Shown: positions 1 through 33,745 of the stretch, in pieces
Position numbering within the stretch: position 1 is the stretch's first letter
Layout: each line of letters begins with the position of its first letter
NCBI GenBank assembly: GCA_041639695.1
Contig: JBEQBQ010000012.1
Location: forward strand, 1-33,745
Direction of reading: 5' to 3'
DNA: 33,745 nucleotides
Source: Candidatus Nanohaloarchaea archaeon
GTDB taxonomy: Archaea; Nanohalarchaeota; Nanosalinia; Nanosalinales; Nanosalinaceae
Made by a program: the position numbers and the translations under genes
Notes under the pieces: model-generated
Databases searched by the model: none
Told to the model about the DNA's origin: nothing
What the model saw: the letters and a program-made list of their open reading frames with translations, nothing else

Positions 1-338
1 GAAAGGGCAACAAATACGCAACAATCAGCCCTACAAGCAATCTTATCCAGAACGTCCTACTCAAGCTTCAGGACGAAGGATACATCGGAGTCTTCGAACT
101 TATCGAGGACGGTAAAGGTGGAAAGTACAAGGTAGAGGTCAAGGAAGCAGTAAACAAGTGTGAACCAGTCAAGCCTAACTTCTACGTTGGAAGCGACGAA
201 CACACAGAGTGGGCAAAGAGATACTTGCCTGCACGAAACTTCGGAAAACTCATAGTAACAACACCGAGAGGAGTTCTCACCCACGACGAGGCAGTTGAAG
301 AAAACGTGGGCGGAAAGCTCCTTGGGTACGTCTACTAG
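1..338 (+). CDS. rps8: 30S ribosomal protein S8 (uS8), 5'-truncated by window edge
   Basis: Not in the ORF track. My translation from nt 3 gives KGNKYATISPTSNLIQNVLLKLQDEGYIGVFELIEDGKGG...RYLPARNFGKLIVTTPRGVLTHDEA...GGKLLGYVY*, with archaeal S8 motifs. Stop TAG at 336-338; spc operon position. Confidence 0.96.
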   Translation, partial: KGNKYATISPTSNLIQNVLLKLQDEGYIGVFELIEDGKGGKYKVEVKEAVNKCEPVKPNFYVGSDEHTEWAKRYLPARNFGKLIVTTPRGVLTHDEAVEENVGGKLLGYVY

Positions 339-350
339 GTGAAAAAGAAA

Positions 351-875
351 ATGAGAGAGACAGCAGACCTCAACGGATTCGAAGCCAACTACGAAGACGG
401 CGTACTTGAAGTTGAAGGAAACGGCGAAACAGTTTCAAGAAAGCTTGACCACGCACGAATCGATGTAGAAGTCAAGGATGGAGAAGTAGTTTTCTCCTCA
501 GATGAGAGCAACAAGACAGTCAAGTCAATCCTTGGAACCTTCAGGTCCCACGTCCAGAACATGGTCAACGGACTTGAGGACGAACACGTCTACCAGATGA
601 AGGGTGTTTACGCACACTTCCCTATGGATGTAGATGTAGAGAACGACCAGGTAGTGATCGGAAACTTCATGGGAGAAAGAAACCCTAGAAAAGTCGATAT
701 AGCTGAAGGCGCCGAAGTAACAGTAAACGGCGAAGACCTAGAAATCAGAGGCGCGGACAAAGAAGCAGTAGGACTTACCGCCGGACGTATCGAACAGGCA
801 TGCAAGAAAGGAAACCGCGATCCAAGAACGTTCCAAGACGGAGTCTACATTACAGACAAAGGTGAGAAAGAATGA
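351..875 (+). CDS. rpl6: 50S ribosomal protein L6 (uL6)
   Basis: Motifs YAHFPM, NFMGERNPR, DPRTFQDGVYIT. ATG 351 preferred over GTG 339 because AGGTGA (337-342) sits as a Shine-Dalgarno ahead of 351. Confidence 0.96.
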   Translation: MRETADLNGFEANYEDGVLEVEGNGETVSRKLDHARIDVEVKDGEVVFSSDESNKTVKSILGTFRSHVQNMVNGLEDEHVYQMKGVYAHFPMDVDVENDQVVIGNFMGERNPRKVDIAEGAEVTVNGEDLEIRGADKEAVGLTAGRIEQACKKGNRDPRTFQDGVYITDKGEKE

Positions 876-1210
876 GCGACGATTTCAAGAGAGAAGACAA
901 CCACAAGAAGACACAGACCCCTAGCTCGTGGAGAAAGCCTAAAGGAGGGCACTCCAGAGCACGTCTGAAGAAGAAAGGTGCGAACCCTCTTCCGAAGGCA
1001 GGTTACAGAACCGATAAAGATGTTAGAGGCAAGCATCCTTCCGGATACGATGAAGTGCTTGTCCACAACACCTCCGACCTTGAGGAACTTGATGAAGAGA
1101 CAGAAGCAGCACGAATCGGTTCCACAGTCGGAGACAGAAAACGTGAAGAGATAGTTAAAAAAGCTGACGATGAAGGAATCCATGTGCTTAACAGAGGTGA
1201 CGAAGAATGA
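872..1210 (+). CDS. rpl32e: 50S ribosomal protein L32e
   Basis: SWRKPKGGHS, GYRT..VRGKHPSGYDEVLVHN, GIHVLN; between L6 and L19e. Confidence 0.96.
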   Translation: MSDDFKREDNHKKTQTPSSWRKPKGGHSRARLKKKGANPLPKAGYRTDKDVRGKHPSGYDEVLVHNTSDLEELDEETEAARIGSTVGDRKREEIVKKADDEGIHVLNRGDEE

Positions 1211-1650
1211 CCGACCTTAAATCACAGAAGAGAATGGCTTCAGAAGTACTTGACGTAGGAGAGAACCGTGTCTGGATCGATCCGGACAACACAGAGAAAG
1301 TAGAGGAAGCCATCACAAGGAACGACATCAGGAACCTGGTCGAGTCAGGAGTCATCCAGAAAAAAGATGTTAAAGGAACCTCGAAAGGCCGTGCAAGAGA
1401 CAAGAAGAAGCAGAAAGCCAAAGGACGCAGAAAAGGCCAAGGAAACAGGAAAGGAAAGAAGACAGCAAGGAAAGATTCCAAGCAAGAATGGCAGGAAAAG
1501 ATCCGTGCCATCAGGAAAAGACTCAAGGAAATGAAGGAAGAGGAAGAAGTTTCGAACGACGAGTACTGGGATCTTTACGACATGGCAAAGGGAGGATTCT
1601 TCCGTAACACAAAACACCTAGAAAACCACGTCGAGAACAAGCTAGAGTGA
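1207..1650 (+). CDS. rpl19e: 50S ribosomal protein L19e
   Basis: LKSQKRMASEVLDVGENRVWIDP, AITRNDIR, RKGKKTAR, LYDMAKGGFF. Confidence 0.97.
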   Translation: MTDLKSQKRMASEVLDVGENRVWIDPDNTEKVEEAITRNDIRNLVESGVIQKKDVKGTSKGRARDKKKQKAKGRRKGQGNRKGKKTARKDSKQEWQEKIRAIRKRLKEMKEEEEVSNDEYWDLYDMAKGGFFRNTKHLENHVENKLE

Positions 1651-1656
1651 TTACAA

Positions 1657-2166
1657 ATGGCAGATACATCAAACTACGAACTACCTTTCAGGAGAAGAAG
1701 AGAACAGAAAACAGACTACAAACAGAGACTTGGACTTCTGAAATCAGGTAAGCCAAGAGCAGTTGTAAGAAGCTCTAACAACCATACTAGAGTCCACCTC
1801 TCTCACTACAAACAGGAGGGAGATGAAAACACAGCTCAGACACTTTCGAAGGAACTTGAAGAGTACGGATGGGAGAACCATACAGGTAACCTTCCCGCCG
1901 CATACCTAACAGGATTCCTTGCAGGAATGAAAGCTGAAGAGGACGAAGCAGTTCTCGATCTAGGGCTCAGAGAGAAAAACAAGGGCGGAAGAATGTTTGC
2001 CGCTCTAAAAGGACTTATCGATGCAGGTGTCGAAATCCCTGCAGGCGATGGAATCTTCCCAGCAGAGGAAAGACTTAGGGGAGAACACATCGAAGAGATG
2101 ACAGGTAAAGAAGTACCTGCAAACTTCGAGGAAACAAAGGAAGAAATCAGAGGTGAATTTGAATAA
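1657..2166 (+). CDS. rpl18: 50S ribosomal protein L18 (uL18)
   Basis: PFRRRREQKTDYKQRL.LLKSGKPRAVVR, GNLPAAYLTG, VLDLGL. Confidence 0.97.
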   Translation: MADTSNYELPFRRRREQKTDYKQRLGLLKSGKPRAVVRSSNNHTRVHLSHYKQEGDENTAQTLSKELEEYGWENHTGNLPAAYLTGFLAGMKAEEDEAVLDLGLREKNKGGRMFAALKGLIDAGVEIPAGDGIFPAEERLRGEHIEEMTGKEVPANFEETKEEIRGEFE

Positions 2167-2837
2167 TGTCACAGGAAATGGAAGAAGAGGAAATCTGGAA
2201 GCCACGAACCAAGCTGGGCAAAAAGGTCGCTAACGGAGAAATCACGAAGATAACCGAGGCACTTGACTCGAAGTATCCTATCATGGAAGAAGAGATCGTC
2301 GACCAACTGGTAGATCTCGATGAGGAAGTAATCCTTATCGGTGGAACACCAGGAAAAGGAGGCGGCGTAAGAAGAACAGTCTCAAAGAGAACATGCAGAA
2401 TGCACAAGTCAGGAGGAAGATACTCCACTAACGCCATGGCAGTTCTCGGAAACAGAAGAAACGTCGTCGGACTAGGAGAAGGCGATGCAAACGACACAAG
2501 AGCAGCAATCGAGTCAGCTTCCAGAGAAGCAAAGCTCAACCTCATCAAGGTAAAGAGAGGAAACGGATCATGGGAAGACAGAGGAGACAACTCAACATCG
2601 ATTCCTTTCAAGGTATCAGGAAAGTCAGGATCCGTTGAAGTAGAGCTTAAGCCTGCACCGAGAGGGACAGGGCTTGCAGCTTCAGAGGGAGTTAAGAAGA
2701 TGCTTGAACTTGCCGGAATCAAGAACATTTACGTTGAATCTCGAGGACAGACAAGGACACGGGAGAACATGATGAAGGCAACATTCGAGGCTCTCAAAAA
2801 GCTCAACGAATACGAATCACCAGGTGACCAGGAATGA
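2166..2837 (+). CDS. rps5: 30S ribosomal protein S5 (uS5) with Gly-rich insertion
   Basis: WKPRTKLGKKV, RGNGSWE, SIPFKVSGKSGSV, PAPRGTGL, LELAGI, GQTRT. Confidence 0.97.
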   Translation: MSQEMEEEEIWKPRTKLGKKVANGEITKITEALDSKYPIMEEEIVDQLVDLDEEVILIGGTPGKGGGVRRTVSKRTCRMHKSGGRYSTNAMAVLGNRRNVVGLGEGDANDTRAAIESASREAKLNLIKVKRGNGSWEDRGDNSTSIPFKVSGKSGSVEVELKPAPRGTGLAASEGVKKMLELAGIKNIYVESRGQTRTRENMMKATFEALKKLNEYESPGDQE

Positions 2838-3181
2838 TTGCAGCAGTAAGAGTAAGAGGTCCTGTAGACCTCAACGAGAAAGTGAACAACACACTTGAAA
2901 ACATCAACCTTGAATCAAAGAACCAGGTAGTAGTATTCGAGGAGAACGAGGCAATCATGGGAATGATGAACTCGGTTAAAGACTTCATCACCTACGGAGA
3001 AGTATCAGATGAAGTAGTTGGGAAGCTTGAGGAAAGAAAAGGAGAGAGCCTTGACTCAGGCGATACAGTCAACCTTTCGCCTCCATCCGGAGGATTCAAG
3101 GACACCAAGAGAAATACCGGTCAGGACGGAAGCCTTGGAAAACGCGAAAACATGGACAACCTACTGGAGAAGATGGTATAA
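2834..3181 (+). CDS. rpl30: 50S ribosomal protein L30 (uL30), short form
   Basis: MIAAVRVRG, VKDFITYGE, LSPPSGGFK, GSLG; between S5 and L15. Confidence 0.93.
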   Translation: MIAAVRVRGPVDLNEKVNNTLENINLESKNQVVVFEENEAIMGMMNSVKDFITYGEVSDEVVGKLEERKGESLDSGDTVNLSPPSGGFKDTKRNTGQDGSLGKRENMDNLLEKMV

Positions 3182-3182
3182 G

Positions 3183-3608
3183 ATGACGAAGAGAAGATCT
3201 AAGAAGAATAAGTCCGGTTCCCACGGACATGGATCATCGAAGAAAAACCGTGGAGCAGGAAGCAAAGGTGGAAGAGGTAACGCCGGAAGAGGAAAGAAGG
3301 CGAAACACCACAAGATGCAGTCAGGCGAAGTCCACGAGCTAGGAGAGAAGGGATTCAACTCCCGGAAGTCCGAGCAGGACGGCATCAACCTGAGAGATAT
3401 CGACCAGAGGATCGACGACTTTGTCGAGGAAGGTTCAGCTGAGGAAAATGAAGACGGTTATGTCTTCCATGCATCCGAAGCCGGATACGAAAAGGTTCTC
3501 GGGAAAGGACAGCTCAGGAAGAATATTGAAATTCATGCCGAGGACTTTTCCAGCACGGCAGAAGAAAAGTTAAAAGAAGCCGGAGTCGAACCTGTAGTAG
3601 AGGATTAA
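3183..3608 (+). CDS. rpl15: 50S ribosomal protein L15 (uL15)
   Basis: GSHGHGSSKKNRGAGSKGGRGNAG, GYEKVLGKG, FSSTAEEKL. True start is ATG 3183; the ORF-track start 3018 overlaps rpl30. Confidence 0.96.
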   Translation: MTKRRSKKNKSGSHGHGSSKKNRGAGSKGGRGNAGRGKKAKHHKMQSGEVHELGEKGFNSRKSEQDGINLRDIDQRIDDFVEEGSAEENEDGYVFHASEAGYEKVLGKGQLRKNIEIHAEDFSSTAEEKLKEAGVEPVVED

Positions 3609-3612
3609 ACGA

Positions 3613-5001
3613 ATGTCGAAGCTAGTCCAGGCAGCATCGTATCTACCGAGCATCAAGGAACCCACGAAAGAACAGTCACTGAAAAAGATGTTGACCTGGA
3701 CCGGGATCGCCCTGGTTCTATACTTCATAATGGGTTCGATCGATCTATACGGGGCCAACGCCCAGTCGGTCGAACAAGCACTTCAAAGTTTACAGACCTT
3801 CCAGACTATTCTAGGCGCACAGATCGGTTCTATAATTACTTTAGGTATCGGTCCTATCGTAACCTCATCGATTATCTTGCAGATGATGGTCGGATCGGAC
3901 ATCCTACCTTGGAATACTAATACACAGGAAGGAAAGATCAAGTTTCAGTCAGCACAGAAGGTACTTGCGTACGGCCTCACAGTGATCCAGGCCTTCGGGT
4001 ACGTACTCTCAGGCACCTTCGGAAATGTTACAGGAGACCCCATGTTGATCCTGCTGCTTGGTGGACAGATAACACTGGGTGGATGGCTGATCATCATGCT
4101 TGACGACCTGGTGCAGAAATGGGGATTCGGATCAGGGGTATCGCTGTTCATCGCAGCAGGTGTATCCAAAGCAGTATACATCTCCACTATTTCCCCCCTA
4201 ACCTCAGCAGGAGAACTGTTCTGGCAGGTAGGAGGAAACCCTGTAGGACACATCATCCAGTTCTTCCTAACCTTCCAGGCATCATCAATAATACCTGTGA
4301 TCTTCACAGTACTCGTATTCGCAGTGGTTGTCTACCTGCAGGCGATGCGTGTAGAGATACCTCTAACCTTTGGAAACGTTAGAGGTTTCGGGCAGAAATG
4401 GCCACTGAAGTTCCTCTACACAAGTGTTATGCCTGTAATCCTGATCGCAGCCTTGGTATCCAACCTTAGAATACTTGGAACCACCTTAGCCGGGACTAAC
4501 GGTTGTTCAATCCTTGGATGTTTCCAGGGAGGATCAGCACAATCAGGACTCGTCGCCTACCTAAGTGCGCCACAGAGCTTTGTGGACGGCTTGATCAACG
4601 GAACAGTCCAGATGCTGGGTACCGGAAGCCTCTCACACGTACTGATCTACCTCAGCGTTTACACCTTCGGATCGATCATGTTCTCGATCTTCTGGATGAA
4701 AACCAGCGGGCAGGACGCTGACGCGGTAGCAGACCAGATCCAGAACACCGGCATGAAAGTACCGGGCTTCAGGAAAGACAAACGCGTAATCAAGAAGGTT
4801 TTGAACCGTTACATTCCTGGACTAACAGTACTGTCCGGAGCCGTTGTCGGCCTACTGGCAGGCGTCGCCAACATTACGAACGCTGCGGGAGGCGGAACAG
4901 GAATCCTGTTGACAGTCATGATCCTGTACCAGATGTACGAACAACTGGCACAGAAACACATGGAAGAGCTTCACCCGGCTCTGAAGGACTTCATGTCCTA
5001 A
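3613..5001 (+). CDS. secY: Preprotein translocase subunit SecY
   Basis: About 10 TM segments; TLGIGPIVTSSIILQ, KWGFGSGVSLFIAAG, PLKFLYTSVMP, VPGFR, GGTGILLTV. Confidence 0.98.
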   Translation: MSKLVQAASYLPSIKEPTKEQSLKKMLTWTGIALVLYFIMGSIDLYGANAQSVEQALQSLQTFQTILGAQIGSIITLGIGPIVTSSIILQMMVGSDILPWNTNTQEGKIKFQSAQKVLAYGLTVIQAFGYVLSGTFGNVTGDPMLILLLGGQITLGGWLIIMLDDLVQKWGFGSGVSLFIAAGVSKAVYISTISPLTSAGELFWQVGGNPVGHIIQFFLTFQASSIIPVIFTVLVFAVVVYLQAMRVEIPLTFGNVRGFGQKWPLKFLYTSVMPVILIAALVSNLRILGTTLAGTNGCSILGCFQGGSAQSGLVAYLSAPQSFVDGLINGTVQMLGTGSLSHVLIYLSVYTFGSIMFSIFWMKTSGQDADAVADQIQNTGMKVPGFRKDKRVIKKVLNRYIPGLTVLSGAVVGLLAGVANITNAAGGGTGILLTVMILYQMYEQLAQKHMEELHPALKDFMS

Positions 5002-5025
5002 CCTTTTCTCATTTAACCTCTTTTT
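5002..5025 (+). terminator. Probable archaeal pyrimidine/U-rich terminator of the spc-secY operon
   Basis: CCTTTTCTCATTTAACCTCTTTTT immediately after the secY stop. Confidence 0.5.
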
Positions 5026-5093
5026 AGATATTCTCTGAAGCTCTAGAACTTATATTCAGAAAACTTAAAAGAAGAATATCTTAACGTAAATTC

Positions 5094-6617
5094 ATGAAAA
5101 GAAAGATACTGCTATCAGCACTTTTAATCCTGCTAACACTCAGTTTAAACCCTGTTTCCGCATACCACGAAGGTGAGTACGGTGCCCACCTTGAAGGTGA
5201 AGGAACAGCTAAAGATCCATACCTAATCCAAGAGTTAGAAGATCTTTTTGAGGTATACAAGGAAGAGGAAAAATATTATGCGCTCGCCAACGATATCGAC
5301 GCCAGTGAGACAGAGAACTGGGGCGACCGGATGGTATCCAGACACAAGGAAGGAGGAGAAGGATTCCCGCCAATAGACGATAACAGCAGTTCAGCTAAGA
5401 GATTCGAAGGAGTCTTTAACGGGAGGAATCATACAATCTCCGGACTTTACATAAAAAGACCGAAACTTGAGCACACAGGCCTCTTCAGAATACTGAGAGA
5501 GGGTACAATAAAGAACTTGAAACTGGAAAACGTTCACATCCAGGGAGGTACAGAAGTAGGAGGAATAGTAGGGGAAAGCGTAGACGGCAAGATCGTGAAC
5601 GTCCACGTATCCGGAACACTTGTAGGCGGAGAAGGCGAATACGATGATTCCATAGGCGGAGTAGTCGGACGGAACCACGGAGATGTAATTAATTCTACTG
5701 TGGATATAGAGGTTGAAGGCAAAGAGCGTGTAGGCGGTATCGCAGGCATCACCTACACCGAAAACACCAGTATTGTGAATTCACATGCAGAAGGAACTAT
5801 AGGGGGAGAAAGCTACGTAGGCGGCATAGTAGGCATGAACAGTCAGAAACTATCCGGAAGCTCAGCAAATGTAGAAGCGACAGGAAACAAAGCAGGCGGA
5901 CTCGCCGGAGAAAACAAAGGAAGGATAACGGACTCTTACGCAGTTGGAACCGTCAAAGGTAAGAACTCAGGCGGACTAGTAGGCAGGAACAAGAACGTTA
6001 TCAACAGATCATGGGCATCTCCATCCATCAGATCCGGTGAACAAGTAGGCGGGCTTGTCGGGGTAAACCAAGGCAAGATCGCAAGATCTTTCTCAAACGG
6101 CACAATTAGCGTTGTCAGTTCTGGAGCTCTAGCCTACGAGAACCAAGGAACAGTAATAAATTCATACACAACCACAAAGCTTGAGAAAGGCGAAGATCTG
6201 CTGACCGGGAGAATGATCTCCTACAATCGCGGCAATATAAAAAAGAGCTATGTAGCTGGAGACAACCAGATAAGCGAGAGAAAAATCGCTCGGCAGCAAT
6301 CAGGTACATTAAATGAGACTTACTGGGAGAGAACAAGTGATGAAGAAGTCAGGTATCCTCAGGGGACTGGTTTAAGACCTTCAGAAATGATGGGTCAGTC
6401 CGCGAGAGCCAACATGGATCTTGAGTTTGGAAAAGTCTGGACGGCCACGCAGGGTTATCCAAGACTCTCTTGGACGGGCGCTGATGCTGTCGCGGGAAGC
6501 CCTAATCAGGACAGCCAGAGCTCTAACCCTGGAAACAGTTCTCCAAGAAAAGAAAGCGGAGAATCAGAAGGAGGACTTTTTGATCCGATATTCTCCTTCT
6601 TCGGCTCACTCTTCTAA
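5094..6617 (+). CDS. Secreted GLUG-motif beta-helix surface protein/adhesin
   Basis: Sec signal peptide (MKRKILLSALLILLTLSLNPVSA). Family-typical motifs GEGTAKDPYLI, YALANDIDASET, FEGVFNGRNHTISGLYI; about 8 VGGIVG/GGLVG.N repeats; GYPRL; S/P/N linker; C-terminal GLFDPIFSFFGSLF. Confidence 0.85.
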   Translation: MKRKILLSALLILLTLSLNPVSAYHEGEYGAHLEGEGTAKDPYLIQELEDLFEVYKEEEKYYALANDIDASETENWGDRMVSRHKEGGEGFPPIDDNSSSAKRFEGVFNGRNHTISGLYIKRPKLEHTGLFRILREGTIKNLKLENVHIQGGTEVGGIVGESVDGKIVNVHVSGTLVGGEGEYDDSIGGVVGRNHGDVINSTVDIEVEGKERVGGIAGITYTENTSIVNSHAEGTIGGESYVGGIVGMNSQKLSGSSANVEATGNKAGGLAGENKGRITDSYAVGTVKGKNSGGLVGRNKNVINRSWASPSIRSGEQVGGLVGVNQGKIARSFSNGTISVVSSGALAYENQGTVINSYTTTKLEKGEDLLTGRMISYNRGNIKKSYVAGDNQISERKIARQQSGTLNETYWERTSDEEVRYPQGTGLRPSEMMGQSARANMDLEFGKVWTATQGYPRLSWTGADAVAGSPNQDSQSSNPGNSSPRKESGESEGGLFDPIFSFFGSLF

Positions 6618-6652
6618 CCAGTATGGAGGGGTCGATCCCCTCCGGCCTCCGA

Positions 6653-6660
6653 TTTAAAAG
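6653..6660 (+). promoter_or_regulatory. TATA box of DUF106 gene (leaderless)
   Basis: TTTAAAAG about 27 nt upstream of ATG 6687. Confidence 0.55.
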
Positions 6661-6686
6661 GCTTTACCGCGAAAGGTTTTCATAAG

Positions 6687-7421
6687 ATGGTATCGATACA
6701 GGGATTCCTGACCGTACTTTTTGGCTTCTACGACACACTTTTCCAGCCAATACTAAGTCTAGGACCGCTTCCATCGCTAGCAATTTTCTCAGGACTGCTT
6801 GCAGGAATGTTCTCAATAATTTACTACATCTTCCTCGATATCGAGGCGATGGACGAACTAAAAGAAAAGATAAACGAGAAACAGGAGAAGAGGAAGGAAG
6901 CACAGAAGAACGACAACGTGGACGAAGCCACGGAACACATGAAGGAAGCCATGTCCCTGAACCAGGAGATGATGATGCTGAACTTCAAGCCGATGATCGT
7001 TACGATGGTTTTCGTTGCTTTCATTTTCCCATGGCTTGGAGCAACCTTTGCACCAACAGTTGATCTCCAGCAGACAAACAATACTACGTTTGAAGGAGAG
7101 TTCCAGTTCAACGGCCAGTCAAATCAAGTCACCGTGGTAAACGAAACGGAACCGGTAGTTAAGATGGACGGCCAGAACTCTTCAATCGGAGGCCAGGTCA
7201 AAGCTTTCGGAGTTGACTGGGATGTAGTCAGATTCGGAGAGGACAAAGGAGGTTTCTTCTCCTCAGGCAGCGATGGACACGTCTTGAAGATGAACGCTAG
7301 GTTCGTCGACCTACCATTCAGCATTCCTTTAGCTGGAGCTGCCCTGAACTGGCTTGGAACCTACATCCTGATCTCAATGCCGCTGACCTTCCTCTTCAGG
7401 AAGATGCTCGGCATCCAGTAG
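6687..7421 (+). CDS. DUF106 / EMC3-TMCO1 (Oxa1 superfamily) membrane protein
   Basis: TM - cytoplasmic coiled coil - EMMMLNFKPMIVTM TM - extracellular insert - WLGTYILISMPLTFLFRKMLGI. Conserved position downstream of secY in archaea. Confidence 0.9.
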   Translation: MVSIQGFLTVLFGFYDTLFQPILSLGPLPSLAIFSGLLAGMFSIIYYIFLDIEAMDELKEKINEKQEKRKEAQKNDNVDEATEHMKEAMSLNQEMMMLNFKPMIVTMVFVAFIFPWLGATFAPTVDLQQTNNTTFEGEFQFNGQSNQVTVVNETEPVVKMDGQNSSIGGQVKAFGVDWDVVRFGEDKGGFFSSGSDGHVLKMNARFVDLPFSIPLAGAALNWLGTYILISMPLTFLFRKMLGIQ

Positions 7422-7429
7422 AGTACAAT

Positions 7430-7987
7430 TTACAAAGGCCTTAAGCTGAAGGCAACAAAAGTTCCTCCATCTATATCTTTTTCTTCGAATGTATCTTCCG
7501 GGACAGACACAGTTCCATACTGAAGCCAATAAGACTTGTCTTCATCTACTCTTTCAGACTCATCTCCCACAAAGTACTCATATCCACCAGCCATTCTATC
7601 CAACTCAAGATATCTGCAAAGCGCCTTAGAAAGCTCTATTACTTCCTTACTAGTCCTGTCTCCATCGATATTGAGCCTTTCACTATCCCGGAAGTTTACG
7701 TAATCAACGCTAAGCACTATTTTTCCAGGTGAAAACTCTACTAGAACCTCAATACCGTCCTTCCAGACCTTCAGAGATCCGCCGTCAGCCTGAGAAATTG
7801 CTTCGATAGCTTCAGAAAGTGGAGCCTCGTAAATCCAATCATCATCTGCCATATAACCTGTTTTGAAACGCTCAGATTCGTAGCTCCAGCCTTTTTCAGA
7901 AATATTTTCTACAAAATCCTGCAGATAACCTGTCGAAATATCAGTTTTTTCTCCCAGTTCGAACTTCAGATGAACATAACTTCCCAT
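7430..7987 (-). CDS. Hypothetical acidic alpha/beta protein (possibly immunity-protein-like)
   Basis: 185 aa ORF exactly filling the gap between DUF106 and cbf5; acidic and aromatic-rich; no recognised catalytic motif. Confidence 0.7.
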   Translation of the reverse strand: MGSYVHLKFELGEKTDISTGYLQDFVENISEKGWSYESERFKTGYMADDDWIYEAPLSEAIEAISQADGGSLKVWKDGIEVLVEFSPGKIVLSVDYVNFRDSERLNIDGDRTSKEVIELSKALCRYLELDRMAGGYEYFVGDESERVDEDKSYWLQYGTVSVPEDTFEEKDIDGGTFVAFSLRPL

Positions 7988-8049
7988 GACTATTGTACCT
8001 ATAGTTTCTATCCTACCTCAGATAAAAGTTTCTTACAGAGAGTTTTCAT

Positions 8050-9006
8050 ATGGAGTGGTACACACGGGAAGAGGCAGAGACCTCCGAAGAATACGGATCA
8101 ATACCTGAGAAGAGAACAGTAGAAGAACTTATGCAGAAAGGATTCTTTATAGTAGACAAGCCTTTCGGCCCTCAGTCGAAACAGGTATCGACCTGGATAA
8201 AGAAAGAACTAAACTTGAAGAAGGCCGGCCACTTTGGAACTTTAGACCCTAACGCAACAGGCGTTCTGCCTGTCGGAATCAACTCCGGGACTCGTGTAAA
8301 CAACATTCTATCAAACGCAGACAAGGAATACATTTTCGAAGCAGTACTTCACGAGGAAAAAGAAGAGGAAGAAGTAAAGCAAAAGCTTCTCGAGTTCAAA
8401 GGTACAAACGAACAGACACCGCCGGAGAAATCAGCGGTGAAGAGAGAGGAAAGAGAAAGAGAGGTCTATGAAATAGAACTGCTTGAAAAGAATGATAAGA
8501 AGGTTCTTGGCCGTGTTAAATGCGAATCAGGATTCTACGTAAGAGTACTAATCAGCCAGTTAGGAGAAAAACTCGGTACAGAAGCAGAAATGGATGAACT
8601 AAGGAGAACTAAACAAGGACACCTGTCTGAAGAAGATGCTAACACTTTACAGGATATTGTGGATGCTTACCATTTCTGGAAACAGGATAACCGAGAAAAG
8701 GAGATAAGAAACGTTCTGCATCCTATCGAGAAAGCTGTGGAACATCTTCCGAAGATCGCGGTAAAGGATTCAGCTGTTAATGCTGTTGCTAACGGAGCCG
8801 ATCTTGGGGCCTCAGGAATTTCAAAGTTCCAGGACGGAATAAAAGAAGGCGATGAAGTCGCTATCACCACCTTAAAAGGCGAGCTTATCGCGATAGCTGA
8901 AGCCGAGATGAGCTCCGAAAAACTTTACGAAGAGGAAGGAACTGCAGCATCACTCAAATCTGTACATATGGATCCTGAGACTTATCCGAAGAGATGGAAA
9001 CAGTAA
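8050..9006 (+). CDS. cbf5: H/ACA RNA-guided pseudouridine synthase Cbf5 (TruB family, PUA domain)
   Basis: VDKPFGP, AGHFGTLDPNATGVL (catalytic Asp), QTPPEKSAVKR, CESGFYVR, ELRRT, PUA domain, YPKRWK. Confidence 0.97.
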   Translation: MEWYTREEAETSEEYGSIPEKRTVEELMQKGFFIVDKPFGPQSKQVSTWIKKELNLKKAGHFGTLDPNATGVLPVGINSGTRVNNILSNADKEYIFEAVLHEEKEEEEVKQKLLEFKGTNEQTPPEKSAVKREEREREVYEIELLEKNDKKVLGRVKCESGFYVRVLISQLGEKLGTEAEMDELRRTKQGHLSEEDANTLQDIVDAYHFWKQDNREKEIRNVLHPIEKAVEHLPKIAVKDSAVNAVANGADLGASGISKFQDGIKEGDEVAITTLKGELIAIAEAEMSSEKLYEEEGTAASLKSVHMDPETYPKRWKQ

Positions 9007-9033
9007 TCAATAACCGGACATGAGACTAAATTT

Positions 9034-9630
9034 ATGTCGGATAACCCCGAGGACTTCTATTCTGATGCAGCAGAAGAGTTCTCTCAGGACTATTCTATCG
9101 AGAACATGCCAGAAAAGTACGTAGAATTATTGGAACGTTTCGTAAAACTTGTTGGATCAGGCAGGGTTCTTGATGCCGGATGCGGACATGGAAGGGATGT
9201 AGAGTATTTCGAGAAAAATGGTTTGGACGCTCTAGGTATAGATCTCGCAGGCGCTATGATAGCCCACGCCGAGCAGAGCAAGAAAGGAGATTTCAGGGTT
9301 ATGGACATCAGAGACCTTGATCTCGAGGATAACGAGTTTAAAGGAGTCTGGTGCAACACGGTAACACAGTTATTTCCCCCGGAGATAATGAAGAGTATCA
9401 TCAAAGAACTTTCAAGGGTTTTAGAGAAAGATGGCGTTCTTTACATTACTTTCAAGATCGGAGAGGGTTCCATAACCAGAGAAGGTTACGGCGATGAAGT
9501 GAAACAGTACTTAGTATCAAGGAAAGAGGGCCGACAGAAGGTTGTGTCCGAAAAGCTTGAAATTATTGAAGAAGAAAAATCTGAGGTGAACGGGCAGAAA
9601 GTTCTACACCTTTTCTGCAGGAAAAAATGA
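9034..9630 (+). CDS. Class I SAM-dependent methyltransferase
   Basis: VLDAGCGHGRD, GIDL, VMDIRDLD, FKGVWC, RVLEKDG. Confidence 0.92.
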   Translation: MSDNPEDFYSDAAEEFSQDYSIENMPEKYVELLERFVKLVGSGRVLDAGCGHGRDVEYFEKNGLDALGIDLAGAMIAHAEQSKKGDFRVMDIRDLDLEDNEFKGVWCNTVTQLFPPEIMKSIIKELSRVLEKDGVLYITFKIGEGSITREGYGDEVKQYLVSRKEGRQKVVSEKLEIIEEEKSEVNGQKVLHLFCRKK

Positions 9631-10202
9631 TCGACACACTACTCAAGACTCTGGAACTTAAGGACGAGAAACGTACAGGCCAAGAAATCTACAGTATCGA
9701 TGATCCTGATTCTATCGCAGGCCATTCATGGACCGTAGTAATTCTTACGATGATGTTTGGAGAGGGAGAGGACATAAACATGGAGAAGGCTTTGAAGATC
9801 GCTGCCATACATGATCTAGCTGAAGCCGAAACAGGCGATATCGCGAAGAGAGCCGACGAGGACAAACAAGAGATTTCAGACGAGGAGAAAGAAGTGAAGG
9901 AGTTCGAGGCAATAACCGATGTCTCTGAAGAACTAAGGTCACACGAAATCCGGATGCTCTGGAAAGAATACGAGGACTGCGAAACACCGGAAGCCCAACT
10001 AGTCAGCGACATGGACCATATCGAGAAGTGTCTGACCGCGTTGAAGAATGAAAAAGATGGAAACTATGATCCGGAAGATAACGATACAGGTTTCGAGAAC
10101 CTTGACGAGTTCTTCGAGACAGCCGAGGGCAAGTTCAAAACCGGGTTCGGAGAAGAGCTTTTCGAAGAGATAAAATCGCGTTACGAGGATGAGAAAAAAT
10201 GA
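9627..10202 (+). CDS. HD-domain phosphohydrolase (YfbR/HDDC2-like)
   Basis: LKDEKRTG, SIAGHS, IHDLAEAETGDI, LWKEYE, TPEAQLVSDMD. Confidence 0.9.
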   Translation: MIDTLLKTLELKDEKRTGQEIYSIDDPDSIAGHSWTVVILTMMFGEGEDINMEKALKIAAIHDLAEAETGDIAKRADEDKQEISDEEKEVKEFEAITDVSEELRSHEIRMLWKEYEDCETPEAQLVSDMDHIEKCLTALKNEKDGNYDPEDNDTGFENLDEFFETAEGKFKTGFGEELFEEIKSRYEDEKK

Positions 10203-10771
10203 TATCAGAAGACATCGATTTCATCCTTGAGTCTTACAACGTCAAGGACGAGGTCCGAACAGGTTGGCTTTTCAAAGGAATTAGAGACCCTGAGTCAGTT
10301 GCCTCACACGTATGGGGCGTCAAGTTCCTATGCCTTCTTTACGCCGAAGAAGAGGGAGTGGATGAAGGGAAAGCTGTGAAGATGGCGGTTGTCCAGGATC
10401 TTCCTGAAGCCAAGACCGGCGACCTGGTCTCGGAGAAACATGCCGAACGTTACGAGCTAACGGACGAGGAGAAGGAGCATAAAGAACGTGAGGCGATGCA
10501 TGACCTTCCTCCTGAAGAGCGTTTCGATGAGATTATTGAACTCTGGGAAGAATACCAGGAAAGAGATACTAAGACGGCAAAGTTCGTGAAGGATATGGAC
10601 ATGATCGACATGTGCTTCCAGGCATTAAAGTACGAGATCGAACATCGCCGCTCACCAGAGAAGTCGATGGACGAGTTCTTCGAGTTCACCGAACCACGAC
10701 TAAATACCGATACGGGAAAAGAGCTCTTCGACAAACTCAAATCTAGATATGAGGAAGAAAAAGAATCTTGA
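10199..10771 (+). CDS. HD-domain phosphohydrolase paralog with HD->QD substitution
   Basis: RTGW, ESVASH, VVQDLPEAKTGDL, LWEEYQ, AKFVKDMD; end-to-end similarity to the upstream gene. Confidence 0.88.
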   Translation: MISEDIDFILESYNVKDEVRTGWLFKGIRDPESVASHVWGVKFLCLLYAEEEGVDEGKAVKMAVVQDLPEAKTGDLVSEKHAERYELTDEEKEHKEREAMHDLPPEERFDEIIELWEEYQERDTKTAKFVKDMDMIDMCFQALKYEIEHRRSPEKSMDEFFEFTEPRLNTDTGKELFDKLKSRYEEEKES

Positions 10772-10794
10772 ATGAACAGTTCTAAGGAGCTTAT

Positions 10795-11175
10795 ATGAAA
10801 GGGCCTAGTGTGATTTCAAAAGATGAAGCCAACAATTTCGAGAAATCTAACGTTGAGCTGTTCGACTACTTTGGCGAGGACGCTGAAGAAGCAGATATTC
10901 TACGAGTTAGCTGCGAAGAAGGCCATCTAGAGGAGTTTTATGACGATAAAAGTACTTTTCTCTACTTCATTATTGAGGGGAAGGGAACCTTTTACCTAGA
11001 CGAGAAGCCGAAGGATGTGGAGAAAGGCGATCTTGTAGTAGCCCCGCCAAAAACTAAGATATACTACTTAGGTGATATGGAGCTACTCTTAGTTTGTTCT
11101 CCGCCCTGGTCAGAGGAAAACGAACACAGCGTCCGATACCTCAACAAAGAAGGAGAAACTGTTGAGAAAGAGTAG
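10795..11175 (+). CDS. Cupin-domain protein
   Basis: YFIIEGKGTFYLD...VEKGDLVVAPP...LLVCSPPW cupin signature. Confidence 0.85.
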   Translation: MKGPSVISKDEANNFEKSNVELFDYFGEDAEEADILRVSCEEGHLEEFYDDKSTFLYFIIEGKGTFYLDEKPKDVEKGDLVVAPPKTKIYYLGDMELLLVCSPPWSEENEHSVRYLNKEGETVEKE

Positions 11176-11219
11176 TTATAAGATGGTTTCCCGAATAAAG
11201 TTTCTATACTAGTTAGTGT

Positions 11220-11305
11220 GCCGGAGTGACTGAGTGGCTAAAGGTGCCGGTCTTGAGAACCGGTGAGGCACACGCCTCTCCTGGGTTCAAATCCCAGCTC
11301 CGGCG
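11220..11305 (+). tRNA. tRNA-Ser (anticodon TGA)
   Basis: Acceptor GCCGGAG/CTCCGGC; anticodon arm CCGGT-CT TGA GA-ACCGG; long variable arm GAGGC..GCCTC; T arm CTGGG TTCAAAT CCCAG; G73; no encoded CCA. Confidence 0.97.
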
Positions 11306-11306
11306 A

Positions 11307-11320
11307 CCCTTTCTTTTTCT
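11307..11320 (+). terminator. U-rich terminator after tRNA-Ser
   Basis: CCCTTTCTTTTTCT directly after the tRNA. Confidence 0.55.
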
Positions 11321-11364
11321 AGACCTGAAAACTGTTTTAAACTAGAATTCAGTAGAGTTTACGT

Positions 11365-11778
11365 ATGGTTAAGACTGCCGAGGAGCTGATGGATGAACCC
11401 GATTTCATCGAGGCCGATGCATCGATAGAGAAAGTGGAGAAAGAGTTCGAAGGATCGGAAAACACTTTAATCGTAAGAAGGGATGGCGAGCTCGTCGGCG
11501 AGATACATGAAAACTCTCTTCTCAAACTTTTGATTCCTGAGGAAAGGCTTGACGAGGAAAAAGTTATCGGGATTATAGGTTTCTCCTTCGATCAAAGCTA
11601 CGTGGCTGAAAAAGCAGAGGATCTTGCTTCAAGACACGAAGTCACAGTTCCTAAGGACGAGGAAATAGGGGAGATCGCGTTTTTGATGGACCGTGAAGAT
11701 GTAAGATCTTTACCTGTAGAAGATGAAGGGGAAATTGTGGGAGTAATACATGAGAATCGTTTGATGGAGGAGATCTAA
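11365..11778 (+). CDS. CBS-domain pair protein
   Basis: TAEELM, GELVGEI, AEDLA, RSLPV..EGEIVGVI; directly upstream of the antiporter. Confidence 0.88.
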   Translation: MVKTAEELMDEPDFIEADASIEKVEKEFEGSENTLIVRRDGELVGEIHENSLLKLLIPEERLDEEKVIGIIGFSFDQSYVAEKAEDLASRHEVTVPKDEEIGEIAFLMDREDVRSLPVEDEGEIVGVIHENRLMEEI

Positions 11779-12984
11779 ATGGCTGCAGGACTATCAACTA
11801 ACACTTTATTTGCTTTAGCCACGGTTCTATCTGTTTCATTTATTGTAGGAGAACTATTCGAGAGAATAGGCCTTGAATCGATAATTGGATACATCGTTTC
11901 AGGATTGATGCTAGGACCCGGAATCCAGAACATAGCACCACACGTGCCGTTTCTCGAGAGCTCGATGGCTATCTCAGCTTCCTCACTCGCAGGTTTCGGG
12001 ACTATCGGCGCTACACTAATCCTTTTCCAGGCAGGCCTAAGAGAGGAGAATGCGGCAGACATCTTCAGACATGAGAAAGGTCTTGACTTAGGGGTCGGTG
12101 TGCTCGTCGGCTCATTCACGTTCATACTTGCAGCCCTCCTGATGTTCCCCGAGGTCTTGGGACTTGAATCGATTCAGGCCGCAGTTTTTGTCGCACTCGG
12201 ATACTCGATGGTCGATATCGGGGTTCCATCAAAGATCATGCTTTCGAAAGGTTTGATGAGAGAAAAAATTGGGCCTTACACGATTAAATCGTCTGTAATT
12301 AACGTTACAGCCGGTTTCGGAATACTTACAACTCTGGTATTGATTTCTTCCGCTTCAGTAGGCGATCTCGCAGTTAAGTTAGGCGGAATCTTTGGCTTCG
12401 CACTAGTTTTCTACCTGCTACACGAGTTCATCCACCAGCTCGATGACTACATCATAATGTTCGAGGAGACGGAGGCACAGTTCGCTATAACCTTCGCACT
12501 CCTCTTATTCATGGCATACTTCACCGAGTCCGTAGGACTTTCGAGCGTGATAGGTGCATTCTTCGCAGGAGTAATTATCTCAAGAAGCGAGTTCTCAGAA
12601 TCAAGATCGTTCCAGGACAAGATACAGGCCATCGGCATGGGACTTTTCATCCCACTGTTCTTCGCATGGTTCGGTTTAGGACTTCAAATATTCGGTTCCG
12701 GCGGAATGCTTGCAAATATCGAGGCCGCAACATTCCTCTTCCTGCTTTCGACAGTCTCAAAGCTGGGTATCGGCTACGCGATCACAAAGTACCATGGCGT
12801 GAAGAAGTCGATGACTGTTGCGGGATCGCTTCTAAGCCTAGATATCGAGACACTGGTAGTTATCCTGATCGGTATCGATCTCGGGATACTGGGAACAGAG
12901 ATGCTTCAGATCTTCGCACCTTCAGTACTGTTCTCAACGATAACAATCGTCGGGATATACTTTATCTTGGAGAGGAAGAGTTAG
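11779..12984 (+). CDS. Cation:proton antiporter (CPA2, Kef/NapA-like)
   Basis: About 12 TM segments; IIGYIVSGLMLGPG, LILFQAGL, GLSSVIGAFFAGV, GLFIPLFFAWFG. Confidence 0.92.
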   Translation: MAAGLSTNTLFALATVLSVSFIVGELFERIGLESIIGYIVSGLMLGPGIQNIAPHVPFLESSMAISASSLAGFGTIGATLILFQAGLREENAADIFRHEKGLDLGVGVLVGSFTFILAALLMFPEVLGLESIQAAVFVALGYSMVDIGVPSKIMLSKGLMREKIGPYTIKSSVINVTAGFGILTTLVLISSASVGDLAVKLGGIFGFALVFYLLHEFIHQLDDYIIMFEETEAQFAITFALLLFMAYFTESVGLSSVIGAFFAGVIISRSEFSESRSFQDKIQAIGMGLFIPLFFAWFGLGLQIFGSGGMLANIEAATFLFLLSTVSKLGIGYAITKYHGVKKSMTVAGSLLSLDIETLVVILIGIDLGILGTEMLQIFAPSVLFSTITIVGIYFILERKS

Positions 12985-13038
12985 CCTAAAAGTTTGATTC
13001 TTAAAGGTTAAACCCTCTTCTTCATCTACGGAAAGTAT

Positions 13039-13141
13039 AGCCCCCTGGTGTAGTGGCCAAAGCTCTTGAGGATTAGCTCAGGGCGGCAATTCATGAGAGG
13101 CCCTGGCCCTCTCGACGCAGGTTCGAATCCTGCGGGGGCTA
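13039..13141 (+). tRNA. tRNA-Gln (CTG) with 30-nt D-loop intron (13061-13090)
   Basis: Acceptor AGCCCCC/GGGGGCT with A1-U72 as in archaeal Gln. Removing 13061-13090 restores the D arm GTGTAGTGGCCAATCAT. Anticodon arm AGAGG-CC CTG GC-CCTCT; T arm GCAGG TTCGAAT CCTGC. Confidence 0.9.
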
Positions 13142-13153
13142 AACAGTTCTTAT

Positions 13154-13606
13154 TCAGAAAATTATTTTCTCCTTCAGCTCTTCCCTTAACTCTTTCATAT
13201 CGAGCGGTAATTCGGTTGGGTCAAGGAATATTATGTCTTCGATTACCGGGCCCATGCATTCTGCTTGGAGGTATCTCTGTACTTTGCTTTTCCTGTCTCC
13301 CGGCGAAAGATTGGTTTCTACTTCGTAGATGTGGGCTGTGTCCGCATCGATTACGTCGACTATCCAGCCGTTCGGAATTTCTACCTCGGTTCTTACTTCG
13401 TGGCCTTCCTCCGCCAGGATGTTGTATAAGGCGGATTTAACCATGAAATGCCTGTATTTGTCTCCGTGCCTGTTTACGCCGGATTTCTTGTTCCATTCTT
13501 TGTGGCCACCGCATTTCTCCACTATACTCATTTTCTGTTTGAACAGTTCTTTCTGGTTCACTTTTACTCCTCTACAAAGGCTTGTTTCTTTCTGTATCCT
13601 TAACAT
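13154..13606 (-). CDS. Putative PD-(D/E)xK restriction-fold nuclease-like protein
   Basis: H.xxK helix (HFMVKSALYNIL), EVRTEVEIPNGWIVDV, IYEVET. Start codon uncertain. Confidence 0.65.
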   Translation of the reverse strand: MLRIQKETSLCRGVKVNQKELFKQKMSIVEKCGGHKEWNKKSGVNRHGDKYRHFMVKSALYNILAEEGHEVRTEVEIPNGWIVDVIDADTAHIYEVETNLSPGDRKSKVQRYLQAECMGPVIEDIIFLDPTELPLDMKELREELKEKIIF

Positions 13607-13615
13607 AGTGTAGGG

Positions 13616-13960
13616 TTAGTTGGCGGCGTCTGCTGTAACGTTTAATTCCGCGGTGTTTTCAGGTATCTCCACATCTATACTGAACCTTCTTCTCTCACCT
13701 GAATCCATGTTTGCAGTTTCGGAGAATTCGTCAAGCACCACTTCGTTCTGGTCTAAGAATTGGGCGGTTACCTCAACTTCTCCCGCAGAACCATTATTCA
13801 GTACTGTCGCAGTTACTGTTGCATCATTCCCGATCAGGCTTTCGAGCGTTCCCTGCTCCAAGCTTGAGCTTTCAACCACAGGTGTTGGAAGTGTTGCACC
13901 GCATCCGGCTGCGACAACCGGCAAAGCCAAGGCCAGTAAAACTCCTGTCCGTGTTTCCAT
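13616..13960 (-). CDS. Lipoprotein with FxLYD-like Ig domain
   Basis: Hydrophobic signal with lipobox AAGC; VTATVLNNG...VEVTAQFLDQNEVVLD...MDSGERRRFSI. Confidence 0.75.
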   Translation of the reverse strand: METRTGVLLALALPVVAAGCGATLPTPVVESSSLEQGTLESLIGNDATVTATVLNNGSAGEVEVTAQFLDQNEVVLDEFSETANMDSGERRRFSIDVEIPENTAELNVTADAAN

Positions 13961-14074
13961 ACCTTGTTAACAGGTCGAGCCTAAAAATCGATTGTTCTAC
14001 CGATTAACCCGTTTTAGAGAACAAGGAAAACTGAGGTTTCTTAAGAGTTCAAACCACTCAGTCCTACAGAGTTC

Positions 14075-14178
14075 AGCCCCCTGGTGTAGTGGCCAATCCA
14101 AACTAAGATTTCCTGGTTTGGGGCAATTCATAGCGGCCTTTGGAGCCGCTGACCCAGGTTCGAATCCTGGGGGGGCTA
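14075..14178 (+). tRNA. tRNA-Gln (TTG) with 31-nt D-loop intron (14097-14127)
   Basis: Acceptor AGCCCCC/GGGGGCT; anticodon arm GCGGC-CT TTG GA-GCCGC; T arm CCAGG TTCGAAT CCTGG; intron hairpin CCAAACTA..TGGTTTGG. Confidence 0.93.
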
Positions 14179-14189
14179 AAACTAATTTT

Positions 14190-14741
14190 TCAGAAATGTG
14201 TGGACGTCCTACCCGAACTACGTCCAAATGTTGTGACAGCATACATGATGTCCTCCATTTTATCCATGTCTTCGTCTATACTGCCCTTTTGGACATGTTG
14301 AGATACTGCGTCGATACCGTATTCAGTATCTTTTTTCTTCTCAAAGTAATGTTCCATGGCCGGATTGACTGCGTTTTCGAACAGGTATCCGCCTAGGTCC
14401 ATGATAGTTTGGTCGTTTTGGTTTGATTGTCTTGTTTCCTCGACAAGTTCGTCAGTTCCGAAAAAACCTTTGGAAACCTCCTCATCTCCTATATAGTCCT
14501 CAATATTGACAGCGAATTGCTGTCTCTGTATACGTCCTAGTTGCATTAAACCTTCTAGTGTTTTATTGAGGTGGCGGTCTTGGGCGTTGTCGGCCACTAA
14601 CCCTGACTGAAGAGCGTGCATGTTTGATACTGCTTCTTCGATTCCGTCAATTTTTAGATCCTTGGCTTCTGAATAGACTTTTCTAAATGCCTCTGTCGCT
14701 TTTTCTTCGTCATAGTCTTGATGCGTGTCGAACGCGGTCAT
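14190..14741 (-). CDS. Hypothetical acidic helical protein
   Basis: ATG 14741 (MTAFDTHQ) with TTTAAA about 25 nt upstream; host-like amino-acid composition. Confidence 0.7.
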   Translation of the reverse strand: MTAFDTHQDYDEEKATEAFRKVYSEAKDLKIDGIEEAVSNMHALQSGLVADNAQDRHLNKTLEGLMQLGRIQRQQFAVNIEDYIGDEEVSKGFFGTDELVEETRQSNQNDQTIMDLGGYLFENAVNPAMEHYFEKKKDTEYGIDAVSQHVQKGSIDEDMDKMEDIMYAVTTFGRSSGRTSTHF

Positions 14742-14795
14742 AAGTATTATTGCGAGAACCAAAGATTTAAATGTTACCGTGTTATAACAACAGTT

Positions 14796-15158
14796 TCAGT
14801 AGAGGTTTAGCACCGACCTGTCCTCAGAGTCCTCCGAACCGAAAACCTCGTTCAAACCATGGTTTAGATCTTTTCTCATCCGCATCACGGCCTTACGGAA
14901 ACATCCTTTCCTCGAACCCCTAGACTTCGAACAACTTCTATACACCTTGAAATAGGGACTCGAGTAATAGAAGACAGTTATAAACATTAAACCCATGTAA
15001 CCGAATAGAAATGGCGTTGACCTAAAACAGGCCGGATTTGAGACACCAAACTCGACATAGCAGTAACCGAAACCTGTTAAAATTAAAGCTGAGACCGCCA
15101 CAAGAAGCATAGCTGTCAAAGCCAGGAAGCCTTCCTCATCAAGATTTTTAAGCTCCAT
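14796..15158 (-). CDS. Hypothetical small membrane protein (2 TM)
   Basis: Two hydrophobic segments with a Cys pair in the loop and a basic Cys-containing cytoplasmic tail; ATG 15158. Confidence 0.6.
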   Translation of the reverse strand: MELKNLDEEGFLALTAMLLVAVSALILTGFGYCYVEFGVSNPACFRSTPFLFGYMGLMFITVFYYSSPYFKVYRSCSKSRGSRKGCFRKAVMRMRKDLNHGLNEVFGSEDSEDRSVLNLY

Positions 15159-15236
15159 GTAGAACAATTATGACTTTCCGAGTTAAAAACATCTCCCCCC
15201 AGCAGAGTGTTAAAACTTCAGAACCCTTCCAGACTC

Positions 15237-15518
15237 ATGACAAAGGTACGTGCATCACATATACTTGTTGACAACGAAGAACACGCCAAACAGCTAAAAC
15301 TCAAGCTCGACAGAGACGAAGCCACATTTGAAGAACTTGCGAAAGAACACTCAGACTGCCCTTCAAGCGAGAAAGGCGGCGACCTAGGCTTCTTCGGAAG
15401 AGGAAAAATGGCGAAACCGTTCGAAAGAAAAGCGTTCGAGCTTGATGAAGGAGAAATCTCCGAACCTGTAGACACTCAGTTCGGATGGCACCTCATCAAA
15501 AAGACCGGGGAGAAATAA
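15237..15518 (+). CDS. ppiC: Parvulin-type peptidyl-prolyl cis-trans isomerase
   Basis: VRASHILV, FEELAKEHSDCPS, GGDLGFF, M.KPFE..AF, ISEPV.TQFGWHLI; start ATG 15237. Confidence 0.95.
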   Translation: MTKVRASHILVDNEEHAKQLKLKLDRDEATFEELAKEHSDCPSSEKGGDLGFFGRGKMAKPFERKAFELDEGEISEPVDTQFGWHLIKKTGEK

Positions 15519-15530
15519 ACCCGGTCCACC

Positions 15531-15538
15531 TTTATAAA
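15531..15538 (+). promoter_or_regulatory. TATA box of rps13-rps4-rps11-rpoD operon
   Basis: TTTATAAA about 32 nt upstream of ATG 15571. Confidence 0.65.
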
Positions 15539-15570
15539 ATTTAACAGAGATTCTTGAGGTACGGGTTATC

Positions 15571-16053
15571 ATGTCTGAAACACAGGAAGTTGTAAGGATC
15601 GCCAGAACCGGTATCGACGGCACCAAGCCTGTCGGAAAAGCACTGACAGGACTGAAAGGAGTAGGTGACATGTACGCAAACGCAGTCGCCGAGAACCTTG
15701 ACGTCGACGAAGACCAGAAGATGGGAGACCTATCAGAAGAAAAAATTGACGAAATAGAAGAAATGCTAAAGAACCCTGACCAGCTAGAACTACCGAACTG
15801 GATCAGGAACAGAAGAAAAGAAAGAGAAACTGGCGAAAACAACCACCTAATCGAATCCGACCTCGAACTAAAAGAAGAGTTCGACATTAGAAGGATGAAA
15901 GAGATCGAGTCCTACAAAGGTTGGAGACACCAGAACGGACTTCCTGTACGCGGACAGAAGACAAAATCCTCATTCAGATCCGGTTCGAAGATCGGAGTCT
16001 CAAGAGCAAGACTCCAAGAAGAAGCCTCAGAAGGCGGCGGAGACGAGGAGTAG
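15571..16053 (+). CDS. rps13: 30S ribosomal protein S13 (uS13)
   Basis: ALTGLKGVG, PNWIRNRRKE, SYKGWRH..GLPVRGQKTKS. Confidence 0.98.
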   Translation: MSETQEVVRIARTGIDGTKPVGKALTGLKGVGDMYANAVAENLDVDEDQKMGDLSEEKIDEIEEMLKNPDQLELPNWIRNRRKERETGENNHLIESDLELKEEFDIRRMKEIESYKGWRHQNGLPVRGQKTKSSFRSGSKIGVSRARLQEEASEGGGDEE

Positions 16054-16064
16054 AGGTGTAAAAA

Positions 16065-16619
16065 ATGGTAAAGAAACTTAAACAGCAGTACGAGACACCG
16101 AACGAAGGATGGAGCGAAGAAAGAATCAACAGAGAAGACGAGCTCCTAGAAGAATACGGACTGAAAAACAAGAGAGAAGTATACAAAGCAGAATCCAAGC
16201 TAAGAGGATTCAGAAGAGAAGCAAGAAAACTGATCGCTTCCGAAGACGAGGACAGAAGACAGGACCTAGTCAGGAAGACCACGTCACTCGGACTTATCAG
16301 AAGCGACGGTGGACTTGAAGACATTCTAACACTAAATACTACAGACCTTCTTGACAGAAGGCTACAGACAGCTGTCGAAAGAAAAGGCTTCGCCGACACA
16401 GCACTCGAAGCAAGACAGCTAGTCAACCACGGACACGTCGAAATCGACGGGAAAAAAGTAACAGTCCCAGGATACCTTCTCACACAGGAAGAAGAGAAAG
16501 AAATCTCGGTAGAGCTTCCAGAACCGGAAGAAAACGAAGAAGCTGAAGTCGAGGAAGAAACAGAAGCTGAGGAAGGATCCGAAACCGAAGAGGACGAAGA
16601 AGAGGAGGCTGAAGAATAA
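16065..16619 (+). CDS. rps4: 30S ribosomal protein S4 (uS4) with long acidic tail
   Basis: [32 protein letters not shown]. Confidence 0.97.
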
Positions 16620-17002
16620 TGACAAAGAAAGGTATCGTAAACATCTACTCAAGCTTCAACAACACAATAATCCACATCACTGACGGAACCGGAGCCGAAA
16701 CCATTTCCAGAATTTCGGCAGGAATGGTTACCGACAAAGGAAGGCTACAAGGATCTCCTTTCCCTGCCATGAAGGCAGCCAAACAAGGAGTTGAGGAAGC
16801 TCTTGAGAAAGGAATCGAGAAAGTCGATATCCAGGTAAGAGCTCCTGGCGGACAGAAACAGAAGATGCCAGGAAAAGGCGCACAGCCAGCTATCAGAGCT
16901 ATCTCAAGATCCGATCTTGAAGTCGGAAATATTGAGGACGTTACTCCTGTACCTCACGACGGATGCAAATCCAAGGGAGGAAAGAGAGGAAGAAGGGTCT
17001 AA
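16619..17002 (+). CDS. rps11: 30S ribosomal protein S11 (uS11)
   Basis: [50 protein letters not shown]. Confidence 0.98.
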
Positions 17003-17005
17003 AAA

Positions 17006-17578
17006 ATGGAAGCCGAGACCATTGAAGAAACAGACGACGTTCTAAAAGTCGAAATTTCTGGTATCAACGAAGCTATCGCCAACTCTCTCAGGAGAGCGAT
17101 GATGGTAAAGGTTCCTACACTTGCAGTCGAAGAGCTAGACATCAACGTCAACCAGTCCGCTCTCTACGACGAAATGCTTGCAAACCGTGTAGGACAGGTA
17201 CCTTTCACAATCCCACAGAACGTTGACGAAGGAGACACCGTTCATATTGCTTTGACCCAGGAAGGACCGGGAACAGTTCTTGCCGAGGACCTTAAAGCGG
17301 ATAATGATGAAGCCGAGCCTGTAAATCCTGAGGCCGTTATTGTTGACCTCAAGGAAGATCAGGAAGTTGATTTCGAGGCAACCGCAACGCTTGGAAAGGG
17401 AGAAGAACACGCCAAGCATCAGGGAGGAACAATTGGCTACGAGAAACTGGACGATGGAGAGTTCAGGTTTAGAATTGAATCTACTTCAGGTTACTCGAAC
17501 GAGGAGCTTTTCGAGCAGGCTATTGAAGAGATCAGGAACGAGCTAGATGAGTTCAAGGAAGCTGTCTCCAGCCTCTAA
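17006..17578 (+). CDS. rpoD: RNA polymerase subunit D (Rpo3), lacking the ferredoxin-like domain
   Basis: ANSLRRAMM..VPTLAV, NQSALYDEMLANR, GKGEEHAK, FRFRIESTSG; alpha-operon position. Confidence 0.95.
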   Translation: MEAETIEETDDVLKVEISGINEAIANSLRRAMMVKVPTLAVEELDINVNQSALYDEMLANRVGQVPFTIPQNVDEGDTVHIALTQEGPGTVLAEDLKADNDEAEPVNPEAVIVDLKEDQEVDFEATATLGKGEEHAKHQGGTIGYEKLDDGEFRFRIESTSGYSNEELFEQAIEEIRNELDEFKEAVSSL

Positions 17579-17658
17579 ACCCTTCTTTATTCAATAGTTC
17601 TTTTTACTTCCGAAACTGAATAATTCGACATAAATAGTTTTACTGGTATTGAACATAT

Positions 17659-18384
17659 GTGCAAAGGGACAATCTTTCCAGACCACTAGAAGAATACCAG
17701 AACCACGAAGATGACATCGAATTTCTTGAGAAACTTCAGTCAGAAATAATAAAGAAGGATGCAGGCAAAGACACTGATTTCTGTCTTCCAGACCCCGGAC
17801 TAGGTTACATAGCGGAAGAACTTGACGAAAGATTGAATGAAACGAGAGAAGCAAAAGAACAAGCGAAAGAAGAGATGAGAGGGTTTTATACTGAGATTGA
17901 ACGAGATCTAAGACAACTCAGAACCGGAGAAATAAACGAAGAAGATATCCGGAAAAAGTATGGCAAAGATACAGAAAGTTTAAGGGTTGTGAGAGACTTT
18001 TACGAGGATGGGCTGGAAGTCCCTACAGATGGAGATCGTACTTACTTTGAGAACACGCTTCTAGGACATAGTGCAGAGAAACAGCTTGAAACAGTTGAGG
18101 ACGCTATCGACGACTATAGAGGGGAGAAAGAAACCCTGAAAAACTGGAGGGATGATTACGAGCAGGGAAAGATTCCGGAAGATCGTATGGCAGAAAAGAT
18201 AACCGAATACTTCCAGAAGAAAGAGCACCTGGAGGACCTAATGGAAGAACTCGACCGCTCTGAAATGTCGCCGAAAGATCAGAAACAGGAAATCATAGAT
18301 ACCAGAAAGGAACATATAGAAACCCAGATTAAGGAACTTCAAGGCGACAGAATCAGGGTCGAGATTCAGGGAAACCTCGGTTGA
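17659..18384 (+). CDS. Hypothetical acidic alpha-helical protein
   Basis: 241 aa ORF (GTG start) between rpoD and tRNA-Leu; no recognised motif. Confidence 0.7.
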   Translation: MQRDNLSRPLEEYQNHEDDIEFLEKLQSEIIKKDAGKDTDFCLPDPGLGYIAEELDERLNETREAKEQAKEEMRGFYTEIERDLRQLRTGEINEEDIRKKYGKDTESLRVVRDFYEDGLEVPTDGDRTYFENTLLGHSAEKQLETVEDAIDDYRGEKETLKNWRDDYEQGKIPEDRMAEKITEYFQKKEHLEDLMEELDRSEMSPKDQKQEIIDTRKEHIETQIKELQGDRIRVEIQGNLG

Positions 18385-18429
18385 AGACACCTCCTCCTTT
18401 AAGCTTTCAGACCTCAATTCCGAATAAAT

Positions 18430-18512
<83 letters not shown>

Positions 18513-18519
18513 AACCCTT

Positions 18520-19449
18520 CTAGGATGTAAGCAGGTGCAGACTTAGCTCCTGGTAAGCATCGTTACCCTGCAGTATGAAATCTGATCCGTTATGATAGAC
18601 GTTTACCTGGTTGGCATTTGAAGAAGTTCCTAAGATATTTTCAGGATCGTTCAACTTAGTAACCGTGTTTGATCCATCCATCATGAAAGTTGCCGCCGCC
18701 TTAGGATTTCTATCCTTTAATACAACTCCGAAGGCCATCAAACCGTTCTGAACCAGAGTTCTGTTGGAGAGGTTAACTGTCTCCCCGCCATCGTTCTCCT
18801 TTAAGACGTACATTTCGTGTCCTGCATAACCTCTCTGGACTCTTCCTACGCGCCCACCATCAGATTTTATATCAACAGTTCCTGAAACATTCAGATCTGC
18901 GTTTTTAACTTCTACAGGCCCGCCTTCGTTCCATTTCATAAGGTTCTGGCTGTTGGCCTCATCAAATAAACGTATTGAATCCGAGCCTCCGCCCGGCGTA
19001 CGTAGTACCGGAGAGCCGTTAGCATTAGCTCCAGTAAAATCTATATGACCGTCAAGACGGAGAGAGTTATCGCTTGCATCGGTTCCTAAAACCTCCATCT
19101 TAGTGTTTTTGATTTGAACCGGCCCACCGCTATTTATGTTGAAGTACTGGCTTCCAGAGTCAAGAAACTCAAGACCGGACGCGCTCGAAACACCGTCCGC
19201 AGTCAGCTTCAGACCAGATGCGGAAGCAATTCCTACTGCACCAAGCCCTGCTGCACCCGCACCAACCTTCTTCAGAAATGAACGGCGGGAAAGCTGATCC
19301 TGGTTCTCTTTTGCTTCTTTACCGGTGAGAGCATTATTTAGCTTCTTTCTAAGCTGCCTATTATTCTCTTCCAGTTTATCACTTCTTTCCTCAAGTCTCT
19401 CAATTCGTTTTAACAAGTCTTTAGTTGAATAATCTTCTTGACCAGTCAT
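18520..19449 (-). CDS. Coiled-coil + internal twin-arginine signal + beta-rich fibre-like protein (paralog 1)
   Basis: aa12-40 heptads (KRIERLE); SRRSFLK at aa54-60 followed by a Gly/Ala hydrophobic helix; internal repeat NSGGPVQIKN / NEGGPVEVKN; G/S/N-rich. Confidence 0.8.
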   Translation of the reverse strand: MTGQEDYSTKDLLKRIERLEERSDKLEENNRQLRKKLNNALTGKEAKENQDQLSRRSFLKKVGAGAAGLGAVGIASASGLKLTADGVSSASGLEFLDSGSQYFNINSGGPVQIKNTKMEVLGTDASDNSLRLDGHIDFTGANANGSPVLRTPGGGSDSIRLFDEANSQNLMKWNEGGPVEVKNADLNVSGTVDIKSDGGRVGRVQRGYAGHEMYVLKENDGGETVNLSNRTLVQNGLMAFGVVLKDRNPKAAATFMMDGSNTVTKLNDPENILGTSSNANQVNVYHNGSDFILQGNDAYQELSLHLLTS

Positions 19450-19546
19450 GAAGACTCATAGCAGGCATTAGAATATGAAACTTAGGCCTATTATCAGACC
19501 TAAACCTAGTACAGCTTTTTAACCAAGCTTCGACAATTCTGGGTTA

Positions 19547-20497
19547 ATGGACATGGAAGAGGCTTTTCCCCGGCTCTCAAGCAAAGACAGTTCTGAAGAT
19601 GAAGAAGATCTGAAGAAAAAAGTGGATGATGTCTTGGATGAGAAGGAGTCGGAATGGGAAGACACTTTTTCGAAGTACCAGGAGATGAACCGCCAGCTCC
19701 ATGTTAAGGCGATGGCTGAAGCCCAGAGAAAGGTTTTAAGACAGGTAATGGAAGACATGGTGGAGATGGTCGACGACAAGACCGATGCCACAAAGGAAGA
19801 ACTAGAAGAAATGGTCGAGGAAAGAACCGGCGAACTTGAGGAAGAGATAGAATCAAACGCCGAAAAAATAGATAACCTAGAAGAGACACATGAAGAGGAT
19901 ACAGAGGAGCTTGAGGAAAATATCAAGGAATCGAACAAGGACTTGCTTGAAAGAATTGACTCGACAAAAGAAAAGCTGAACGAAAGAATCGATTCGAACC
20001 GTTCGCTGTTCAGAAAGAAATCCGATACTTTGACAGACAAGATTGACGAGGCCACACTCAAGCTTGAGTCGATGGAACAAACTGAAACACCTGAAGGATT
20101 GAGTGAGAGGGTGGAGACGCTTTCCGAGAAAGTGGAGAAAGTCGAGGACGAGGCCCGGAGCGCTGAAGAATCCGGTGTAGATACTGACGAGGTTGTGGAG
20201 AAAGTAAGGGAGAGGCTTGAAGTCGAGAAAATGAAACAGCTTGAGGACGAAAAGGATGAAGAACCCGAGTCATCGGCCCTGAACCCTAGCGATATCGATG
20301 AGTCGATGGAAGGAAGACAGGTCAAGGTCGAGGGCAACCTAGAGTTCAGGAAGAAGGTCAACGATTACAACTTCTACAAGATGTCTGACAAAGGAGACCA
20401 CGTTATTGTAAGATCGAAAGACCGTATTCCCTCAGGAAGACACGTGTTTGATGGTACTGTGAAGAAAATCAAGGGCAACCTGGTTGTCAACACATAG
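19547..20497 (+). CDS. Coiled-coil protein with C-terminal OB-fold-like domain (short paralog)
   Basis: Head motif EKESEWEDTF; about 200 aa of heptads; C-terminal IDESMEGRQVKVEG...YKMSDKGDHVIVRS...FDGTVK. Confidence 0.8.
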   Translation: MDMEEAFPRLSSKDSSEDEEDLKKKVDDVLDEKESEWEDTFSKYQEMNRQLHVKAMAEAQRKVLRQVMEDMVEMVDDKTDATKEELEEMVEERTGELEEEIESNAEKIDNLEETHEEDTEELEENIKESNKDLLERIDSTKEKLNERIDSNRSLFRKKSDTLTDKIDEATLKLESMEQTETPEGLSERVETLSEKVEKVEDEARSAEESGVDTDEVVEKVRERLEVEKMKQLEDEKDEEPESSALNPSDIDESMEGRQVKVEGNLEFRKKVNDYNFYKMSDKGDHVIVRSKDRIPSGRHVFDGTVKKIKGNLVVNT

Positions 20498-20502
20498 ACC
20501 GG

Positions 20503-20510
20503 TTTATAAA
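20503..20510 (+). promoter_or_regulatory. TATA box of rpl18e-rpl13-rps9-rpoN operon (leadered mRNA)
   Basis: TTTATAAA about 60 nt upstream of ATG 20570; SD GAGGT at 20557-20561. Confidence 0.65.
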
Positions 20511-20569
20511 GTTCACCTTCGTTTCTTGAAAATACCAGCAGTGGCATTTTTGCCGCGAGGTAGATTACT

Positions 20570-20920
20570 ATGGATGCAAAAGCAGACCCAACCAACCCAG
20601 TACTATTAGAAACTATTGAGCTTCTCAAGGAGCAGGACGCTCCTGTATACAGAGAAGCAGCAGAAAACCTTGGAAAAGTTAATAGAAGACGTCCGGAAGT
20701 CAACATTTCGGACATCGAAAGAAATGCTGAAGAAGGCGAGACAGTTATCGTCCCCGGAAAGGTCCTAGGAACAGGATACCTTTCGAAAGACGTTAAAGTT
20801 GCCGCCTTCAAAGCCTCCTCAAGCGCAAAGGAAAAGATCAACGAGGAAGGCGAGTTCAAGTTCATTCAGGATCTTGTAGAAGAAAATCCTGAAGGAGAAG
20901 AGGTGAAGATTCTAAAATGA
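20570..20920 (+). CDS. rpl18e: 50S ribosomal protein L18e
   Basis: PTNP, RRRPEVNIS.I, VIVPGKVLGTG, VAAFKAS.SA.EKI, NPEG. Confidence 0.96.
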   Translation: MDAKADPTNPVLLETIELLKEQDAPVYREAAENLGKVNRRRPEVNISDIERNAEEGETVIVPGKVLGTGYLSKDVKVAAFKASSSAKEKINEEGEFKFIQDLVEENPEGEEVKILK

Positions 20921-21324
20921 TTGTAAACGCAGAAAACAAAGTTCTTGGAAGACTTGCTTCCGATATCGCAAGAAAGATCGGCGATGGAGAAGAAGTCAAG
21001 GTCGTTAACTCAGAAAAAGCCGTTATCTCGGGCGACGAGAAAGAAGTCAAGGAAGAGTACAAGACAAAGTACGACAGAGGAGCCAGAGACTTCGGACCTT
21101 ACTACCCTAAGAGACCTGACAAAATCCTGAAGAGAACCGTTAAAGGAATGGTTCCTGACGGAGACGAGGAACACGTCAAGGCGTACCTCGGCGTGCCTGA
21201 AGACCTTGAAGACCATGAAGAGGTCGATGTAAAGGAAGGCAACAACCTGAAGAACAGGAACTATGTAAAACTTGGCGAGGTATCCAAGTTTATCGGATGG
21301 ACTCCCTCAGGTGATCTCGAATAA
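20917..21324 (+). CDS. rpl13: 50S ribosomal protein L13 (uL13)
   Basis: VLGRLAS, VVNSEKAVISG, GPYYPKRPD.ILKRTVKGM, YLGVP, YVKLGEVS..IG. Confidence 0.96.
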   Translation: MIVNAENKVLGRLASDIARKIGDGEEVKVVNSEKAVISGDEKEVKEEYKTKYDRGARDFGPYYPKRPDKILKRTVKGMVPDGDEEHVKAYLGVPEDLEDHEEVDVKEGNNLKNRNYVKLGEVSKFIGWTPSGDLE

Positions 21325-21722
21325 TGACACACGCAAACGGAAAAAGAAAGACAGCAAAGGCACGAGCTTCAGTTACTGAAGGAGAAGGAACCCTGAGGAT
21401 CAACTCCCAGCCACTCAAAACATACAGAGAAATGTTCAGACAGAGAGTCAAAGAACCTCTCGTAATCGCAGGCGAAGACGTCTACTCCGACCTCGACATA
21501 GATGTCAACGTCGAAGGAGGAGGAATCCAGGCACAGGCAGAAGCCACGAGAATGGCTGTCGCCCGCGCACTAGTAGAACACACAGGAGACGACGATCTGG
21601 AGAGAGACTTCAGGGACTACGACAGAAACATGATTGTCGAAGACCCGAGAAGAACCGAGACACGCAAACCTTCGCAGTCCAGCAAGGGAGCGAGACATAA
21701 ACAGCAGAAGTCCTACCGTTAG
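21324..21722 (+). CDS. rps9: 30S ribosomal protein S9 (uS9)
   Basis: GKRKTA.ARA, VEGGG..AQAEA, YDR.M.V.DPRRTE, GARHKQQKSYR. Confidence 0.98.
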   Translation: MTHANGKRKTAKARASVTEGEGTLRINSQPLKTYREMFRQRVKEPLVIAGEDVYSDLDIDVNVEGGGIQAQAEATRMAVARALVEHTGDDDLERDFRDYDRNMIVEDPRRTETRKPSQSSKGARHKQQKSYR

Positions 21723-21734
21723 AGGTATCCAAGA

Positions 21735-21932
21735 ATGCAAATACCAGTACGCTGCATGTCATGCGGCAAGGTAATCTCCGACAAGTGGAAAGAATTTAAC
21801 GAAAGAGTCGAGGAAGGAGAGGACAAGAAAGAAGTCCTTGACGACCTCGGACTAGAGAAGTACTGCTGCAGAACAGTCTTCTTGACCCACGTAGACACAG
21901 TAGAAGAAGTCGGAGAGCACAAGATCGTTTAA
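21735..21932 (+). CDS. rpoN: RNA polymerase subunit N (Rpo10)
   Basis: IPVRCMSCGKVI, VLDDLGLEKYCCR. Confidence 0.98.
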   Translation: MQIPVRCMSCGKVISDKWKEFNERVEEGEDKKEVLDDLGLEKYCCRTVFLTHVDTVEEVGEHKIV

Positions 21933-21938
21933 AGCGAT

Positions 21939-21966
21939 CTTTTTTTCCTTCTATATTTTTTCCTTC
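21939..21966 (+). terminator. U-rich terminator after rpoN
   Basis: CTTTTTTTCCTTCTATATTTTTTCCTT tract following the stop. Confidence 0.6.
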
Positions 21967-21990
21967 TGAAAACTAATTGGTTAAGAACCA

Positions 21991-22737
21991 CTACAAGGAC
22001 TGTTCAACCCACCAGATCATTCCTCCACTTGCCTGATATGTAGAACCGTCCGGAACAATACCTGATAGCGTTATATCTCGACCTTCGTTACTGTTGTCCT
22101 CCTGATATACTTCATCGGATTTCAAGCCATCAATATAGAGTTCTGCCGAAACCGACTGCCCTGAGAAGGCTACGATAACACGAATCGGGCCACCAGTATT
22201 GTTGGTGTATTGGGTTCCTGTCGATCGGCTTGACGTAACGTCTTGAGGAGAGCTCGGGCTGAAACCTAGATCAGCTGCTTCAGATCCATCGACCGTATCG
22301 GCGTTTAACCCGCTTCCAGTGCCTTGTTCGATGTTCGCGCTAGGTATCCGCGAGTTACTCTCATCCCAGATCTTCTCTCCGTCTTTAGCAGTCAGATCAC
22401 CGCCTATAGTTAAACCGCCAGTCATAGACTGCGTTCCGTCTAAAGGGATGTAGTTAGATTTCTGAAAGGTTCCTTCATGCCAAAAACTGTTGCCCGACTT
22501 GGAGATACCGTTTTTATCGAGGGTTAATGCTCCAGCGGCGACCGAAGAAGCTGCTAAACCACTTGCCCCTAAACCTAGAAACTTTAGGAAATTTCTTCTC
22601 GAAACTTTACTGTTTTCAGTAGTTTGGGAGGCAGACTTTTCCGAGTCTCGAAGGCTATCTATCTCTTTTTTGAGTTGCTTGTTCTCTTCTTCAAGTTTAG
22701 ATACTCTCTCAAGCAACCTCTCAAACTTATCTTCCAT
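21991..22737 (-). CDS. Coiled-coil + internal twin-arginine signal + phage tail-fibre-like protein (paralog 2)
   Basis: ERVSKLEEENKQLKKEI; SRRNFLK at aa46-52; YIPLDGTQSMTGGL, GSGLNADTVDG and QDVTSSRSTGTQYTNNTGGPIRVIV resemble tail-fibre shaft and tip motifs. Confidence 0.82.
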   Translation of the reverse strand: MEDKFERLLERVSKLEEENKQLKKEIDSLRDSEKSASQTTENSKVSRRNFLKFLGLGASGLAASSVAAGALTLDKNGISKSGNSFWHEGTFQKSNYIPLDGTQSMTGGLTIGGDLTAKDGEKIWDESNSRIPSANIEQGTGSGLNADTVDGSEAADLGFSPSSPQDVTSSRSTGTQYTNNTGGPIRVIVAFSGQSVSAELYIDGLKSDEVYQEDNSNEGRDITLSGIVPDGSTYQASGGMIWWVEQSL

Positions 22738-22791
22738 ACTTGATAATTCTCCAGCCAGTTGAATAAGTTTTCGACCAGAAATCCTGTCTAA

Positions 22792-23169
22792 CTATAGTTT
22801 TCTCAAAGCCGGCAGAACCATTTCCAGATTAGGCGCTAGGTCTATTTCATCTAGTTCAGAGCCTTTGAACCATTCAAGTTTTCCAAATTTTTCCTCCTGT
22901 AATTCAGGTTCTTCGCTGGTTTCGGCGAGGTAGCAGTGCCAAAGGAACAAAGTACCATCATGTTCGAACTCACCCGTGTAGAACGGCTTCCGTAGCTCCA
23001 ATCCAACACCGATTTCTTCTCGGGCCTCTCTCACAGCTGCTTTGGTCGGGCTCTCCTCGTCCTCAACTTTCCCTCCAGGAACCTCCCAGTGTTCTTCGTC
23101 TTTCCTGTATAGAAGAAGTACTTTTTCATCCCTAACTATCAGGCTTCCCGCAAGCTCCGTATAGTCCAT
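22792..23169 (-). CDS. Nudix hydrolase (MutT-like)
   Basis: WEVPGGKVEDEESPTKAAVREAREEIG Nudix box. Confidence 0.93.
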   Translation of the reverse strand: MDYTELAGSLIVRDEKVLLLYRKDEEHWEVPGGKVEDEESPTKAAVREAREEIGVGLELRKPFYTGEFEHDGTLFLWHCYLAETSEEPELQEEKFGKLEWFKGSELDEIDLAPNLEMVLPALRKL

Positions 23170-23966
23170 TAAAACAGAACTAGTGGAAGCATCGATAAGA
23201 AGCCTACGACTAGTCCTGTCGCCATCTCTCTTTTTCCACCGCCTTCAAGTTCTTCTCCCTCTTCTAATCCTTCCGGGATCAAATGGTGTACCACAAGTAC
23301 GGACATCGCGCCAGCCGCAAAACCGAAGCCGTATGGAAGAAACGCTCTTGCTAAAGTAACGAAGTAGTAGGCTATTACGGCGCCGATAGGCTGTGGAAGA
23401 GACGAGAAGATAGCCCACCATACCATGCTGTACTTCGAAAGACCGAGGCGTTTGATAGGGATCGAGATTGCGAGGCCTTCCGGAATATTGTGTATAGAAA
23501 TTGCGATAGTCATGAAGACTGCGAGAACCGGAACAGTGAAACCAAGGAAATCTATGCCCGCCGCGAGATTAAGATCGGCGAACGATACCCCGATCGCGAC
23601 ACCTTCAGGAAAACTGTGAACCGTTAAAATACCGAGAATTAGTACAAGTTTCGTGAAATCTGCTTTAGGAAGTTCTTTAGGCTCGTAGTCAAACCTGTGG
23701 ATCACCTTGTCCGCTACAAAAACCAGTATTCCCCCCAGGAAGCCGCCGATGAAGACCTGTAAAGCTGTTCCCTCGGCCAGGCCTTCAAGAACCAATCCGA
23801 AAACCGACGCGGAAAGCATTATACCCGAGGCTAATCCCCACAAACCGACAGTCCATCGATCGGAAACTTCGTCCTTGAAAAAATAGGGTAAAGCTCCTAG
23901 ACCGGTTGCTAAAGCAGTTATCAGGCCCGATATGAATACAAGTGTGAAGTCCGCCAGCGCCGACAT
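23169..23966 (-). CDS. zupT: ZIP family divalent-metal transporter (ZupT/GufA)
   Basis: TALATGLGALP, LTVHSFPEGVAIG, ISIHNIPEGLAI, FAAGAM. Confidence 0.93.
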   Translation of the reverse strand: MSALADFTLVFISGLITALATGLGALPYFFKDEVSDRWTVGLWGLASGIMLSASVFGLVLEGLAEGTALQVFIGGFLGGILVFVADKVIHRFDYEPKELPKADFTKLVLILGILTVHSFPEGVAIGVSFADLNLAAGIDFLGFTVPVLAVFMTIAISIHNIPEGLAISIPIKRLGLSKYSMVWWAIFSSLPQPIGAVIAYYFVTLARAFLPYGFGFAAGAMSVLVVHHLIPEGLEEGEELEGGGKREMATGLVVGFLSMLPLVLF

Positions 23967-24054
23967 ATATCCCAGTGTTTACTCGACGGTTAAGAGTCCT
24001 CGGATTCGCCGGGAACCATTTTAAGCCAGCCGCGCAAAAAACTTTCTAAGTAAG

Positions 24055-27000
24055 ATGAGCCTGAAGCAGATAATCTCCGACCTCCGGACAAGCGACGAAA
24101 AGTTCGAGAAAGAGATCGAAAAAGTCCAGAAACAGGAGGAGAAAGAAATAGTCTCAGAGCTTGACGACGACATGAAGAAGCTGGTAGAGGAAAAGAAATC
24201 AGAGTGGGAAGACGCATTCGAGAACTATAGAGAGGAAGACCGTGAAAAATTCATTCAGGCCCTTGAACACATCAAAAACGATTTTATCCAAGAGCTCAGA
24301 CAGGACGTTAAGCAGGTTACGAAGCAGCACCACGAAGAGATACGACAGAAGCTTCTTGAGGAACTAGATGAGTTCGAGGAGAAAGAGGAAGAGCTTAGTG
24401 AAGAGATAGAACTTGAAGTAGAGAACCAGCGCGAGAGAATAAACTCCAGGCTTAATCAGAAAGCAAACGAGCTAGAGGATGAGCTTGAAGAGCAGATAAG
24501 TGAGCTTGAGCAGAAAAAACAGGAGATGGAAGAAAATATAGAGTCAACGTCGAGTGAAGTAGATGAAAAACTTGAATTGCTCGAAAATAAGCTTCAAAAA
24601 GCGCAGCAAAAGATTGACTCTGCGTTAGAATCTGAGAAAGAAGAGATAGAAAATCGTTTCGAGCAGCAAAACAACGAGTTGAAAAGAAGACAGCAGGAAG
24701 CCAAACAGGAGCTCGAATCAAAGACCAAGGAACTGGAAAACGAGATAGAAGAGGAAATAACGGAGATTGAAGGGGAGGCTAGAGATCTTCGTACCGAGTT
24801 CAGCGAATTCAGGGAAAGCGTTAACTCAGAGCTTGAAGAAAAAGGGGAAGAACTCGACTCCAAGTTCAAAAACAAACAGGAAAAAGTCGAGAAAAACCTG
24901 GAGAGCAAGAAAAAAGAGTTAGATGAACATTTCAAAGATAGAAACAGTGAAATAGAAGAAAAAGTTGAGAATATTCGTTCTGAGGTTAAAGAACACAAGG
25001 AAAATACTGATTCACGCCTAGAACAGAAAGAAAACGATTTAAAGCAAAAAGAAAAAGAGCTAGATCAGAAACTTGAAGAGAAAGAGAAGAAGCTCGATTC
25101 CAAAATTGAAAAAGAACAGAAGAAAGTTGAAAAAGAGCTGGAAGAGAAGAAGGATAAACTGGACAGAAATCTCAGCGAAAAAAGCCAGGAAATAGAAGAA
25201 AGAATTGATGAGATTAGCTCCCAAGTTGAAAAACACGAGGAAAATGTTAAATCCCGTCTTGAAGAAAAAGAAGAGAAGCTTGAATCAGAAATTGAGAATC
25301 ATCGACAAGAAACTGATTTAAGGCTTGAGAACGAGTTCGAAAAGCTTGAAGACCGGATGGAACACGATAGCAAGCAGCTAGGAGAAAAATTTAAGCAGAA
25401 GTCTAAACAATTGGATCAGAAAGTAGACAAGAAGCTTGATAGCTCCAGGTTTGAGGAGAAGACCGAAAAGCTCTCAGGCAAGATCTCAGAGATAAGTGAA
25501 GAGCAGGAAAGAAACAGAAGCCAACTACAGGACTTAAATCAGGAGATTGATGGCTTAAATGAAAAAATTGATGATACAAAGGATGAGTTCAACAACAGGA
25601 TCGAGTTTGAGAAAGAATCGAGACAGGAGACTGTCAAAGAACTAGATCAGAAACTTGAAACTAAGGCAGACTCAAACAAGCTGGAAAATAGGGTGCAAGA
25701 GCTTAAAGAATCGATCGAACAGAACTCAAAGAATCTTGATAACACTCAAGAAGAGCTAAACGAAAGATTAGAACAAAAGATAAACGCCGAAGAGCTTGAG
25801 AGCAGTATCAAATCGGCAAAGGATGCTCTTTCAAACAGAATAAAGTCAAAAGCCAATACCAAAGAAATAGATGAACTGAAAGAAAACCTAGAGTCATCCA
25901 AAACCAAGTTTAATGAGAAATTGGAGGATAAAACCGGAGATCTTGAGGAAAAAATTGATTCAAAGGCCGACAAGAAAATTAGGGAGGATGTTGAAGAAGT
26001 TGAGAAAGGCCTAGAAAATATCCAGCAAGAAGTTCAGAACGCCATTAAAGAACAGGAAAACCGTTTTGAAAGTCTTCAAACAGAGCTGGAGCAGAAGATA
26101 GATGGAGAACTCCAAGAGGCGGAATCTGAAAGAACAAATATAAAAGATCAATTAGATGAGAAAGCTGATTCATCAAAACTTGAACACCTGAAGCAAGATA
26201 TACAGTCCCGACCTAAATCCTCGAAAGTCGACGAAAAGTTCGAAGAAGTTCTAGAGGAAGTAGCCGAGTACGAGAAGAAAATTGAAGTCAACCAAGAAAA
26301 CTTTGAACAACTCAAACAAAGCTTGGGCTCGGCCGTGGAAGAACAAGAACTCAAAGAAGTCGAGGAAAATATTAGAGAATTAATCAGCGACAAGCCAGGA
26401 GAGAAACGAATAAACAGTCTTGAGCAAAGAATCGATGAAAAACCGGGACTAGAACAACTGGAAGAAACAATAGATCAGCAAATAGATTCCAAGGCCGATT
26501 CAGAGAAAGTCGAAGAACTTGAAAAGCGGTTGAAAGAAACAGCTGACGCCCAGATAGAAGATGAGATCGAAGAGCTAGAGCAAAAAATTGAGGATGCGAA
26601 CAAACTGGAGAATGATCTTCAAACCGTCAAGCAGAGACTTGAAGAAATAGAGGACAGTGACAACGCCACTGAAGAAGACGTAGAAGAACTAAGAAAAGAC
26701 GTAGAACAGAAAATGCTTGAACCACAGGAGGTCAAGAGAATCGCGTCCAGCTCGCAGGAAGTCGAAAAACTTGAGGAACGTGTTGAAAAGCTTGAAAGCA
26801 GCGACAGATCTGATCTGGAGAAACGTGTCGCAGAACTTGAGAAGAAGCTTGAACAAGGTTCAGAATCGAAAAATCCGGATAAAAGACCAGAAAAGAAGAG
26901 TCAGAAAGACTTTTTCCAGCCCGTAGACCTAGACAAAGGTATGACCGGCAACAAGATGAAGGTGAAAGGCGAGCTGAACTTCCACGAGGAAACTTCCGGA

Positions 27001-27132
27001 ACATTCCTTTACTCGTTGAGAGGTCCGGAGGACTGGGTCGTAGTGCGTTCAAGCCAAAAGCTTGAGGAAGGTTCTACAACCTTACAGGGCGAGCTGAAGA
27101 TTCATCACGGCGATCTCTACCTAGAGGTCTAG
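24055..27132 (+). CDS. Giant coiled-coil protein with C-terminal OB-fold-like domain (long paralog of 19547-20497)
   Basis: Head motif EEKKSEWEDAF; about 900 aa E/K-rich coil with KAD repeats; C-terminal LDKGMTGNKMKVKG...YSLRGPEDWVVVRS...LQGELK. No Walker A, TM segment or signal peptide. Confidence 0.85.
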   Translation: MSLKQIISDLRTSDEKFEKEIEKVQKQEEKEIVSELDDDMKKLVEEKKSEWEDAFENYREEDREKFIQALEHIKNDFIQELRQDVKQVTKQHHEEIRQKLLEELDEFEEKEEELSEEIELEVENQRERINSRLNQKANELEDELEEQISELEQKKQEMEENIESTSSEVDEKLELLENKLQKAQQKIDSALESEKEEIENRFEQQNNELKRRQQEAKQELESKTKELENEIEEEITEIEGEARDLRTEFSEFRESVNSELEEKGEELDSKFKNKQEKVEKNLESKKKELDEHFKDRNSEIEEKVENIRSEVKEHKENTDSRLEQKENDLKQKEKELDQKLEEKEKKLDSKIEKEQKKVEKELEEKKDKLDRNLSEKSQEIEERIDEISSQVEKHEENVKSRLEEKEEKLESEIENHRQETDLRLENEFEKLEDRMEHDSKQLGEKFKQKSKQLDQKVDKKLDSSRFEEKTEKLSGKISEISEEQERNRSQLQDLNQEIDGLNEKIDDTKDEFNNRIEFEKESRQETVKELDQKLETKADSNKLENRVQELKESIEQNSKNLDNTQEELNERLEQKINAEELESSIKSAKDALSNRIKSKANTKEIDELKENLESSKTKFNEKLEDKTGDLEEKIDSKADKKIREDVEEVEKGLENIQQEVQNAIKEQENRFESLQTELEQKIDGELQEAESERTNIKDQLDEKADSSKLEHLKQDIQSRPKSSKVDEKFEEVLEEVAEYEKKIEVNQENFEQLKQSLGSAVEEQELKEVEENIRELISDKPGEKRINSLEQRIDEKPGLEQLEETIDQQIDSKADSEKVEELEKRLKETADAQIEDEIEELEQKIEDANKLENDLQTVKQRLEEIEDSDNATEEDVEELRKDVEQKMLEPQEVKRIASSSQEVEKLEERVEKLESSDRSDLEKRVAELEKKLEQGSESKNPDKRPEKKSQKDFFQPVDLDKGMTGNKMKVKGELNFHEETSGTFLYSLRGPEDWVVVRSSQKLEEGSTTLQGELKIHHGDLYLEV
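24850..25280 (+). repeat. Internal ~80-aa (240-nt period) duplication in the giant coiled-coil gene
   Basis: ELDSKFKNKQEKVEKNLESKKKELDEHF...EHKENTDSRLEQKE (from 24850) versus KLDSKIEKEQKKVEKELEEKKDKLDRNL...KHEENVKSRLEEKE (from 25090). Confidence 0.7.
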
Positions 27133-27533
27133 ATCTTTGACTTTATTTTCTCAGCTAATTCTTCGCCGTTCTCAAGCTCTTCTCTATCATACTTAATCTC
27201 TATCTCCTCGCCAGTATATCTAGGGGTTACGTGGAAGTGCATGTGCATGACTTCTTGGCCGGCAACTTCTCCGTTATTCTGTTCAACGTTTATTCCTTCG
27301 GCATCGAATGCGTTTTTTACAGCGTTTGAGACTTTGACTATTCCATTCCACATAAAGTCCATGTCTTCTGCTTCGTGTATGTTTTCGATGTGCTGCTTTG
27401 GCACCACTAATGCGTGACCTTTTGACACAGGTTGAGCGTCTAGAAAAGCTATCAGGTTCTCTGTCTCGTAAATTTTGTGCGATGGGGCCTGGCCTTCGAT
27501 TATCTTGCAGAATATGCAGTCTTCCATGACCAT
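27129..27533 (-). CDS. hit: HIT family hydrolase (Hint-like)
   Basis: DCIFCKII, AFLD..P.SKGHALVVPK.H, AGQEVMHMHFHV.PR. Confidence 0.95.
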   Translation of the reverse strand: MVMEDCIFCKIIEGQAPSHKIYETENLIAFLDAQPVSKGHALVVPKQHIENIHEAEDMDFMWNGIVKVSNAVKNAFDAEGINVEQNNGEVAGQEVMHMHFHVTPRYTGEEIEIKYDREELENGEELAEKIKSKI

Positions 27534-27618
27534 GTTTGGGTTTTTCTTTGCGTAAGTATTTTTGAGTTCTAAAGCTCGACCACGTTTAAAAGTGTTGTAC
27601 CCCCCTGTAAAGTTACAG

Positions 27619-27693
27619 GCGGCCGTGGTGTAGTCTGGCCAATCATTTCGGCCTTTCGAGCCGATGACCCGGGTTCAAATCCCGGCGGCCGCA
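27619..27693 (+). tRNA. tRNA-Glu (TTC), intronless
   Basis: GCGGCCG/CGGCCGC acceptor; TCGGC-CT TTC GA-GCCGA; CCGGG TTCAAAT CCCGG; TATA-like TTTAAAA about 30 nt upstream. Confidence 0.97.
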
Positions 27694-27728
27694 AATCCTT
27701 TATCGTTTCTATCAAATCTGAGTAAAAT

Positions 27729-28211
27729 ATGGTCGAACCTCTTTCAGTAGCACTCGGAGCAGTTATCAAGGAGGGAAAAGTTCTTCTTGTTAAGAGAGAA
27801 TCTAACAACTTCAAGAACCTTTACGGTTTTCCAGGCGGCAAAATAGAGGGAGAGGAACATATCCGCGATGCGTTAAAAAGAGAGATTGAAGAGGAAACAG
27901 GCTTTGAAACAAGTCTTAAACGTCATCTAGGAACTGTATCGGAAAAGATAGAGAATCCTGAAGGCCATTCTCCAGTATTATTACATTTCTTCGAGATGAA
28001 GATTGAAAGAAAAAGTTCTGAATCGGAAATGGCGACAAGTTGGTTTGAACTTGAAACAATATCACAAAATGAGAGCTCTATTATCCCCAGCGGCTTCCAG
28101 ATGATACAGGAAATTGTTAAGGATGGAGAAAGAGGCTATTTCGAAAGCAACATAGGTAAGAAAAGCAAAAAAGCTTATTTAGATAGATTCGACAAAATAG
28201 GAAAGGATTAG
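27729..28211 (+). CDS. Nudix hydrolase
   Basis: YGFPGGKIEGEEHIRDALKREIEEETG Nudix box. Confidence 0.92.
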   Translation: MVEPLSVALGAVIKEGKVLLVKRESNNFKNLYGFPGGKIEGEEHIRDALKREIEEETGFETSLKRHLGTVSEKIENPEGHSPVLLHFFEMKIERKSSESEMATSWFELETISQNESSIIPSGFQMIQEIVKDGERGYFESNIGKKSKKAYLDRFDKIGKD

Positions 28212-28810
28212 TGGATGTCGTGACCTCTTTCCCGGTCACGTTGCCTAAGTGCTTCATCCACTGATTTATCTTCGTGCTCTTCCGCCGAATCAATTATATC
28301 CCGGACTCTCTCGTTTCCGGAGTATTCCGGCCTTAGATCTCCTCTGAACAGGTCTTCTAGGTCGTCCCATTTCTCTTTGTGGATCATTTCCTGTACGTCC
28401 TCTCTTTTCAGCATGTCTACAACCTCTTCCCGATCCATCTCTTCAAGGTCTTGGACGATTCCTTGGTCCTCCATAAGGTTCTGTTTTCTCTTTACTGCGA
28501 TCAATCCGTTTACAACTCTGAGCGCGTCCATCATCTGGGCGTGTTCGTTGTGGTAGATCGCCATCTCGTCTTCGATTGAGGCAATTTCTTCAGCCAGCTC
28601 TTCTTCAAGAAGATCATCGTCCGTCCCTCTTAATCTTTCGAATTTTCTTCTTCTCTTCTCGGCGAGGCCTTCATGCTTGTCTCTTTTGAGTTCCATGTCG
28701 GCACGGATCTCTGATTTTTCTTCCATTAGTTCGTCGAGATCCATGTCCTCGATTTTTACAGTATCATCCTTTGTGAATCTGTCGATTATACCGCTTAATA
28801 CAGCTACCAT
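28208..28810 (-). CDS. Helical-hairpin protein, candidate divergent ESCRT-III/Snf7/PspA-like
   Basis: Start ATG 28810 (MVAVLSGIIDRFTK) with TATTTA about 26 nt upstream; the ORF-track extension overlaps the upstream gene. 200 aa, all helical. Confidence 0.7.
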   Translation of the reverse strand: MVAVLSGIIDRFTKDDTVKIEDMDLDELMEEKSEIRADMELKRDKHEGLAEKRRRKFERLRGTDDDLLEEELAEEIASIEDEMAIYHNEHAQMMDALRVVNGLIAVKRKQNLMEDQGIVQDLEEMDREEVVDMLKREDVQEMIHKEKWDDLEDLFRGDLRPEYSGNERVRDIIDSAEEHEDKSVDEALRQRDRERGHDIH

Positions 28811-28842
28811 AGAACAATATTGAATATTTTGAACTAAATAGG

Positions 28843-29160
28843 TTAGCTGTAGTTCTGCCTGAAAGCATTCCAGCGATACCTCAGAGTCTTGAAGCATTCC
28901 TTCGCAGGATCTCCCTGCTCGAAGAACATCCTCTTCCAACCAGTCTCCGTCTCAACCTTTATGTTTGGAAACATAGACTCAGGCTGGAACTCTAGAGACT
29001 CAATCTTGGAGAAATGCGTCTTGTCCAGAAGCTCATCAGAGCTGAAGTTTTCCTCTATTCTCTCCCAGTCAGGATTGTCGTTTCTCTTTCTCTCAACGTG
29101 TTCAGTCGAGACCGCAACCTTTCCCAGCTCCGAGTCAAACTCCTCATGCTCCATAAACAT
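28843..29160 (-). CDS. Hypothetical protein, possible PH-like fold
   Basis: Alternating beta strands (GKVAVSTEHVER, HFSKIESLEF, NIKVET, KRMFFE) ending in a single amphipathic helix. Confidence 0.65.
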   Translation of the reverse strand: MFMEHEEFDSELGKVAVSTEHVERKRNDNPDWERIEENFSSDELLDKTHFSKIESLEFQPESMFPNIKVETETGWKRMFFEQGDPAKECFKTLRYRWNAFRQNYS

Positions 29161-29190
29161 TTACTGGTAGAAACTGGTTTTTAACCGTGT

Positions 29191-29745
29191 TCAGAGATGT
29201 TTCTGACCTGCCTTTACAAGCGAATCAGGGTAAACCGGGCTAGGCTTCGGAACAGGCCCTTCTGCTTCCGCCAACTTTCGAGGGCTTGACCCTTTCCGTC
29301 TTCTCTCACCAACCTCAATCCTGTAAGCTATCTCAGGTAACCGGTCAGTATATTGAAACTCTGCCTTTCTCAACCTTGATTCAACGGTTGGAAGATCATG
29401 ACCTAACCGATTCAAAGTCTGTGGCAGGCTCTCATAATCCTCTTCCTCCATATAAGCCGATAGAACCACGGAATGAGATGAGAGACCATCTTTACAGAGC
29501 CTATCTACAACCTCCCGAGGACCTAAATTCAAAGGTCCAGCCAGTTCTTCCGCATTACCTGTCGCGTAAACCAGTTCTCCAAGAGATCTATGGCCTTGAA
29601 CCACGTGGTTGCTTTCAATCTCGACCGGCTGATCATAGTCCGAAGGATGATCAACCTCTTCAACCGTTTCAAGAAACCTTTTTTCCTGGTCTGAAAGATC
29701 GTTTTCTCTGGAGAGAAGATTTCTTACCCCCGGAAGAACTTTCAT
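29191..29745 (-). CDS. Hypothetical protein
   Basis: 184 aa ORF, co-oriented with neighbours, host-like composition. Confidence 0.65.
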   Translation of the reverse strand: MKVLPGVRNLLSRENDLSDQEKRFLETVEEVDHPSDYDQPVEIESNHVVQGHRSLGELVYATGNAEELAGPLNLGPREVVDRLCKDGLSSHSVVLSAYMEEEDYESLPQTLNRLGHDLPTVESRLRKAEFQYTDRLPEIAYRIEVGERRRKGSSPRKLAEAEGPVPKPSPVYPDSLVKAGQKHL

Positions 29746-29781
29746 GGTGAAAAAGTTCTTTACTGAAAAATTAAATACCTG

Positions 29782-30483
29782 TCATTCTCCCCTGTATTCG
29801 CCTTCCTGCCTTCGGAAAGGCTTCTCATCCATCTCTTCCCTCACATGTGCGACCATTCCAGGAGTTCTCGCGATAATGAAGATTCCTTTTCCCAGTTTCC
29901 AGTCCCAGCCAAGCTCCGACATCACAGCGGCTATTGCGCCGTCCACGTTCAAAACCAAATCAACTTTGCTCTCTGCAAGCTCTTTCTTTAAATCAAGCAT
30001 CTTCTCTATACTTTTTCCGTTGAAACCGTTTTCACGTGCTTTCTCCAGTATCTTCCGGGCTCTCGGATCCTCTTCATCGTAGACCTTGTGTCCTAATCCC
30101 GGAACTCTTTCACCCTGTTCAAGCTTTTCCTCAACTATTTTTTCCGCAGATTTCGAGGACTGAACCAGTTTCATCGCCTCCTCGATCGCCCCGCCATGAG
30201 AGTCGCCTAAAGCAAGTATTCCGGCGGCCACTGAAGCATTCATCGAGTTCCCGCCGCTCTGAACCGTTCTAGCTGAAACAGTTGAAGGATTTCCAACACC
30301 GTGATCTATAGAGCTTGAAAGAACAGTATTGAATATTTCAGATTCGGCTTCGGAAGGTTTTTCTCCCTTTAATATTAGATATATCGCGTCGGAGAACCCC
30401 ATACCCATAACTTCGTCGAGTTCCTCCCCTCTAATAACAGAATCTTTTCCGCTTGAAGATATCTCTGTTTCCCAGTCCGTCAT
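29782..30483 (-). CDS. ccl: Citryl-CoA lyase (citrate-synthase-like module of ATP-citrate lyase)
   Basis: WETEIS, IDHG, GDSHGGAIE, RVPGLGHKVY..DPR, LNVDGAIA, FIIART.G..AH..EE. Confidence 0.9.
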   Translation of the reverse strand: MTDWETEISSSGKDSVIRGEELDEVMGMGFSDAIYLILKGEKPSEAESEIFNTVLSSSIDHGVGNPSTVSARTVQSGGNSMNASVAAGILALGDSHGGAIEEAMKLVQSSKSAEKIVEEKLEQGERVPGLGHKVYDEEDPRARKILEKARENGFNGKSIEKMLDLKKELAESKVDLVLNVDGAIAAVMSELGWDWKLGKGIFIIARTPGMVAHVREEMDEKPFRRQEGEYRGE

Positions 30484-30495
30484 AAGTTTAACTTG

Positions 30496-31386
30496 TTAGA
30501 GAATTTCTTTTAGCTTTTCACCTATCTCGTGGTGCACCTCAACTACCTCCGCACCTGCATCTCTCAAGGCTTTCTTCTTTCCGGAAGGTGTTCCCCTTTC
30601 TCCTCTGATGATTGCTCCAGCATGACCGTACTTCTTTTCAGGCATCGACTCCGTAAACTGTCCGGCAATAAAACCGACTAAAGGCTTCGAAAAACCGCCT
30701 TTTCCGACCAGTTCGGCAGCTTTCTCCTCGTAAGTTCCCCCCAGCTCACCGTACATCACCACTGCATCGGTCTGACTATCCTCCTCAAACATTTCAAGAG
30801 CGTCCCGGTAGCTTGTGCCACAGAAAACATCGCCGCCTATCGCCACAGCAGTAGAAACCCCGAAGCCGGCCTGTCTCAACACCCATGCTGTCTCTGTAGT
30901 CATGCCTCCGCTCTTAGAAATTATACCTACCCTTCCTTGGTTGTAGACGTTTTCGGGTTCGGAGCCGCCGATCGGACCTAGTTTTGATTTACCTGGAGAA
31001 ATTATTCCCACGGAAGTAGGACCTACAACCCTGACACCATTTTCTCGTGCTTTCTGCAAGATTTCGTAGGCATCTCTAGTCGGTATACGTTCAGTTACTA
31101 TATTCAGTAGTTCTATACCGTTTTCTATTGCTTCGAAGGCTGCATCTTTCGCGGCAAAAGGAGGTACGTAAATTAGAGAGGTGTTGATTTCCGGATGCTG
31201 TTCTCTGGCTTGTTTAACAGTATTGTAGACAGGGACTCCTGCGACCTCTTGACCTTTCTTTCCAGGCGTAACCCCTGCCACAACCTCGGTACCGTAATCA
31301 ATCATTTCAGGCACTTTCTCTGAGGCTTCCCTGCCTGTTATTCCCTGGACAAGAACTTTTGTTTCCTCATCGATAAGTATGCTCAT
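30496..31386 (-). CDS. CoA-binding alpha subunit of citryl-CoA synthetase/ATP-citrate lyase (SucD family)
   Basis: VLVQGITG, GVTPGK, ISKSGGMT.E, AVAIGGD, YGELGG, phospho-His loop YGHAGAII. Confidence 0.88.
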   Translation of the reverse strand: MSILIDEETKVLVQGITGREASEKVPEMIDYGTEVVAGVTPGKKGQEVAGVPVYNTVKQAREQHPEINTSLIYVPPFAAKDAAFEAIENGIELLNIVTERIPTRDAYEILQKARENGVRVVGPTSVGIISPGKSKLGPIGGSEPENVYNQGRVGIISKSGGMTTETAWVLRQAGFGVSTAVAIGGDVFCGTSYRDALEMFEEDSQTDAVVMYGELGGTYEEKAAELVGKGGFSKPLVGFIAGQFTESMPEKKYGHAGAIIRGERGTPSGKKKALRDAGAEVVEVHHEIGEKLKEIL

Positions 31387-32025
31387 TCAAAAAACCTCCA
31401 TAACCTCCACGACCTTTTCGTAGTTGAACTGTTCTATGCTTCTCCCTTTCCAAGATTTGCCCCACGTCTTGAAAGCCGTCACCCAGACAAAATCCATGCC
31501 GACCTTACGTGCTGAAGTATCCCTACGCGTATCATTACCGAAGTAGATGCATTCGTAACCTTCAGCCCCTCTGCGATTCAAGAATTCTTCAAAAATCTTT
31601 TTCGATGGCTTTTTTTCACCTAACTCTTCAGAGACCACAAAACCGTTTATCTCCACGCCTCTAGCATTAAAAAGTTCTTGATGGAAACTTTTGGCCTTCA
31701 AACTGTTGTCACTTATAATGCCGGGCGCCTCTCCAACCGATCCAAGCTTACTTAGAATTTCAAAAGCCCCTGAGTTCTCTAAAGCATTCTCCTTGGATCT
31801 CTTGATCTCATTCACAGTTTTTCCTGCATCCACCTCAATTTCTTCCTTTCTCAACCATTTGTCGACCGATTTTTCACTGTACTGGTCTACCTCTCTGACA
31901 GGAAATTCCGGTGGTTGCTCGACCCCTCTACCCTCAAGAAACCTCTTTACTGTAGTTTTAGTCAACGGTATCGATGGTGAAAGAGTGTCCCCGATATCAA
32001 AGACCGGAATCTTGTCTTTACTCAC
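31387..32025 (-). CDS. HAD-superfamily hydrolase
   Basis: FDIGDTL, IISDN, VVSEELG.KKPS..IF, YFGND..RD..AR.VGM; GTG start overlaps the upstream stop. Confidence 0.88.
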   Translation of the reverse strand: MSKDKIPVFDIGDTLSPSIPLTKTTVKRFLEGRGVEQPPEFPVREVDQYSEKSVDKWLRKEEIEVDAGKTVNEIKRSKENALENSGAFEILSKLGSVGEAPGIISDNSLKAKSFHQELFNARGVEINGFVVSEELGEKKPSKKIFEEFLNRRGAEGYECIYFGNDTRRDTSARKVGMDFVWVTAFKTWGKSWKGRSIEQFNYEKVVEVMEVF

Positions 32026-33137
32026 CTGGCCTCCACCATCTCCATCAGCTCTTCAGCAGTTTTTGTCATAGGGGTATCGTTCCTGAAAAGCTTCATTTCC
32101 AATCCAAGTTCGTCCTTCGTTTCTCTCAAGAGTTCAAAAGCTTCATCGGCTTGAGGGCCGTCACGCCTAACAACAATCGGATAATCCGGTTTTTCCTCTC
32201 TCAAGGCTTTGCAGAACCCTTTCATCGTCCTAAGTATGTTGGTGTTGTTTGCGGTTCCGCCAACGTGCCAAAGACCGTTGAGTTCTTTCGACATTATGAT
32301 CTTCGAGAGCCTGTAAACTTTTTCTGATGGCGGATTACCCCCGTACTCAGTGTAGTTCGCAGGTTTACCCCCGTACTCGACCAAAGCGTCCGTGTTGGTG
32401 AGGGATGCGCCTCCACCGGCCAGCATCATGCCTATATCTCCGTCAAGCTCAGTATATTTTCCTGCTATACCCCTGTGATCATCTTCGTCAATCTTCTTTG
32501 CTTCCTTCTCTCTTTCTGTCTTTTTCCTACCCATGTCGGATCTTTCGGGAAAGCTTCTTTCTCTCCTATACTCTGCGTCATCATCAAGGTCTATCATCGC
32601 ATCAAGCACAACCAATCCGTTCTCTGTCTTCGCTAGAGGATTAATTTCGATCATTCTAGCATCTTCTTGCGTAAAAGTACTGTAAATTTTCGAGAGAACT
32701 GAGCCTAATTCCACTATATCGTCAAGATCGAAGTTTTCCTCTATGAACTGCCTGAACTCGTGAGGCATACCTTTCTCGATTACAAGTTTCTGTGTCTCTC
32801 TTTCTTCGATGCCTGAACCCCCTGTATCTGAGAAAAGCATTACCGGCGATCTGGTATCCGTATCGTAGAGAAACGCCACGTAGTATTCTTCTGAGAACTC
32901 AATCCTGTTCTCAATAAGTATTTCTTCGACTTTCTGGCCATTTACTGTAGATCCACGCATCTCTTCCGCTATTGTTTCTGCCTCTTCTCCTTTATCCGCA
33001 AAACATATTCCTCCATGTTCTTTCCTGTTCTTTGAAAGCACCTGAGCTTTCACAACAGACTCTTCTCCATCTCTTCCCGGAGTTTTGAGGCCGTAGTCGT
33101 CAAGAAGTTGTTTGGCCTCATGCTCGTAGAGCTTCAC
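32022..33137 (-). CDS. ATP-grasp + citrate-binding beta subunit of ATP-citrate lyase/citryl-CoA synthetase
   Basis: MKLYEHEAK, VVKAQV, IEINPL; ACL-type motifs AGGGAS, ANYTEYGGNP, GGTANNT, VVRRDGP (SucC has NGAGL / NFLDVGG / VRLEG instead). Confidence 0.88.
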   Translation of the reverse strand: MKLYEHEAKQLLDDYGLKTPGRDGEESVVKAQVLSKNRKEHGGICFADKGEEAETIAEEMRGSTVNGQKVEEILIENRIEFSEEYYVAFLYDTDTRSPVMLFSDTGGSGIEERETQKLVIEKGMPHEFRQFIEENFDLDDIVELGSVLSKIYSTFTQEDARMIEINPLAKTENGLVVLDAMIDLDDDAEYRRERSFPERSDMGRKKTEREKEAKKIDEDDHRGIAGKYTELDGDIGMMLAGGGASLTNTDALVEYGGKPANYTEYGGNPPSEKVYRLSKIIMSKELNGLWHVGGTANNTNILRTMKGFCKALREEKPDYPIVVRRDGPQADEAFELLRETKDELGLEMKLFRNDTPMTKTAEELMEMVEAR

Positions 33138-33158
33138 AGCCCAGAAATTATCGGAGAA

Positions 33159-33166
33159 GTTTAAAC
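33159..33166 (-). promoter_or_regulatory. TATA box for the ACL-like operon
   Basis: GTTTAAAC 22-29 nt upstream of the GTG start at 33137. Confidence 0.5.
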
Positions 33167-33218
33167 TATTGACCCGTTAAACCACAGATTCTAAACCCTG
33201 TTCTCACAACAATTTAGT

Positions 33219-33737
33219 ATGGTATACACGGGAAGGGGCGACCGCGGAAGAACAGACCTGTCCTCAGGAGAAAGAGTTTCGAAAAGCTCGGAGAGAATAC
33301 AGGCCTACGGAACAGTAGACGAACTTAACTCATTAGTAGGGCTGTGCAGAACGTATACTGAAGACAAGGAGGACGACCTCGAAAGAATACAGAACGAGCT
33401 CCATATATTACAGGCAGAGCTGGCAAACCGCGAACCGGACACCAAAGTAACAGAAGAAAACACGGAGAGACTTGAACAGCTCTGCGACAAGTACCAGAAC
33501 GAGTGCCCTCCGTTAAGAGACTTTATTCTGGCCGGAGGCATCAAAAGTGCGGCGCACCTACACCATGCCAGAAGCGTGTCTAGGAGAGCTGAGAGAAAAA
33601 TAGTTCAACTAGACCAGGACGAACAGCTGAGAGAAGAGGTATTGGCCTACATTAACCGGTTGAGCGACCTATTCTTCCTGATGGCACGGCACGAAAACTT
33701 TCTAGGAGATGTTGAAGAGAAAAATCCGGATTACTGA
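33219..33737 (+). CDS. pduO: ATP:cob(I)alamin adenosyltransferase, PduO type
   Basis: VYTGRGDRGRT, RVSKSS.RI.AYGTVDELNS, FILAGG, AR.V.RRAER, YINRLSDLFF. Confidence 0.95.
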   Translation: MVYTGRGDRGRTDLSSGERVSKSSERIQAYGTVDELNSLVGLCRTYTEDKEDDLERIQNELHILQAELANREPDTKVTEENTERLEQLCDKYQNECPPLRDFILAGGIKSAAHLHHARSVSRRAERKIVQLDQDEQLREEVLAYINRLSDLFFLMARHENFLGDVEEKNPDY

Positions 33738-33745
33738 TGAACCCC

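Follow-up and report, generated by a model that had tools for sequence, protein, structure and literature searches.

The question raised by this locus is why the chromosome of a ~1-Mb nanohaloarchaeon (assembly of 0.97 Mb, 89% complete) encodes a protein that resembles a phage tail fibre and carries a twin-arginine (RR) motif far from its N-terminus. The original prediction, made for one gene of the window (the whole stretch of DNA analysed, 33,745 nucleotides), was a domesticated viral receptor-binding fibre that trimerises via an N-terminal coil, is exported in the folded state by the Tat system and acts as a host-recognition adhesin. Our results indicate that the gene probably encodes a cellular, Tat-exported trimeric surface fibre, with host recognition as its probable role. 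As judged from the sequence and an AlphaFold2 model, the predicted order of its parts is a 38-residue helix, the motif SRRNFLK, a Gly/Ala h-region, a shaft, and a compact tip (Table 1).

Table 1. Features of the fibre gene and of a second family member in the window
Feature	Residues	Position	Strand	Description
Whole CDS	248 aa + stop	21991..22737	(-)	ATG start; from ORF list and translation
TATA-like box CTTATTCA		22760..22767	(-)	about 23-30 nt upstream of ATG
Leader helix	aa 1-39	22621..22737	(-)	four leucine-zipper-like heptads; AlphaFold2 helix
Twin-arginine motif SRRNFLK	aa 46-52	22582..22602	(-)	TIGR01409; S-R-R-x-F invariant among paralogues
h/c-region	aa 53-73	22519..22581	(-)	21 uncharged residues, Gly/Ala/Ser-rich; ends A-G-A before LTLDKNG
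Shaft	aa 74-164	22246..22518	(-)	motifs FWHEG (aa 85-89), YIPLDGTQSMTGGL (aa 96-109) and GSGLNADTVDG (aa 141-151)
Tip domain	aa 165-248	21994..22245	(-)	predicted C1q/TNF-like jelly-roll beta-sandwich; QDVTSSRSTGTQYTNNTGGPIRVIV at aa 165-189
Second window member	309 aa	18520..19449	(-)	coil + SRRSFLKK + h-region; different ectodomain; BLASTP 8e-8 over leader

The genes on both sides are housekeeping genes (L18e, L13, S9, RpoN, NUDIX, ZIP, HIT, S13, S4, S11, and RpoD), and the flanks contain no baseplate, tube, capsid, or integrase gene, as expected from the earlier statement that phage context is missing nearby. In the same-genus genome G002, the gene is absent from an otherwise syntenic block with 89-99% amino acid identity. 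A search for mobile-element hallmarks around this indel revealed no target-site duplication and only repeats of 11-12 nt, which are at chance level. A word-index search of 5.8 billion proteins (E ≤ 1e-3) returned the query itself as the single match.

The gene had been regarded as a singular fusion, but it is actually one of about 30 paralogues on 14 contigs that have a common leader composed of helix, SRRxF motif, and h-region; 28 ORFs of this kind make up about 2% of the assembly. The paralogues retain the leader and a similar N-terminus of the mature part and differ in their tips. By sequence reading, the ectodomains of some members look beta-helix-like, a kind seen in glycan-degrading tailspikes, and profile searches gave no family match for them; one paralogue (L043) showed a sub-threshold match to BclA_C. 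The copy number of 30 compares with at most 10 in relatives, a contrast that is biased upward because the profile was built from the target genome's own paralogues. A diversity-generating retroelement was considered and rejected, as a search of the 89%-complete genome yielded no reverse transcriptase (PF00078). Papers describing the family were not found, including in the accessible portions of PMC9765267, PMC11329633, PMC13673990, and bioRxiv 10.1101/2025.02.15.638363, and the searched literature, as far as its text was accessible, did not contain a Tat signal with a conserved ~40-residue helical n-region.

The RR motif lies at residues 47-48. Ahead of the RR there is no internal ATG, as originally stated, nor a GTG, and the sole alternative start is a TTG at codon 8. 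Of 28 family genes, 20 have a TATA-like box starting between positions -38 and -26, whereas two control windows contain one in 1 and 3 genes, and the location of the box in the present gene points to a leaderless or short-leader mRNA beginning at the first ATG. This fixed spacing, together with the heptads conserved among paralogues, argues that the leader is translated. TatFind accepts an RR within about residues 2-35. The target lies outside this window with the first ATG supported as start, and 21 of 26 members have their RR past residue 35. We know of no experimental Tat substrate with such a long leader before the RR.

The consensus Tat motif and the Gly/Ala h-region following the coil were both confirmed. 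TIGR01409 (TAT_signal_seq) matched aa 45-65 with 17.6 bits at a cut-off of 16.7, a narrow margin; it was above the cut-off in seven of nine family members tested and reached 21.9 bits in the second window member. PF10518 was absent for the target in a Pfam scan at E ≤ 0.1. Conservation of the RR in homologues had been set beforehand as a check able to refute the prediction: S-R-R-x-F is invariant in all 21 aligned paralogues, and the RR is kept in all 27 profile-matching ORFs of other genomes. Genome-wide, a strict Tat-type pattern occurs in 15 of 5,190 stop-to-stop frames of at least 60 aa, and 13 of these 15 are family members or fragments. Among 46 loose Tat candidates in the genome, 26 are family members, and only about 5 of the remainder look genuine. 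The mean Kyte-Doolittle hydropathy of the h-region is 1.53 (1.17-1.67 over 26 members), its uncharged stretch comprises 19-22 residues in most members, and small residues occupy an AxA-like position ahead of a conserved GLKLT/LTL. Residues 66-114 share 50% identity with residues 21-70 of the homologue P0113, whose N-terminus is short, hydrophobic, and RR-less, as is that of P0112. Homology to these two proteins begins at aa 66, in support of a signal boundary in this region.

With known Tat signals (TIGR01409/PF10518 and haloarchaeal substrates) the target shares S-R-R-x-F-L-K, an h-region of Gly/Ala type with weak hydrophobicity, small residues ahead of the mature part, and the presence of tatA and tatC. 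It departs from them in an n-region formed by a conserved, ~45-residue helix, which brings the whole signal to about 70 aa. Bacterial matches to the leader profile cover the RR and h-region part alone. Extended Tat signals bound by dedicated chaperones are known from TorA, DmsA, and hydrogenase leaders, and sequence before the RR, the chaperone-binding site in those cases, is a common trait. In contrast to these redox enzymes, the cargo of the target is a fibre lacking a cofactor, and a heptad-bearing or charged helix forms the extension; TIGR04519 (MoCo_extend_TAT) gave a weak, sub-threshold match (15.3 bits versus a cut-off of 20.6).

The genome encodes TatC (184 bits) and TatA (44 bits), both above their cut-offs and located on contig C2 amid family genes, as well as an archaeal signal peptidase I (117 bits). 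The distance between tatC and a family member is 0.4-4.9 kb in 8 of 11 TatC-positive genomes, and the family is present in 9 of 10 TatC-positive relatives versus 7 of 30 TatC-negative ones. In five family-bearing relatives (G001, G007, G010, G018, and G035; 77-97% complete), neither TatC nor TatA was found, and their family copies still keep the RR; either the tat genes are unassembled in these genomes or the motif serves another purpose there. The target organism follows a salt-in lifestyle, under which export by Tat is favoured (PMC13673990, PMC9765267).

AlphaFold2 modelling of the full-length protein predicted a helix from residue 2 to 39, with a pLDDT of 91-97 across residues 1-30. Its heptad register places F5, V12, N19, and I26 at a and L8, L15, L22, and L29 at d, a GCN4-like pattern with Leu at d and Asn at a. 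Such a pattern favours dimers. All coiled-coil matches in the Pfam scan were sub-threshold; bZIP_1 (19.9 bits versus a cut-off of 27.6) matched the zipper part alone (aa 5-32), so that the likeness to leucine zippers is one of heptad pattern only. The claim that the protein trimerises via this coil was not supported: the trimer was predicted for aa 66-248, with the coil excluded, the coil pattern is GCN4-like, and the coil lies on the cytoplasmic side of the signal. The helix is conserved across genera, its heptad pattern is kept among paralogues, and it is missing from five family members. Two giant coiled-coil genes lie nearby, and the idea that they are connected with the leader coil was dropped, because in relatives those genes are not near family members.

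The shaft and the tip are both similar to phage tail fibres, as originally proposed. The shaft zone is repeated up to 22 times in long proteins carrying the tail-fibre PHROGs 7389, 21412, and 8443, and a phmmer search (E ≤ 1e-3) yielded 594 representatives, many with tail-fibre PHROGs, PTR, or Peptidase_S74. The tip matched phrog_18834 (E 2e-10). It also matched the last ~80 residues of three phage proteins annotated as tail fibres. The best of these matches (43% identity, 3e-5) was to Acinetobacter phage Cato, in which the fibre gene comes after the baseplate genes gpJ/gpI; the others were to Vibrio phage CKB-S1 (2e-3) and Pseudomonas phage HHBS14_1 (6e-3). Fibres of this type (phrog_18834, phrog_26525; Cato, CKB-S1, and the Edwardsiella phages MSW-3 and eiAU) have in common with the target the homologous ~85-aa domain at the C-terminal end, the shaft motifs G-S-G-L-D/N-A-D-x-x-D-G and Y-x-P-L-x-G before the tip, and a predicted trimer. 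They differ in that the target lies outside a tail module, is chromosomal and multi-copy, and bears an export signal in place of a baseplate-attachment N-terminus. Of the notion of a domesticated viral fibre, the homology to phage fibres held; transfer may have gone in either direction.

The structure model had a mean pLDDT of 86.4 (94-98 in the tip) and gave 72 BFVD matches at E ≤ 1e-3, with Caudovirales tail fibres on top. Foldseek against the PDB returned collagen X NC1, C1q, and cerebellin with E values of 3e-4 to 2e-3 (1gr3, 3.1e-4; 6z6v_C, 7e-4), and VIA gave Z scores of 7-8.1 over 85-88 residues (5hba_A: Z 8.1, rmsd 2.9 Å, 86 residues), Z 7-8 being middling and within a range reachable by unrelated jelly rolls. 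The predicted tip thus shares with C1q/TNF heads (collagen X NC1, C1q, cerebellin, TNF ligands, and the BclA C-terminal domain) a compact jelly-roll with ~85 aligned residues, an rmsd of about 3 Å, and trimeric assembly, and with TNF ligands the layout of N-terminal anchor, stalk, and C-terminal head. At 7-16% identity the likeness is at the fold level only, and Pfam C1q, TNF, and BclA_C gave no match to the target at E ≤ 0.1. A homotrimer of shaft and tip (aa 66-248) was predicted with a score of 0.81 (best control, 0.00), to be read against a mark that 20 of 30 solved pairs and 1 of 23 single chains reached in a calibration differing from this three-copy, custom-alignment job. The runs agreed in at least 94% of contacts, partner pLDDT was at least 88, and the predicted interface spans residues 3-101 of the 183-aa construct. 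This pass may stem from solved C1q/TNF trimers that the model had learnt. None of the outcomes named in advance as refuting the prediction occurred.

We infer from these data the following course of fibre assembly. Translation would begin at the first ATG, and the first ~70 residues would serve as an extended Tat signal comprising the 38-residue charged helix, a short linker, SRRNFLK, and the weakly hydrophobic h-region. While still in the salty cytoplasm, residues ~70-248 would fold and trimerise to give a short shaft topped by a C1q/TNF-like tip; TatA/TatC would then carry the assembled fibre across the membrane, and the signal may be cleaved. The distal C-terminal tip may then bind an outside ligand, most likely on the haloarchaeal host, and the paralogue set would be laid out like a repertoire of phage receptor-binding proteins. 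A bolder proposal, possible but in our view rather unlikely, is that the helix before the RR is a purpose-built removable assembly handle that acts in the cytoplasm by zipping nascent chains together or binding a dedicated factor, and thereby restricts the display of Tat signals to correctly assembled fibres; the Tat system of these reduced symbionts would then be largely a dedicated exporter of a fast-turning-over, phage-like repertoire of host-recognition fibres.

A cleaved signal makes the conservation of the 38-residue helix across genera hard to explain if the helix is discarded with it. Moreover, the target contains neither a Cys/lipobox nor a C-terminal transmembrane segment, so that a cleaved fibre would have no anchoring signal to keep it on the cell. 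Both points would be accounted for by a type II membrane protein in which the RR and h-region are inserted by Tat and stay uncleaved, the helix remains as a cytoplasmic tail that dimerises or binds a scaffold, and shaft and tip face outward in the topology of TNF ligands. The uncharged stretch of 19-22 residues and the distal position of a C-terminal tip would also suit such an anchor. The hydropathy of the h-region is, however, low for a stable anchor, AxA-like small residues precede GLKLT/LTL in a genome encoding signal peptidase I, homologues with short Sec-type signals start their homology exactly at the signal boundary, and five members have no helix; we therefore regard anchoring as a minority option. 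Very improbable is an incidental RR in a protein that is exported by Sec, held by an ordinary signal-anchor, or cytoplasmic. The remoteness of the motif from the N-terminus, the five family-bearing relatives without detected tatA or tatC, and the RR-less signals of homologous shafts elsewhere speak in its favour, but the invariance of S-R-R-x-F among paralogues, the RR kept in ORFs of other genomes, the TIGR01409 score, and the tatC genes adjoining family members argue against it.

The similarity of tip and shaft to phage tail fibres in sequence and fold could also mean that a virus or provirus gene lies in the chromosome by chance. We consider this highly improbable in view of the ribosomal-protein, RNA-polymerase, NUDIX, and ZIP genes on both flanks, the missing virion and integrase genes, an indel without marking repeats or target-site duplication, and about 30 copies with a Tat leader that virion proteins do not need. 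In addition, when the whole protein was scanned against IMG/VR, tblastn confirmed none of the 50 pattern matches, and no close relative emerged. An exported, trimeric, lectin-like protein might, at somewhat long odds, have a role other than host attachment, such as decorating the envelope or S-layer, binding polysaccharide nutrients, or acting as a decoy against viruses. C1q/TNF-like and BclA-like heads have many binding roles, and the beta-helix-like ectodomains read in other members recall glycan-degrading tailspikes. Host recognition by the exported fibre fits better with three observations: the tips are diverse in the manner of a repertoire, the gene is present or absent depending on the strain, and the group lives as obligate ectosymbionts, as described in the accessible part of PMC9765267. 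These points are nevertheless compatible with other roles.

For the question of how nanohaloarchaea and other DPANN symbionts recognise their hosts and stay attached to them, the family supplies concrete, testable candidates: about 30 small, expressible proteins that have the architecture of phage receptor-binding proteins and vary from one sister species to another. As far as the accessible text of PMC9765267 goes, the SPEARE proteins of Nanohaloarchaeota, proposed to act in host attachment, are likewise candidate host-interaction surface proteins of the same phylum, but the target, with 248 aa, has no SPEARE features. The Tat architecture with a helical n-region could also shed light on the preparation of oligomeric cargo for Tat export under high-salt conditions. 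Among the four sequencing runs listed, none was an RNA run, and one DNA run, which may be the source sample, contained 96% of the sampled words.

The ORF at 21991..22737 belongs to a large family of presumed nanohaloarchaeal surface proteins that bear Tat signals, resemble phage tail fibres and, by prediction, form trimers, and the unusual property of this family is a helical leader ahead of the twin-arginine (RR) motif. All motifs quoted in the original prediction were recovered in place (see table), and the observation on the ORF as a whole was confirmed. A tblastn search with the target against the genome assembly to which the window belongs as contig C12 (971,360 bases, 38 contigs, 89% complete) gave 31 places at E ≤ 10 and 30 at E ≤ 1e-3, mostly for aa 1-90; the leader profile A1 also marked 30 places, and a leader HMM recovered 28 ATG-ORFs. 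A second family gene in the window has the same N-terminal layout. In an alignment of 21 paralogues S-R-R-x-F was invariant, the consensus being a heptad or charged helix, a linker, and SRRxFLKKxGAGAAGLGAxGxxSAS-GLKLTKNGI; the helix was short or missing in five family members. RR lay past residue 35 in 21 of the 26 members picked by a loose Tat rule. The closest match anywhere was a 54%-identical fragment of the same genome; the nearest relatives are the fragments C2:41480-42010 and C2:45932-46420 on its contig C2.

Features of the target ORF and its surroundings, and phage fibres matching the target
Feature	Position	Strand	Description
Target ORF	21991..22737	-	248 aa, ATG start
SRRNFLK	aa 46-52 of target		Tat motif
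FWHEG	aa 85-89 of target		
YIPLDGTQSMTGGL	aa 96-109 of target		
GSGLNADTVDG	aa 141-151 of target		
QDVTSSRSTGTQYTNNTGGPIRVIV	aa 165-189 of target		
CTTATTCA	-30 to -23 of target		TATA-like box
Second family gene	18520..19449	-	stop 6 nt from tRNA-Leu
tRNA-Leu	18429-18513		
ORF 17659-18384	17659-18384		241 aa, no Pfam family
Acidic coiled-coil protein	19547-20497	+	316 aa
Acidic coiled-coil protein	24055-27132	+	1025 aa
Gene pair	29782-31386	-	citrate-synthase C-terminal domain gene adjoining succinyl-CoA-ligase-like gene
Acinetobacter phage Cato fibre			42.9% identity to target, E 3e-5
Vibrio phage CKB-S1 fibre			E 2e-3
Pseudomonas phage HHBS14_1 fibre			E 6e-3

The ectodomains vary between family members. 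The tip of the target recurs in only two others (C9:13048-13761 and C11:1581-2177); one member has a tail-collar tip matching tail-fibre PHROGs down to 2e-29, with Collar and Gp10_C below threshold, another matches tail-fibre PHROGs and Peptidase_S74, and further ectodomains are beta-helix-like or BclA-like in appearance. With its conserved leader, conserved mature N-terminus and variable tips, the family resembles a repertoire of phage receptor-binding proteins.

A phmmer search with aa 66-248 against 1.84 billion representatives returned 594 proteins at E ≤ 1e-3 (19 at E ≤ 1e-10), in which two zones recurred. Long proteins contain as many as 22 occurrences of the shaft zone, and sampled matches carried tail-fibre PHROGs (7389, 21412, 8443, 38058 and 3100), the Pfam PTR repeat, DUF2793 or Peptidase_S74. 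Many proteins 100-600 aa long end in the tip zone, for which phrog_18834 is the match (E 2e-10 for the target); no Pfam family was found on the target's tip zone at E ≤ 0.1. About 15 of the best 150 matches, query excluded, had a delayed RR behind a charged helix. Among 50,697 phage records searched by tblastn, query aa 100-180 corresponded to the C-terminal ~80 residues of annotated fibres from three phages (see table). The fibre gene lies behind the baseplate gpJ/gpI genes in Cato, and in CKB-S1 behind one gene annotated 'tail protein' and one hypothetical gene.

For aa 66-248, AlphaFold2 gave a model (101-row alignment) with a mean pLDDT of 86.4 and 94-98 in the tip. A Foldseek comparison with BFVD bore out the proposed tail-fibre likeness: the list (72 matches at E ≤ 1e-3, about 90 residues at an rmsd of about 2 Å) was headed by Caudovirales proteins, several of them named as tail fibres, including those of Edwardsiella MSW-3 and eiAU and Achromobacter Motura. 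Against the PDB, matches were to collagen X NC1 (3.1e-4), the C1q head, cerebellin, C1QL, adiponectin, TNF ligands and also influenza HA heads. VIA placed C1q/TNF heads at the top of 48,161 chains (85-90 residues, rmsd about 3 Å) with Z 7.0-8.1; BclA-C had 6.9 and parts of the phage lambda tail tip 6.8, values of 7-8 being middling by the tool's own warning. Three copies of aa 66-248 were predicted to assemble along shaft and tip with a score of 0.81 (best of three controls, 0.00), with at least 94% contact agreement between runs and a partner pLDDT of at least 88. Among solved pairs 20 of 30 attained the mark set for this score, as did 1 of 23 single chains; this calibration used two copies and the tool's own alignments, and the model may have memorised solved C1q/TNF trimers.

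The interpretation was partly supported: it held for a tail-fibre-like, predicted-trimeric and Tat-signal-bearing protein, and a part lacking support concerns the N-terminal coil. As originally noted, there is no shorter Met start, ATG and GTG both being absent upstream of RR; codon 8, a TTG, is the sole other start-type codon there. Four heptads make up residues 1-30 (a = F5, V12, N19, I26; d = L8, L15, L22, L29), on which Pfam gave only sub-threshold coiled-coil matches, such as bZIP_1 with 19.9 bits versus a cut-off of 27.6. The AlphaFold2 model of the whole protein (78-row alignment, mean pLDDT 80.4) placed residues 2-39 in a helix, with pLDDT 91-97 for aa 1-30, and modelled the h-region at low and the C-terminal domain at high confidence. 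Of 28 family genes, 20 have a TATA-like box whose start lies 26-38 nt ahead of the first ATG, compared with 1/28 and 3/28 in two control windows. This spacing fits leaderless or short-leader mRNAs starting at the first ATG; combined with the conservation of the heptads, it speaks for translation of the helix.

The original prediction let this helix drive trimerisation, which we do not endorse, because the heptad pattern points to dimers and a second, highly charged leader type lacks clean heptads. Leu at d combined with Asn at a is a dimer-favouring coiled-coil pattern, and in the 13 zipper-type leaders of the paralogue alignment the a position carries Asn in 10 and Lys in the remaining 3. The helix could be a chaperone or assembly handle removed along with the signal, or alternatively the cytoplasmic tail of an uncleaved anchor.

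In favour of a Tat signal, TIGR01409 matched aa 45-65 with 17.6 bits (cut-off 16.7) and exceeded its cut-off in seven of nine family members tested. The h-region comprises 21 uncharged residues of mean hydropathy 1.53 (1.17-1.67 across 26 members), and such weak hydrophobicity is usual for Tat signals. The genome encodes an archaeal signal peptidase I, TatC (184 bits) and TatA (44 bits), the latter two on contig C2, flanked by family genes. This cluster (34-47 kb; loci L021, L042-L053) contains family genes, both intact and fragmentary, along with small secreted proteins containing Cys and a 279-aa protein rich in Gly. Family members account for 26 of the 46 loose Tat candidates in the genome, and the others are mostly shadow ORFs, about five looking genuine. 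Most of the work of the translocase seems to be for this family. Two non-family ORFs (C4:41557-42162 and C4:43174-44010) have RR at residues 37 and 73, Gly/Ala h-regions and long acidic stretches ahead of RR; the organism may place RR motifs late more generally.

TatC was found in 10 of 40 relatives, and the leader profile in 9 of these 10 versus 7 of the 30 TatC-negative ones; in 8 of 11 TatC-positive genomes, the present one included, tatC has a family member at a distance of 0.4-4.9 kb. Evidence against a Tat signal is that neither TatC nor TatA was found in five family-bearing relatives (G001, G007, G010, G018, G035; 77-97% complete). The position of tatAC in a stretch of repeated genes makes assembly gaps a plausible cause. 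A published comparison describes TatC as patchy in the phylum (PMC9765267). The family copies of these five relatives still have RR, which was kept in all 27 profile-matching ORFs of the fetched loci, 20 of them nanohaloarchaeal. A 354-aa ORF on a Methanosarcinales MAG contig (CAZOOV010000003.1) matches the leader profile at 1.5e-7, with SRRGFLKK at about residue 60 behind a non-homologous N-terminal extension. Homologous shafts also occur behind Sec-type signals, which bears on where the signal of the target ends: aa 66-114 align with aa 21-70 of the library protein P0113 (50% identity, E 6e-14). Residues 1-20 of P0113 make up a short hydrophobic N-terminus that lacks RR, and P0112, with the same shaft N-terminus, is arranged likewise. 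At the C-terminus of P0113 there is a C-type lectin domain (Pfam Lectin_C, 1.9e-11), so that both signals and tips have been swapped in this shaft family.

In the proposed mechanism, chains would be translated from the first ATG, shaft and tip would fold and trimerise in the cytoplasm, and the RR signal would bring the assembled fibre to TatAC, leaving the tip distal, outside the cell. Host recognition would be the most economical role in an obligate ectosymbiont of Halobacteria. The family offers a good way into experiments on how DPANN archaea recognise their hosts.

The reported absence of phage context was borne out, the target lying among genes of ordinary cellular function, with L18e, L13, S9 and RpoN to one side, NUDIX, ZIP and a HIT protein to the other, and S13, S4, S11 and RpoD further away. 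The same-genus genome G002 has a collinear block (rpoD - coiled-coil gene - L18e - L13 - S9 - rpoN - NUDIX - ZIP - giant coiled-coil gene - HIT - NUDIX) with 89-99% amino acid identity for flanking genes, 81% for HIT and 58% for the giant coiled-coil gene. This block contains no counterpart of the target, the second family gene or ORF 17659-18384; about 55 bp separate rpoN from NUDIX in it, and no repeats mark the indel. The second family gene and ORF 17659-18384 are missing between rpoD and the coiled-coil gene of the G002 locus compared (G002:C9:168000-186000); tRNA genes, such as the tRNA-Leu beside the second family gene, are typical insertion hot spots. The leader module occurred at E ≤ 1e-6 in 23 of 70 genomes of the phylum, with 30 copies here versus 1-10 in each other positive genome, a contrast that is overstated, since the profile derives from this genome. 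The related genomes searched were about 0.6-1.3 Mb, and the named relatives from the profile search are Candidatus Nanohaloarchaea MAGs.

The two acidic coiled-coil proteins of the window have a common C-terminal domain of about 70 aa, present in just these two copies in the genome, each at most 1.4 kb from a gene of the fibre family. Of 41 related genomes, 13 carry the domain, frequently as two copies 5-8 kb apart; as it does not lie beside family members elsewhere, this nearness is probably incidental. The gene pair at 29782-31386 resembles a split ATP-citrate lyase or citryl-CoA system.
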